Assembly (NCBI GenBank): GCA_054600435.1
Contig: BAAIJX010000022.1
Coordinates: forward strand, 62,001 to 126,000
DNA length: 64,000 nt
Direction of reading: 5' to 3'
Origin: Neophaeotheca triangularis
Lineage: Eukaryota
Made by a program: the position numbers and the translations under genes. Each line of letters begins with the position of its first letter. Within the stretch, counting starts at the first letter, position 1. Under the pieces are notes generated by a model that did no database searches, was not told the DNA's origin, and worked only from the letters and a program-made list of their open reading frames with translations. Below, one piece after another: positions 1 to 64,000 of the stretch.

Positions 1-755
1 ATACATCTACGAGGCCAATACGCACCCGTACCGAACTGCAACCACTGGCGGCGTGCCATTTGGCTCCGGCCTCAACACCGTCGCCAACTACGATTGGACC
101 ACGTTCGAGCAGATCAAATGGGACGAGTGCTTCATCAACGAGGCCGATTGCCTGACCCCGAAGGGCTTCTCTTTCATGCGTATGCAGCTTGAAGATGGAG
201 TAGAGATTGACCTCTACAACCTGCACGCAGATGCAGGGTAAGGACTTGCAGTTTGCTCGCTCTTGGCCATACGCTGACACCATGATAGAAGCGAAGACGG
301 CGACATCGAGGCCCGCCGGGCTGGCATTGAGCAGATGCTAGCATACATCGAAGAGAACTCCGTCGGACGAGCAGTCATCATCGGAGGCGACACCAACGAC
401 CGCTGGACCAACGAGGGTCGCAGCATCGACCTGCTTACCGACGCTGGGTTCGAGGACCCATGGGTCGAGCTTATCAAGGGCGGCACTTACCCTGCCGCAG
501 ATGGTGAAGCGGACGCTTGCGATGTTCCGGCTGCTTCTAACGAGTGCGAGGTCGTCGACAAAGTCTTGTAAGTATACGTGATTCGATTGAGCGTTGATGG
601 TGTGGGACCGACAAGACACCAGCTATCGATCTGGGGACTCTGTCAGTCTGGCTGCCAATGAGTGGTCGTACGAGTCTCAGTACTTTTTGCAGGAGAATGG
701 TGATGAAGTGAGTGATCACAACCCTATCAGGGTCGAGTTTACTTGGTCGACTTGA
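1..755 (+). CDS. Endonuclease/exonuclease/phosphatase (EEP) family protein, 5'-truncated by the window edge; introns about 238-288 and 568-623
   Basis: Frame 2 reads YIYEANTHPYRTATTGGVPFGSGLNT...YNLHADAG. Exon 2 contains GGDTN and VDK; exon 3 contains SDHNPI and ends at TGA 753-755. NxH, GDxN, D and SDH are the EEP catalytic motifs. Both introns have GTAAG donors and YAG acceptors. Confidence 0.8.
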
Positions 756-942
756 GTGTCGTCCAAAACCTGGTTCAAACAATACGAACGGGAGGAAATG
801 CTCCAACTGCCTCACCGCATCTTCCATGCATTTATACCAGATTCCTCCCCACTTTTTTAGCAAGCTTACCTACCTTCAAGTATCTATGCCCAGGTGGATG
901 TCCGTTCCCTCAATCCATACCGCACATTCTTCCCCACGGGTG

Positions 943-978
943 CCCCACACTTCAACCCCACACTTCAACCCCACACTC
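943..978. repeat. 13-bp tandem repeat (CCCCACACTTCAA) x about 2.7
   Basis: Directly visible in the sequence. Confidence 0.85.
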
Positions 979-1437
979 TCATCCGACCTCACGTTGCTTG
1001 AACCCCCTCCAAGCGACTTCCAAGGTACCTTAGGTACTGTAGGTCCAAGGTCACTTTATCCCTCGGAGGATGATGCCCCGCGTTGCCGGGTATGCTTTGA
1101 TTAAGGTACCTACTGCAGGTACGTACCTCCAGGTCGAACCATGTCCCTCTCTCTTCTCCTCTCCCCTCCGCTTCCCTCCTCTTGCGCGCGACCTTCGAAC
1201 CTTCGACCGCATGTACCTCTCCCTTCTCTTCGCATCCCGTGCTACCTTCACTCATGCTGCTTTGAAGCAAACGCAAGGCATCCGTGAACGCTTCCGGCCG
1301 GTCACAAGGAATCTTCAACGGCAGCTCGAAGCCATCTTTGGAGCTTTGTTGATGCCCCACGCGCTCGTGCCTGGTAACAGAACAGCTCCCTTGTCTTCCA
1401 CTTAAAGTCTATTCATGATAAGATCTAGATAGCCACC

Positions 1438-4400
1438 ATGTGGCCCAGTTCGCGGCCCTTGAGGCTGCACAAACCAACTTTTACCAGAAGCCCGACGTGT
1501 TCGGCACTTTCTCTCCCTCCGCTGCTCGTGGCACGCAGAGTGTTCTGCAACTCGGCACGATGGCAACAAGGCCAGACTCAAGCGGCGGCGGCGGCGGCAG
1601 CGGCGGCGCCAGAAACCTCAAAGGACGAGGCCGAAGCAATCCCGTACTCGAGACTCACCATCGGCGTGCCGACGGAAGTTCGCTCCGGGGAGCGTCGAGT
1701 CGCCATGACGCCACAAAATGCCGCTCTACTACTCAAGAAAGGTTTCAAGCAAGTCCTCGTTGAGCACGGCGCAGGCTTCCAAGCCCAATTTCCAGCCCAT
1801 GAGTACGAAAAGGCCGGCGCCACCATGGTAAACAGCGCACGAGTATGGTACGATTCCGACATCGTACTCAAAGTCCGTCCACCGCGAATTACCGGCCCAC
1901 CCGGTGGAATCTCCATGACTTCTGGCAACAACTTCGTCTCAGGCTTCAAAGAGGGGGGCGTGGTCATCAGCGTTCTGCAGCCGAATGTCGACAAAAACAA
2001 GAAAGTCGTTGATATGATGGTGCAGAAAGGTCTAACGAGTTTTGCCATGGATTTAATCCCGCGCATTACAAGGGCCCAGACTTTTGACGTACTCAGTTCG
2101 ATGGCGAATATTGCCGGTTACAAAGCTGTGCTCGAGGCTAGTAATCATTTCGATCGATATATGACCGGCCAAACGACAGCGGCGGGAAAAGTGCCACCTG
2201 CAAAGGTCCTCGTCATTGGTGCTGGTGTGGCGGGATTGAGTGCGATTGCTACGGCTCGTCGACTTGGTGCGATCGTAAGGGGTTTCGATACCCGATCTGC
2301 CGCACGAGAGCAAGTGCAGTCGCTTGGCGCTGAATTCATCGAGGTGGAGATGGAGGAAGACGGCTCAGGTGGCGGCGGTTATGCGAAAGTGATGAGCAAG
2401 GAGTTCATCGAAGCTGAGATGAAGCTGTTTATGAAACAATGTCAGGAAGTCGACATTGTCATCACCACCGCTCTGATCCCGGGACGAGAGGCACCCACCT
2501 TGATCACCGAAGAGATGGTCGCAGCGATGAAACCCGGCTCCGTAGTGGTCGATCTCGCAGCAGAAGCTGGTGGAAACTGCGAAATCACGGTCCCAGGCCA
2601 GCTCACCCACCACAAAGGTGTCACGGTCATAGGCTACACGGATCTGCCCTCGAGACTGCCTACTCAGTCATCGACCCTCTACTCCAACAACATTACCAAG
2701 TTCCTCCTCTCCATGTCACCAAAAGAAAAACACTTCGGCGTTGACATGAACGATGAAGTCGTTCGCCGCTCAATCGTAACCCATAAAGGTCAGCTCGTGC
2801 CTCAGCTGCCACCTCTGGCACCCCCGGCGCCACCTGCACAAAAAGCCGCCGCGGAGAGCAAAGAGCCGGAAGTCGTAGCGCTCACCCCCTGGCAAAAGAC
2901 CGTCCGTGAGGTCTCAACAGTCACGGCAGGCATGGGCTCAATGGTTGCGCTGGGCAAATTTACCTCTCCCATGTTCATGTCCAACTTCTTCACGTTCGGT
3001 TTAGCGGGCTTGATCGGCTATCGCGTTGTCTGGGGTGTTGCGCCAGCTCTGCACTCTCCCTTGATGAGCGTCACCAACGCCATCTCCGGGATTGTAGGTG
3101 TAGGCGGTTTTTTCATCATGGGAGGCGGATACCTCCCGGAAACCATCCCTCAAGCTCTAGGCGCTGCTTCGGTTTTGCTGGCTTTCGTCAACGTCTGTGG
3201 TGGATTCGTCATTTCGAAACGCATGCTGGATATGTTTAGACGGCCGACGGATCCGCCCGAATACCCTTGGTTGTACGCTGTGCCTGCTGTGCTGTTCGGG
3301 GGCGGGTACGTGGCCGCTGCAAGCACGGGTATGGCTGGACTTGTGCAGTCGGGGTACCTTGTTAGCAGTTTAATGTGCATTGGTTCTCTGACTGGGCTGG
3401 CCTCGCAGTTGACGGCTCGTCAGGGAAATATGCTGGGCATTTTGGGCGTCGGCTCTGGGATTCTCGCTTCCCTCGCCGCAGTGGGCTTCCCAACCGAAGT
3501 CTTGATCCAGGCAATCGGAGTGGCAGGCATTGGCGGTGTCATCGGAGGCCTGATCGGTCGTCGCATCACACCAACCGAGCTCCCCCAAATGGTTGCAGCC
3601 CTGCACTCCGTGGTCGGCCTCGCAGCAGTCCTGACCAGCATCGGCAGCGTCATGGCCGCTATTCACCACGCCGACATCGACACGCTACACCTCGTGACGG
3701 GCTACCTGGGTGTCTTGATCGGCGGCGTAACCTTCACAGGCAGCATCGTAGCCTTCATGAAACTCGCCGGCCGCATGTCCTCGCGCCCCTTTGTCCTACC
3801 AGGAAAACATCTTGCCAACACGACCCTCCTAGGCACCAACATTGCCACCATGGGCGCCTTCCTAACTCTCGCGCCCGGCGCTCCAGCCATAGCCGCAACG
3901 TGCCTAGGCGTCAACACGGCCCTCAGCTTCGCCAAAGGCTTCACGACCACGGCAGCCATCGGCGGCGCCGACATGCCCGTCGTCATCACCGTACTCAACG
4001 CCTACTCCGGGTTCGCGCTCGTAGCCGAAGGCTTCATGCTCAACAACCCACTCCTAACAACCGTGGGCAGTCTAATCGGCGTCAGCGGCTCCATCCTCAG
4101 CTACATCATGTGCGTAGCCATGAACCGCAGTCTCACCAACGTGCTCTTCGGGGGCATTTCCGCCCCACCGCCCACACAACACAAAGTCACTGGCGAGCTC
4201 ACGGCCACGAACCTCGAAGACACGGTCGAAGCGCTGCAAACCGCCAGCAACGTCGTCATTGTCGTCGGCTACGGCATGGCGGTCGCCAAAGCCCAATACC
4301 CGATTGCGGAGATCGTGGCGCTGTTGCGCGCGAAAGGGTGTAAAGTGAAATTCGCCATTCATCCAGTAGCGGGGCGGATGCCGGGGCAGTGCAATGTCTT

Positions 4401-4837
4401 GCTAGCCGAGGCGAGCGTGCCGTATGACATTGTGCTCGAGATGGATGAGGTGAACGAGGAAGGGTTTGGGGAAGTGGATTTGACGCTGGTAATTGGCGCG
4501 AATGATACCGTTAACCCTATTGCTTTGGAGAAGGATAGGTGAGTAGCTTTGTCCTTTTCTGCCGGTACTTTTGCTAGTATTTGGGTGGAGTTCTTCTTTC
4601 TTGCGTTGTTTCGGTTGCAATCGCGACGCTGACTTTGGTTCCGCAAGCCCCATTGCAGGTATGCCCATCATCGACGCCTACAAGTCGAAGCAAGTCATTG
4701 TCATGAAGCGAGGCATGGGGAGCGGGTACGCGGACATTCCGAATCCGATGTTTTACGCGCCCAACACCAAGATGCTGTTTGGGGATGCCAAGAGCAGTTG
4801 CGATGCCATCCAGGCTGCGTTGAATGCCGCAAAGTAG
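1438..4837 (+). CDS. NNT: Mitochondrial NAD(P) transhydrogenase (fused alpha+beta); intron 4539-4647
   Basis: Presequence-like N-terminus; motifs [53 protein letters not shown] and GANDTVNP. Splicing restores DSPIAGMP...KRGMGSGY. Confidence 0.96.
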
Positions 4838-5074
4838 ATGGGACGGAAGAGAGGGGGATTGCGGGGAAGAAAGGCTGGCTGGGAGTACGGACTGCCCCTT
4901 TGTATTTTTTCCCGCGTGGCGATCAGGCGTCTCGGCGTAGTCAAGTCATATGCGGCTTTTACAGTACGTACGGGTATCTTTGCACATTCCACTCGTCGCT
5001 CTCCATTTCTCGCGTTCACAACTACCGTGCTCGCATCATCACCATTCCGCAAAACAAAGCGTCCCACCCATCAA

Positions 5075-6562
5075 TTACAGAAAGTAATCCGCCACAGGCT
5101 TCTTGGCCGGCATACCCCGACTATCCTGGGGCGCAGCATCGAAAACCCTATACCTCCTCCCGGGCCCCGTCCTATGGCCACCGCTCCCCTCACTCCTCCC
5201 CAAATCCCCATTGCCACGCGGCAAATACCCAGCATTACTGCCATCCTCCCCCAACTCCAAGATCGCCGCAACATTGCCGCAACGGTAGCAATAATTCGGC
5301 GCGCTCCAGACCGTGACAATGGTGCTCTCGAACATTTCCTTGAAACCCTCCATGACCAGCTGGTGAGCGCGGCAGATGAGGGATAAGTCGTTTTTGTGGT
5401 TGAAGCACTTTACAATATCCGAGCCGAAGAGGAAACCGGCGCCGCGGGGGCTTAGACCCCAGCCGTCTATTTCGTCCGGGTCCGACCAGAGGAGATCGCA
5501 CATGGCGCCTTCGTGGGGCACTTCTTGTTTGCGGTCTAGGAGGCGGATTTTGTCTATCGAGTCGATTAATGGGGAGAGGCCGCCGTGGACGCAGAGGACG
5601 GCGCCGCCGGAGTTGGGTGAGGAGGCGGTGCCATTGCTGTTGCTTCCGGCGCCTGTGCCGGGGGTGCCTTGTTTGGACTGGGTTTGGGTTTGGGAGGGCG
5701 AGGCTTGGAGGTCGCTGAGCTGGGAGGTGTCGTCGGTGAGTTGAGAGTTATTAATGTGGTTGGAGGATTGGCGGGTGCGGGGGAAGCGGTTGATGATTTG
5801 GCCCGTGGCGTTCATGATTTCGATTTCAATTTCGTCGAGGGAGGAGGTGGGGCCGGATTGCTGTTGTGGGTCTTGGAAGGAGGCGTCGGTGGTGGCGAGC
5901 TCGGTGGCTGCGCCTTGTACCAGTGCGCCCAGGGCTAGGTAGTCGAAGACTTCGCAGCAGTATCGCCAGACGTTAGCGCTGCCATACTTGCGAAGGCATT
6001 CATCGTAGAAGCCGTAGACGGTGGTGATTTGTCGTGATTCGTGGTTGCCGCGGATGAGGGTGATGCGGTCCGGGTAGCGGACTTTGAGGCAGAGTAGGAG
6101 TAGGAAGGATTCCAGGGAGTAGAAGCCACGGTCAACGAAGTCGCCTGTAGGGAATTAGCTCCTAAGTCTCTTACTGACTGGTGAATTCCCGCCATGCTCA
6201 CCCATGAAGAGGTATTGTGTATCCGGCACATCTCCGCCTACTCTGAACAGCTCCATGAGGTCGTGAAATTGGCCATGAATGTCGCCACAAATCTGCGCAG
6301 CCTATAAGCATCATCCCGTGCAAGCTGTTCGAACATGCTGCAAGAAGGCTCACCGTCACCGGCGCATCTACGCCAACCACATTACCCTCCTCAATCAGCA
6401 ACTCTCTCGCCTTGTAGCAAAGCTCGCGGACTTGTGTTTCCGGTATCGGCCGACATGCTCGCAGTTGGGTGATGGCTCTTGATGTGTCGGTCGTCAGCGC
6501 GTTCCATTCTTGTCGTAATCGCGATGAGTCGCGGCCTCTGCTCACTTGTCCAGATCGCTCAT
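5075..6562 (-). CDS. PPH3: Ser/Thr protein phosphatase 4 catalytic subunit; introns about 6478-6545, 6294-6353 and 6145-6201
   Basis: Reads [14 protein letters not shown]..., with GDIHG, GDFVDRG, RGNHES, VHGGLSP and SAPNY motifs. The C-terminus KKPVADYFL is the PP4-type tail. Confidence 0.9.
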
Positions 6563-6984
6563 GGCGACTTTTGCGCCTGACGGTGCGCCTAGAGACTCTC
6601 ACGCCTACGCCGACCGCACACACGCGCGACCTTCTCGCTTTGCTCTTGACTATTCGCGCGTTTGAACCTCGTGAGTGTCTGCCCGTATATTGCTGAATGC
6701 CTTCTTCTTTTGACGCTTCGCCCCTCGCGATGTTGAGGTAGTTTACAGGGCGACGATGAACTTGCGCTGTAGGGTATTGTCTGTACGGCGAGTAAGTGCG
6801 AGAAGGAGAAAGGAAGACGGCGAGTTGGGAGTCGGGAGGGTTTCAGAGTAGAATATATACAATGATCAATCTTTTCCAGTGGATGGATGTAGGAGGTACA
6901 TCCAAACGCGATCGACGCTCGCCCGAAGATACGCGCCAAGCTGTCCAACATGGAACCTTAGCAGGTAAGGTACCTTACGCCACC

Positions 6985-7157
6985 AAGATTAGATGCTAAT
7001 CTCATTTTATCTTATCTCATCTCATCCCTCTTGATCTTGTCATATCTAATCCCGAAACATCTTATCTTATCTCAAACAATCTTATCTCATCTTGATCGCC
7101 CCTCACCCCTCCCCCCTTCCTTCCTTCCTTCCTTCCGTCTCAACAAACCTTTATCTG
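6985..7157. promoter_or_regulatory. Cluster of GATA (YTATC/HGATAR) elements in the divergent PPH3 / FAD-oxidase promoter
   Basis: About 6 TTATC copies, for example tttatcttatctc, cttatcttatctc and cttatctc. Function is inferred, not shown. Confidence 0.45.
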
Positions 7158-7730
7158 ACCTCACCTCCTTGCTCCCGTCGGGCGTCTCCACTTCACCTCT
7201 GAAGTCCTTAGTAAGCAATCCCTACAAGATTCCGGTGAAAAGACAGGTAAGCTGCACCACCGCCCCTCTCATAGATAGCTAAGGTAAGTATCCCTCCACA
7301 TGTCGCAATCGGACAAACTTCCACTCCCTCTTGGCCCTGTTTCGTGTAATAACAATAATAATGTTTAACAACATCCTGACCTCGGCCCAATAATTTCAAT
7401 AACCTTTTGCGATTACAACCTACTCGGCATCTTTCTCTCCGGATTAACACTTCCCGCATGTCGACTGGCTCGCTTATAGATGGGGAGCGGAGATCTAACT
7501 CTTAGTGGAGATTCGGACCAAGCGATCATTGGTACAAGACCTACGACACTTTAGAGACCCTATTGAAGGTAGCGTTGGAGATTGGAGAACGTGGAGAGCA
7601 ATGTTCTGTCTACTTAACTTAACGACCTCACGTCTACCTCCTATTTCACAAGTATCAAGTGTTTCCCTTACTTTCCCAACTACAACGCTCCCCCTTATGT
7701 TTGTCTCTCATCTTGCATACATCTTCAAAA

Positions 7731-9515
7731 ATGCGATTTGATAGTACTTTGACCCTTTGCGGTCTTTTAGGCATCGCAACCGCGGAAACTTCTTACAAGG
7801 CGACCGAGTACAGCATCTCAGACGAGTCTGCTCGCTCGGCTTTGAAGCAAGAGGGTAGCTGTGTATGTTTCGTTTCCCTGTTGTTCACGCTCAAACCACT
7901 AACACTGACTAATACTCTCTTCTAGTGCTCCGCGCTTTCGCTGTTGTTGGGCGGCAAAGTAGTATTTCCAAACTCAACCCTATATGATGCTTCGCTGGGG
8001 TCGTACTGGACGCAACAAGAGGCCAACCTTGAGCCTGCTTGCATCTTCATACCCGACAACAAGTTCGATGTTTCCGCAGCGGTGACTGTGCTCGGGGCAT
8101 TCGACAACGTCTTCCCTGGGAAATGCCGGTTTGCTATTCGATCAGGCGGGTGAGTCGGCGCCAATCATCATATCAAATTCACCACAAGCTTACCATCCTT
8201 CCAGACACACCCCGTTCGCAGGTGCAGCCAATATCGAGGGTGGAGTCACATGTAAGGCGGCCCCAAACACTCTGGAAGGATCACAACGCTAACACTCGGA
8301 ATCAACAAGTCGACCTTCAAAAATTCAACGACATCAAAGTCGACTCGGAAGACCAAACCATTAAAATCGGACCTGGCAGCACATGGGGCGAGATCTACGC
8401 CGTCACCGATGCCCAGAACATTTCGACTTCCGGCGGACGAGTAGGCATTGTCGGCACCGGCGGTCTCATCACCGGCGGTGGCGTATCTTTCTTCTCTCCC
8501 CGCTACGGCTACGTCTGCGGTATGTCGGCATTGGCCCAAAACACTCAGGAAGGGGCATGACGCTAACACTCGGTTAGACAATGTGGAGAATTTCCAGGTA
8601 GTCTTAGCTTCGGGAAAGATAGTCGACGCAAACGCAAAAACTAACCCCGACCTCTGGCGAGCCCTCCGCGGCGGCTCCAACAACTTCGGCATCGTCACCG
8701 AATTCACCATGCGCACCTTTGAGCAAGGCGATTTCTGGGGCGGATTCCTTGTCCTCGACCCCTCAACCCTCGACCAGCAATTCCAAGCCTTCGAAGACCT
8801 CACCGCCTCAACACCCTACGACCGCTACGCCGCGCTAATCTTCAGCCTCTCCTATCAACCCGAGCAAGGCGTCTGGCTCTCCGGCAGCAATATCCAATAC
8901 ACCAAGCCCGAACCCTATCCAGCCACCTTCCGCAACTTCACCTCCCTCCCCCAACTCTACAACACGCTCCGCATCTCGAACCTGTCCGACAAAGCCTCTG
9001 AACTCTCCGCCTCCAACCCCTCCGGCCGCCGCCAACTCTTCACAACCGCCACCTACAGCAACTCCGCCGCCTTCCTGAAACGCTTCTACGAAATCGCAAA
9101 CGAAGAAGTGCAACCCCTCTCCCAAATCCCCAACCTCCTCTTCTCTCTCTCCTTCCAACCCCTCCCCACCGTCATCCAAGCCACCGAAGCCCAAAACGGC
9201 GGCAATTCCCTCGGCCTCGACGAAAGCGACGGAAACCTCTTCAACGCCCTACTATCCGCAGGCTGGGACGACGAAGCCGACGACGAGCTCGTTCGAACGC
9301 ACGCGAGGACTCTTTTCGAGAGAGCCAATGCCGAGGCTGATGAGCTGGGGATTAGGAATTCGTACATTTATCTCAATTATGCCGATCGTTGGCAGGATCC
9401 TATTGAGGGGTATGGGGCTGAGGTCAAGGAGCGGTTGGAGACGGTTAGTGAGAAGTATGATCCTAGGGGGATTTTTCAGCGGTTAGTGCCGGGGGGGTTT
9501 AAGTTGTTTGGATAG
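7731..9515 (+). CDS. Secreted FAD-linked oxidoreductase (FAD_binding_4 / BBE-like); 4 introns (about 7863-7925, 8150-8204, 8252-8309, 8520-8577)
   Basis: Signal-peptide-like MRFDSTLTLCGLLGIATA. Spliced RSGGH motif (covalent flavin His), GGRVGIVGTGG, DLWRALRGGSNNFGIVT, YLNYA and KYDPRGIF. Confidence 0.88.
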
Positions 9516-10856
9516 ACGATAGATCTTGAAGGGAGGAGGGCCTTGAAATTGAGTGTTATGTGCGTTGAGGGAGCGGCGTTGCGTGGCAGGTAGATGAATA
9601 CACAGAATATGCATTGTTTCTGGCTTCTCCCGAGGCCTGGACTTTTTGCTGGATTCTGCCATTCGCTTGGAGTCGCGGGCGACTCTCTCGAGAGTCATCT
9701 GTCCTGGTCCGGCTCTTGTGCTCTCGTCGGCTTAACGAGGCACTGGCTGTCCGTCACGAGGCCTGCTCAGGGGTAAACGTTATAAATTCTTCGAAAGCAC
9801 TCGCCCTGTTAAAGAGGCAGGGGATTTGCTTGCTGGGGTCAGTTTGGGAGATGTCTTGTAGCGATGGATTTTCGGTCGGGAATATCATTGAAGGAGAAGG
9901 GGACAAGAGGTGTCTTCGAGATAGGGTTGCGAAGGCCAGGCTGCAGGTCGCCGGGTAGCGGAAAAGGCGATGGTACCTACAGTTTCCAGAGGGGGCTCGA
10001 ACGGTATGCAAAAGCTCGTGCCTTTCCTAGAGGATGTCGCTGCTCGTAAGGCGACCAGTGCAGCCCATGGTCATTCCGGTCAACGGTATCCGGCAAATCG
10101 AACGAAGGGCATTGCAGCATCAGAGGCCGATCAATTCTTCTGCAGCTTAGCACATGCCTGGGTCGCCAGTGAATGAGACTTCGCCATAGACCATGCCGGC
10201 GCTACCCATGCAGAAGCAAAACCAACCAATGAGCGCCAGCTGTCCGAGGCCTTTCCTGCTCAAAACGGCCCTTATTCACGACCGAACGAGCTGCACGAGT
10301 TGAATTTTGCACGTGCTCGGCTTGGCGAGGACCGACTGCCTATTTAAAAGCCTTCTCTCGACGTTTTGAACTTCGACTTCTTCTCCTCTTGCAACTACGA
10401 CCAACTTCCCATACCCTCTCTGACACTTTGCTACTGAGGTAGTACGGAATCAACAGAGCTTTCAACAAGCTCAACTGATCGGAACCTCCGACGACCTTCT
10501 CTTGATCTTCGACCTTTCATTTCTTGTCTTTCGACAGCACCACCAAGTACCAACGACTCTTGCGATTACAATACATCTACCGACGGAGCTACTCTGTTGA
10601 AGGTTTCACTTTCAACTCCTTCTCTTCCCCGACCTTTCACAGGCTCTGTTCGATAGTAAGTGCCACCCATCAACTGAAGTCGCACTTCTCCTCTCAATCA
10701 CGCTGACAACTCCAAAGTTTCCCAACGACTCCCACACTCCTCTCGCTTTCCCCCTTCAATCCTCCGCATCCTCCAACCACCACACAACCATTCCCTTTCG
10801 ACAAGATTGTCGACGATTCCTGGGACGGTAACTCACCTCCGCTTTCGACCGACAAC

Positions 10857-12823
10857 ATGAACAAAGATAGCGTGAAGTAAGTTCATGTTTCTTTGAGGGT
10901 CTTGCAGTTCTTTGAGCGTTGTTTTGCAGCAAACTCTCGTTGGCTATGATTTTGGACATAAAACTTCAGCTTCAACCGTTCCTCACTTCTGTGTCCACGC
11001 AATGTGGCATCCCACATTCTATATGAGCGTTTACTGACTATTATAGCAACGGTTCCAGCTCCAAGGACGACAGCCTCTCAAGCCTCCAGTTCGAGGATGG
11101 CGATTTGGTTGTCAAGCTTTCGTCTGATTCACGAGACTGGCTCGTTATGCACACCAAGGTGCTCGCGGCCGCTTCGCCCTTCTTTGCCATCTGGTTCAAG
11201 CCGCAGTGGGGGAAGCATCGCGATGTCCGTCATCCGGTCACCGGCGACATCGTTCGGGTGATTACCAAAGCCCTGAAGTTCGTTGACGACGAGACCTATG
11301 TGCTTGAAGGCGAGGCAAGTCGTCCTGTATCGCCAGTACCTTTTGTTTTGTCCTAACAATAGGCAGGAATATTGTCCAAGTGACCACCCCCTCGAACAAA
11401 AGAACGGTTTTCTGCATTCTGGCCTGAGCTCGCGCGACTGGCCAAGGCACATCTACGACATATTCCAGATATCAAGGACGGCCTTGTCGATAGATGCATC
11501 CGTGGCGCACCGCGTTCTCTTCGCCATGCTCTATGGTCTCCCGGTCACCGTCGAGGCTATCTGGAACCTACTTGAGCTCGAACCGCCTGGAATCAATCCT
11601 TTCCCCGATTTCCATTACGCTGTTGAGTGCCTCAGCAATGTCTGCGCTTACGCAGAATACTACGATTGCATATTCACGATTCGAGCCTGTGTGATGAAGA
11701 CCATGGAGTCGTTCGAGCACTTCGGCCAAGCAATCTCCGACGACCCAAGCAGCTACGCTATCATCGGTGCCAACATGCGATGGGGCTCGCTGTATTTTGA
11801 CGCTGTGCGCCACTCGTTGCTGGAAACAGCCCGCTCCCCTTGGCCAAACTGGAGTGGGTTCGAACAACGACATCTAATGCCAGCGGATAGTGCCAAGGCG
11901 GCCTTCGACGCCACCGCGGAACACGTTGCTTGCAGGGATCAAGAACTCGAAGACTCGCTGGTGCGCCTGTCGTTGACGAAGACTTTCGCCAACGCCCACC
12001 GCACCCAAAAGCCTTACGATGTCTTCACTACGCTCGTCCAGACACGTGAGCTTACAAAGGAGCCGTTGTCCGAAGCGGCACAAGCGTGGCAGGTCGCCAC
12101 AGCTATCGCCACGCAGACTTACGGACAGTGGGTCATCACCCAGTTAAAGAGCCAGTGGCTTTGGGTGGCGAGCAACGGCAGTCGGCGTGAAGGGAGCCCA
12201 AGGTATGAGCGTCAAACATAATTACCAGCGAAGAACATTACTAACAACACAAAAGCACCTTGGAAACAACCTGCAGGCTTTTGCGAGAGGCTGCCGGGTG
12301 GAAAAACCCCTGGAGCCTCTTCGGTAGGGGTGTAAGCCGAGACCTGGCCGGTATGTACAAGCTCGACAACAGCGAAAAATCCGCATGGATGATCCGAAAG
12401 GAGCTCAACCGTCTCGTGAGGGAAGCTGTCGACATCATCCACGACTATGACTCCTTTCCGACGAAAGAGCTGCATTCGTCTCACGCCAAGAAGAAGTTGA
12501 CTGTTCGCCTTTGCATGTGGAATGATATTGCTGTGCTGGGCTCCAAGGCATACGTGGCGGTCGATGAGGAAGCGATTCCATGGGAACATGAAGTTGCTTG
12601 GCCTCGGCCGCCGGATATTCCACAAGTGGATATGACTGAGGCATCAGCTGAATGGCTCGAGGTTTTGGGCGAGGGTGAGCAGCAAGATGGCGATACTGGA
12701 GGCGAAGATGTGAGAGATGAACATGGCGTATCAGTTGAGAACATCTTCGAAGGCCTCCGACTGGATGATGGCCGGGGCGATGGAGCGAAGGAGGGTGATT
12801 CGGCCAAACGTGTAGGGGCGTAA
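10857..12823 (+). CDS. Hypothetical protein with a divergent N-terminal BTB/POZ-like domain; introns 10877-11046, 11315-11366 (GC donor) and 12203-12255; probable 5'UTR intron 10656-10717
   Basis: Splice junctions join ORFs 11105, 11283 and 12260 in frame. FEDGDLVVKL...VMHTKVLAAASPFF resembles the start of a fungal BTB domain, and NVCAYAEYYDC resembles the later BTB helix. Confidence 0.62.
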
Positions 12824-13497
12824 GACGGGTATCTGGGTAATTCCAAGGTTGGAAATTGCGACGACGGCGCGTAAAGTGGAGAAGACCTTGAGGCCAACGA
12901 GCAGGGACAAGTGGGTGGGTCGGGGGTGTGAAGTCGGCAAGATTATATCGCCGTGGGAGCCCACGAGCATGCTGCCTTGCCGGCACCACCCATTAGCTTC
13001 CAGTCGATCCTGTACGAAAAGCTGCCCATTCACCCCAATGCTCAACATCACATACCCCAGCACCTATCCCCCCTTAGTACACAGCACCTTTCCTTTGCAG
13101 CTAGCAGCCACCACACCACCAATTTGATTTACTCAACTTCCAATCCTCACGTATCGTGTGTCCAACTACGACGGCAACTGGGGTGAGAGCTTGACGTTCA
13201 TGCCCTACGATGAGAAGAATGTCCCCTGGCTCGGGGAGAGTGAATGACCTCCCGCATTATCCGATACCAGAAGTTCACTTTGAGTCGGCATCTCCGGAGT
13301 GGCTAAAGGCGTTAGGCGTGGAAAGAAAGAAGGAGAAGGTCGACACGAGCGACGAAGCGGTTGCGTAAAGGATTCGGAAAGCAACAACCAAGAAATTACC
13401 AGAGCAAAGTCTCAAGTGTAAGTTTCTTCATGAGCTACAATATGTACAATACCATCCAAATCATAACCAACGCCCCTACGTCCCACTCAGCAAAGCC

Positions 13498-14328
13498 CTA
13501 AAACTTCTCCTGCGCCGGTCTCAAATCCAACTCATGCGTCCACAACTCGGGCGCCTGCTGCACCAACTGCAGATAAACCCTCCCAGCCGCAGCGGCACTC
13601 ATCTTCTTCCCCGTCCGGACATCCGCGTCCCCCTCATCCGCCACAATATGCCCGTTGGCAATCGTATGAACGACATGCACGCCCTTCTCGCTCAGCTCCC
13701 TCGCCATGGACTGCGCCAACTGCCGCACGCCGGCTCTGGCAGCCCCGTAAGCAGCGAAGTTGGGATTACACTTGAGAGCGCCGGTGACGCCCGTAAAGAT
13801 GAGGGTGCCCTTTTTGGCAGAACCCTCGGCGAGAGTGCTCTCCCCGTGATCGCGAAAGAAGCGCTGCGTCGCCAGCTGGCTGAAAGCGAAGGCGCCGCCG
13901 ACATACGTCGTCAGATGGTCTGTGAAGTGGTGGTGGGTTTCTTCCAGGTAGGGGACGCGGCTGGGGGATTTGACGTTGTAGATGGCCGTGGACAGTTTGA
14001 GGTCGGCGAAGGAGGGGTGTTTGTCGATGGCTTCGAAGGCCGAGGCGAGTTTGTCGGGGCTGGTGTCTGAGGTGAAGGTTTCGCAGACGGCGCCGGGGCA
14101 TTGGGATTGCAGTTGGGAGCGGAGGTCGTTGAGTTTGTCTTGGTTGCGGGCGAGTAGGGCAATGGCTAGGTTGCCTTGTTGGGGGTGCGCGAGGGCGCGG
14201 GCGATGCCGTGGCCCTGAAAAGGTTTGGGTCAGTTATTGGGAAAGTGGTGGGGTGTGAGGTGGCGGTGATGAGGGTTTACCAAGACTGGACCGGCGCCGA
14301 GGAGGATTGCAAGGCCGGCAGGTGCCAT
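13498..14328 (-). CDS. Short-chain dehydrogenase/reductase; intron 14215-14280
   Basis: GAGPVLGHGIA Rossmann motif, LIFTGVTGAL, YGAARAGVRQLAQSMARE and VHVVH; C-terminus WTHELDLRP. Confidence 0.88.
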
Positions 14329-14724
14329 TTTGATTGATCTGAAGAAAATTTGGTGAGAAGATGTATTCTAAATGTTGGGCAAGGAGGATCAAATAGAAAG
14401 CATCATCAAGCATATATATATTCGACAAGGTGTCCGACCCGTGGACCTCGAGCTCCCGTCGACGACAACAGTGCTTCACGTCATCGCGCATTGCAGATCA
14501 ACACCTTCTTTCAACCTCACCCGTTCCGTTAGAGCAAGGTCATATAAAGCTTTTCTCTTTCACGTAAATCCATGATACCTTTCTGAAAAATTCGTATTCA
14601 ACGCAGAACAAACTATCGAAGGTGTACGCTACGAAAAGCAGCCGACGTCTCTCCCAAACAAACCCAGACGCAGATTCTAAACACGCCAAAAACTCCAGCA
14701 CCATCAAAACGACCCCCAATCCTT

Positions 14725-16542
14725 TCACGACTGCTCGCTAAGCTGCAAAAAAACCGGGTCGAGATTCACGGGCCAATGCTCGAAGACCATGGGCTCGGTG
14801 AAGTTGAAATCACTGTCCGGAAAGGGCACGGCGGCATCATCAGCCAGATTCGCAGAGACACTCGTCTGCAGGAACTCCTCCTCTGGCAATTCACCCAACG
14901 TCAAAGTCTGGCTGCACGCTAGAGAATTCTTCACGGCCGGCCGGGGAGATGTCGTAACCCAGACTTGAGCGCCGGAAGCCATGGGATCTTGTGTCCTTGG
15001 CGCAGAAGCAAGGCCGGCAACGTCGCTCTGCATGGGATCGGCCCTGGCGAGATCGTAGCCGAACGGCGCCAGGTCGGCGTTGTCGTCCATTACTGGCGCC
15101 GACTCTGGCGCGGGGAGCAGCTCTTGCGAGGTTGCGAACATGGGATTCATTGTCTCTGGCGTGGGGTCGAGGCCAACGTCGACATATCCTGGCACCTCGA
15201 AGCTCGAGAATTCGCCATTGGGCGGCTGCCGCTCGAGCTGAGCGCCATTCATCGGGGGTGCGTCGGCTGCCGGGGACGGATCTTCTTGTTCCGAGAAGTA
15301 AGAATCTAATACTCCCGGCGAGAATTCGAAACCTGCGGAATCGTTCTGCGCCGAATCCATGCTCGAGAAATTGAAATCGGCCGCCTGAGGGTCGGCCTGG
15401 TCGAACGCCATCTGGCCTGCATCAAGCGCTGGGGACGGATCCTGCAATGCCTGGGGCATGGGGTATGCTGCCCCCGACGCAGTATCGGCGTCGGAAAAGT
15501 CCCACTGCGCCACCCCGAAGCCTGAGAAACCGTTGTCGTTCGGCGGCAGGCTTGCATTGGCTTGCCCTATTAACGGCGCCTGAGCTGCTGGGGACGGATT
15601 CTGCGGCACCAGAGGCATGCGATACAGCCCCTCGGGCGCAGCACCGAGGTTGGAGATGGCGTACATCGCAGGCTCGAGGCTCGAGGGTTTGCCGTAGCCC
15701 TGCATCGTGCTGGCGTTGGACAGGGCCATTGACGGAGTGCGACTCGCCTGTCGCCAGCTTTGGGGGGGTGTTTGGGTGTCAAGTGACGTCCCCTGCGTCA
15801 CTCCCCAACCCAGCGGTGCTTGCGCCATTGACAAAGGCTGCTGGTGCAGTTGCTGGTACTGCTGCTGGTGCTGGTGCTGTTGCATTGGCTGTGGAGGCAC
15901 CATAGCCGGCCGGGAGTAGGCGTTGACGGCCTGGGGTGGCATGCTCCCTTGTTGCCGCGGCAGAATTGGACGTTGCGGTTGCGACACTACTTGGACTGGC
16001 ATGCCGGAAGCAGCAGCAGCCTGAACAACCGTGTTTCGCAGCATCGAGTAGTCGCGGGGAGATTCATCCACGGCTCGGGACAAGCGCTGTCTCTTGGGCG
16101 TCGGGGTGGGAGTAGGCAGAACGCTGTCCATGGACTGAGCTGGACGAATCATCTTGACCGCCGGCGTGCTCGAGCCGAAAGGAGACAACTGTTCGGTCAT
16201 CGGCTCGAGTTGCTCACCCATGCAATTGGACACAAAGATCCTATACTCGCCCTTGTCTTGGAACTCAAAAGTACAGTCTCTACCGACACCATGCTCGCTG
16301 TAAGACGAAACTGTCAGCCGGTTTGTTTCAAAAACGTAGGCTGTGTGTTGGATTCGAGGAACTTACAATCTTTTGCCATTGCGATTACGACGTTCGACGA
16401 AACTGTAGGGAGGACGGCCGTAGTAAAGGAAAGTCGATTTGTAAGGCTCTCCGGCACGCTGTTTGGATGAAGGACCTGCAGGCTGTTTGGCGGAAGTTCC
16501 GGAAGGCTGTTTGCGCTTGATGCTGCGGTTGATGGTCGACAT
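14725..16542 (-). CDS. Hypothetical protein: basic N-terminal domain followed by long Q/P-rich and acidic low-complexity regions; intron about 16298-16364
   Basis: Exon 1 (MSTINRSIKRK...NGKRF) splices GTAAGT...TTACAG in frame into the 502-aa ORF. Confidence 0.7.
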
Positions 16543-17894
16543 GGTTGGTATCGATATAAAAGGTAATTGTAGTGAGAAGAGCAATCGAGCAGTGGGTTCA
16601 GTAAGTATAGTTTTGGACAGTGTGGAATGTGTGCAGCGATAGAGACATCAAAACCGAGGGGAATGAACTCTTATACGTCGACTGGAACGAGCGCAGGAGA
16701 TGAGGACTTCAGAGCGATACCCACAATGGTATGGAACAAACGAGCACGAGAGGTGAGGTCTTTAGAGCGATACCCAAACGGGTTCGCGAGAGTTTGGTAA
16801 GCAGTCTTTTGCACATCAATTCTCGCGATTCGTATTGACAGGCAGTGTGAGTGGTATCGTTGACACGTTCGAGGACATTTGCGTCGTTGCTGACGGTACA
16901 GAACGCCACATTTCAGATCTCAGCTATACCACGGACACTCGACCGGCGAGCGATTCCAGAGAAGTCGAAGATACCTAACAGACCAAACTGCGTCCTCAGC
17001 CAATGGGGGATAAAAGCGAGTATCGAACTAGATCGATGTATTCGGTAGTGAGAGAGAAGCGACGCTTCGACGTACCGTTTTCTAGCCACCAAACAGCAAC
17101 GCGACCAGAAAAGCGATCGAATACCACCATTCACCACCCTCGGCAACTACAACAATCAAAGCCAGCCGACGACAACCCATCTCGCGCACCCTAAAAGAAG
17201 TTTACTAGACCGCCGAGATCCACAGCGAGCAACAAAACGACCAAAACCGCTTCACAGTTACTAGCGGGCGGCAGATGCCCAGACCCCTCGATGGCAGTAC
17301 ACGAGTACCTACTTGTTCTACCACGCGCAACTGGCTCGCGAGACCGCACGACTACCCATCTTGCATTCATACGACACCGGCATGTTGAAGCGCTAAGATG
17401 GTGTTTTAACCCAGTTGTAATCTGCCTTCTCTCGGGTGCAAAATGCAAAGAATCCATCGCGGCAACGCGGCGACGGCCACCCAACCGTCACCCAAAGCGC
17501 ACCCAAACCCGACAGTCCGGGTCCCTTAAAAGCGGGAGTCGCAAGCCAAAATGAGCTTAAAGTGAGGACATCCCAGGACTTTGTTTAGAGCTGGTAAGCT
17601 GGGATTGAGACGGCTGTGGTTGGTGGCTTTGACATTGATGGTTGGAAATAATGTGATAGCGAGCTTTCTCCCTTATACATGGGACGTTTAGGGTACTGTG
17701 TGTCAATGCTACTTGACCAGAATATGTTGTAGCTACATGCAGCAAGCAGAGCGAGGACGTCTCTGACTTAGGTGAGCAAAATCAATCCTCTTACTCAGCG
17801 AGGGCGAACGCAAGCACAGTTCCGGCACCTCTATCCCCATGTCCTGCACCCCTCATACCAGCACACTATAACCCCACCCTCAAGCAGACTACTC

Positions 17895-20800
17895 CTAGTA
17901 TTCGCCGTCCGGATCCTCCATCCCGCCACCCATAGACTCCGACTTCCTGCCTCCCTTCTTCGCGCGCTTCCTCGGCGAATCCCCAGCTACAGCACTAACA
18001 GACTTCCGCTTCCTGCCCTTACCTCCTCCACCGCCACTAGGCGGCAGACTAGGACTCTTTCCGTTAGTGCTTTCGCTGGGCGTATCGTAACCAGCCGCAA
18101 CAGCAGCGCCTTCGGCATCACTACCGCTGGCATCGACGCGCACTTCGGTGTCAACGGAGATGAGCTCGGCAAAGTGCGCGCAGAGGGCGTGTTGCGCTTG
18201 CGGGGTTGTGGGAGTTGTGGGTGAGAGTTCTTGTAGACGGTGGAGGTAGGCATCGGTGAGAGAGGCGGTGTTGGTGGCGCGGGTGGGGACTTTGGCATTG
18301 TCTTTGGCAGTGGGCTTGGACGATTTACCTCCTGCAGTGATCGTGGCGGTGTGTTTTTGCAAGTTCCACGACCGCCGTATGAAAGTGCGTGTTTCCCAAA
18401 TGAGGTAGAGGGTTTGCGCGCAGGTGGCAAGGTGGTGCAGACGGGAGGGGTCGATCGCGGTCTGGGGACGGGGATCTGTGAGCAGGGTGTCGGACGTGCC
18501 GTTGTTGTCCTGGGCCACGGCGATGGTGTCGGGGTCCATCTTGATTTGAATTTGCAGTATCTCGCTTTCGATACTCTGGGCGACCGAGGTGCCGGTTGTT
18601 GCGAACGCCTTTTCGAGCGCGGAGACCAAGTGTAGCAGCTCGTCGACGCGGTCGTACTCGAAAAAGGCCAGATTCTCCGTGCAGAACCTTGTCAAGATTA
18701 GATGCTCGGGATATGTGACGGCGGTGTCGAGCTTCGCAGGATCAAAATCGAGTTTCTGGCAAATGTTGGTGAGAAACTTCTTTCTAACTTTCGCGCTGCC
18801 GCTCTTTAACACATCCCAGAGCAAGTGCAACTTGGAGACGGGTGGCTTGCCAGTCGAACCCGTGGGATCACCAATGACATGCTGCTGGTAAGTAACAGCT
18901 TGCTGTATAGCACGCATATATTCCTTCTCCAGCATGCTTTCATGTTTGTGATGCAGAGCGCGATGTTCCGCGAAAGCGCGGTTGGCAATGTCCGGGATCG
19001 GACACGTCTCGAGAGCGACGAGCGCGGGCCCGCTTTCCTTGGGATGTACAAGACCTTGACGATTGATGCTGGCGATGAGCTTGGTCGCCACCAGCGCCAT
19101 CTCATCACAAGACGCCAAAGCTAGACGAAGCATATCTGGTAGGAAACGCTGCGCAATCGAAGTTGCGGCGCCGTCTTGATCTGAAGCTTGGTATGTCTTA
19201 CCGAGACGGTCATCGCCAGTGGCCACTCCGCCGCCAATGGCAATTCCCTCACCCGCACCGCTCGAGTCGTCATCCTCACAATAAAAGCCTTCGAGGCCTC
19301 GCAGTAAGACCAGCTCCAGCGATGGCACGGCATCTTTGAAAACAAGCTCAAAGGCGGTAGTGACATCTCGGCGAACAAACTGGCTCGGCCAGGCCTGCGA
19401 AACGCGACAAACAGCCTCCAGCGCGGCTTCACGGACAGCAAGCGGACGCACGGGGCTGGTGTAGCTGCAGAAAATCTCGACAGCAAGGCCGGGGACGCTG
19501 TTGCCCTCGTACCACGTAAAGCGATTCTTGAAATTGTTCAGACGCTGGGTGAGATCGCAGGCTTTGATGAAATGACCAGCGATAGCTAGCAAGCGCGTGA
19601 CCTTGCCCGCCGTGGCTTGATCGGCTGTCAAATTCACACGCCGAGACTTGTCGACGTTGGTGAGGACAGAGATCATGAACTTCTCGAGCTTTTCCGTGTT
19701 CTTGAGGATGCCGTCAATAGTCCAGAGACACGGCGCGACTTCTGCGAGCTCCGCTTGCGGTATCTTGGGAACGCTTGCGAGCAGGGATTGCTGGATCTTC
19801 ATCAGAAACTCTGGTCGGAGGTTCATCTGATGCGGCATCACGTAGCGGAAGATGGTGATGACCGAGCGGTAAATCACCAGGTCGTCACTGTTGATGAGAT
19901 TTTGCGTGTACGGCTCAAGACGCTCAAGTTGCGAAGCTGTAAACAGTGTCGGTTCGGCTTTGGCGAAGATAGTGAGCGATCGCAAGACAGCATCCTGGGA
20001 TGGTCCATCGGTAGCGCCGCCGCTGTCGATAATGGCGTCAAAATGCATGGCAATAAGGACCTTACAGACCCGCTCATTGGCAGCTGAAGCTTTCGATTTG
20101 TTCAAGACCTCGTGCAATAGCGATTGCAAGACCTTGAATACCTTCTCGCCGAGCTCCACCGTCTGCACGATCAAAAGCATCTGCGATTTGTACTTGAGCT
20201 TGGCTTGTACCGCGCCATCACCTTCAATCTTCATGGCGTGGAAAGGCTGGAACCAAATCTCTTCCATGGTTAGCCTCGCAAGCTCAGTGACGCCCTCATC
20301 GGTATCCTGAACGCGCGTGATAATGGCGTTGGCGATCGCTGAGCGCAATGCCTTCGAGTCATTGCGAAGGTAGATCTCCTTGAGTAATTTCAAAGCACGC
20401 TTGCGCACACCCACCGCGGCGTCATGGGTGCGCTCGACGACCTTTTCGCACACTGTACCGTCGAGACGAGGTCGCAGCGAGACGCACTTGGCAATCAAGC
20501 CCAGAGCAGAGTCTCGCACAAGCGGCGATGCGTCATTGCAGCAGCGGAAGATGTAGCCCAGAACATACTCGCTACGGTCCAGTAAAGAGGGGTCTTGTTC
20601 CAGCAGGGTGACGACGCTCTTGAGGCCACGACTCTTGATGGTGGGTGCATCGCTTTTTGTAGCGGTAAGTAGAATACTGAACAAGCGCTTGAAAGCCTTG
20701 CAGAAGCGGGAATTCAGCGTGACGACTGCGGCGGCTAGACGGCCTTCCGCCGTTGCCACTTCGGGGAAGTCGTATTGTTCTTCAAGCCAGTGCGTGTCGA

Positions 20801-23545
20801 GAACCATGCTACGGATCTTGTTTTGCAAGTCTTTGTGAGCGTCTGAGTCAATCTCGCCCGGGTCCGCAGAGCCTTCTCGACGGTCCCAGAAGTGGTGCGC
20901 CCACTGCGTCAGGAGGAGACCGCGAGCTGTTTGAAGCTGCGCATCACCGGTATCTCGGCCATGGAGATATTCCAAAATGATCCGGAATGGTCCCTCAAAG
21001 CTGAGGAAGGCAGCGCTGATCTCTTCGCCTCGTTCAATCTGCTCAGCCATTTGAACAAGCTTGCCAGCAATTGTGGGCTCTTGGACATCTAGACTCTTGG
21101 CTGCTTTGCTGGCTGTAGCATGGAGCTCGAGAATACCTGAGCCCATCGTACCCAAGAGCTCAAGAGCTAGCAGACGTGAGGGCACAGCGTTTTTGGGGTT
21201 CTCAGCAAGATTGATCATAGATCCCAAAAGCGTCCTCAGTAGCATCTCAGCAGCCGGCCAGTCGGGAGAGCCCAAGACGTTCAAGAAGTCTTCAGTGAAG
21301 ATGTCGAGAAGTTTGCGGTACGGCTCGTCACTAGACTTCGACGTCGACAATGCACGCTGCACGAGTACTTTGATAATGTAGGAAGCATTCTGCTGGGCCG
21401 AGTCGTAGAGCGGCTTAGCGACGCTCTCCAAATTACCCGACTTTTGGACCTTCTTTGATGGCGTGACTTTGATAACATCTTCGTCTTCCGACTCGTCCTC
21501 GCTTTCTTCATCGTCAGCAGAAGCGTCGGTGTCCGAAGCCTCGGCTTCTTTTTCCTCGCGCTCGTCCACACTTTTAAGGTGAAGGGCATCACTGGTCTTA
21601 GTAGCGCTGGTCTGCACCAAACGCATCAATAGAGCAGACACGAGCTGTATTGGCTTCGCATCGATGAGCTTGTATTGACGCGAGCTCTGCTTGGTCGCTG
21701 GCAGCTTCTCAAGCGACAGCAAGATCTCGTCGAAAATGAATTGGCGCTGGTCGACATGCTTTGTGAAGATTTGAGCGAGCACATCCATAGCACTTTTGCG
21801 CATCGCTTCGAAAGTCTGAATGCCAAGCGCAGATTCCCTCTCGCTGCTACCATTCTCGGCGAAAATGAGAGTTTTGCAGAGATACTCGACGCTCGAAATG
21901 CTCTGCTCATCAACGTCAGTCTTCACAAGCAGCTCCCCCAGGAGTCGCAAGCATTTAGTCGCGCTTGAGATCAAGGTCTGGAGGGACTTCCGGTTCGAAG
22001 CTGCCACCGCGAACTTGGGGTTGCTGGACGCTTTTTCGCCCTTGACCTTATCGCCGCTGCGCTCTTCGATGATTGGCAGTATTCCCATTTCCACAATCCT
22101 GACCACGGAGTCTAGCACTGCTCGAAGGAAATCTTCCGACTGCAGCTCTTTCTCCCGACGCCCAGCGGTCATGATTCGGAGTAGCGCTCTGGAAGCACAC
22201 AGTGAGTTCTCGGCTCCGGCAACCTTGGCGGTCCACTCCTCGACATCCTGTAGACTCCAATCCTCGCCGATTTGAAGAGCTGACGCCTCGACTGCCCTGA
22301 CACCGTTCTCGCATATCTTCTGCACCCGGGCAAGATCCTCGACTGGTGCACTGTCGAGTCGACTACAAGCGGCAGCTTTGCGAACAGCAGTTTCAAGAGC
22401 CTTTTGCGTTTCTATCTGCAGTACTGGGACTTGGCCATCTTCAGTGTGTTTGATAGTAAACGTTTTGATTGCACCCACAGCGACAACACCGGAGGTGTCG
22501 GGTTGCAAGTGATCCTCGGCCTCGAAAATGTGCTGCATGACCGACTGGAGATGCTGAGCTGCGGCGTCTGCCTTTTGGCGCTGGTCAACGGTGAGCGAAG
22601 GGGCTCCGTTGATGTTTGCCTCGCGGCTTTTGGCGCCTGCAACCACGATTTTGTCGTCGGGAATGTACTGATACTCTGCACGTTGGGCTGATGTGACAGT
22701 GGGTCCTACTACGACTGCTTGCATGCGCATTTGCTGAGAAGCAGTAGGTGGCGCGGACGAGGTGGGAGTTTCCTGAGCATGCTGTCGAACCGGGGACGTC
22801 TTTTCATCATCGTTGAAAGCAGGGGTCGGCAGCTTTGCTTTGGAGGTTTTGTGGTAACCGTTGATCTTGGACTTCTTCTCCGCTGATCGTGTATCAGGGG
22901 ATACTGGCGTGACATAGCGGTATGGCGCATTAGTAGATTCGAAGACCATTTTGGCAAAAGGGCTCAGAGCTGGCTGTTTGGCGGATACTGCGTTGCTTGG
23001 CCCATTCGATGGCTGCTGGCTGCTGCGTGCCTTGAAGTGGCTGCCTGGTGTTAGCTCGGAATTTCAGTGAAGGGGAAATATCACTACTCACATCTCAGTC
23101 AAAGTGGTAGGGTCCAAGAGCTTCTGTACATCACGTAGAGTCTGTCGACAACGCTTCGATGCGGTTTCGGCGTTTGCAGCACCAGCACTCAGCCTCTCAA
23201 GCGTTCGTTGCGCACTTGCTCGGTCCTCTGGTGTTGAGAAGGCGGAAGTCGTGCTCGAAGGCAGAGCGACTGGAGGTGGAACAATATCTGCAAGGCAAGG
23301 TCGAAGAGTTAGTCAATGATGCTTGAGTTAGGAAGGGTAAAGGCGGATGACGTGTATTGGGATGCTTCACCGACACTGAGGCTGCACTCACTGGGATCAA
23401 AGGGAACGATTGAAGAGAATGGCGTGAAGGGCAGTGCTTCGGCGACGGTGGGCATGCGAGCATGATGCAGTTCACTGCCGTTTGCACCTTGAGAGGGGAG
23501 GTTCTGAGGCTGCCTGTAGCGGTTTGGGTGACCGTAAGCGTCCAT
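17895..23545 (-). CDS. SCC2: Cohesin loader Scc2/NIPBL (Mis4); two 5' introns (about 23288-23391 and 23045-23091)
   Basis: TVAEALPFTPFSSIVPF N-terminal motif; HEAT region SPLVRDSALGL, VGVRKR and DWPAAEMLL; C-terminal QGLVHPKE...LVALET. Confidence 0.92.
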
Positions 23546-24073
23546 TTTGATGTTGTTGCCCTTCTCCTCCTACTGTTCCATATGGCCCGAAACTCTTGAT
23601 ACCATGTAGCCAGTATGGCGTTCCCTAGACGGTGCGGCGCATTGATGATCGGAGGTGGTAGAGTGCGTTGGAGTAGGGTCGAATCGGCGAGTCTCAAATC
23701 ATTGTCTCGGAACAAAACACGTCTCCATAACACATCCGTCTCTTGCGGTGCTCGATACCGTGTCGCCGAAAGGAAGTGTTCCACCAAGAAAGTAGGTATG
23801 ATCGTGGGCAACGTAGTGTAGCCGTAAAGAGGTGTCGTCCAAACCACCGCGACCCCAAAAGGCAGCCGCGCCTGACTCGCGTCTCCGGAGCATCACGAAG
23901 TCAGGCTTCCGCTCGCCAACGACATGCCGTCTTTTTCCCTCAATTTTCCAGACCACCTATTCTCAGCCTCACTGCTCTTGAACACAGCGACTCACTCACG
24001 CATAGTCAGTTGGGACGTCCTCTGACACTCTAAACCTTCACTCACAGCCAAGGAAACACCTGACTTCGCGATC

Positions 24074-24498
24074 ATGAGCGTAATCGGTTCACTCGTCTTT
24101 TGCACAGACTGCGGCAATCTGCTCGAGGCCAACACCAGTCGCAAAGCCTACATCACGTGTGATGTGTGCGGGACCTCAAACAAAGGTTGGCTGCTTCCAA
24201 TTGTATGCATGTCTGCAGAAGTCTCTAATAATTCGTAGACACATCCTCCAAAACCGTAGTCACAAGCTCCAAGCCCTCGGCATTTCCTTCGACCCTGCGC
24301 ACGCGTTTGCGCTCCGACGTCGCGGAGGCGGTCGAGGGCGAGGAGCAGGAGACGGAAGCGACGATCCGCGAGCCCTGCGAGAAGTGCGGCTGTCCTGAAG
24401 TCACCTACCACACGAAACAGCTGCGTTCTGCGGACGAAGGATCGACGGTTTTCTTTACGTGCCCGCAATGCCGGCACAAATGGAACACTAACAACTGA
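24074..24498 (+). CDS. RPA12: RNA polymerase I subunit A12.2; intron 24186-24238
   Basis: MSVIGSLVFCTDCGNLL...CDVC N-terminal zinc ribbon and CEKC...QLRSADEGSTVFFTCPQC TFIIS-like ribbon. Confidence 0.95.
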
Positions 24499-24621
24499 GG
24501 TGATTCTGCACCTTGCATTGTCACAATTTCCAAGATCAAAGTCTAACGAGGCAAAACCCTTGGATATGTTTATCGAGAAATCCCTAAACCTGTGCAACTC
24601 CCCCTTCCCCCGGTGGCAAAC

Positions 24622-25638
24622 TCAAGCCGCTTGGCCCACAGGAACAGTCGCATACTCCATCCCGCCACTCCGCTCAAACTCCGCCATGTCCAGCGCCACC
24701 AAAATGCTCTCGCGAACGACCTGTTCGGGGTCATTGACAAACCGCTTCAGCGTTTCTTCAACCCCCTCTTCCTCGCCCAAACTCCCCAGTGCCTCGGCAG
24801 CCTCATGCCGCACCATACTCGCCTCTTTGCCATCCGCCAGCACAGTACTCAAACTCGGGATACTGGCCGGGTGGCTCAGCTGACCAAAGACAAACGCAAT
24901 TTCGTGCCTGAACAGCGCACTCGGATCGGCGAAACCCCGTGCGAGAGCTTGCACAGCGGGCACGGCCGTAGGTAGATCGGGAGGAGAGCAAAGGTCGCGG
25001 AGCGCAAACATGGCACGGTAGCGCTCGAAGAGCGGCAGCTTGGTATCCAGTAGCGTGCGCTCGAGAGCGCCAATATCAGGGGCGGCGCCATCAGCGGCAG
25101 CGGCGAGAGGCGGTGCGGGATCGATACTAGCAAAATCACTCTGTTTCAACTTCTCCAACCTACGCGCCTCGCTGTGCTCCCACTCGATCCTCGCGACGGC
25201 GAGATCGCACGTCTCACGCACCACGTCCACCTCGTTGACATCGTCGCGGCGCTGGCGAAGGAGCTGAAGACTTCCCTGGTCGCCCAGCGCGCCTAGAGCT
25301 TCCGCCGCTTCGTGCCGGCACATGCTGTCTTCATCTCTGTCGTCGACGAGTTTCTGCAGCGGGGCCACGGCTTCGTCTTTGCCCGACTGGCCTAGGCAGT
25401 AGGCGAGTTCGTGTTTGAGGAGGGCAGAGGGTGAGACTAGGGCGGCGGCTATGGCATCGATGGCTGGGATGGTTTGGGTTGTCGGTGGAGAGAGGGCGGC
25501 GAGGTGTTTGAGGCTGAAGAGGGCGCGAAAGCGGGCGGCAAGCGAGGCTGATTCGTTGGTGAGGGTTTTGCGAAGCGTGAGGACTGTTGTGTCTGGGGCA
25601 GTCACATTGTCGTCTGTGGGGATTGCTGAGGGTGACAT
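24622..25638 (-). CDS. LIA1: Deoxyhypusine hydroxylase (DOHH)
   Basis: RFRALFSLK plus four His-Glu motifs (LKHELAY, CRHEAAEALG, FRHEIAF, VRHEAAEALG). Confidence 0.96.
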   Translation of the reverse strand: MSPSAIPTDDNVTAPDTTVLTLRKTLTNESASLAARFRALFSLKHLAALSPPTTQTIPAIDAIAAALVSPSALLKHELAYCLGQSGKDEAVAPLQKLVDDRDEDSMCRHEAAEALGALGDQGSLQLLRQRRDDVNEVDVVRETCDLAVARIEWEHSEARRLEKLKQSDFASIDPAPPLAAAADGAAPDIGALERTLLDTKLPLFERYRAMFALRDLCSPPDLPTAVPAVQALARGFADPSALFRHEIAFVFGQLSHPASIPSLSTVLADGKEASMVRHEAAEALGSLGEEEGVEETLKRFVNDPEQVVRESILVALDMAEFERSGGMEYATVPVGQAA

Positions 25639-26015
25639 TTTGGGCAGATTGTATCTGGTTTTTGGTGGAGGGTGGGTCTCTTGTATGTATTTTTGTTGTA
25701 TTTATCAGATGGGTGGGTGACTTAAAGATTGTAAAGATGCAGGTGGTATGATTTTGTGGTCTGAATCTGAAAATAATGCGGGGTCTTCAAAGCATGTGAA
25801 AGTGGGGCATCGGGTTGTCCAAAATGTCTCTCGGTACCGCTTGCCGGACAGGGACACCTACCTACAAGCAGCCCAGATACCTACCTAACCCACCTTTCAC
25901 TATATTACATGCTCAGAATCGAAGTGTACCTTATCGTGTACCTTGCCGAACCGAACAATTCGCAGCCAAGTATTTCCGACCCCAACATCGATCCCATCCA
26001 CCCATACCTATAACC

Positions 26016-26774
26016 ATGCCAACCGACCCCGCAACCAACCGCCCCCTCCCCGTAGACGCCATCCAAAGAACAACCCACACAACCCCCTCAGTGCACATCT
26101 ACGCCATCCCGCCCTTGGCCTCCACAAGCGGCTTCAAAGCGACGTCCTGGACAAGCCCACCCAACCCCACCGCGAAACAAATCTTCACCGCCCGCCTGCG
26201 CGTGCTCGAAACCTCTCACCACGACACTTCAAACCCCGATAGCATTAAAACTGATATTCTGCTCGAGGATGGTAACAGCGGGGAGTTGTTCGCGGCGGCG
26301 CCATACACGGCTGTCTCGGTCGTACAGCAGGCGGTGGACTCGAGTCGGTTTTTTGCGGTTAGGGTTGTCGGTGAGGGGGGCATGAAAGCGACGTTGGGGT
26401 TGGGGTTTGAGGATCGGGCGGAGGCTTTTGATTTTGGGCTTGCGCTTGGGGAGGCGAGGAAGGTGCTGGGGTTTCTGGGGGAGGCGGAGGGGAGGAGTGG
26501 GAACGGGACTGGTGGGGATGATGTGGGAAAGCGGGATTGGAGTTTGAAGGAAGGGGAGAAAATTTCTATTGAGGTCGGGGGAAAGGGGAGAAGGGAGGGT
26601 GGTGCTGCGGAAAGTGTGGATGGTGGTTTTAAGAGGGATGATGGCGCGGCTCTGTTCTCGATTGCGCCGCCGCCTAGTGGTGCTACGAATGCGCAATCTT
26701 CGACTGCGGTGGATAACAAGCAGGCTGCAGCGGACTTTGGCTTTGACGACGGAGAGTTTGGCGAGTTTCAGTGA
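26016..26774 (+). CDS. NECAP-like adaptin ear-binding protein (PHear domain)
   Basis: VHIYAIPP, GELFAAAP, VDSSRFFAVRV and LGLGFEDRAEAFDF; ends DDGEFGEFQ. First ATG is at 26016. Confidence 0.88.
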   Translation: MPTDPATNRPLPVDAIQRTTHTTPSVHIYAIPPLASTSGFKATSWTSPPNPTAKQIFTARLRVLETSHHDTSNPDSIKTDILLEDGNSGELFAAAPYTAVSVVQQAVDSSRFFAVRVVGEGGMKATLGLGFEDRAEAFDFGLALGEARKVLGFLGEAEGRSGNGTGGDDVGKRDWSLKEGEKISIEVGGKGRREGGAAESVDGGFKRDDGAALFSIAPPPSGATNAQSSTAVDNKQAAADFGFDDGEFGEFQ

Positions 26775-26858
26775 AGCAAGAAGCCTCTTTGCTACTACTT
26801 TTACAAGATATGGCCTTTTTGGGCGTTCATTCGATGCTCGATTGATGGGCAAGCTAGC

Positions 26859-28253
26859 TCACCTCGGCCGCAGCAAGACGAACATCAAACCCATTACCGC
26901 AACACCGGTAGCCGCACCCTCGAGAGCGATCGTCGTAATTTCGGCCTTTTTGAGCTGAATGATCCGCTCGCTAAAGAGATCCTGAAAGCTTTCTTGATAA
27001 GATTGCCAAAGGCCGGCCCAGGTTGAAAGGTCGGCAGGCGGAAAACTTGCGGAAGGCACTTCAGCTGTAGCAGGCTCCGGAATGACCTCGACAGCCTCCT
27101 CTGGCAGGACTTCGCCCGCGGCTAGCGCAGTCTTTCCAGCATCTTCCTCCTCTGGCACAGTGGCATCTAGCGGTTGCGTGGCAGTTGTCTTCTCCTCTTC
27201 TTTCACCGCCTCCTCAACAACCTCGACAGGTGTCCCAGCTGGCTCGACAACCTCGTCGATCTGCTTCTCGGCCTCGGCAACAGAAGCAGCAGCAGGCGCT
27301 GGAGCAGGAGCGGGAGCAGCCACGGGCAGACTCCTCTCATCGAGCGCGGTCTTGACCTGCGCAACAATCTTTCTCCGTCGATACGGCTCAAAAATCAACA
27401 ACTGCGCCAACAGCAAAACGATATTGACCCCCATCAGCCCGAAAGTAACCCAAGTACTGTTCCTGCGGATCGTATCGCTCCAAATCTGCTCCTCGTGATA
27501 CTGCTTGCGCTCCAATCGCTCCAACAGACTCCTAGACTCATCCAACCGTCTTTCAGAAGCTGACAGATCGTCCCGCGCAGCTTGCACATCCTGCTCATTG
27601 AGGTGTTCAGAGCGGATTAGCGACATGTATCGCTCGAGATCGGCAGGAGTCCAGTTGCTCTTCCGCTCAAGCAGAGCGACAACTTCCTTCTGACTAGAAG
27701 TCTGTTTGGCATGGCTATCACTGTAGCGGCCCTTGGCTTCTTCTACCATTCTATGGCAGTCCTTGACATCCGCCTCTTGTTTTATAATGTCCCCTCGTAA
27801 GGCTTCGATGCCGGAGTAGTCTGTGCCCGTGAGAGTGTTGATTTGCTGCCCGGCTGTGGAAGCACGTGCTAGTACTTGGTCCATTATCTTCGTCCATCGT
27901 TTTGAGAGATCGGATCGTTTCTGCGCCATGCGTGAGGGCAGGCTCTCTTGCTTTGTGCTGGAGGGGTGTTGTCCTTCCCTTCCAGCGACGTCGGGTCGAT
28001 CTGGTAAATCATCTTGGAGTCTCGTCTGGGACGAAAACGCCCGTATTACTGCCCATCCTTCGAATTTCCCTTTCCCTGCTAAACCTTCCCTAACGTTGGT
28101 CCGACTTCTGCACCCGAGGCAGACCCATGGCTTTGAACGCTGCTCGCCAAAAGATCTCCTCACTACCGTGGAGACATCAGCACCATCTCCGAGTATTCTG
28201 CTTGGGTTCGCTCTCCGTAGTGCCGACGCGCCATAGCGAGTCAATGGTTGCAT
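26859..28253 (-). CDS. SHE9: Mitochondrial inner-membrane protein She9/Mdm33
   Basis: TGTDYSGIEAL, SQKEVVALLERK, YHEEQIWSDTIRRNSTWVTFGLMGVN and a C-terminal TM segment. Confidence 0.92.
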   Translation of the reverse strand: MQPLTRYGASALRRANPSRILGDGADVSTVVRRSFGEQRSKPWVCLGCRSRTNVREGLAGKGKFEGWAVIRAFSSQTRLQDDLPDRPDVAGREGQHPSSTKQESLPSRMAQKRSDLSKRWTKIMDQVLARASTAGQQINTLTGTDYSGIEALRGDIIKQEADVKDCHRMVEEAKGRYSDSHAKQTSSQKEVVALLERKSNWTPADLERYMSLIRSEHLNEQDVQAARDDLSASERRLDESRSLLERLERKQYHEEQIWSDTIRRNSTWVTFGLMGVNIVLLLAQLLIFEPYRRRKIVAQVKTALDERSLPVAAPAPAPAPAAASVAEAEKQIDEVVEPAGTPVEVVEEAVKEEEKTTATQPLDATVPEEEDAGKTALAAGEVLPEEAVEVIPEPATAEVPSASFPPADLSTWAGLWQSYQESFQDLFSERIIQLKKAEITTIALEGAATGVAVMGLMFVLLRPR

Positions 28254-28724
28254 CGCAGATAACTTCTTCTCGAAGGAGTCATATTTCGGCAGTAGCCCGA
28301 GTACAGAAAGCTGGAGGTTGAATGCGGAGGTAGTCGGAGATGTTGGATGGGTTTAATCTTATCTCATCTAGATTGGACTATCATCTTATCTTCCCAAGAT
28401 CTATCATCGGCTGCCCGCGGCGGGGCGTGTCGAGTCCATGGCCCAACGTCATCGGACAGAATGTCGGCAAAACTCAAAAAAATATCACGTCGATCCGGAA
28501 GATATCGTGGACTTGGGCAACGGCGCCTCAACGATAAGATAGCCAAGGGATAATTAATTCTTTATTTACCGTACCTTACCCTTGCCTACTTAAATTATAC
28601 CCACTCTCGCATATCCACCTTTTGACTTGACTCACTCGGTATAACGAATACGATACCCATAACCTTCTTCTACAGTCTCCAGACCAAACCTACCCATTCA
28701 ATCAAACTATTCCACCCACTCAAA

Positions 28725-29786
28725 ATGGCATCCGGCGATCTTCCCGCACTGAACTGGCCCTTCCCTAACCCCAAGTTCATCTTCTTCACCGACTTCGACG
28801 GTACCATTACGCTGCAGGACAGCAATGACTTCATGGTAGGCAGTGGCATGTATGGCAATCAGAGCATCAGCATGTACTAACTACCAAACCAGACAGACAC
28901 TCTCGGCATGGGCTACGAGAAGCGCAGAGTCCTCAACCGCGATGTCCTCTCCGGCAAGCAGACCTTCAGGTTCGCCTCTCCCCCATATCGTTCCCCGTTC
29001 GCCTCCACAAGCTAACCCCTTTCCCCGCACAGAGACACCTTCATGGCCCAGATGGACTCTGTCGCCGCCGTCAAGCCTTTCCCTGAATGCGTCGAGTACC
29101 TGAAGCAGAACATCAAGCTCGACCCGGGTTTCAACGAGTACTTCCAGTGGGCGCTGGCCAACAACATTCCCACTGTTGTCGTCTCTTCTGGCATGACACC
29201 TGTGATTCGCGCGCTGTTGAGCAAGCTTGTCGGTCCCGATGCCGAGAAGATTCAGGTTGTTTGCAACCACCCTGAGCCCGCGAACGGCAAGTCGATCGAC
29301 GAGGTTGGCGGGTGGAAGTTGAAGTACCACGATGACAGGTGAGTGAGATTGTAAAGGCGTTTTGTGGTTCTCAGCGTCATGCTCATTCTTTTCAGCCATT
29401 TCGGCCACGACAAGTCCCTCACCCTCAGGCCCTACGCTCAGCTCCCGGCCGACAAGAGACCGACAATGTTCTACGCCGGTGACGGTGTCTCTGACATGTC
29501 AGCCGCTCGCGAGACCGACCTGCTTTTCGCCAAAAAGGGTCATGGTAAGTCTACCCTTCCCTCACAGTATATCGGTTTTGCGAATTGCTGCTAATATCTA
29601 CATCCAGATCTCATCACCTACTGCGCCCGTGACAATGTCCCCTTCAATGTCTTCGAGGACTGGACACAAATCCACGCCACCGTCAAGGAGATTGTCGAGG
29701 GCAAGCGGTCCGTGCAAGATGCCGCCAAGGAGGGTTACGAGCAATACAAGGCCGGTGAGGCCGGTGTGAACGGCCAGGCCAAGTAG
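28725..29786 (+). CDS. HAD-superfamily phosphatase (MtnX-like / yeast YNL010W-Pyp1-like); 4 introns
   Basis: FFTDFDGTIT (motif I), VVVSSGM (II), FGHDKS (III) and YAGDGVSD (IV); canonical GT-AG introns. Confidence 0.87.
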
Positions 29787-30097
29787 ATGTAGCAATCTCC
29801 TCTTGGACTGGAATATGGGTAGATGACTCGACGGATTAGACATACGTATATAGATGGATAGATTGATCATGACTTGTAGATAGAATGGTTCTCAACAGCC
29901 AACGGCTTCTGCTCGTCTGATCAAAACAAATTTTTCAAGTAAAATGCTAGCAGCCGCGACACAGTTGTTTCTCTCAAGTGATAAAGACTTGCTTATCATG
30001 CTCACGTTGTGTTTTATTAGACTTGAATCCGCAAGATCTCACGCAATATGGTGTAACATATCTATAGGGTGAGTGTTGGTGTTACGAATGCAGCTCT

Positions 30098-31402
30098 ATG
30101 TCCAACTCAGATATCACGGGCAACTCAGATATCACGGACACCAGGTTGATAGACATAACGGCAATCATGGACCGCGCAATAAACGCCTGGCTAGCCTCAT
30201 CAGCTACCTCAGAAGTTGCTTACTCCCGCTCCAAATGTCCAGATCTCCAAGCCGACCTCAAAGCCCTCAAAAAGTCACATCAAATCTACGGTCGCCTCCT
30301 AATTTTGCCTGCCAAACTGGACCAGAGCCCCTGGTGGCAAGACCCAAAGAACGAAGCAGACCGCAACGACCTCTACAAAAACCTCTGCAACCACCTCAAA
30401 ACCACGCACATAGCCATCACACCCCCAATCCCACCTAAACGCCTCGCAGCCCAAGGTGAAGCCTCCACCACGGCCCTCCCTACCCAACCCCCATACCCGG
30501 CAGAAGAAAACTCCGTCCGCTCCCCCCTAAACTTCCACCCTCTCCACGGCGACTTCGGTCCGGCAACCCTCACCGGGCCCAAAACCCACCCAGACCGCAC
30601 CGACTTCGCCCTCGCGTTCTGGACAACCACCACGCAAAACCGCCTCCACCAAACCTGGGCACCGCGCTGGACCATGTTCTCCCGCGGCAACATTGCGGAA
30701 AAAGCGCGGCTTTTGTCTCTGTCTTCGGTTTCGCAAGCTGTGGACCAAGGCAGACGGGGGAGGGGCACGACCGCTGTGGATTTGTATGCGGGGATAGGGT
30801 ATTTTGCTTTTAGTTATGCGAGGGCGGGGGTGAGGAGGGTGCTTTGTTGGGATGTTAATGGGTGGAGTTTGGAGGGGTTGAGGAGGGGGGCGAGGGGGAA
30901 CGGGTTTGGGGTGAGGGATGTGGTTGGGGGGGAGGAGGGAGATGGGGAGGGGGTGGAGAGAGTGTTGAGGCGGGCGGCGGCGGTGGAGGAGGATGAGGAG
31001 GGCGCTAGGTTGTTGGTGTTTTGGGAGTCAAACGAGCGGGCTTTGGACCGGGTCGAGGCGGCGAGGGATGTCTTGCCACCTGTGAGGCATGTGAATTGTG
31101 GGCTTTTGCCGACTTCGAGGGGGAGTTGGGGGACGGCGATTAGGGCGCTGGATCCGGGGTTGGGGGGTTGGGTGCATGTGCATGAGAACTTTGCGGTTGT
31201 GGAGATCGAGGAGAGAGTGGACTGGGTCAGGGGGGTTTTTCAGGAGATTTTGAAGGAGGCAAATGGGGAGGTTGGTGGTAGAAGGGTAGAGGTTGAGTTT
31301 GTGCATAGGGTCAAGAGTTACGCTCCGGGCGTGATGCATTGCGTGGTAGATTTACATGTTCCCGGCTTAGATACAGAGCACGCGATTTCTGCTGCCGGCT
31401 AG
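30098..31402 (+). CDS. TRM12: tRNA wybutosine-synthesizing protein 2; true start may be ATG 30167
   Basis: QTWAPRWTMFSRGNIAEKAR, VDLYAGIGYF, RHVNCGLLPTS, HVHEN and VKSYAPGVMHCVVD. Confidence 0.9.
   Translation: MSNSDITGNSDITDTRLIDITAIMDRAINAWLASSATSEVAYSRSKCPDLQADLKALKKSHQIYGRLLILPAKLDQSPWWQDPKNEADRNDLYKNLCNHLKTTHIAITPPIPPKRLAAQGEASTTALPTQPPYPAEENSVRSPLNFHPLHGDFGPATLTGPKTHPDRTDFALAFWTTTTQNRLHQTWAPRWTMFSRGNIAEKARLLSLSSVSQAVDQGRRGRGTTAVDLYAGIGYFAFSYARAGVRRVLCWDVNGWSLEGLRRGARGNGFGVRDVVGGEEGDGEGVERVLRRAAAVEEDEEGARLLVFWESNERALDRVEAARDVLPPVRHVNCGLLPTSRGSWGTAIRALDPGLGGWVHVHENFAVVEIEERVDWVRGVFQEILKEANGEVGGRRVEVEFVHRVKSYAPGVMHCVVDLHVPGLDTEHAISAAG
30103..30137. repeat. 18-bp tandem duplication (CAACTCAGATATCACGG-) at the start of the TRM12 ORF
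   Basis: Directly visible; encodes NSDITG NSDITD. Confidence 0.85.
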
Positions 31403-31678
31403 ACCTGCTAGCCCCCTCTCTCTGCTTCCACTCCCCATAGTGGTATACTGTACAGTCGATATCCCAGGCTCAGTAACAAGGCGGCCAGAGCCAGATCTTC
31501 ACGAATTGCGCCGTGTCCGATCAGCGCCCACAGAAGCAAGCTGCATCCAAACCAGACCCATCGATCCGTAGCACCCGCTACAGGCACCGTCCCAGGCGTC
31601 TCACGATACAAGCGTTCAATCATATCGTCAGACTTTCGTCTCTTCTCCGCGCGCTCTCCGACAGCCCTATTAGCCCGC

Positions 31679-32302
31679 TCAACCCTGCTTCCTAAACTTC
31701 ATGGGAATGTTAGCCTCCACAATAGCCATACGATCCATCGACTCCTGCCTCAGCGCCGCCTGCTCCATCTGCTCATGCTTGCGGAAATGCTCGATATCCT
31801 CCGGATGCACCAAATCTTCCTCAGTAGTATCTTCACCGTGGTACTTTTCAAAGTGATGAATCTCGTACTCATACTCGTCGTCGCCATGATGGCCGGGCCC
31901 GAAACCAAAATCCGGCAGTTTCACACCCGACGCTTCGTTGACGGTGTATTCGGCGAAGCTGACGGTGCCGTCGCGGTCGCGGTCGTAGAGCTCGAGCACT
32001 TTGGCTACGGCGTCATCTTTTTGCTGTTTGGAGAGGTGTTTGGTGGACTCGTCTTTGAGGCCGTATGTTGTAAGGATGTCGTCGCGTGTCCAGAAGCCGC
32101 TGTTATCGTAGTCGTGGAGGGTGAAGAAGGAGCCAGCGTCGAAGTCGGCCATGTGGTGCTCTTCTGCCATGTGGCGGTGCGCCCAGTCGGCGTCGGGGGG
32201 TAGTTGGATGTCGTGGGCGTTATTGGGTTCGCCGCCGTGCTCGCCGTGGGCGCTGGCGGTGGCCAGGAGGCCGAGGGCTGTTGTTACTGTTGTGAGGCGC
32301 AT
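31679..32302 (-). CDS. SSP120: Secretory-pathway EF-hand protein Ssp120
   Basis: Signal peptide MRLTTVTTALGLLATASA; HMAEEH, FFTLHDYDNSG, DRDRDGTVSFAE, GHHGDDEYEYEIHH and HPEDIEHF. Confidence 0.88.
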   Translation of the reverse strand: MRLTTVTTALGLLATASAHGEHGGEPNNAHDIQLPPDADWAHRHMAEEHHMADFDAGSFFTLHDYDNSGFWTRDDILTTYGLKDESTKHLSKQQKDDAVAKVLELYDRDRDGTVSFAEYTVNEASGVKLPDFGFGPGHHGDDEYEYEIHHFEKYHGEDTTEEDLVHPEDIEHFRKHEQMEQAALRQESMDRMAIVEANIPMKFRKQG

Positions 32303-32713
32303 AATAGGGTAGATGGGGATGTCGGGATGTTGCAAGGGCGTACGAAAGCGGCCTGCCAATTGTGGGATTGTTCAGTTCAATCATAGCTGTAGGCCGAAAG
32401 GGGAAGTCATGAAGCTGGGGAAACTTTGCTGACTAACCAAGATCGAACACACGACGCTAGTACCTAGGTAGGTACCTTAGTTCACAAGGTAAGTAAGGTA
32501 GGATATTTCTTCCGAACCACGACTTTTGACTTCAAATCATTCCTTTGCTATGAGGACACAAGGGACGCGAATGAAAAACAATCGCCGCGCTTCCGTTGTG
32601 AAAAGAACGCGCCATTGATTCCACCCTCGAGTCAACGCAATGGCCGAATCAACATCAGCAGCAGCAACACCGTAAAGCTGCAAAAAGGGTACGAGTCTGG
32701 AAATTCCTCTGCC

Positions 32714-35700
32714 ATGGCAGCTGGCGGTCCCCCCCGTCCATGTACGGTAGAGCTCCACGATGCCAGAGTCTCCCGCGAAGGCGTCCTTTGCGGTTCAAAA
32801 GCGCTGCCTCCTGGCAATGTAGCCTATCTATCCAGCTCCGGTGCCCGGCCTCTGCTCGTCCTAGCCAATCATGCCGCCCCCATGGAGAATACCATATCAA
32901 TACACCAAGGATTGGCGGCGCTCTTTGGGTTTGAGAACCGCACCGAAGCCAAGCTGGAACCCATAGAGGACCACCGAGCCGTCACCGCCGCGCACATGGA
33001 GCTATGTTTCAAGGACCAATACCTCTCGCGCGCTGACATGTGGCAAATTATCCGGCAGCTCGACAGTACTGTCGCTTATTGTGGTCAGCCTGTCCAGTTT
33101 CTGGGATCCACTGCGGCCACTGTGAGGACGTTGTACATCGGCGGTGTAGAAGTTGACTCCGCTCTGGTCTCGACTTCTATCACCAAGCCAATCTTTCGAA
33201 GTGAGAGCGCGAGGTACACGGTCTTGATAGAGGTCTCGAAAGAGATGCTCGAGTACTGGCGTGGTGGCGATCTGCTATATGAGAGATGTATTGGCTTTCT
33301 GACTGACTTGTTTCACCGATGGGAAATTTTGAAGGCTAGGCATACAGTTTCCCTCGTCATGCATGGGCGAAGGTTGTCCGATTATGACCAACAGGACATC
33401 AATGAGCCATGCAGGTTCTGCGAGGTCGTCTCGATTGATGTGCCGAGTACGCAATGGCGCTCGTTACTACGTACAGTCAAGGCCACGTTTAATAACTTCA
33501 GCTTGCCGCGAGACGTCACTTTAGCAGCACAAAGCAACACGCTTGAGACAATATACTTGGCCGCCCTAGACTTTGCCACCCAGCACGTTGATGATCCACG
33601 TCTGGACTTTACGGGTAGTTCAATTATCGCCGTCACCGCCGGAGCGGGATTATTGGAAGCAGACTTCGAAACGTTGAAGCAAACAACGGAGGTCTTGATG
33701 GGTAATGGAATAGGTGTCGATCTTGTGTCTCTGTCTCCCAGGCCTCTGCATCCGGTACCGTTACTGCAATACGAAGAGGACCGCGAAACAAAGTTTGCCC
33801 TACCTCACTGGCTGGATATCTCGTATTGGGAAGGCTCAGACTGTGCTAATCAGAGCGCCTTCCTCTTCCAAGACAATGATCCACTGTTCAAAGATCTTGC
33901 TCTACCTCTATTGACTCCTGAATACACCACGCTCAGAGAAGACTTGTTGAATGACACAGCCACTGCCTTTGACGACTCTCTTTTCGAGCCTTCAGCTCCG
34001 CCGACACGTGTAGAGGAAGTTTCTTCAAACAGCTCGCAACCTGAAGCACGCTTGTTCAAGCAGAACCCATTCGAGGCGATCGACGAGGACGGCCAAATAA
34101 TTAAGAAATTAAGCGTCCAAGGGCCCATTTCGCCTTTTGGATCTCCCGATCTCCCGAAGCGCACGCCAAAAAGTGAGACTCTATCAAGACCCTCGATACA
34201 TTCCGACCGGAAAATCAGCCTGGGGCCTCGCGGATTAGCTCCCGGTAAAGGCGTTGCCAGCACCACCATATCAGTCGAGCACGCCGGCCACGGCAAGGAA
34301 GCTTCTACGGCAGCAAAATCCACCGATCAAACTTCCAGCTTCCTCGCCAAGCACATTAGAGATTCTTTGAGGAAGAAGCCTTCTTCTTTCAGTCTCAGCT
34401 CAGAGACTTCAGGCACCGAAAGAAAGTCGACCGAGGAGACCGCGCCTCTACCCGTAGGCAAGGCTACCGCTAGCGACGAAACATCAGATCAAATCTCCAA
34501 AGACTCAAAGCAGCGTCAATCCTGCAATTCAAGCACTACTGACCATATGGCATCGTCAGCAACCCCAAAAGCACCGTTCCACGGCTTTCTCGAGGACGCG
34601 ACGCCGTCAGCGGATACTGTCGCCGATGAGTCTGCTCTATGGCTAACACTATTAAATCCTTGTAATGTCAGAAGAAACAACATCCACCTCGCAAGTCGGT
34701 ATCGAAAATGGCAACACGTCTTCCCGAAAGCCATTCGCCCAAATGAGTTCAAATGGGCTTCCATGTGCGCTCCGGCATCTTTACCTCTGACGAGCGAGCA
34801 CTTCCCCACGGTTGCAGAGCTGCGTCGGAAATACAGACATCATAGGCATCACGTGAAAGCCACGAAGGAGCATGAAGCGGCTGACGGCGAGCAGCTTATC
34901 AACCAATTGACTGCAATGCGTTTGGGTCATGGCTTTCAGCTGGCTGCGTCTCGGTCTCATATCACGAATGAAACAATAAAAGAGACCATCGAGTCGACAC
35001 TGATGTCCCTGGGAGACCAGTTTCATGAACTTGCGATTACATCCGAGAACCATGTTGGTGTGGCGCAGTATCATCCACGGCGAAAGGCTGGCAATACCGA
35101 AGGCCCAGATATCGAAGAGACTCCAAGTTTTGACGTCGCTATGCACCACGCGTCGGACGACAAGCCCAGGATATGTAAGGTTCAGCTGTTTGTCCCGACT
35201 CGATCCGCAGATTGGGAGGCAATTGATCATAGTTTGGCAGGCGAGGACCCGCAGGTGGCTGACGTTTTCAGTCACCGGCTGAGATTAGTGCTCATCCCTG
35301 TTGATGCAAATCACTCTACAGCCGGTGGATGGCGCTGGAAGGATCTTACAGAAGAGGAGAAACCGGAAAAGCGAATTGACGGCATTCAGAAGCTCACGCA
35401 ACTTTGGCAACGAAACCGTCTCGTTTCGACAGAAGACGCCCAGCACCAAGCATCACTTAGTCAGCCCAAGGGTGCGAAGCCAGCAACCGACCGAGACCCC
35501 AATCCTCTTGCTATCGAGTATCAAACCAAAGACCCAAGCGCGGTCATCAACGCCTATGGACCAGATCTTCCGGGTCCTCATGGTAGCTTGGATGCTTCTG
35601 TCCATCTGTTTCCCGAGTCCGAGAGATACCACAGCAGCAACTTCGATGTCGCGAGATTGGTCAAGCAGATGCAAGAACCCCCACCTAATGGGGTGGAGCT

Positions 35701-37012
35701 CAAGGATCGTCGCTGGTTCACACGGCTCCATTTACGATGCTTTAGAGGGGACGAAATGACCAATTGGCTACTGAGGGTATTCAAAGATCTTACCTTCCGT
35801 GACGACGCTGTTCGGCTCGGCAACGACTTGATGGAGCGCGGAATCTTCACCCACGTTAGAAAGAAACATGAGTTTCGTGACGGCAACTACTTTTACCAAA
35901 TCGCAGGCATACATAGGACAACCGATTATCCTGATACCGCCAACTTCTTCGCCAAAGGCATGGGGTGGTCGGTACCAGTAACACCCACGACTGAGACTCG
36001 CAACTCGCCTTTTGCTAGGCCGATCTCGCATGTTTCCTCCGAGTCTGAGTCTTCAAGCAACCAAACACCTTTTACCGTCATCCACGCTAAGCAGCAGCTA
36101 CAACTGACGCAGGTCATGCGGAACAATCTTGATCCCGCCAACAAGTCGAATCGCCCCCAGATTGTAAATCTACATTACGGTAAGCTCTTATTTCCTGCCC
36201 TATAAATCTTTCACCCTAGCTAACATCAACGCCCAGACCGCATACACAACCCCGAAAACTGCTACCACATCTATCTCGACTGGCTCAGCACCACTCCAAA
36301 ACTAGTTCGCGAAGGCATAGTCCGCTGGACCTCACTCGTGGAGAGTTACGGCCTCAAACTCGTCCAAGTACCTCTAATGGAAGCCTCTCGCCAACAAGAA
36401 GCCCACCCCTTCACCAATCCCTCATACATTAAACTTGCCATCCCTCCTCCACAGAAAATACCAGCGACGCCGCACATGCAGCCGAATCAGCCACCACAAT
36501 CACCGCCGCGCACTTCCAACGACCGCTTCGCTTATCAAAAAGCCCTTCTAAGAAAGCTCGATTTTGCTTTGGATCTCGAAGCCGCGGATAGCTTCACGCC
36601 CGCTCTGGAGATCAACTATGCTTGGAGCAAGCCCGATTACCAATACACGCAATACATCCACAAAAGCGGTCTAATGCTGGCCCAAATCCTCAACAACGAC
36701 GACCGAGCCGACTTCCTCCTGCTGCCCAACCGCTTAGCACCACGGCCCAACACCACCAACTCCAAAACCACCTCCAATACCACGCCCTCCCCACCAACCC
36801 CCGAAGACATCGTCCACACAGTCCGAACTCTCTGCCACGACAAGGAAGCCCTCCGGACTTTCTACGAAGAGGCAAGCAAGCCTAAAATCCCAGCTCCTAG
36901 CCCCTTCAATCCCCCAACGGCTAGACTGGACAGTGCGGCGGATGCGGATATTCCGCCCATGCAGTTGCCGCCGCATTTGGCTCATCGGGGGGTGTTGGGG
37001 GAGATTGGATGA
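32714..37012 (+). CDS. IML1: GATOR1/SEACIT subunit Iml1 (DEPDC5); intron 36180-36236
   Basis: FKDQYLSRADMW, IFRSESARY, PLHPVPL, RWFTRLHLRCFRG...FRDGNYFY (DEP domain), spliced LHYDRIHNPENCYHI and YIHKSG. Confidence 0.92.
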
Positions 37013-38071
37013 GCCATTGTGGGATTCTTGGAAATTGATGAAATCTTCAGGCCCTGCGGGCGGTATAGGCTTCTTAAGCTTTGAATGTAGCTCAATTCAG
37101 GCGTGCCGCGTAGCCGCAGAATTCGAACCGTTTGAGATAAACTCGGGTTGCCGTGCACCTAGTCGTCGTTGCTTTGAGGTCTTGATGGAGGAGAGGATGT
37201 GTTGTTGTCAAGACTGCCGGGAAGGTGATGCTTGGTCTGACGCCTGCAATGCTCCGGCCGCCGAGACTACGGAGGCTCGCTGGGGTCCCACATCCTTGTC
37301 AGGGGATCGGGGAAACTGTGCCTCGATGGAATGTCCCCGTTACTCAGGTGTCGGGTATTGATGCGGCCATGGCTGTATCCGGCTAGGACTGGTATGGTTG
37401 TGGAAGGGCAGGGGGAAACGGTCGTCAGCGTTCGGCAAGCGATGGGTTGCGCTTTTGGCAGCTGGGGGTTTATAGGTTGATGGGAATGGGCGGAGTACTT
37501 TTTGCACACAGGGTCACGTTCTGATCTCTCTTGCGAGCGGGTGGCGGGGAGGACGGATATACAGGCGGAGAGGCGAACACTCACTCGAATCCCTTAAACG
37601 AAGTTGCAAAGAATTTCAGCATGGGCATTTCAGGTGCCTGGCCTTCAGCACATCTACAATTGATGATATGTAATCATGCTTGTTGGATGGGCTGTGTCTC
37701 GGTCTATCATGTGTATACAGCATATGAACATTGGGAAGAGTTAGAGATGGCGTTTGCTGGGAGTCGTTTGCATCGAGTAGCCTCGGAGTGCAAGCAGTAA
37801 TGTACGTTCAGGATGTTCCTCTCCGATTCATATAACAATTTTTGTTGTAGGTATGGAAACGACGTCTTCCTCGGAGTTGGTGATGGTGATGGGCTTGGGA
37901 GGTACCTAGCATCTTAACGTCGAGCAATGCGTCATGACACGTACCGTCGTGTGTGGTGCCACTTGCGCCACAGAAGAAACAGACGCAAGCATTCATACCA
38001 CATCAAATCAATACATACTTCAACCCACCCATATATATATCTCTCTCTCTCAAACATTCACCAAACAACCC

Positions 38072-39602
38072 ATGCTCCGCGCTCTCCCCAGTCTCCAAAC
38101 CATCAACTCCCACATCAACCCAGCAAGCCTATCTCGACCTTTCTCAGCAACCACAAGAAAAATGGACAAAGCAAGCCATCCCCTCAAAGAAAAAAACAAT
38201 CTCCATCCTCACAGAGCAAACATCTAACCACACCACTCAAACTGCCTAGGCACCCGACAACGCCGCCGACAACAAGAAAAGCATCCTTAACTGGGCCGAC
38301 CCCAAGTCCGGCGAGTTCAAACGCCAGCAATCCGTCTTCCGCGACTGGATCAGCAGCGACCCCAACGCCACCTTCCCAGCGGAGAAGGGACGGTACCATC
38401 TTTGTGAGTCCCTGTCATCCATCACATCATGGAGGATACCCAGCAAAACACCCACAAAACCCGGGGCAGATCCTGATGTTAGTACCAAAAGATGTCTCCT
38501 ACGCCTGCCCCTGGGCTCACCGCGCCCTAATCGTGCGCAAACTCAAAGGCCTCGAAGACTTCATCAGCTACACCTCAGTGCACTGGCACATGGCGGAAAA
38601 GGGGTGGCGATTCGTAACCTCCGAAGAAGAAAAGAACCACCAAGTTCCCGGCGACAACGTGACGCCGGACCCGCTGCACGAAAACTACACGCACTTGCGA
38701 CACATTTACTTTGAGAACTCGCCGGATTACGAGGGGCGGTTTACCGTGCCGACGCTGTATGACAAGGTGCAGAAGCGGATCGTGAGTAATGAGAGTTCGG
38801 AGATTATTCGCATGTTTTATCATGCTTTTGATGGCCTGTTGGGGAAGGAGTATGCCGAGTTGGAGTTGTTGCCGGAGGAGTTGAAGGGGAAGATTGAGGA
38901 GACGAATGAATGGACCTATCATGATATCAATAATGGGGTTTACAAGTCTGGGTTTGCTACGTGAGTTTCTTCACCCTGAAGCTTGGATTGGGAGGCTAAT
39001 GATGTTTTGTGCAGCACGCAAGAGGCCTACGAGCGGAATGTCCAGACTCTATTCAAGTCTCTTGACAGAGCGGAGGAGCACCTTGCCAACTCGCCGGGGC
39101 CTTACTACTACGGCGAAAAGGTTACGGAAGCGGATGTGAGATTGTTCACAGTATGCTCTTTCCACTTCATTATCGGTATCGCCCCTCGAGTGAGACGAAA
39201 CAGGCTGACTTCCCTCGTAGACCATCATCCGCTTCGATGCCGTCTACGTCCAGCACTTCAAGTGCAACCTCCGCGACATCCGCAGCGGCTATCCGGCCTT
39301 GCACAAGTACGTTTCACCCCTAATCCAGGCCCAGTGCCTCAGGCAACGCCACGACATATCAAAGTCCTTCCTGAATCCCTCACGGATGATTGCTGACTTA
39401 TTCCCCCTGTACTAGATGGGTCCGCCACTGCTACTGGAACAACCCAGCTTTCGGCGAGACGACCCAGTTCGAGCACATCAGGAAACATTACACCAAGTCG
39501 CACGCGCAAATCAACCCGCACGCCATCACGCCGTTTGGGCCGGTGCCGGATATCTTGCCTTTAGAGGAGGAGATGCCTGCTGTCAAGGCTGCCGCGAAGT
39601 AG
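38072..39602 (+). CDS. ECM4: Glutathionyl-hydroquinone reductase / Xi-class (omega-like) GST; introns 38171-38249 (GC), 38404-38491, 38961-39014, 39151-39220 and 39307-39415
   Basis: [68 protein letters not shown] and HYTKSH. Confidence 0.9.
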
Positions 39603-39669
39603 ATCCAGCATTGAAGTAAGAAGCTCGAGCGATCTCGAAAAGGGTGGTTGGCCAAAGCCAGGCGCTCTT

Positions 39670-40791
39670 TCAAGGTTCCAAGATCAAATTGTCAATCAGT
39701 CTCACAGGCACTTTATCATCCCCCAACCCCAACTTCTCCCCCTCACTCACTTTCTCCAAAGGCAACATCTTGATAGCCCCACTAAGCACCGCCCCCTTCC
39801 CCTCATCCACAACATCCACCTCTTCCAAATTCTCGGGATCCGCCAAACTCAAATAATCAACCTCAAACCTCACCCTCTCCTCTTCCCCCAACCCCTCCTG
39901 CCTCCTCAGCACAGCCTCCACAACCGCCCACGCCTCCCCCAGAACCTCCTCCCTCCCCCTCACACCCATCTTCCACCTCGCCTCCGCCGCCCTAAGCGCC
40001 CGATTCAACACAACACCCACCCCCCTCCTCCTCTCGCCCAAATAAACATTCCTCGAACTCAGCGCCAACCCATCCGCCTCCCTCTCAGTCCCACAAACCC
40101 TCACCTCCATCCCGCCGCCGCCAAAATGCAAATCCCTCACCATCTTCCTAATAACCACAGTCTGCTGCACATCCTTCTGCCCAAAGTAAACCCTATCCGG
40201 CTGCACGAGATTAAAAAGCTTCGCACAAACCGTAGCCACACCGCGAAAGAAGACCGGCCGCGAGCGGCCCTCGAGCAACGTCTGCAAAGGCTGCGTCGTC
40301 ACAAACGTCCCCTTGGCGTCGGGACCGGGAACAGACGAGGGCGGGTGCGTGGGATACATGACGGCGGTGGGGGGCGCGAAGACGGCGGCGATGCGGCCGC
40401 CGGCGTGCGGCGCGGCGGCGGCGAGCTCGTCGCGGTCGAGAGCCCGCAGAGCCGCCATGTCCGTCTCCCAGGTTTGCGGATAGCTGGCCAGGTCTTCGTT
40501 TTGCCCGAACTGCGTCGGGTTGATGTAGATGCTGACGATGACGTCGGTGTTTTCGCGGGCGGCGGCACGGATGAGGGCGAGGTGGCCGCGGTGGAGAGCG
40601 CCCATTGTGGGGACTAGGCCGATTGTGCGGTTGGCTTGGAGGAGGGAGCGGCGGAGGTCGCGGAGGGCGGGTGGGTCGCGGAGGGTTTGGAAGAGGCGGC
40701 GGGATGGTTGGAGGGGTGGGAGGGGTTTCGATGGAAGGGGGCTGCGATGGGTTGCCCTTGTTACGAGGGAGGGGAGAGGGTTTGGTGGCAT
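39670..40791 (-). CDS. PAN6: Pantoate--beta-alanine ligase (pantothenate synthetase)
   Basis: VPTMGALHRGH, YINPTQF, FFRGVATVCAKL, FGQKD, GLALSSRN and RLIDN. Confidence 0.96.
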   Translation of the reverse strand: MPPNPLPSLVTRATHRSPLPSKPLPPLQPSRRLFQTLRDPPALRDLRRSLLQANRTIGLVPTMGALHRGHLALIRAAARENTDVIVSIYINPTQFGQNEDLASYPQTWETDMAALRALDRDELAAAAPHAGGRIAAVFAPPTAVMYPTHPPSSVPGPDAKGTFVTTQPLQTLLEGRSRPVFFRGVATVCAKLFNLVQPDRVYFGQKDVQQTVVIRKMVRDLHFGGGGMEVRVCGTEREADGLALSSRNVYLGERRRGVGVVLNRALRAAEARWKMGVRGREEVLGEAWAVVEAVLRRQEGLGEEERVRFEVDYLSLADPENLEEVDVVDEGKGAVLSGAIKMLPLEKVSEGEKLGLGDDKVPVRLIDNLILEP

Positions 40792-41258
40792 GGTTGCTTT
40801 CGACGGTGGTGGAGGGTGTGTGGTTTGTCGTTGGCGTGGTTCAGGGTGGTTTGTTGGCGGGTTGGCTCGTTGAGGGTGGTATGTTGGCGGATTGGTTCGC
40901 TAGGGGTAAGGACAGTGGGGTTGTTGGAGCTAACGGTTTGGAGGTTGAGGTAGTCATGATGAGACGGCAGTGGGAAAAGGAAGAATTGATGTTGGCATTG
41001 TGGTTGGGTGTGAATGTCTCTACGCTGCAGTTTCCATACTACCATTGGATTTAATCAAAGCTAAGCTGTTTCTTTAATGAAAGGGTCTGCCAATTTAACG
41101 GTTCATTAGTATTCTAATGAAATTGAGTGTTATCGGCTTGCCTTATCAGCAGCCCCACAGTAAAGTTGCTTCTGGTCTGGAGCTGAAAGTCTCGACCAAC
41201 ATCCTTTCAGTCTTCAATTACACCACAATCAACGGGACTCCCACACAATTCCCCAACC

Positions 41259-43652
41259 ATGGCCGACGATGGCATGCTGCTCAACTTCGAGCTCCCCTCG
41301 GATGCTTTCGCGCCAAAGATCAAATACAAGGGCGGCAGCTGGAAAGACCGCCTGACAGCGCGCAAATCCGCCGAATACAACCGCAACAAAAAGGCCGGCA
41401 CAGGCGCCAACAATACCCGCCTACCCGATTTTCGAGGCGCCAACGAAGGCGATGAGGAGCTCATAGTCCCAGGAGCGCAACACGCAGCCAAACGAGCGAG
41501 GACGGACAATGCTAGTCGCGGAAAACTAACTGGTAATAGCTCTGGCCCGCGTCATGGCGGCGCCGTGCCCAAGTCGAGCAACGGCGAAGTCATCTCCTCG
41601 CTCTGGACGTACAACCCCGAGGGAAAGGCTGCTGAAGTTGAAGCCGAGCCTGAGCCAGAAGAAGAAGAGACGCCCATTCAGCCTTCCAACGCACCCTTGA
41701 ACGACGAGCTCGCGAGCTTCACAAACATGGGACTGTCCTCGCAACTGGCGGCGCATCTGCTCAAGAAGATGGAGATTAAAGCACCGACGGCCATTCAGCG
41801 GAAAGCTGTCGAGCAGCTCTGCGGCGCGGATACCGATGCTTTCATACAAGCTGAGACGGGTTCGGGAAAGACGCTGGCGTATTTGTTGCCGATTGTGCAG
41901 CGTATTAGTACTCTTTCGAAACAGATGAAGGAGGCTGGTGAGGGGTTTCATCGCGAGAGTGGGCTTTTCGCGATCATTCTTGCACCTACTCGCGAGTTGA
42001 GTAAGCAGATTAGTACGGTCTTGGAGACGCTACTTTCGTGTTGTCATTGGATTGTAGGGGGTACTGTCATTGGTGGTGAAAAGAAGCAGTCTGAGAAGGC
42101 GAGGTTGAGAAAGGGCATCAACATTCTTGTGGCAACGCCGGGAAGGCTGGTGGACCACTTGAACAATACGGAAGTCTTGGACGTGAGTAAGGTGAGGTGG
42201 TTGGTTCTGGATGAAGGGGATCGATTGATGGAGTTGGGTTTCGAACAGGATATCCAGAAGATTGTCTCGGTGATGAATTTGAGATCGAGGAAGGTGCAAG
42301 AGAAGGCTATACCGGGTCTTCCTGGGAAGAGAACGACGGTGCTGTGTTCGGCTACCATCAAGGCGGATGTGGAGCAGTTGAGGTCGATTGCGCTCAAAGA
42401 TCCCGTGTCCATTGCTGTCGACCCTGCTGACAAGACCGGCGATGAAAGCAAAGATGGCCAGCAGACTGCGTTCTCGGCGCCTTCACAGCTCAAGCAAAGC
42501 TATGCAATTGTCCCGCCAAAACAGAGACTCGTCACTCTCGTGGCCGTTCTGAAGCAAGCTTTCAAACGTAAAGGCAGCGTCAACAAATGCATCGTCTTCA
42601 TGAGCTGCGCAGACAGCGTAGACTTCCACTTCGAACTCCTGACCAGCGACACGAGCAAAAAAGCCACCACGGCCACAACAAAAGACGAAGCCGAAAAAGA
42701 ACAATCCGACCTCCGCATCCCCAAACAAGCCCGCACAAACCACATCCACCAAGGCAATACCATCTCCGAAACCCGCACCTCGGGTCCGGCCGTCCCAATC
42801 TCCACCAAAGAAACCCCTGTCCACCTCTACCGCCTCCACGGCTCCCTCCAGCAATCCACGCGCACCTCAACCCTCAAATCCTTCTCCACCTCCGCCGACC
42901 CGAGCATCCTGATCTGTACCGACGTCGCCTCCCGCGGTCTCGACCTCCCCAACGTCGACCTCGTTCTCGAATACGACCCGCCCTTCAGCTCCGACGACCA
43001 CGTCCACCGCATCGGCCGCACAGCGCGTGCGGGCAACGAAGGCCGCGCCATGATCTTCCTCCAACCGGGCAGCGAAGAAGGCTACATCCAAATCCTCAAA
43101 GATAACACCAACACCCTCGCACGCCTTACAAAACACACGTCAGACGAGCTACTACGCAAAGCCTTCGCGCCGACTTCGGGCGTCGTGGCGGGCGGCAAGG
43201 ACTGGGAAACCCTAGCGACGGACTTCCAACTCGACGTCGAGCGCTGGGTTCTCGCGCACCCGAAGCATTTGGAACAGGCTCGTCGCGCCTTCCAAAGCCA
43301 TATCCGGGCTTATGCGACTCACGTGGCGGCTGAGAGGAAGTTTTTCGATCTGAGGAGTCTGCACTTGGGGCATTTGGCTAAAGCTTTCGCGTTGAGGGAT
43401 AAACCCGGTGAAGTGAGAGTTCCGGGCGCGAGGCCCGAGGTTGGTGGTGGTGGGGGGAAGGGGGCGAAGAAGGGGGCGGGCAAGATGCGGAAGGATGGGG
43501 TAACTACTGCAAGTGGTTCTGCGGCTGGGGCTAAGAGGTCCAAGGCACAGGATTTCGAGGTCGAGGATGCGGTTGATGAGCGGGAGGCTAGGAACCGGAT
43601 GATGCAGAAGATGAAGGCTATGGGTGGGGCGGCGGAGTTTAATCTTGGGTGA
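41259..43652 (+). CDS. DBP7: ATP-dependent RNA helicase Dbp7
   Basis: MADDGMLLNF start; AETGSGKT, DEGD, SAT and HRIGRTAR motifs; C-terminal LHLGHLAKAF and EFNLG. Confidence 0.95.
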   Translation: MADDGMLLNFELPSDAFAPKIKYKGGSWKDRLTARKSAEYNRNKKAGTGANNTRLPDFRGANEGDEELIVPGAQHAAKRARTDNASRGKLTGNSSGPRHGGAVPKSSNGEVISSLWTYNPEGKAAEVEAEPEPEEEETPIQPSNAPLNDELASFTNMGLSSQLAAHLLKKMEIKAPTAIQRKAVEQLCGADTDAFIQAETGSGKTLAYLLPIVQRISTLSKQMKEAGEGFHRESGLFAIILAPTRELSKQISTVLETLLSCCHWIVGGTVIGGEKKQSEKARLRKGINILVATPGRLVDHLNNTEVLDVSKVRWLVLDEGDRLMELGFEQDIQKIVSVMNLRSRKVQEKAIPGLPGKRTTVLCSATIKADVEQLRSIALKDPVSIAVDPADKTGDESKDGQQTAFSAPSQLKQSYAIVPPKQRLVTLVAVLKQAFKRKGSVNKCIVFMSCADSVDFHFELLTSDTSKKATTATTKDEAEKEQSDLRIPKQARTNHIHQGNTISETRTSGPAVPISTKETPVHLYRLHGSLQQSTRTSTLKSFSTSADPSILICTDVASRGLDLPNVDLVLEYDPPFSSDDHVHRIGRTARAGNEGRAMIFLQPGSEEGYIQILKDNTNTLARLTKHTSDELLRKAFAPTSGVVAGGKDWETLATDFQLDVERWVLAHPKHLEQARRAFQSHIRAYATHVAAERKFFDLRSLHLGHLAKAFALRDKPGEVRVPGARPEVGGGGGKGAKKGAGKMRKDGVTTASGSAAGAKRSKAQDFEVEDAVDEREARNRMMQKMKAMGGAAEFNLG

Positions 43653-43979
43653 GGGCGGGGTGTATTTAGTAAGAGGCAGCGGTGCTTTTCACCGTGTGCG
43701 ATGCTGTACCCTCGCTTTTTTTGGTAAGCGCAACCTGCATCGCTCAACCATAGTCGCCGCGACTTCTCGCTTCCTTTCTTATGCCTCTCCAGTACTTCTA
43801 TCAAAGTGAGAGGGACCAGTGAGCCGGACTTGAGTTGAACGCAGTGTAGCAGCGGCCGTTCGCCATCACCGGCACCGAAGTTGCCACACTCCCCTCGCTT
43901 CCATCAGCGTAACCCGCCCCGCTCAACCACAAATCACCGCGACGTCTCGTTCTCCCCCCCTCCTCCATCCTTCCCACTC

Positions 43980-45783
43980 TCAATAAACCTCCCAAAGCGA
44001 AACCTTCCCATCCTTCCCCCCAGCAGCCAACCACCTCGCGCCCCTCGTCTTCCTAACCCTCAGCTCCGCAACCGTAAACTCCGTATTCTCACCGACCGAG
44101 TCCCGAACCCGTCCACCAACTTGCCCGCTCCCAGCAACCCCCTCGCCCGCGCTGGCCTCCGCGTCCACGACCTCGGCAAAAGCGACCGCGTACACCCCCG
44201 TCCCGTGCCAGCGCAGACACGCCAGTTCCCTCATCTCCCTGCCCGCGGCCGCGGTCTTGTAGACGCGGACTCTGCCGTCCCAGCCGGCGGTCGCGAAGAT
44301 CTTGGCATCCGAGCGGGTGGTGAGGGATTGTTGGCCGGCGTGTTTGGTTTTGAGAATTGCCGAGGGGTCGGTGGGAGGGGTTGGGGTTGTGGTTGTGGTT
44401 GTGGTGTTGGTGTTGGGGTTGGGGTCGTGTGGGGTTTGTGGGTGGAGAGGGTGTCGGGCGATGATTGCGTCTGCCGAGGAGGAGAACCAGACGTTTTTGC
44501 TCGGGGCTAGGGAGAGGGAGAGCACGGGCTGGGAATGCGGTTGGGCGAGGTAGAGGAGTTGCCATAGTTCTTTGGGGTTGCTGGTACGGCTTGTGGTGGT
44601 GGGCTTGGCTGCGAACACGGCGACGTGCCCGGATTCGTAGCCCGCGACTACTGTGGGGAGAGTTTGGGGTGTCAAGGTTGTTGGCGAGGGATTGCTGTTG
44701 GATGAGGATGGGTAGTGCAGGGCTACTGCCATGAGCATGCCAGTTTTGGGTTTCGCTGAAGCTGGGGGGAGGATTGTGCTCAGGCGTTTTTCGTCTGGGA
44801 GGGTGGTGAGGGCGATTTGGCCGTCTTCTAGGCCAGGGGTGGCTATAATTAAGAGGGAATCAGGTCTAGGGGTGTTGTTTGATGCGGTGGTTTTTGAGTC
44901 GTCCATATCCGTGTTGGGAGCGAACGGAAGTGGTGGTGGCGAGATCATGGCGAAACTGCAAAAGTTTAACGCATTGACGGTCAAACTGTGTAGCAGCCAG
45001 GGTGTTTTTGGTTCTGTAGTATCGTCTTCGGTTGGGAGAGTGGTGGAGAAACCCTGGTTATCCAAATCTGTATTCGAGGCCGTAGTCGATGTCGTTACTG
45101 AAGCGGGTAGTTCCCACACTTTAAGCGTGTTGTCTCTGCCATGACTGGAGGAAAGGAATGTCAGCGATCGTCCTGCCTCGACTGTCCTTTTCAACGTTCA
45201 ATCGCCTCTTCCACCCAGACTAGTCCCTGAAAGCCCATCCTCTCACCAAAGGCCACTGCGTTGTTGCAAGCCGATCAGCACAGCATCCACCGATTCCAGC
45301 AACCCCTTCCTAAAGTTTTCGCTGCTCTCAAACCACAGTCACCCCTCCACCCCCTCCTAAGACTATAGAACACACAACACCCCAACCAAGAGAAAAAGTA
45401 AAAAAGGAAAAAGCCCAGAAAAGAAAACACAAAACTCACGTCACGACCCTCAGCCCCCACCCATCACCAATCCCCCTCCCACTCCCCTCATCCGCATCCT
45501 CACGCTCACCACTCCCACTCCCCTCATCCCTCCGAGCCCAAACCCCAACCCCCAAGACCCCACCCCTATGCGGTCTCCAAACCAGCACCGCCCGCCTAGT
45601 AACCAAATCCCAGACGACCACCCAACCATCGGCATCACCGGAGAAGAGCAAGACTCGCGAAGAGGAAGGAGGCGAAGACGGGAGAGAGGGCGGGGAGTAA
45701 AAGTGCAGAGAGTGGAGTTGCGCTGTATGGCCGCGGAGGGTGTAGGTTGGTTGGGCCGGGGGTAAAGGGGTGGGCGTCGTCAT
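43980..45783 (-). CDS. ASA1: ASTRA-associated WD40 protein Asa1; intron about 45147-45439
   Basis: PAQPTYTLRGH, SGDADGWVVVW, spliced THGRDN, NALNFC, AGYESG, ATAGWDGRVRVY and WLAAGGKDGKVSLWEVY. Confidence 0.88.
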
Positions 45784-46385
45784 TGTGTCTGAGATTGCGG
45801 GTTGTGGGTGGTTGGTTTGGAGACTGGTGGTCCGGTGGGTCGTGGTTGGTGGTTTGGATTACGCGGTCCCGTGGTCGGTTGCACGTGGTTTGTTTCTGCG
45901 ATCGCGAAGATTGCAGATGGTAGGTAGTACCGACTGTAGTTTCGAGTCTGGATTTGGGTTTGCAGTCGTGGTCGGCGGTCTGAGTCAATAGTCTACGCCG
46001 CCAACTTATACCGGATCGCCAGTCGAGTTCGCCAGCCAAAGTCACCAGTCTAGCTCGCAGCGGAGATGAACAGGCCAGTCTCAAGTCGGCACTCCAGCTC
46101 GCCAATCCTCGTCACAGTCCCCGTCGTCAACCCCTAACCAACAAGTCTCAGTGCAGCCCACTCGGCCCCCTCAAAACTGCCAACTCACAAACTCCTTCCC
46201 CGAATCTCGCAAACCCCGCCAAACGTCCCGGTCAAGTCGCCAACCAGTCGCCAAACCAAACCGGAGAACAGGCTTTAGTGTCGTGGAAGAATGTATATAT
46301 GCAAAGCGGTGCGATGCCCTCTATAGACTTCCCCCCCGGGGTGCGGACCCGAGTTCTCACAGCTAGAGAGGGTTTTCCGACAACC

Positions 46386-46407
46386 AAAAAAAAAAAAAAA
46401 AAAAAAA
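46386..46407. repeat. Poly(A) tract of about 22 nt
   Basis: Directly visible. Confidence 0.9.
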
Positions 46408-47023
46408 GCCCCAACAATCTTTAAACCCAAAGAAGACCGCAGCTGAAAGAATGGAATCGAATCAAGTTCGTTACCCCACGTGAAAATCTGGAGACAGAAC
46501 GTAGTACAACGGCATCTCGATATTCCAGAGATACCAAGAATTCCTCAAAGCCGAAGGAGAAGAGGTGAAGTAAGTCGAAAGTAAAAAAAAGTCTTGGCAA
46601 AACCTGCCCCTGTCGATATACATATCTAACTATTCACATCACGGTGATGGGGGATTACTAAGACGTCGAGAGGGAGGAGGAGAAGGGGGAAAAAAGGCAG
46701 CCTGTCGATCAATTCAAGCGCTGGTTCTGAGTAGTAGTTTTGGCAGCTTCCTTGACGCGCAAAAAAAAAAAGAACCCCCCGTCTCGTGCTATAGATGGAC
46801 CTAGCAAAGCAGCCAACCCGGCTGACCCCGACCGATCTAACCCCATGCACCGACCCAAAACCCCTTAAACATTGACAAAATAACCTTGTCTCCCTGCACC
46901 GCTAGAGACATCCTGTTGTTTCCCTCGCTAAGTCCTCAAACACCCTACAATCCCACAGCCACTACAACCCCAGAGTCAACCCCCCCCAAATCCCCCCCGA
47001 AAAGAAAATCCCCAATGCCTACC

Positions 47024-49525
47024 CTACAACCTCGCCTTCACCCCCCCATCCCCACCCCCACCTCCACCTCCACCACCCCCGGCAACCCCCAAAACCTCCC
47101 CCCACATGCCCCTCCCAACGACCTCACACAAGCCCAAAACCCTCCCGACAACCGTAGCCCCATCCCTCCTGCCCTTGCCCTCGCGCCTGGCCTCGCCAAG
47201 CCTCTGAGCCAAAACCCACAACCTACCCTCGGGGACCAACAAGCCGGAAACGGAATCACGCGGGGGAAGAAACTCAGGGGCCAGGACATAACCGGGCTTG
47301 GGGGGCAGCGAGGCAGAAGCAGAAGCAGCGGCAGGGGCGTTTTTGGGAACCGGGGCCGAGGATGAAGAAGACGGAGACGGGGCACGGAGAAGGATGACGC
47401 CGTCGTCGAGGAACTGCTGCAGAGCGTTTTTCAAAGACTCCTTGTTCACGGCCTCGAAGTACGAGAGGTCGCCTTGGTGGTAGAGGGTTTTGCCTAGCAG
47501 CTGCGCCGTGTTTTGCAACAGCGTTGTCGGGATGGGAGTCGAGGTTTCCACTCCTGGGGGTGGCGTGAGCATGAAGAGCGAGATGGCGCCGAGCCAGGTT
47601 GCTTCGATAAAGGGCCAGATTTGGAAACAGTGGAAGTCGAAGGTTTCGCGGCCCGAGGCCGTTTCGAGCGGGTGGAGGCTGATGTAGTGGGCTTCGCTTT
47701 CGGGGGAAGAGGAGAGGATTTGGTCGCTTTCGAGACCGGAGAGGGTTTGGGAGAGGTTTTCTTCCAACGGCGTGGTGGGGAAGATGAATTCGCTGCGGAA
47801 GAGTTGGGAGAGGAAGAAGACGTAGTCGCGGAGTTCGGCGTAGGTGATGCGTTGGGTCTGGCTGCCGCCGCCGACTTTGACTTTGGTGTAGAGGGCTGCG
47901 CAGACGAGGGCTTGCGAGACGAAGAGGTGGATGGTCATGTTGCGGTAAAAGGAGAGTTGGAAGCGGTCGACGGCGTAAAAGGTGTCCTCGGGGAGGTTGT
48001 GGACTTTGCCGACGAGTTTGGGCCCGAGGACGGCGAGAGCGCGGTCGACGACGACTTCGGTCGGCGTGTTGGTCAAATGGGCTACCCGGCCGTTTTGCGC
48101 GCGTACTTTGGCTGAGAGCCAGTCGACTTTGCGGACCAGTTCCGATTTTCCTACACCCCGGCCTCGGAGGGTTAGGAGGACGGTGCCGACGAGGGCTGTG
48201 GGCATGACTACGCTGGCATCGTTGATGTCCGAGAGGACTTTGTAGCCTAGAGTGGTGAGGAGGCGGCGTTTGAGCGCTACTTCGCGGGTGGCGCCTTGTA
48301 GAGATCGCTGCTGTAGTCGGCCTTGGTGTTCGTCGATGAAACCACGCAAACTCCAGGGTTTGTGGAAACGAACATCGACGCGGCCGAGTTTGAGTGATAG
48401 CACGTTCGAGGCGGAGAGAAAACTAGACAAGTTCTCCTTCGGTTTCGGTTGGCCCAGTAATTCGCTAATGTACGAATCGACCTCGATGACCTTGTCGTAC
48501 TGCGTGCTCACCGGCACGACAATGGCATCCTCGACGGTGCCAGAAAGCACACTCTCCAGCAAGAAGCTCAGAATGCCAAATTTCGGCTGCAACAACTTGC
48601 CCGTCCTCGACCGCCCACCCTCGATAAAACACTCGATCGAATGCCCACTCTGCAGCAAAGTATCCATATAAGCCTGCACCAGAGTCTGATACAGCGCATC
48701 ATCCCCGAAAGACCTCCTCAACCACATAGCCCCGGCGTGCTGCAAAAACGCCCCCAGGACGGGGATATTCAAATTATCCCCAGCCACGACCGTCGGCAGC
48801 GCCAAACCCAGCCGATAACAAATCACCTGCAGACTGACATAATCGACATGACTGCGATGGCAAGGCAAGAAGATCAAACTCTGCCTCTTCTTCGCCGCCG
48901 TCTCGGCCACCCCCCTCAACTGCAAAACCTCCTCACTATTAACGTGAATCCCCTGATGATACGCGCGCGTCAACAGCTGCGTAGCGAAATAATAAGCCCC
49001 GCGGATGAAAACCCGGCTATCCATTTTACAAATCATGCCGTCGGTCCAGCGCTCAGCGACCTCGGTAAGCTGCCTCTCCAACTCGCCTCGCCGGCTCTTG
49101 CGCTTCTCAACCCACTGCGCTTCCTCGCCCTCGAGGCCCAGCGGTCCCAGCATCCCCTCCTCCATCTCCCTTTCCACCTTCCTAGCAGCCAAGTCGGCGA
49201 TTTTCCCCCGCAATCGTTCCTGCGCCATTACTTTCCGCGTCATCTGCTCGCTGAAACCCGGGTAAAAGATCTCCTGGCCGATGAAGTTGTCATAACTGCG
49301 CCAGCCTGTGCCTAAAGCGTGCGAGCCCAGTTCTTGTAACGCGTTGATGGGGGTTTTGCGGAAGCGCGCGTAGGGTTCGAGGAGCTCTTGCTCGGTGCCG
49401 GCGGTTGGGGGAAGAGCGGGGGAGGAGGGCGAGGTGTCGATGCTTGAGGGGTGGAGGTGTAGGTTGTCGCCGAGGATGGCTAGGTCTGGGGCGGAAGCGC
49501 GCTGGGGGGGTTTGGTGTCGGCCAT
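47024..49525 (-). CDS. Glycerol-3-phosphate / dihydroxyacetone-phosphate acyltransferase (PlsB/GNPAT-like)
   Basis: HRSHVD (HxxxxD), AGDNL, FIEGGRSRTGK and VPVSTQYD motifs; C-terminus KARL. Confidence 0.9.
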   Translation of the reverse strand: MADTKPPQRASAPDLAILGDNLHLHPSSIDTSPSSPALPPTAGTEQELLEPYARFRKTPINALQELGSHALGTGWRSYDNFIGQEIFYPGFSEQMTRKVMAQERLRGKIADLAARKVEREMEEGMLGPLGLEGEEAQWVEKRKSRRGELERQLTEVAERWTDGMICKMDSRVFIRGAYYFATQLLTRAYHQGIHVNSEEVLQLRGVAETAAKKRQSLIFLPCHRSHVDYVSLQVICYRLGLALPTVVAGDNLNIPVLGAFLQHAGAMWLRRSFGDDALYQTLVQAYMDTLLQSGHSIECFIEGGRSRTGKLLQPKFGILSFLLESVLSGTVEDAIVVPVSTQYDKVIEVDSYISELLGQPKPKENLSSFLSASNVLSLKLGRVDVRFHKPWSLRGFIDEHQGRLQQRSLQGATREVALKRRLLTTLGYKVLSDINDASVVMPTALVGTVLLTLRGRGVGKSELVRKVDWLSAKVRAQNGRVAHLTNTPTEVVVDRALAVLGPKLVGKVHNLPEDTFYAVDRFQLSFYRNMTIHLFVSQALVCAALYTKVKVGGGSQTQRITYAELRDYVFFLSQLFRSEFIFPTTPLEENLSQTLSGLESDQILSSSPESEAHYISLHPLETASGRETFDFHCFQIWPFIEATWLGAISLFMLTPPPGVETSTPIPTTLLQNTAQLLGKTLYHQGDLSYFEAVNKESLKNALQQFLDDGVILLRAPSPSSSSSAPVPKNAPAAASASASLPPKPGYVLAPEFLPPRDSVSGLLVPEGRLWVLAQRLGEARREGKGRRDGATVVGRVLGLCEVVGRGMWGEVLGVAGGGGGGGGGGDGGVKARL

Positions 49526-50599
49526 TGTGGTGGAGGTGAAGGCGGTGGAGGTTGGTGTTGGGGGTCAAGGCATGCTCTGGTGGTGTCTTGGGGAGCGCTC
49601 TGATATGCGATCTATGTAGTAGCTGTTGGAATCGTTCTCATGGAGTAGTGTATTAGTTCAATCGAGCGTTGATAAAGGCATGAAGCAGACGAGGATGAGG
49701 GAATGCCGGCTGCATGGAAAGACGACGACTCCACAAGATGTACACGTTTACATGAATATACAATCTGTTTCAATCAACTGGGAAGTCGTCGAAGCATCGG
49801 ACCTGTAGAAGGGCGAGACTCGAGAGCTTCATCAAGCTGGAGACGAGAAGGATGTGGGGAAAATGCCTCGGCTTAAAGTCTACACACCTACATCAAGCAC
49901 TACTACTCCCTCTACCTTTACTAACTTGTCAAGTCAGTAAAGTATCTTAGCTATAACATATCATGGTACGGTTAACTCAATTCTTCTTGAGTTTCTGCCG
50001 AAACAGCCCTACATCCTTCTTGACCCCGAGGATGGAAAATTACGTTAGTTTGCACACATAGTAGTCTAGCATATCTAGTTATAGGTAGGCTACTACCTTA
50101 TGCGTATGTACATAAGCACTGGGTACTAGAGAGTGGTGTGTGCTAACTGCAATTCATTCGGTCTTTTTCGTGCTTTTCATACTTAGTCGGATATCTTTAA
50201 AGTAGGTACTAAGAATGCTGTCTACCTTGTGTACAGGTATTTCCAGCTCACTTCTGAGAACATGATTCATCGAGCAACGACAATCGCATACTTGTAGGTC
50301 TAGTCAGGTCCAAGCCAGCTTGTATTTGTGTACGCGCTATTTACAGCAGCCCAAAGCGCCATATCAGCCATGACGGACCATGCCATCCTGCCGCAACCAC
50401 CCGGTCTCCATTTCACTCCTCCACATGCCATGCCCTCCCCCTCATCATCATCATCATCATCGAACAAACGAAATGAGAAAAAGAAAAGGAAGGAGAAAAA
50501 GAAGCGAAGCCTTCCAATCTCATGTCCAAAGCATGCCACACCCGGCCAATCACTCTAGGCCCCCATCCTCAACACCGCCGTCCGAGTCGTCTTCCTCTT

Positions 50600-51037
50600 C
50601 TAAGAAGAAGTGTTGGCAGCGGTGGTGCTACCCTGCGTCTCCCTGGCCATGCCGCCCTGGCCGGCCGAGTGCTCAGAGGCAATCTGGGACTCGGTCTTCT
50701 TGTTGCCGTGGGAGATGAGGCGGTTGAGGAAACTACCCGGGCGGCCTTCGGGGTGGTTTTCACGCTCGGCCTTCTCAATCTCGCGGTGCAAGTGGCCGGT
50801 AGTTTCTTCGTCAACTTCTTCGTGGTCCGAGTGCTCGTCGATGTTGGCTACGACGGGTGGCAGGTGTTAGCTGGGAGGAAGCTTGAAAGAAGCAGGGTGG
50901 TGGTGATGATGGTGGTGGTGGTGGTGGGTTGTTGGCGTGGTTGTGAAACGACATTGACGTCGGAGGTGTAGTGGAAGAATACCTTTCTCGTCCTTGTGGC
51001 TCAACTTCCTCCTCATCTTGTCCCTGATGTTGTTCAT
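50600..51037 (-). CDS. Small hydrophilic hypothetical protein (about 100 aa); intron 50848-50982
   Basis: MNNIRDKMRRKLSHKDEK splices (GTATTC...CTAAC...TAG) in frame to ANIDEHSDHEEVDEETTGHLHRE...NTSS*. Confidence 0.68.
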
Positions 51038-51213
51038 GATGTTTGTAGTGTGGTGGTGTGGTGGAAAGCGGGGTAGTTGGCCTTAGCGGTGTGGTGTGTG
51101 GAGGCGAGTCTTGATGTAAGGTAGTCTTTGGTAGGGTGTTGTGTTTGGTCAAAGACGTCGGAGTGTTGAAGTCGGATGAAGAATAGCAAGTTGTCGTTGA
51201 TGTTGTTGTTGTC

Positions 51214-51222
51214 AGAGAGAGC

Positions 51223-51256
<34 letters not shown>

Positions 51257-51480
51257 CGACAGGTAGAGGCAGGGCAGGGCAGGGCAGGCAGGGCAGGCCG
51301 GGCAAGGAAGATGATGTGAGGTGGAGGAGAAGGCACACAGCCCCACCTTCCACCTGGGCAGTGGGCAGTGGGCAGTGGGCAGTGGGCACCTTCCAGTCGG
51401 GAGCTGGAGGTGCTCTTTCCATGAGGGTAAGGCACCTCAGCCGGTGAATGCACGGGACACGGGACACGGGGCACGGGGCT
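51214..51480. repeat. Microsatellite cluster: (GA)n, (GGGCA)n, (GGGCAGT)x4 and (CACGGGR)x4
   Basis: Directly visible upstream of the small gene. Confidence 0.85.
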
Positions 51481-52158
51481 CGGGAGTAGCAGGCACCGTG
51501 ACGCCACTTGTTCATTGTCTTGGCGACAACGGCACAGTCAATCGCAATCGATGCATACTACACTAGTTAACTGTAATAAGGTGCAGGTGAACAACGGGAA
51601 TGGGTCTAGATCTCACGTGGATTTCATCAACATTCCCAGGTTATGCACGTGGCTAACAACGTCATGTGACGAGATCAATCGTGACTGCCGCAAGTAGAGA
51701 GTCTGCCAATTAACGGGCGGGCACCTCTTTTACGAATCACTACAGAATACTGACGTCTTGCGAGATATTAAAGCTACGTCCCGTGCTATACACGATAAGG
51801 GGTAGGTAGGTGAGGTAGGCACAAGGTGACGACGAACCAAAAACCTGGTACAAGGTACAGTGAAGTTACGGTAAGTACCTAGCATCGGCGTCTGAACGCG
51901 TGGAAGTGGGACAATCATCATACCTACCTACAGTGGGTAAGGTACAGTAATCAGAATAACAACAACGCTAACGACTCATACATAACAACTACAGTACCTT
52001 ACAGTACCAAAGTACCTACTAATAACTAGCAGTCACCTTATTACCTTACTATATCCACTACGGACAGTAGTGACCCTCGGTCAGGTGACTTTGCCAAAAA
52101 CACCACTACCTACTTACCTACCTACAGTAGGCATCTTGGTCTAAGTGCTGATATAAGC

Positions 52159-54402
52159 ATGCTACACGACGTCTTGTTGGCCCTCTCCGGCCATCCATCT
52201 CCATTGTTCCACCAAACCCTTCAAAACCATGACAATGCCTCAGACTCATCACATTTCCCATGCTTATCACCCTCGGAACGCGACCTCCTGCAAACCATTG
52301 GCAAACTCTCCGAGCTACATAGGAAACTCCGCACTCACCTCGACTTTCTCTCCTCCCAACATCGCTCAATAATTTGCCGGGCCACTGCTACTTCTCTTAC
52401 CCAAGTCCACCTCGCTCGTTTCCAGCAGAAAATCCTCGACGTCGAGCGCAAAGTCTTGACCAAAGATGCTTCGACCGTGGGAGCTTACGATATCGTGCCC
52501 CTGGCCGGTCTTGTCGACGAGTTTGACGACTGGCATAGGTTGATGGCGTGGTATTGGGATATCGCCACCTTCATGCAGCGGCCTTCCTCGTCAAGAACGA
52601 CCGCCTCAGCAGTAGATTCGGCCGTCACCACTGGAGCAGCTTTGATCGACAGATTGCGAGCAGAGACTCAGACTGGTTATCCAGAGATCGAGGAAGCTGC
52701 TATCCAGCTCAGTAAAGTTGCCGAGACTGCGTGGTTGAGACAGCTCGCCAGTTGGTTGCTGTATGGGAAGCTGGCTACATCCAATAACAGTGACTTTTTC
52801 GTTCAGCCCGTGGATGGCGTCGAAGAAGGAAGCTTGCCTTTCCGCCGGCGAGATGATATACTTTTGCCCAAATTCGTCACACCCACCACCGCGGCATCCA
52901 TCTGGTTTGTCGGCAAATCGCTGTACCAAGTGCGCCAATACGCGCGCAGCGATGCAAGCCGGGCTGGGAAGACTACCGGGCTTGAAACTATCATCGAAGA
53001 CGCCAAATTGACTTCCACTCACTTGCAAGAGCTTTCGTCTCTGGCTTTGCCTATATTGCCTGCCCAACTTTCTCGGACAGTCTCTTCCATCCAGGCTTCC
53101 CTCTCGCGGGATGTTTTGGGAAGACTGCTACCATTAGAGAGGACGCTAGAGATGCTGCGCTGTCTGCGTCAATTCTTCCTCCTCCAGCGAGGAGAGTTCG
53201 CCACTACTCTCATAGCTGAAGCAGATAGCAGGCTGCAGTCCCGTCAACATGCAATGGGCCGTGCTCTGCAGCAGGATCCAGTCAAAGCGCTGCAAGGCCT
53301 CTCCATCAAGAATACCGAGCTGGCTCAGACGCTCCATCAAGTTTGGAAGACTTTGGCTTTGTTAGAACCGGACGACACGGATGAGATGCTACTGTTCGCA
53401 CAAGAGCACATAACGCTCAAAACCCAGACCAAGACCTTCCGACCCTCGACATCAAATTCAGCGGCAGAAGCAATGCCTCCTCTATCCGACGTCCGTTTCG
53501 ACGACCTTCTCTTCCCAATGCCGACAACCCTGGTCATCACCATTCCGGCGCCTCTTGACCTCATCATTACGGAAAAGGACACGGAAACCTACTCCGCAAT
53601 CAACGCCTATCTCCTCTCCATCCGGCGCGCCCTAAGTCGCACAACTGACCTCTGGCGCAACACACCCGCCCGCCGCGTCCACCCAAGCCCAACCACCAGC
53701 CAAACCTCCACCTCAAACCCAAACAACGCGCGTGCCCCCGCCCTCCGCAAAGTCTGGGCAACAGCCAGCAGCGCGCTCTTCCTCCTAACCCAAACCTCGG
53801 CCTATCTCGAAGGCGAAATCATCCCCCAAGCCAGCCAAACCTTCGAGACCTGGCTCAAAACCCCCACCCCGACCTCCACCTCCAACTCTGCCACCCCTCA
53901 ACCCCCAACCGCAGACCCCACCCTCCTCTCCCACGCCCACCGCCTCTTCCTCTCCTCCCTCACCCACTCCCTCCTCCTCACCTCAACCCCCTTCACCACA
54001 GCCCTCCGCCAGCTCTTAACAGACTTGGACTCCATGACCACCCACTTCACCCGTTTACTCTCCTTACACGGCAAAATGGCCACGGCCCTGGACACAACGG
54101 GTTCCGAAGACGCTTTCGCCATCGAAGACGCTCGCAGAGTCGGGGTCGAGCTCGACCGCGCTCGCAAGAGGGTGGATGCGGGTTTCAGAGGGGTTTTGGC
54201 CGTTTTGAGGGCCGAAGGGGGCAGGGGGAGGGGGGTGCTGGGGTTGTGGGCTGGAGGGTCTGAGGGGGGTGGCGGTGTAGAGGGCGCGGGTGGTTTTGTT
54301 CCCTGGACTCCTGGGCTTGGTGGGGGGGTTGAGGGGTTGTTGATGAAATTGGAGTTTTTGGGAAGGGTTGGGGTTGGGGGTGGTGAGGCGGGTGGGGGGT
54401 GA
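52159..54402 (+). CDS. Gamma-tubulin complex component, GCP4-type (Spc97/Spc98 family)
   Basis: MLHDVLLALSGH start typical of GCP4; WLRQLASWLLYG, FVGKSL, FFLLQRGEFA, PLDLII and YLLSIRR GRIP motifs. Confidence 0.85.
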   Translation: MLHDVLLALSGHPSPLFHQTLQNHDNASDSSHFPCLSPSERDLLQTIGKLSELHRKLRTHLDFLSSQHRSIICRATATSLTQVHLARFQQKILDVERKVLTKDASTVGAYDIVPLAGLVDEFDDWHRLMAWYWDIATFMQRPSSSRTTASAVDSAVTTGAALIDRLRAETQTGYPEIEEAAIQLSKVAETAWLRQLASWLLYGKLATSNNSDFFVQPVDGVEEGSLPFRRRDDILLPKFVTPTTAASIWFVGKSLYQVRQYARSDASRAGKTTGLETIIEDAKLTSTHLQELSSLALPILPAQLSRTVSSIQASLSRDVLGRLLPLERTLEMLRCLRQFFLLQRGEFATTLIAEADSRLQSRQHAMGRALQQDPVKALQGLSIKNTELAQTLHQVWKTLALLEPDDTDEMLLFAQEHITLKTQTKTFRPSTSNSAAEAMPPLSDVRFDDLLFPMPTTLVITIPAPLDLIITEKDTETYSAINAYLLSIRRALSRTTDLWRNTPARRVHPSPTTSQTSTSNPNNARAPALRKVWATASSALFLLTQTSAYLEGEIIPQASQTFETWLKTPTPTSTSNSATPQPPTADPTLLSHAHRLFLSSLTHSLLLTSTPFTTALRQLLTDLDSMTTHFTRLLSLHGKMATALDTTGSEDAFAIEDARRVGVELDRARKRVDAGFRGVLAVLRAEGGRGRGVLGLWAGGSEGGGGVEGAGGFVPWTPGLGGGVEGLLMKLEFLGRVGVGGGEAGGG

Positions 54403-54444
54403 GGTTTCGCTTGTTTTTGGTGGGGGATAAGTGAGGGGTGGGTT

Positions 54445-54505
54445 GGTTGAGGGGTTGAGCGGTTGAGGGGTTGAGCGGTTGAGGGGTTGAGCGGTTGAGG
54501 GGTTA
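54445..54505. repeat. 16-bp tandem repeat (GGTTGAGGGGTTGAGC) x about 3.7
   Basis: Directly visible just downstream of the GCP4 stop codon. Confidence 0.9.
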
Positions 54506-55032
54506 TGTTCGATCGGGAGTGTGGATAAGCTTGATCTGATGGATTGGACGGTTTGTTTGTACCGGGGGCGTATGTGGTTTGTTGTAGTAGCTAGTACGTC
54601 ACTTGAGCCGGAGAGTCGAGAATTGATATGCCAATCGTATACTCCCACTACTGGCCGCGTCGTTAATAGACTAGAGACTACGAGACTACGAGTACAAGAT
54701 TATAGGTTTCCAGAACTACAGGCCTTAAGAACTATAGGATTAAAGAGATACAGGCCTACAAAACTATAAGCCTATAAAACAACAACCCTACAAAACAACA
54801 ACCCACAACTACAAAACCACAACGACCCACCCACCTAATCTAAACCCAAAATCCCTAAAACCCCCAAAACTACCCAGGCAAGCGAGCCTTCTCCCTACAT
54901 AGTACCCCTCCCATTCACCCACCCCAACCCGCGCCACCGGCTACAAAGAAACCAAACCCCACGCCTTAAATCCAACCCACTACCTCTTCCTACAAACTAG
55001 ACGTATCAGTAAGTAAAAATTTCCGCCGTTGG

Positions 55033-55122
55033 TTGCTTTTTTGCTTTTTTGCTTTTTTGCCTGTTTGCTCGCTTACTTACCAGGTTAGTTACTTACTTGC
55101 TTACTCGATTACTTACTTGCCT
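55033..55122. repeat. (GCTTTTTT)x3 followed by degenerate (TTAC)n
   Basis: Directly visible. Confidence 0.8.
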
Positions 55123-56081
55123 ACTCCCTCGCTCGATAGCGGTGTCAAGTCGTAGCTGGAGACTCGGGACACGCATCTCTCGGCCGGCGAGGATGGGTTG
55201 TTTGGGTTTGCGTTGATTGTAGGTAGGGGGGGTAGGAGTGGTGTCTAGGGTCTTCAGGGGGGGGAGGGTTTAACCGGTTAGGGTGAGTCCCAAGTGGCTG
55301 TTTTTGCTATGATGGCTTGAAGAGGGAGGGGGGACTGTCTTTTACTAAAGTTTGAACATTGTTATTAGGAATGGGTTCGTTGCTCGTTGTTGTGTTGTCT
55401 GCTGCCTAGTCCTCGCTACTGACCGTGTTAACACCTCCCTAGCCGCGGGAGATTTCTGAAAGGTTTGGTTTGGCTGACCTCGAAATAGGAGACTCGATGG
55501 CATGACAGAGGAGAGGATAGGGCACGACAGCGAAGATTGCGCTCGCGACGCTAGCTGCGATGAGGGAGAAAAAGGAAAGCCAAAAAAAAAAAAAAACGAT
55601 AGGATCGTCTTCTCTCGCCGGAAGAAGGAAAAGAATGTTTAGAGAAGAGGAAAGGTAGAGAGAGGGGGGATCTCAAGCCGAATGGGATCAGTCCAAGTAG
55701 ATGAATAAAAAAGGTAAAGTGATAAATAAAACAAAACACGAATACCACACACACGAGCCCCACCTCGGTCTATGAAAGTCAAGACGCGGCGGCGGCCCTT
55801 TCCCTGTTGATTCCACGCAAATATGCAAGCTAGAAAGCAAGCCAACAAGAGTCTATTCTTACAAGAGAAAAGCCCCTACAAGAGGGCTACTAGCCACATC
55901 GCATCAGTTGAGGAAATCTCCTGCCTTGTTTTCTTGCGCAATTGTGCAGCATTCAGCAGTCGGAGAATCATAACGCCGTGGTTATGAAGCTGGATTAGAT
56001 AGATAGATGAAGCTCGCGCCTCACGCTCCGGGCGTGTGACGGAAAATTAGAGCGTCCAAAGGTCGTCGTAGGAAGTGGCGT

Positions 56082-57451
56082 TTACTGCTCCTTCTCGTAG
56101 CCGGCGGGCTTCTCGATACCGTTGACTTCGAAGAAGCGCGGGGTGCCTTGTTTGATGATGTGGTTAGCAAGCTAATTGTCACTGGTGTAGTGCATAGGAC
56201 TGAAAACTCACAAGAATACCCCTTCCAATCGAAATTCTTACTAGGATCACAATGGCATTTCAAATCCAAGCGTGTTTGCTCGCCCGTCGGACAATGCGTA
56301 AAAGGCACATGATAGTAGGCGATGTCGTTGAAGAAGTGAATCTCGCTCTTGTTGAGAGTGAGGCCGGCGCCGATTGAGTGGACGGGAGCGTCGCCCCAGC
56401 GTTCGTAGAAGAAGCCACCGTCTTGGTCGAGTTGCTCGAAGAAATCGAGATAGGCTGGCGAGCGCAGCCAGTCGAGGTTGCCAATTTCGAAATTTGACCA
56501 AAAGTGGCAGTGATTGTAGGTTTCGCCGCCGTCGTCGGAGAGGAAAGCCATGCTGTTGTCTGGGGCGAGGTGCTCGGGGTGTTTTTTCATGAACGTCTTG
56601 ACGCTGTCCCAGAGGGTTGGGATCGTCTCGACATATTCGTAGAGGGAGAGGACGAAGCTGTATTTTTTGCCGTGCTCGGCCATGAATTTGAACGTGTCGT
56701 AGCCGATGTCGCAGTAGAGTTCGATCGAGGGCTCGACGCGCCAGTACCATTCGTACTCGAGCATGAGCGGGTGGCGGAAGAAGAAACCGCTCTCGTAACG
56801 GCACATGTGGCGGTAGGAGACGCTGTCGCCGTATATGATCTTGCGCTCGTGCATGTCCTCCCGGACGCGCGCGGCCTTGTCTTGGTCGATGAAGGAGGGG
56901 AAACCCCAGTGTTCCGAGTCGATTTTGCCGTAGCGCGCGCGGCCGGATGTTAGGGACGTGGTGACGGACTTGAACGTCTCGTCGAACTCGGCGTCGTTGA
57001 GGAAGACCCAGTCGTAGTTGAAGCGGTGGTTGAAGCGGTCTTCGACCTGACGGATGCTGCGCGAGATTTCCCAGACGTCGCTGTTGCGCGCGAGGGTTAC
57101 AAAGGTTGCGTTCATCCGCTCGCCCGGGTCGGGGGACGAGGTAAGGGAGGTTTGACCCTGACCCGCTGCTGGGTTGGGCGAGGTATTGAGGGTGGAGGAG
57201 TCGGATTGCGCTTCAGGCTCGGGTGCCATTTTGGGGCTGTCTGCTGCTGCTTTCTCATCGGGTGATACGATGGGTGTGCCGCCTTGTCTGAACTGCTCTC
57301 CCATGCCTCTTAACCGCTCCGCCGAGTTCCTCATGTATTCACCGCCTGGGACTGTGCTTTGGCCCGAGTTGGACGAGGCTACGAAGTAGAGGATGATGAG
57401 GGCGATGAAGGAGACGAGGATGTAGCGCAGATAGCGCGTGTTGCCCGCCAT
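56082..57451 (-). CDS. KRE2: Alpha-1,2-mannosyltransferase Kre2/Mnt1 (GT15); intron 56147-56211
   Basis: Type II TM N-terminus; [31 protein letters not shown] and [11 protein letters not shown]. Splicing gives GYSCTPRFF...EQ*. Confidence 0.92.
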
Positions 57452-58262
57452 GGTGGCGTGGTGTGCCTGGTGTCGGAATCTTTTGACGCTGTCGCCAACT
57501 CTTTAACGTCGGGGGTGTTGTATTGCTGTCGCGATGATTTGAGATAGTACCTAGCTATGTTCCAAGGAGTAACAGCCCCTTGTTAGGCAGACCAATGCTG
57601 CAGCTGGAGAGTGGAGGTTGCTTGCTAGTGCCGCCGGCTGGACGTTGCGCCTTCTTTCGACGACCTATATCTATCGTTGACACGTGACAAAGAGTATTGA
57701 CGGGTGATTAACGATGGAAAAAGACGGGAGAGGAGAGAGAGAGAGAGATAGAGGAAGATGGACAAGGCAAAAGAGGCCACAGGTTCAGTATTAAGGTATT
57801 ATTACTACCTTACCCTTAGTATTTATTCACCTTGCGTGGCCTGACCGGACTTGCTTTGCTGACCGGCCTGACCCTGACCCTTACTTGCCTTACCTCTCCT
57901 AGTTTAACCCGGCGCCACGGTCGAGGAACGACAACTATCCTTATCTTCACGTGATTTTGTGTGTTATCACCCTAATCGGGTATAGCGCGGGATAGACCGA
58001 GCTTCAGCGTTCGGGTCACGTCAACATTATTTCGACCCATACCAAACTTGACAAGACCTACTTCACCACTCGACAGGTTCCCATTCGCTACCATACCGTA
58101 GCATTGGTACAGCGGGCGAATTCGGTTATCGACAGCGATTCAAGCCCTGGTGCTTATCCATCTTCCGCACTACCTACTCATCACTCACCTCTGCTGGCGA
58201 CACCACCAGCTCATCGCCCACTCGCTAGCTACCCCAGCTTCGGCTGGCAACAAAAGACCACC

Positions 58263-60831
58263 ATGTCCTTCTTCGGCTTCGATCCCAGCGCGCAGCCCGG
58301 CTCGCGACCACAGCAGCAGCGGCAGGGAGGTGGTGGTGGTGGTGGTGCCCCCGGCCGTGGCATGTTCGACCAGCATGATCCCTTCGCGGAACTAGGCCAA
58401 GGCGTTGACCCCGACGATGAGGCTCTCAACTTCGACGACACCTATGACGGACTTGGCAAATCGCTCGATGAATCTGGTGATACTTTCAACGACGATACCT
58501 TTGGCGACGAACAGCCCGTCACGAGGCAGAGCGTTGGGAGGGACTTTGATTTTGCCGGAAACACTGCAAAGGCTAGAGGCGTGCTTCTCGAGGAGCAGAC
58601 TCTGCACCATGCGCGCCAACCAATGCAGCAATTTGCTGCTCCAAGTAGGCCTGCAAAGACCGGGTACGAGAGCTACAAGCAACCAGACTACATTCCCAAG
58701 CTTGAAGCCGATGCAAGTATCTGGGGGAGTAAGATTGCGAAGAAGCCAGAGCAGGCCCCTAAGCAGGAGGCCGCGCCAGCTGGGAGGAAGATGATGAGTT
58801 TGGATGAGGTGGAGGCGGCTATGCGTGCTCAGACGAAGCCACCTGCGCCGCCTATGCCGCAGGATACGGAACAGCAGAGTGCGGGTCTGAGAGCTATGCT
58901 TGGTGTTGGCGGCCCTGCTCCCCAGCAGCCACCGCCGCAGCAAATGCAACAGAAGGCTCCTCAAATTCTGCAACGATCTCAGCAGCAGCAGCAAGCTATG
59001 CCCAACATTCCGCCTTCATCTACGCCAGACTACAACCTTCGCGCTCCACAAATTCTTCAAAGAGAGCAGTCTCCTCAACTACCGCAGCAGCCGAGAGACT
59101 TTCAAGGGCCACCACAGCAACAGATGCAATTCCAGCAGCCTCCCCAAGGACCCGCCCAACAAGTCCGTGGACCCCCTGTGCAGCCGCCGCAGGGCCCAAT
59201 GCATCCCATGGCGCACCAGCGTGGTCCTTCCTACGGTGGACCTCCCATCACGCAGGCGCAACAGATGATGCAAATGTCTCCCGAAGAGCGTGAACAGTAT
59301 CTCGAGGAGGAAGCGAAGCGTGCCAAGCGCAACCACAAGATCTTCATGCTTTCCAAGAACAACGGCGTCATGACACCACAAGATAAGAACTTCATCACCC
59401 GCATTCAACTGCAACAACTGTTGACAGCTACTGGCGGCATCGATAACGCACCTGGCAGCGATCAGCAGCTAGCGGAAGACTTCTACTACCAAGTTTACTC
59501 GCAGATCCGAGGCCCGCCTCGTACGGAGCCCGGCCAACCATTGAACCAGTTCGCCCAAACTTACCTCTTCCAAACTGGAAGTCGCTACGGCTATGGTCGT
59601 AACAGGAATCATCCACGCGGTGGCGATAACCACGTTCAGCGAATGGAGCAGCAGGTCGCCCGCGCTGTCGAAGCAGCCAAAGCTCGCCCCAAAAACAAAC
59701 ATCTCGTGGTAGAAGGCTCCCTTGGCAAGATTGCATTCAGTAATAGCAAAACGCCTCGTCCTTTGCTCAATCTTAAACGGAACGACTCGCAGGCAAAGAT
59801 GGCCGCCAAGCCCATGTCTGTGGCAGACCGCAAGACGGCTCTTCGCGATATTGAAAACGTCTACTCTACGCTCATGAGGATGGAAGACCACGAGCGACAC
59901 CTGCCACCTCCACCAAACGAGGAAAGCCCTCCAGATGTCATTGAAGGTCACATGCACTGGCGAAGTGAGATGCAAGCACTCAACCAGCAGATCTGGGCCG
60001 AATTGAAAGTGATGGAGCCGATAGGGCACAAGTGAGTCTTGTCTCCACCCTTTCCCTACTCTACCTCTAAACTAATACTCCTTTTTCTCCAGCCCCACCG
60101 CCCCCCACCCCTTCATCGCCCTTCTCTCCCACGGCAAAGGCAAAAAGGTCTTCCCCCGCGTCTTCCGCCACCTGGACGACCAACAACGCCTGACCGTTCT
60201 CACCCTCCTTGCCATCCACCTGGACAGCCTCGACGTCATCCGCCTTGCCCACCCGTCTCCAGAAAACACTCCCCTCCCCCCTCGCATCAAAGAAGAAGTC
60301 GATCTCTTCTCCGCAGCCGTCATCCCCCAACTCTTCACCTACGTCAACGAAGCCCCCCTCAACATCGTCATCGGACTCCTAGGCCTGGTCCTCGACCGCT
60401 CCCAATCTCTTCCCACCATTGCTCGCACCAAAGTCGGCTCCAAATTCCTCATGATGCTCATCTCCCGCGCCGAGCTCGCCAAAAACGCCGCCCCACCCAA
60501 TTCTCCAGACGTCACCGAGTGGAACTCCCTCTACACTCGTCTCTTCGACGCCTTGGAGCCGGTGCTACCCTGGCTCTTCAACGCGAACATCCCCGTCGCT
60601 ATGACTGCCGTGGGTGAAGACACGCACGTTTGGCAGTTCTTAGCTGCCATGGGCGTGGGCACGGGCGGCGATAGCGGTTTGCAGACGAGACTGGTTATGG
60701 GGGTCAAGGAGCGCGTTATGGAGACTGTTGGGGTCTCTAAGACGCTACCGCAGGAGATGGCGGAGAGGAGGTTGGCGGAGGTGAATTTGTTCATGAGGGC
60801 CATTGGGCTGGATGTTGAATTGCTTGGTTGA
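58263..60831 (+). CDS. PAT1: mRNA decapping activator Pat1; intron 60032-60092
   Basis: MSFFGFD start; FNDDTFG, MTPQDKNFITRIQLQQL, EDFYYQVY, SLGKI, HPFIALLSHGKGKK and NLFMRAIGLD. Confidence 0.94.
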
Positions 60832-61225
60832 TTGCTATTGGGTGGTGTGATAAGCGGCGAGAGCGGGTGTCGTTTTTGGTATAGTTGCGGCTTGACGGAC
60901 GAGTGACGGGATTGCGCTGTACCGTGGCATGTGAAATGCGTCTTCTAGCGGCGTCCTACCGGCCTCTTCTTCCAGGCTAGACGACGTGGTTTCCTTTTCC
61001 TTTCACTTTTGCTCTTCTTATCTATTGATCAAAAACTATCCATTTACCCAGTAACGTCGTTTACCCTCACAGCTTTGCTCTGCCTCGAGCCAGCCAAACC
61101 GAAGACTTCCCAACTCAACTCCCTTGTCTCTCCCGTCCATTCTTACCAGTCTAGATGATAATTGCCTCTGAGCTCTCACCACAAGCCCCAAAATCCCAAA
61201 GACCCCGGGACCCTCCACCGACAAG

Positions 61226-61363
61226 ACCGCTCAGCAAACTCGGGAGTAGCGTGGATCTCCTTTTCTTAAGGTACGCATCCGCGACACCGAAGCGATAAAA
61301 AAGAGCTCGCCTCTGTAAGCATGGTTCGACCGTGCTATTACCAACCGGTCTCTTTCAACATTT
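61226..61363 (+). ncRNA. Candidate box H/ACA snoRNA
   Basis: Hairpin 1, then H box ATAAAA (61295-61300), then hairpin 2, then ACA (61358-61360) + 3 nt. G.U pairs favour the + strand. The pocket is complementary to a conserved 18S segment recalled from memory. Confidence 0.55.
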
Positions 61364-61660
61364 GGGGTGGAGGTACAAAACGAGTACGCATGATGCAAGA
61401 CTGGCGGCAGAGGCGTGTCTGAGTTCCAGGACCGCTCGGGGTTTGTAACTGTCTGGCTCTCGAGGGGGGGTGGGGGAGGCCAGTGGCAAGTGAAAGAAAA
61501 AGGGCACGGGAGGGGACGGTGATGGGAGATACGGGAGAGACCAGAAGGCGACTTTTCTTGGAGCAAAAACACCACGAGACGACATTTTGTTCAAAACCAG
61601 CTTGGTACCTACACAACTCTAGCAATTCCCCCAAAGCAATATATGCTAATACGTACCCTT

Positions 61661-64000
61661 TTACTTCCCCTTCCTCTGAGGTCTAGCATTCTTCTCCCGC
61701 CTCTTCTCCTTGCCCCTCCTCATCTTCCTCACATCATCCACGCCGCGCAACTCACTCTTCCCCTTACCCTCCTTCCCACCGTCCGCGAACCTGCCCCTCT
61801 TAGCCTCCTTGGCACTCTCGACCTTCTTCTTCCGCGCCTCGTAATCATCGCGATATCGATCCGCAGCCTTGGGAGCCTTCTCCTGCTTATGCTTGAACCG
61901 CTTGCCACCGGCACCCTGCTGCCCGCCACCACCACCACCATTATGCACGTGCGCGGCCGAATTAGCACGCTCCTGCTCGCCGACTCGCGGCAAGCGCTCG
62001 AGGCGGTTGGCTTTGCGCCAGGCGTCGAAGCGACCGGAGCGAAAAGAAGCCGGGATGCGCTGCCCGCTCTCGCCGACAATATACTTGCTGCCCTTGCTGC
62101 CGTCCTCGTCGTTTTCGCGCCGCACGTACTTCTTGCTCTTCTTGTCCCAGCGCATGCCTTTGGCCTTGGTGCCGCCGCTGCTTCCGTCGCCCAGGGCTTT
62201 GGACTCGTCGTTGGCGAGGTCCATGGTTGCACCCGCGGCTTGCGTTACGAAGTTTGAGCTGGCTGGGTTGTAGCCGCCCGATTGCACGCCGTAGCCTTTG
62301 TCTTCGGTGAGGTTGATGGAGGTGGGAGTGTAGGACATGAAGTTTTCCGTGTCTTGCCAGGTGTGGGCGCCTTTGCGGCGTTTGTTGGAGTTTTGCTCCG
62401 TGGGCGCCGTGAAGGTGAGCTCCAACTCGTTGTCTGAGGCGTCTTCCATACCTGCTGCGTCCGGGCGAGTGAGGACGAGATCGTCATCGGAATCTTCTTC
62501 GACCGTCGCAGGGGTTTTATCTGCGGGTGCGGTGCCGTTGGTAGACGACTTGAACTCGGACTGTTCTTCATCTGAATCTTCCTTCATACGATGCTTTGGC
62601 ATGACTTTGGCCCTCCTATTCCGCATAATCTCCGCGGCTTCGCTCTGCGCACCTTTCCTACCAAGCTCGAAGATTGTCTCCTGGGGCCTGAACCCACTGA
62701 CCTTGGCGAGAAGGTCCTGACGAGCCTGATCCTCGCCAACCTTATTGTCATCGTGAAACAACATGTTAGCACCCTTCTTGCTGTCGTCTTGATTGAGTTG
62801 TTTGACCCTCTTGACACTCTCTGCAGAAGCCGGGTTACGGGTGCGCAGGTATTGTTTCTCTCCCTTTGCGGCAACGTCGCGTTGCATTTGCAGGTCTTCG
62901 TTATCATGCAACAGAACACCGACTTCCTCGATGCAGCGTTCCAGCCCGTCGCGAACGAAAGAACCAACAACGATGGTGTTTTTGAACATGTCCCGTTCAA
63001 ACTCTGCCCGGCCTACCGTGAGCTTACGGCTCAGGAATAGCTGTAGGTCTAGGAGATAGGGCATGTCCTTTTCGCCAATCAGACTATAACTCCATCCGGA
63101 TTTACCTGCTCTAGCGGTTCGACCGACGCGATGAACGAAGATCTTGGGTTGTGAAGGGAAGTCGTAGTTGATGACATTAGCCAAAATCGGAATGTCCAAC
63201 CCTCTGGCAGCGACGTCCGTAACAATCAGGATATTTGTGAGACCGGCGCGAAACTCTTGAACTTGAATCTTACGGGCTGTTTGATCGAGGGCTCCGTAGA
63301 CGTACGACGTGGAATAACCAAAGAGCTTGAGCAGTTCGTTGAGATACTCGACATGGTGTTTTGTCGCGGCGAAAATGACTGTCGAGTGCTTAGAGGGCAT
63401 ATCCTTTGCATCCGGGCCATCAGCGCCTCGCTTGCGCTTCTTTTCGGGTTTCTTTGCGTTTTCTTGAGCCTTGATACTCGCTTCGGTAGGCCCAGTAGGC
63501 ATCTTGATCACTTCCTCGAGCAAGTGGATCAATGCACCCTCCTTCTCGGCAGCTTTGACGGTAAAGAAAGCACTTTGCAAGTCAGGCGAGACCTTGCTCT
63601 CAGCATCTAGACGAACGAGTTTGGGGTCTTGCAATCCAGCTCTGGCAAACTCGACGAGACTCTTCGGCAGAGTTGCAGAGAAGAGTAGGGTTTGTCTCGA
63701 CGATGGCAAGGAGTGCATAATCTCGGCCAACTGAGCTGCGAAACCCATCTCGAACAGTCTGTCCGCTTCGTCAAAGACCACATACTGCACGCTGCTGAGC
63801 TCCAGCGACATTTCGACTTTCAAATGCTCGAACCGTCCAGGAGTAGCGATGATGATGTCCGGATTGCTTGCCATGCTGCTGAATTGGTCTTCTAAGCTGT
63901 CTCCACCTACCAAGAGTGTTGTCCTCAAGTCGGTACCTCTGCCCAGCTCCTTGATGACCTTGAGCGTCTGAAGCGCCAACTCTCTAGACGGAGAAAGAAC
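61661..64000 (-). CDS. DBP10: ATP-dependent RNA helicase Dbp10, 5'-truncated by the window edge
   Basis: DEADRLFEMGF, SATLP and HRVGRTARAG; C-terminal DBP10CT motif WDKKSKKY...GESGQRIPASFRSGRFDAW. Confidence 0.95.
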   Translation of the reverse strand, partial: VLSPSRELALQTLKVIKELGRGTDLRTTLLVGGDSLEDQFSSMASNPDIIIATPGRFEHLKVEMSLELSSVQYVVFDEADRLFEMGFAAQLAEIMHSLPSSRQTLLFSATLPKSLVEFARAGLQDPKLVRLDAESKVSPDLQSAFFTVKAAEKEGALIHLLEEVIKMPTGPTEASIKAQENAKKPEKKRKRGADGPDAKDMPSKHSTVIFAATKHHVEYLNELLKLFGYSTSYVYGALDQTARKIQVQEFRAGLTNILIVTDVAARGLDIPILANVINYDFPSQPKIFVHRVGRTARAGKSGWSYSLIGEKDMPYLLDLQLFLSRKLTVGRAEFERDMFKNTIVVGSFVRDGLERCIEEVGVLLHDNEDLQMQRDVAAKGEKQYLRTRNPASAESVKRVKQLNQDDSKKGANMLFHDDNKVGEDQARQDLLAKVSGFRPQETIFELGRKGAQSEAAEIMRNRRAKVMPKHRMKEDSDEEQSEFKSSTNGTAPADKTPATVEEDSDDDLVLTRPDAAGMEDASDNELELTFTAPTEQNSNKRRKGAHTWQDTENFMSYTPTSINLTEDKGYGVQSGGYNPASSNFVTQAAGATMDLANDESKALGDGSSGGTKAKGMRWDKKSKKYVRRENDEDGSKGSKYIVGESGQRIPASFRSGRFDAWRKANRLERLPRVGEQERANSAAHVHNGGGGGGQQGAGGKRFKHKQEKAPKAADRYRDDYEARKKKVESAKEAKRGRFADGGKEGKGKSELRGVDDVRKMRRGKEKRREKNARPQRKGK

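Follow-up and report, generated by a model that had tools for sequence, protein, structure and literature searches.

Introduction

In box H/ACA RNAs the top of a guide pocket lies 14–16 nt upstream of the H box or the ACA box. The best point of comparison for the locus described here is the set of 20 H/ACA snoRNAs cloned from N. crassa, of which 6 or 7 are reported as orphans, several as restricted to the genus, and two as sitting in 3′ UTRs (Liu et al. 2009, PMC2780460). For this set the published account gives 17 predicted targets, those in 18S being sites 105, 463, 996, 1509, and 1733, and it also records how hard such genes are to predict: 131 H/ACA predictions were obtained with snoGPS, only 3 of them overlapping the 20 cloned snoRNAs (PMC2780460). 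Canzler et al. likewise describe target predictions made from a single sequence as unreliable (PMC5824354).

Here we consider a 138-nt stretch of the PAT1-DBP10 spacer (61226–61363, + strand), which a preliminary description had read as a candidate box H/ACA snoRNA that may guide an 18S pseudouridine not known from budding yeast. We report its anatomy, the missing conservation of its boxes and stems in a close relative, and the rates at which its layout and its rRNA match arise by chance.

Methods

The window is the whole 64-kb stretch of DNA that was analysed, and all positions are numbered along it unless another sequence is named. Minimum free energy (MFE) folds of 61226–61363 were compared with those of 200 shuffles on each strand. 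An architecture scanner recorded every ACA preceded by a hairpin of −15 kcal/mol or lower that ends 1–3 nt before the ACA and has its helix top 13–16 nt from it, with an ANANNA just before that hairpin and a second hairpin, also of −15 kcal/mol or lower. These thresholds were set post hoc so that the candidate passes, and the test thus favours the candidate. The scanner was applied to both strands of the window, to 7 dinucleotide shuffles of the whole window, and to 41 non-redundant fungal loci (268,210 bases).

Guide targets were sought in proxy fungal rDNA contigs that contaminate bacterial assemblies, located by an 18-nt motif and annotated with Rfam: L032 (complete 18S, 5.8S, and LSU 1–2215), L008, L021, and L034 (18S), and L094 (full LSU with group I introns). 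The scan considered every U, with contiguous pairing, G-U pairs allowed, and at least 3 bp on each side; six pocket registers were tried in all. The numbering of L032 is that of C. thermophilum, as the m1acp3-pseudouridine falls at 1188 in both and the pattern of U's agrees over 871–926.

Complete fungal-type 18S-ITS-5.8S-LSU units occur on L008, L021, L022, L027, L032, and L034, short contigs labelled bacterial, in assemblies whose host labels are Streptomyces, Pseudonocardia, Spirillospora, Blastomonas, and a deltaproteobacterial MAG; this rDNA is eukaryotic contamination of public prokaryote assemblies. In a Nostoc sp. assembly, the 31.7-kb contig L094 carries a 6.9-kb eukaryotic LSU rRNA gene (307–7236, − strand) with at least one group I intron (Rfam Intron_gpI, 3576–3996), which probably comes from a co-cultured or symbiotic fungus. 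Two short fragments that score as eukaryotic LSU (model positions 2200–2320 and 2439–2605) lie at 3656–4061 (− strand) of L093, a 1.16-Mb Mangrovicoccus contig, and may stem from chimeric assembly or from an unusual insertion.

For close relatives, four DNA runs were aligned over 60600–61700. Of the three sequences compared with the window (X2, X3, and X4), X3 is the only informative one, being diverged; it is labelled as the same species as the run from which the window presumably derives and covers 60600–61588 in one contig at a depth of 110. Distant relatives were represented by 47 metagenome loci that encode relatives of DBP10.

Results

The candidate lies in the middle of an 829-bp spacer (60832–61660) between two convergent genes. 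PAT1, on the + strand, has its main ORF at 58104–60035 (Pfam PAT1, E = 1.1e-203) and its last exon at 60451–60831 (Pfam PAT1 profile positions 748–862 of 862, E = 2.9e-45), and the DBP10 helicase gene occupies 61661–64000 on the − strand (Pfam DEAD, Helicase_C, and DBP10CT; 942-aa product, recovered at 100% identity by protein search). The candidate is on the PAT1 strand, 395 nt downstream of the PAT1 stop and 298 nt from the 3′ end of DBP10. On the opposite strand, ORFs of 114 and 98 aa overlap it, neither with a Pfam match, and no TATA-like element was found just upstream. Between the candidate and the DBP10 stop runs a long purine- and G-rich tract (61440–61560, + strand), which is pyrimidine-rich on the strand of the DBP10 3′ UTR. 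The named homologues of this DBP10 are many, all from Dothideomycetes of the Mycosphaerellales/Capnodiales type and at most 70% identical; one further relative has a DBP10 that is 90% identical.

All the elements that had been read in the sequence exist where they were placed, and the MFE fold of 61226–61363 on the + strand is a hairpin-hinge-hairpin-tail structure. Hairpin 1 (61228–61294) is an irregular stem-loop in which the four helices described earlier (CGCT/AGCG, TCGG/CCGA, CGTGGAT(C)/ATCCGCG, and CCTT/AAGG) are all formed. It is followed directly by the putative H box, ATAAAA (61295–61300), which has the form ANANNA; another ANANNA, at 61299–61304, would run into the lower stem of hairpin 2. 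In hairpin 1 the upper stem stops at 61283, only 11 nt before the H box, a non-canonical distance when set against 14–16 nt. In hairpin 2 (61300–61355; −17.3 kcal/mol) the stems and internal pocket were recovered as described: a lower stem AAAGAG/CTCTTT (61300–61305/61350–61355), an upper stem with a 2-nt bulge (61315–61325/61329–61341), and between them a pocket with a 9-nt 5′ strand, CTCGCCTCT (61306–61314), and an 8-nt 3′ strand, CAACCGGT (61342–61349), within which the computed fold forms three pairs (TCG/CGG). The candidate ACA box (61358–61360) lies 16 nt after the upper stem, as claimed, which is the upper limit of the canonical 14–16 nt, while the three nucleotides said to follow it reflect merely the end coordinate that had been chosen for the feature. 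The H/ACA-like geometry of hairpin 2 is real.

The excess of structure is modest and confined to one strand. On the + strand the MFE is −38.8 kcal/mol, as compared with a mean of −31.8 (sd 3.5) among shuffles (z = −2.01), a stability matched in 3 of 200 shuffles; the − strand has no excess structure (z = −0.44; 62 of 200 shuffles fold equally well). The architecture scanner found two matches in the window, one in total in the seven shuffled windows, and one in the 41 fungal loci. The H/ACA layout is therefore uncommon, at roughly 0.15–0.4 per 64 kb, yet it is not beyond chance at genome scale. With 20–50 genes per fungal genome, real H/ACA genes would number about one per Mb, so that false scanner matches would outnumber true ones before other evidence is considered. 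The second match in the window (27206–27369, + strand), with hairpins of −16.7 and −27.5 kcal/mol and an ANANNA at 27280, is almost certainly a false positive, lying antisense within a 464-aa ORF (26859–28253, − strand).

The pocket of hairpin 2 had been fitted to a conserved segment of fungal 18S, and this fit was recovered in the proxy sequences. In the 18S, 5.8S, and LSU 1–2215 of L032, exactly one site pairs with the pocket over at least 8 bp, namely U894 of 18S, where 3 bp (TTG) form on the 5′ side and 8 contiguous bp (AGAGGTGA, one of them G-U) on the 3′ side. The pairing is present in all four proxy fungal 18S sequences, in a highly conserved helix, and the search of LSU with the same pocket gave nothing better. 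Position 894 follows C. thermophilum numbering and corresponds approximately to U896 in S. cerevisiae, as judged from the fragments GUG (902–904) and AGU (884–886) of the yeast table. A match of at least 11 bp, with at least 3 on each side, was reached in only 4.2 kb of rRNA by 5.1% of 5000 shuffled guide pairs and by 10.8% of 5000 pockets sampled randomly along the window; the 11-bp match is not significant. Hairpin 1 was also thought to carry a guide, but in the register proposed for it no site of at least 8 bp occurs in the proxy 18S, 5.8S, or LSU, and another register yields only one 3+6 match with three G-U pairs. How easily such rRNA matches occur is shown by the pocket register taken from the X3 fold, which pairs over 7+6 bp at position 495 of the L032 LSU; we rejected this as chance, the site being in variable D2 and present in one of four LSU sequences.

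The earlier statement that yeast has no pseudouridine near this site was right: the mass-spectrometry inventory of yeast rRNA lists no modification between Am796 and Am974 (PMC5062969). No yeast homologue of a guide for U894 is thus to be expected. Nanopore direct-RNA data on rRNA modification have been published for C. thermophilum and C. globosum (Wild et al. 2025, PMC12723226), and in their frequency sheet U894 is called as pseudouridine at 0.24 in C. thermophilum (0.27 with U>C) as compared with 3e-6 in C. globosum, U892 at 0.43 as compared with 0.0005, and C895 of C. thermophilum at 0.10. These 18S calls come from a raw frequency sheet, the curated per-site table covering 26S only, and the authors read the excess of calls as temperature-dependent “statistical” modification (PMC12723226). 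Between 54 and 68 18S sites exceed 10%, with an estimated 46 true (PMC12723226); given some 462 U's in the 18S of L032, a random U would be called with a chance of 12–15%. The calls in C. thermophilum raise the plausibility of the site but say nothing about the Dothideomycete from which the window derives; on the C. globosum values, U894 is not generally modified in Pezizomycotina. In the C. thermophilum sheet, calls cluster densely around 18S helices 22–23 (831–943), comprising 831 (0.22), 833 (0.74), 859 (0.58), 886 (0.61), 915 (0.18), 918 (0.49), and 943 (0.19) besides 892 and 894; all of these would be absent from yeast, and the published account assigns no guides to them (PMC12723226).

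Of the close relatives, X2 and X4 hardly differ from the window and are uninformative but for G61253A and T61262C, which both carry; X2 is 99.3% identical overall and retains the ACA and the pocket of the window. X3 differs from the window at 28 positions of 60600–61588, split evenly between the 138 nt of the candidate and the 851 nt outside it (14 each), so that the candidate has diverged by 10.1% as compared with 1.6% in its flanks, a sixfold excess (binomial P = 6e-6, Fisher P = 4e-6). Eleven differences fall within 61335–61366, a segment that runs from the 3′ arm of hairpin 2 through the ACA box into the tail, whereas the rest of the candidate (61226–61334), with 4 of 109 positions changed, is indistinguishable from the flanks (P = 0.12). 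In X3 the ACA box reads AAA (61359) and the next three bases are also changed; position 3 of the H box is A>G (61297). In hairpin 2, 61341 C>G alters the closing pair of the upper stem, 61342 C>A the first base of the pocket, which would pair at the position adjoining the target U, and 61353 T>C a pair of the lower stem. The differences within hairpin 2 are at 61335, 61338, 61341, 61342, 61352, and 61353.

The preliminary description had named conservation of the boxes and covariation in relatives as checks, and the outcome went against the candidate on both counts, with the ACA, the H box, and the first guide base changed in X3 and none of the seven changes at paired positions across X2, X3, and X4 compensatory. 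Three of these changes keep their pair by wobble (61290, 61335, and 61352) and four break it (61253, 61262, 61341, and 61353); among the latter, G61253 is A in all three relatives, which breaks a central G-C pair of the hairpin 1 upper stem. Scored on the X3 variant, the structure of the window reaches −24.3 kcal/mol as compared with −38.8 kcal/mol on the window itself. X3 instead refolds hairpin 2, its new helix taking in part of the 5′ guide, and its 61296–61363 still forms a hairpin (−16.9 vs −18.0 kcal/mol) in which the pairs differ.

The substitution cluster in X3 has no local template or paralogue, as no variant 12-mer was found elsewhere in the window. Further along, at 61559–61681, X3 is represented by two contig variants of equal depth (about 55 each vs 110 elsewhere) with 1 and 9 differences from the window, which suggests two haplotypes with patchy divergence, as a mixed sample or a genome that is diploid or hybrid would yield. 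With one of these variants 7% diverged, patchiness seems to come with the X3 comparison itself. X4, a contig from an air metagenome, is otherwise near-identical to the window and skips 44 bases at 61078–61121 (with one A instead), so that the spacer is polymorphic for an indel on the upstream side of the candidate.

Among more distant fungi, the 47 metagenome loci yielded no homologue of the candidate. Retention of the spacer, proposed earlier as a test by synteny, was seen in none of them: PAT1 was found beside DBP10 in 0 of the 47. A blastn search of these loci with 61140–61420 returned only one 13-nt match (E = 3), and a search for hairpins with a target-complementary guide returned 5 pattern matches, none with an H/ACA-like fold. 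A protein query of the bacterial and archaeal genome collection found no relative.

The candidate belongs to no known family, as the comparison with Rfam suggested earlier has now made plain: the whole window has no match to Rfam 15 at gathering thresholds. At E ≤ 10, the interval 61100–61500 has no H/ACA family match and returns only SNORD105 and a lncRNA fragment, neither of them an H/ACA family on the candidate. The SNORD105-like stretch (61140–61226, + strand) scores 14.4 bits, against a gathering threshold of 45 (E = 4.2), and has a GATGA followed 10 nt on by a CTGA; as it is without a D box or a terminal stem, we judged it to be noise rather than a C/D snoRNA.

Discussion

The locus has the outward form of a box H/ACA snoRNA, and the balance of the evidence tips somewhat in favour of its being a chance H/ACA-like fold in unconstrained spacer DNA rather than a selected snoRNA gene. 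Computational H/ACA screens produce coincidences of this kind in large numbers. Under this explanation, the two hairpins, the ANANNA, the ACA, and the 11-bp match to 18S would have come together by coincidence in a spacer where the convergent PAT1 and DBP10 transcripts end, and the DNA would have no guide function and would evolve freely; we infer that no stable RNA is made from it. Several observations lead us to favour a chance fold. The substitutions in X3 hit both boxes, the first base of the guide, and several stem pairs, and none of them is compensatory; the guide match lacks significance; hairpin 1 is non-canonical and without a target; Rfam has no match; snoGPS predictions overlapped poorly with cloned snoRNAs in N. 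crassa; and the other scanner match in the window lies antisense in an ORF. The X3 cluster, if the fold is indeed fortuitous, would have the look of unconstrained sequence between lineages, falling on what is supposedly the most constrained part of an H/ACA RNA. What counts against a chance fold is that the layout is uncommon, the folding strand-specific, the 18S match unique and in a conserved helix, the U at its centre called as modified in one fungus, and the site intergenic and on the PAT1 strand.

The strongest competitor, which we nevertheless consider unlikely, is a genuine lineage-restricted box H/ACA snoRNA that guides U894. Such an RNA would derive either from PAT1 read-through transcripts or from a promoter of its own, the lack of a TATA-like element just upstream being a point against the gene, and would assemble with Cbf5, Nop10, Nhp2, and Gar1. 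Its hairpin 2 pocket would pair with 18S 891–893 through the CAA of the 3′ strand and with 896–903 through TCGCCTCT of the 5′ strand, with U894 and C895 left free at the foot of the upper stem, where Cbf5 would isomerise U894; hairpin 1 would be structural only. The hairpin-ANANNA-hairpin-ACA layout with its 16-nt spacing, rare in shuffles and in other fungal DNA, speaks for such a gene, as does a single 3+8 bp match to 18S, although only 3 bp of that match lie on the 3′ side of the pocket and its chance rate is 5–11%. A pseudouridine call in C. thermophilum at exactly U894, with the neighbours 892 and 895 disturbed, also fits, but in the same data C. globosum has no pseudouridine at 892 or 894 (PMC12723226). 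Since yeast is unmodified there, the want of a yeast homologue is no argument against a guide, and H/ACA snoRNAs in 3′ UTRs are reported from N. crassa; among the snoRNAs in the supplements to that work, however, a text search found the target-complementary motif only in one C/D snoRNA, CD54 (PMC2780460).

The comparison with X3 weighs most heavily against a genuine guide: changes have struck the ACA, position 3 of the H box, the closing pair, the guide base next to the target U, and one pair of the lower stem, divergence in the candidate is six times that of its flanks, and the A at 61253 in all three other genomes breaks the upper stem of hairpin 1. It should be kept in mind that a relaxed ANA consensus might accommodate ACA>AAA, and that individual guide snoRNAs are often dispensable. 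Because X3 is a single relative whose differences are clustered, and because guides are so often dispensable, a loss in one lineage would be compatible with function in the strain of the window. The full proposal, that a Dothideomycete-lineage H/ACA snoRNA in the PAT1-DBP10 spacer guides U894 of 18S helix 23 (approximately yeast U896), we hold to be doubtful. Were it true, window-type and X3-type strains would amount to natural guide-intact and guide-broken alleles for pseudouridylation of U894; one lineage-specific guide would be added, along with a new pseudouridine site in a conserved helix of 18S close to the E/P-site platform; and a site with only nanopore calls in a thermophilic fungus would have its first candidate guide. 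It would also be a member of a well-known class, and as such a modest addition to the fungal snoRNA catalogue.

There is a slim chance that the locus encodes a young, decaying, or orphan H/ACA RNA, expressed and bound in a snoRNP in the strain of the window and inactivated in the lineage of X3, with no rRNA target or with another target such as an snRNA or mRNA. The architectural evidence for such an RNA is the same as that for a rRNA guide, patchy conservation fits a dispensable gene, and orphans and genus-restricted H/ACA snoRNAs are on record from N. crassa (PMC2780460); against this, the pattern of divergence carries no sign of any constraint. We see just as little likelihood in a structured mRNA 3′ end, belonging to an extended PAT1 3′ UTR (+ strand) or to a convergent termination zone and without any snoRNP role. 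The position would suit it, 395 nt past the stop of PAT1, which shares the strand, and 298 nt from that of DBP10, as would the hairpin of similar stability, though of different pairs, that X3 keeps at 61296–61363. Against it, a z of −2.0 is unremarkable for the ~900 such windows in 64 kb, and no conserved partner or motif was identified.

A chance fold, the reading we prefer, carries a caution of its own: a fold that looks like textbook H/ACA and matches rRNA over 11 bp can arise in unconstrained spacer DNA, and one modestly diverged relative sufficed to show that the defining boxes are not maintained.

With the H/ACA families of Rfam 15 (yeast snR, Aspergillus Afu, and others), the candidate shares only the general architecture of the class. 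It resembles Nc ACA1–20 of N. crassa more closely, having, as they do (Liu et al. 2009, PMC2780460), two hairpins with a putative ANANNA hinge between them and a candidate ACA box at the end, along with, in hairpin 2, an internal-loop pocket 14–16 nt upstream of its box, an intergenic or 3′-UTR site, and a single-guide design that relies on hairpin 2. It departs from them in size, being 138 nt where nearly all of theirs are reported as longer than 160 nt, and its 18S site is not among the 17 targets predicted for them (PMC2780460). Its boxes, moreover, are changed in the nearest diverged relative. It also resembles the predictions of snoGPS and similar programs, in that a plausible fold, boxes, and a bipartite rRNA match are all derived from one sequence; it is unlike a random prediction in that its U coincides with a pseudouridine called by nanopore sequencing in one thermophilic fungus, a coincidence with a chance of about 12–15%.
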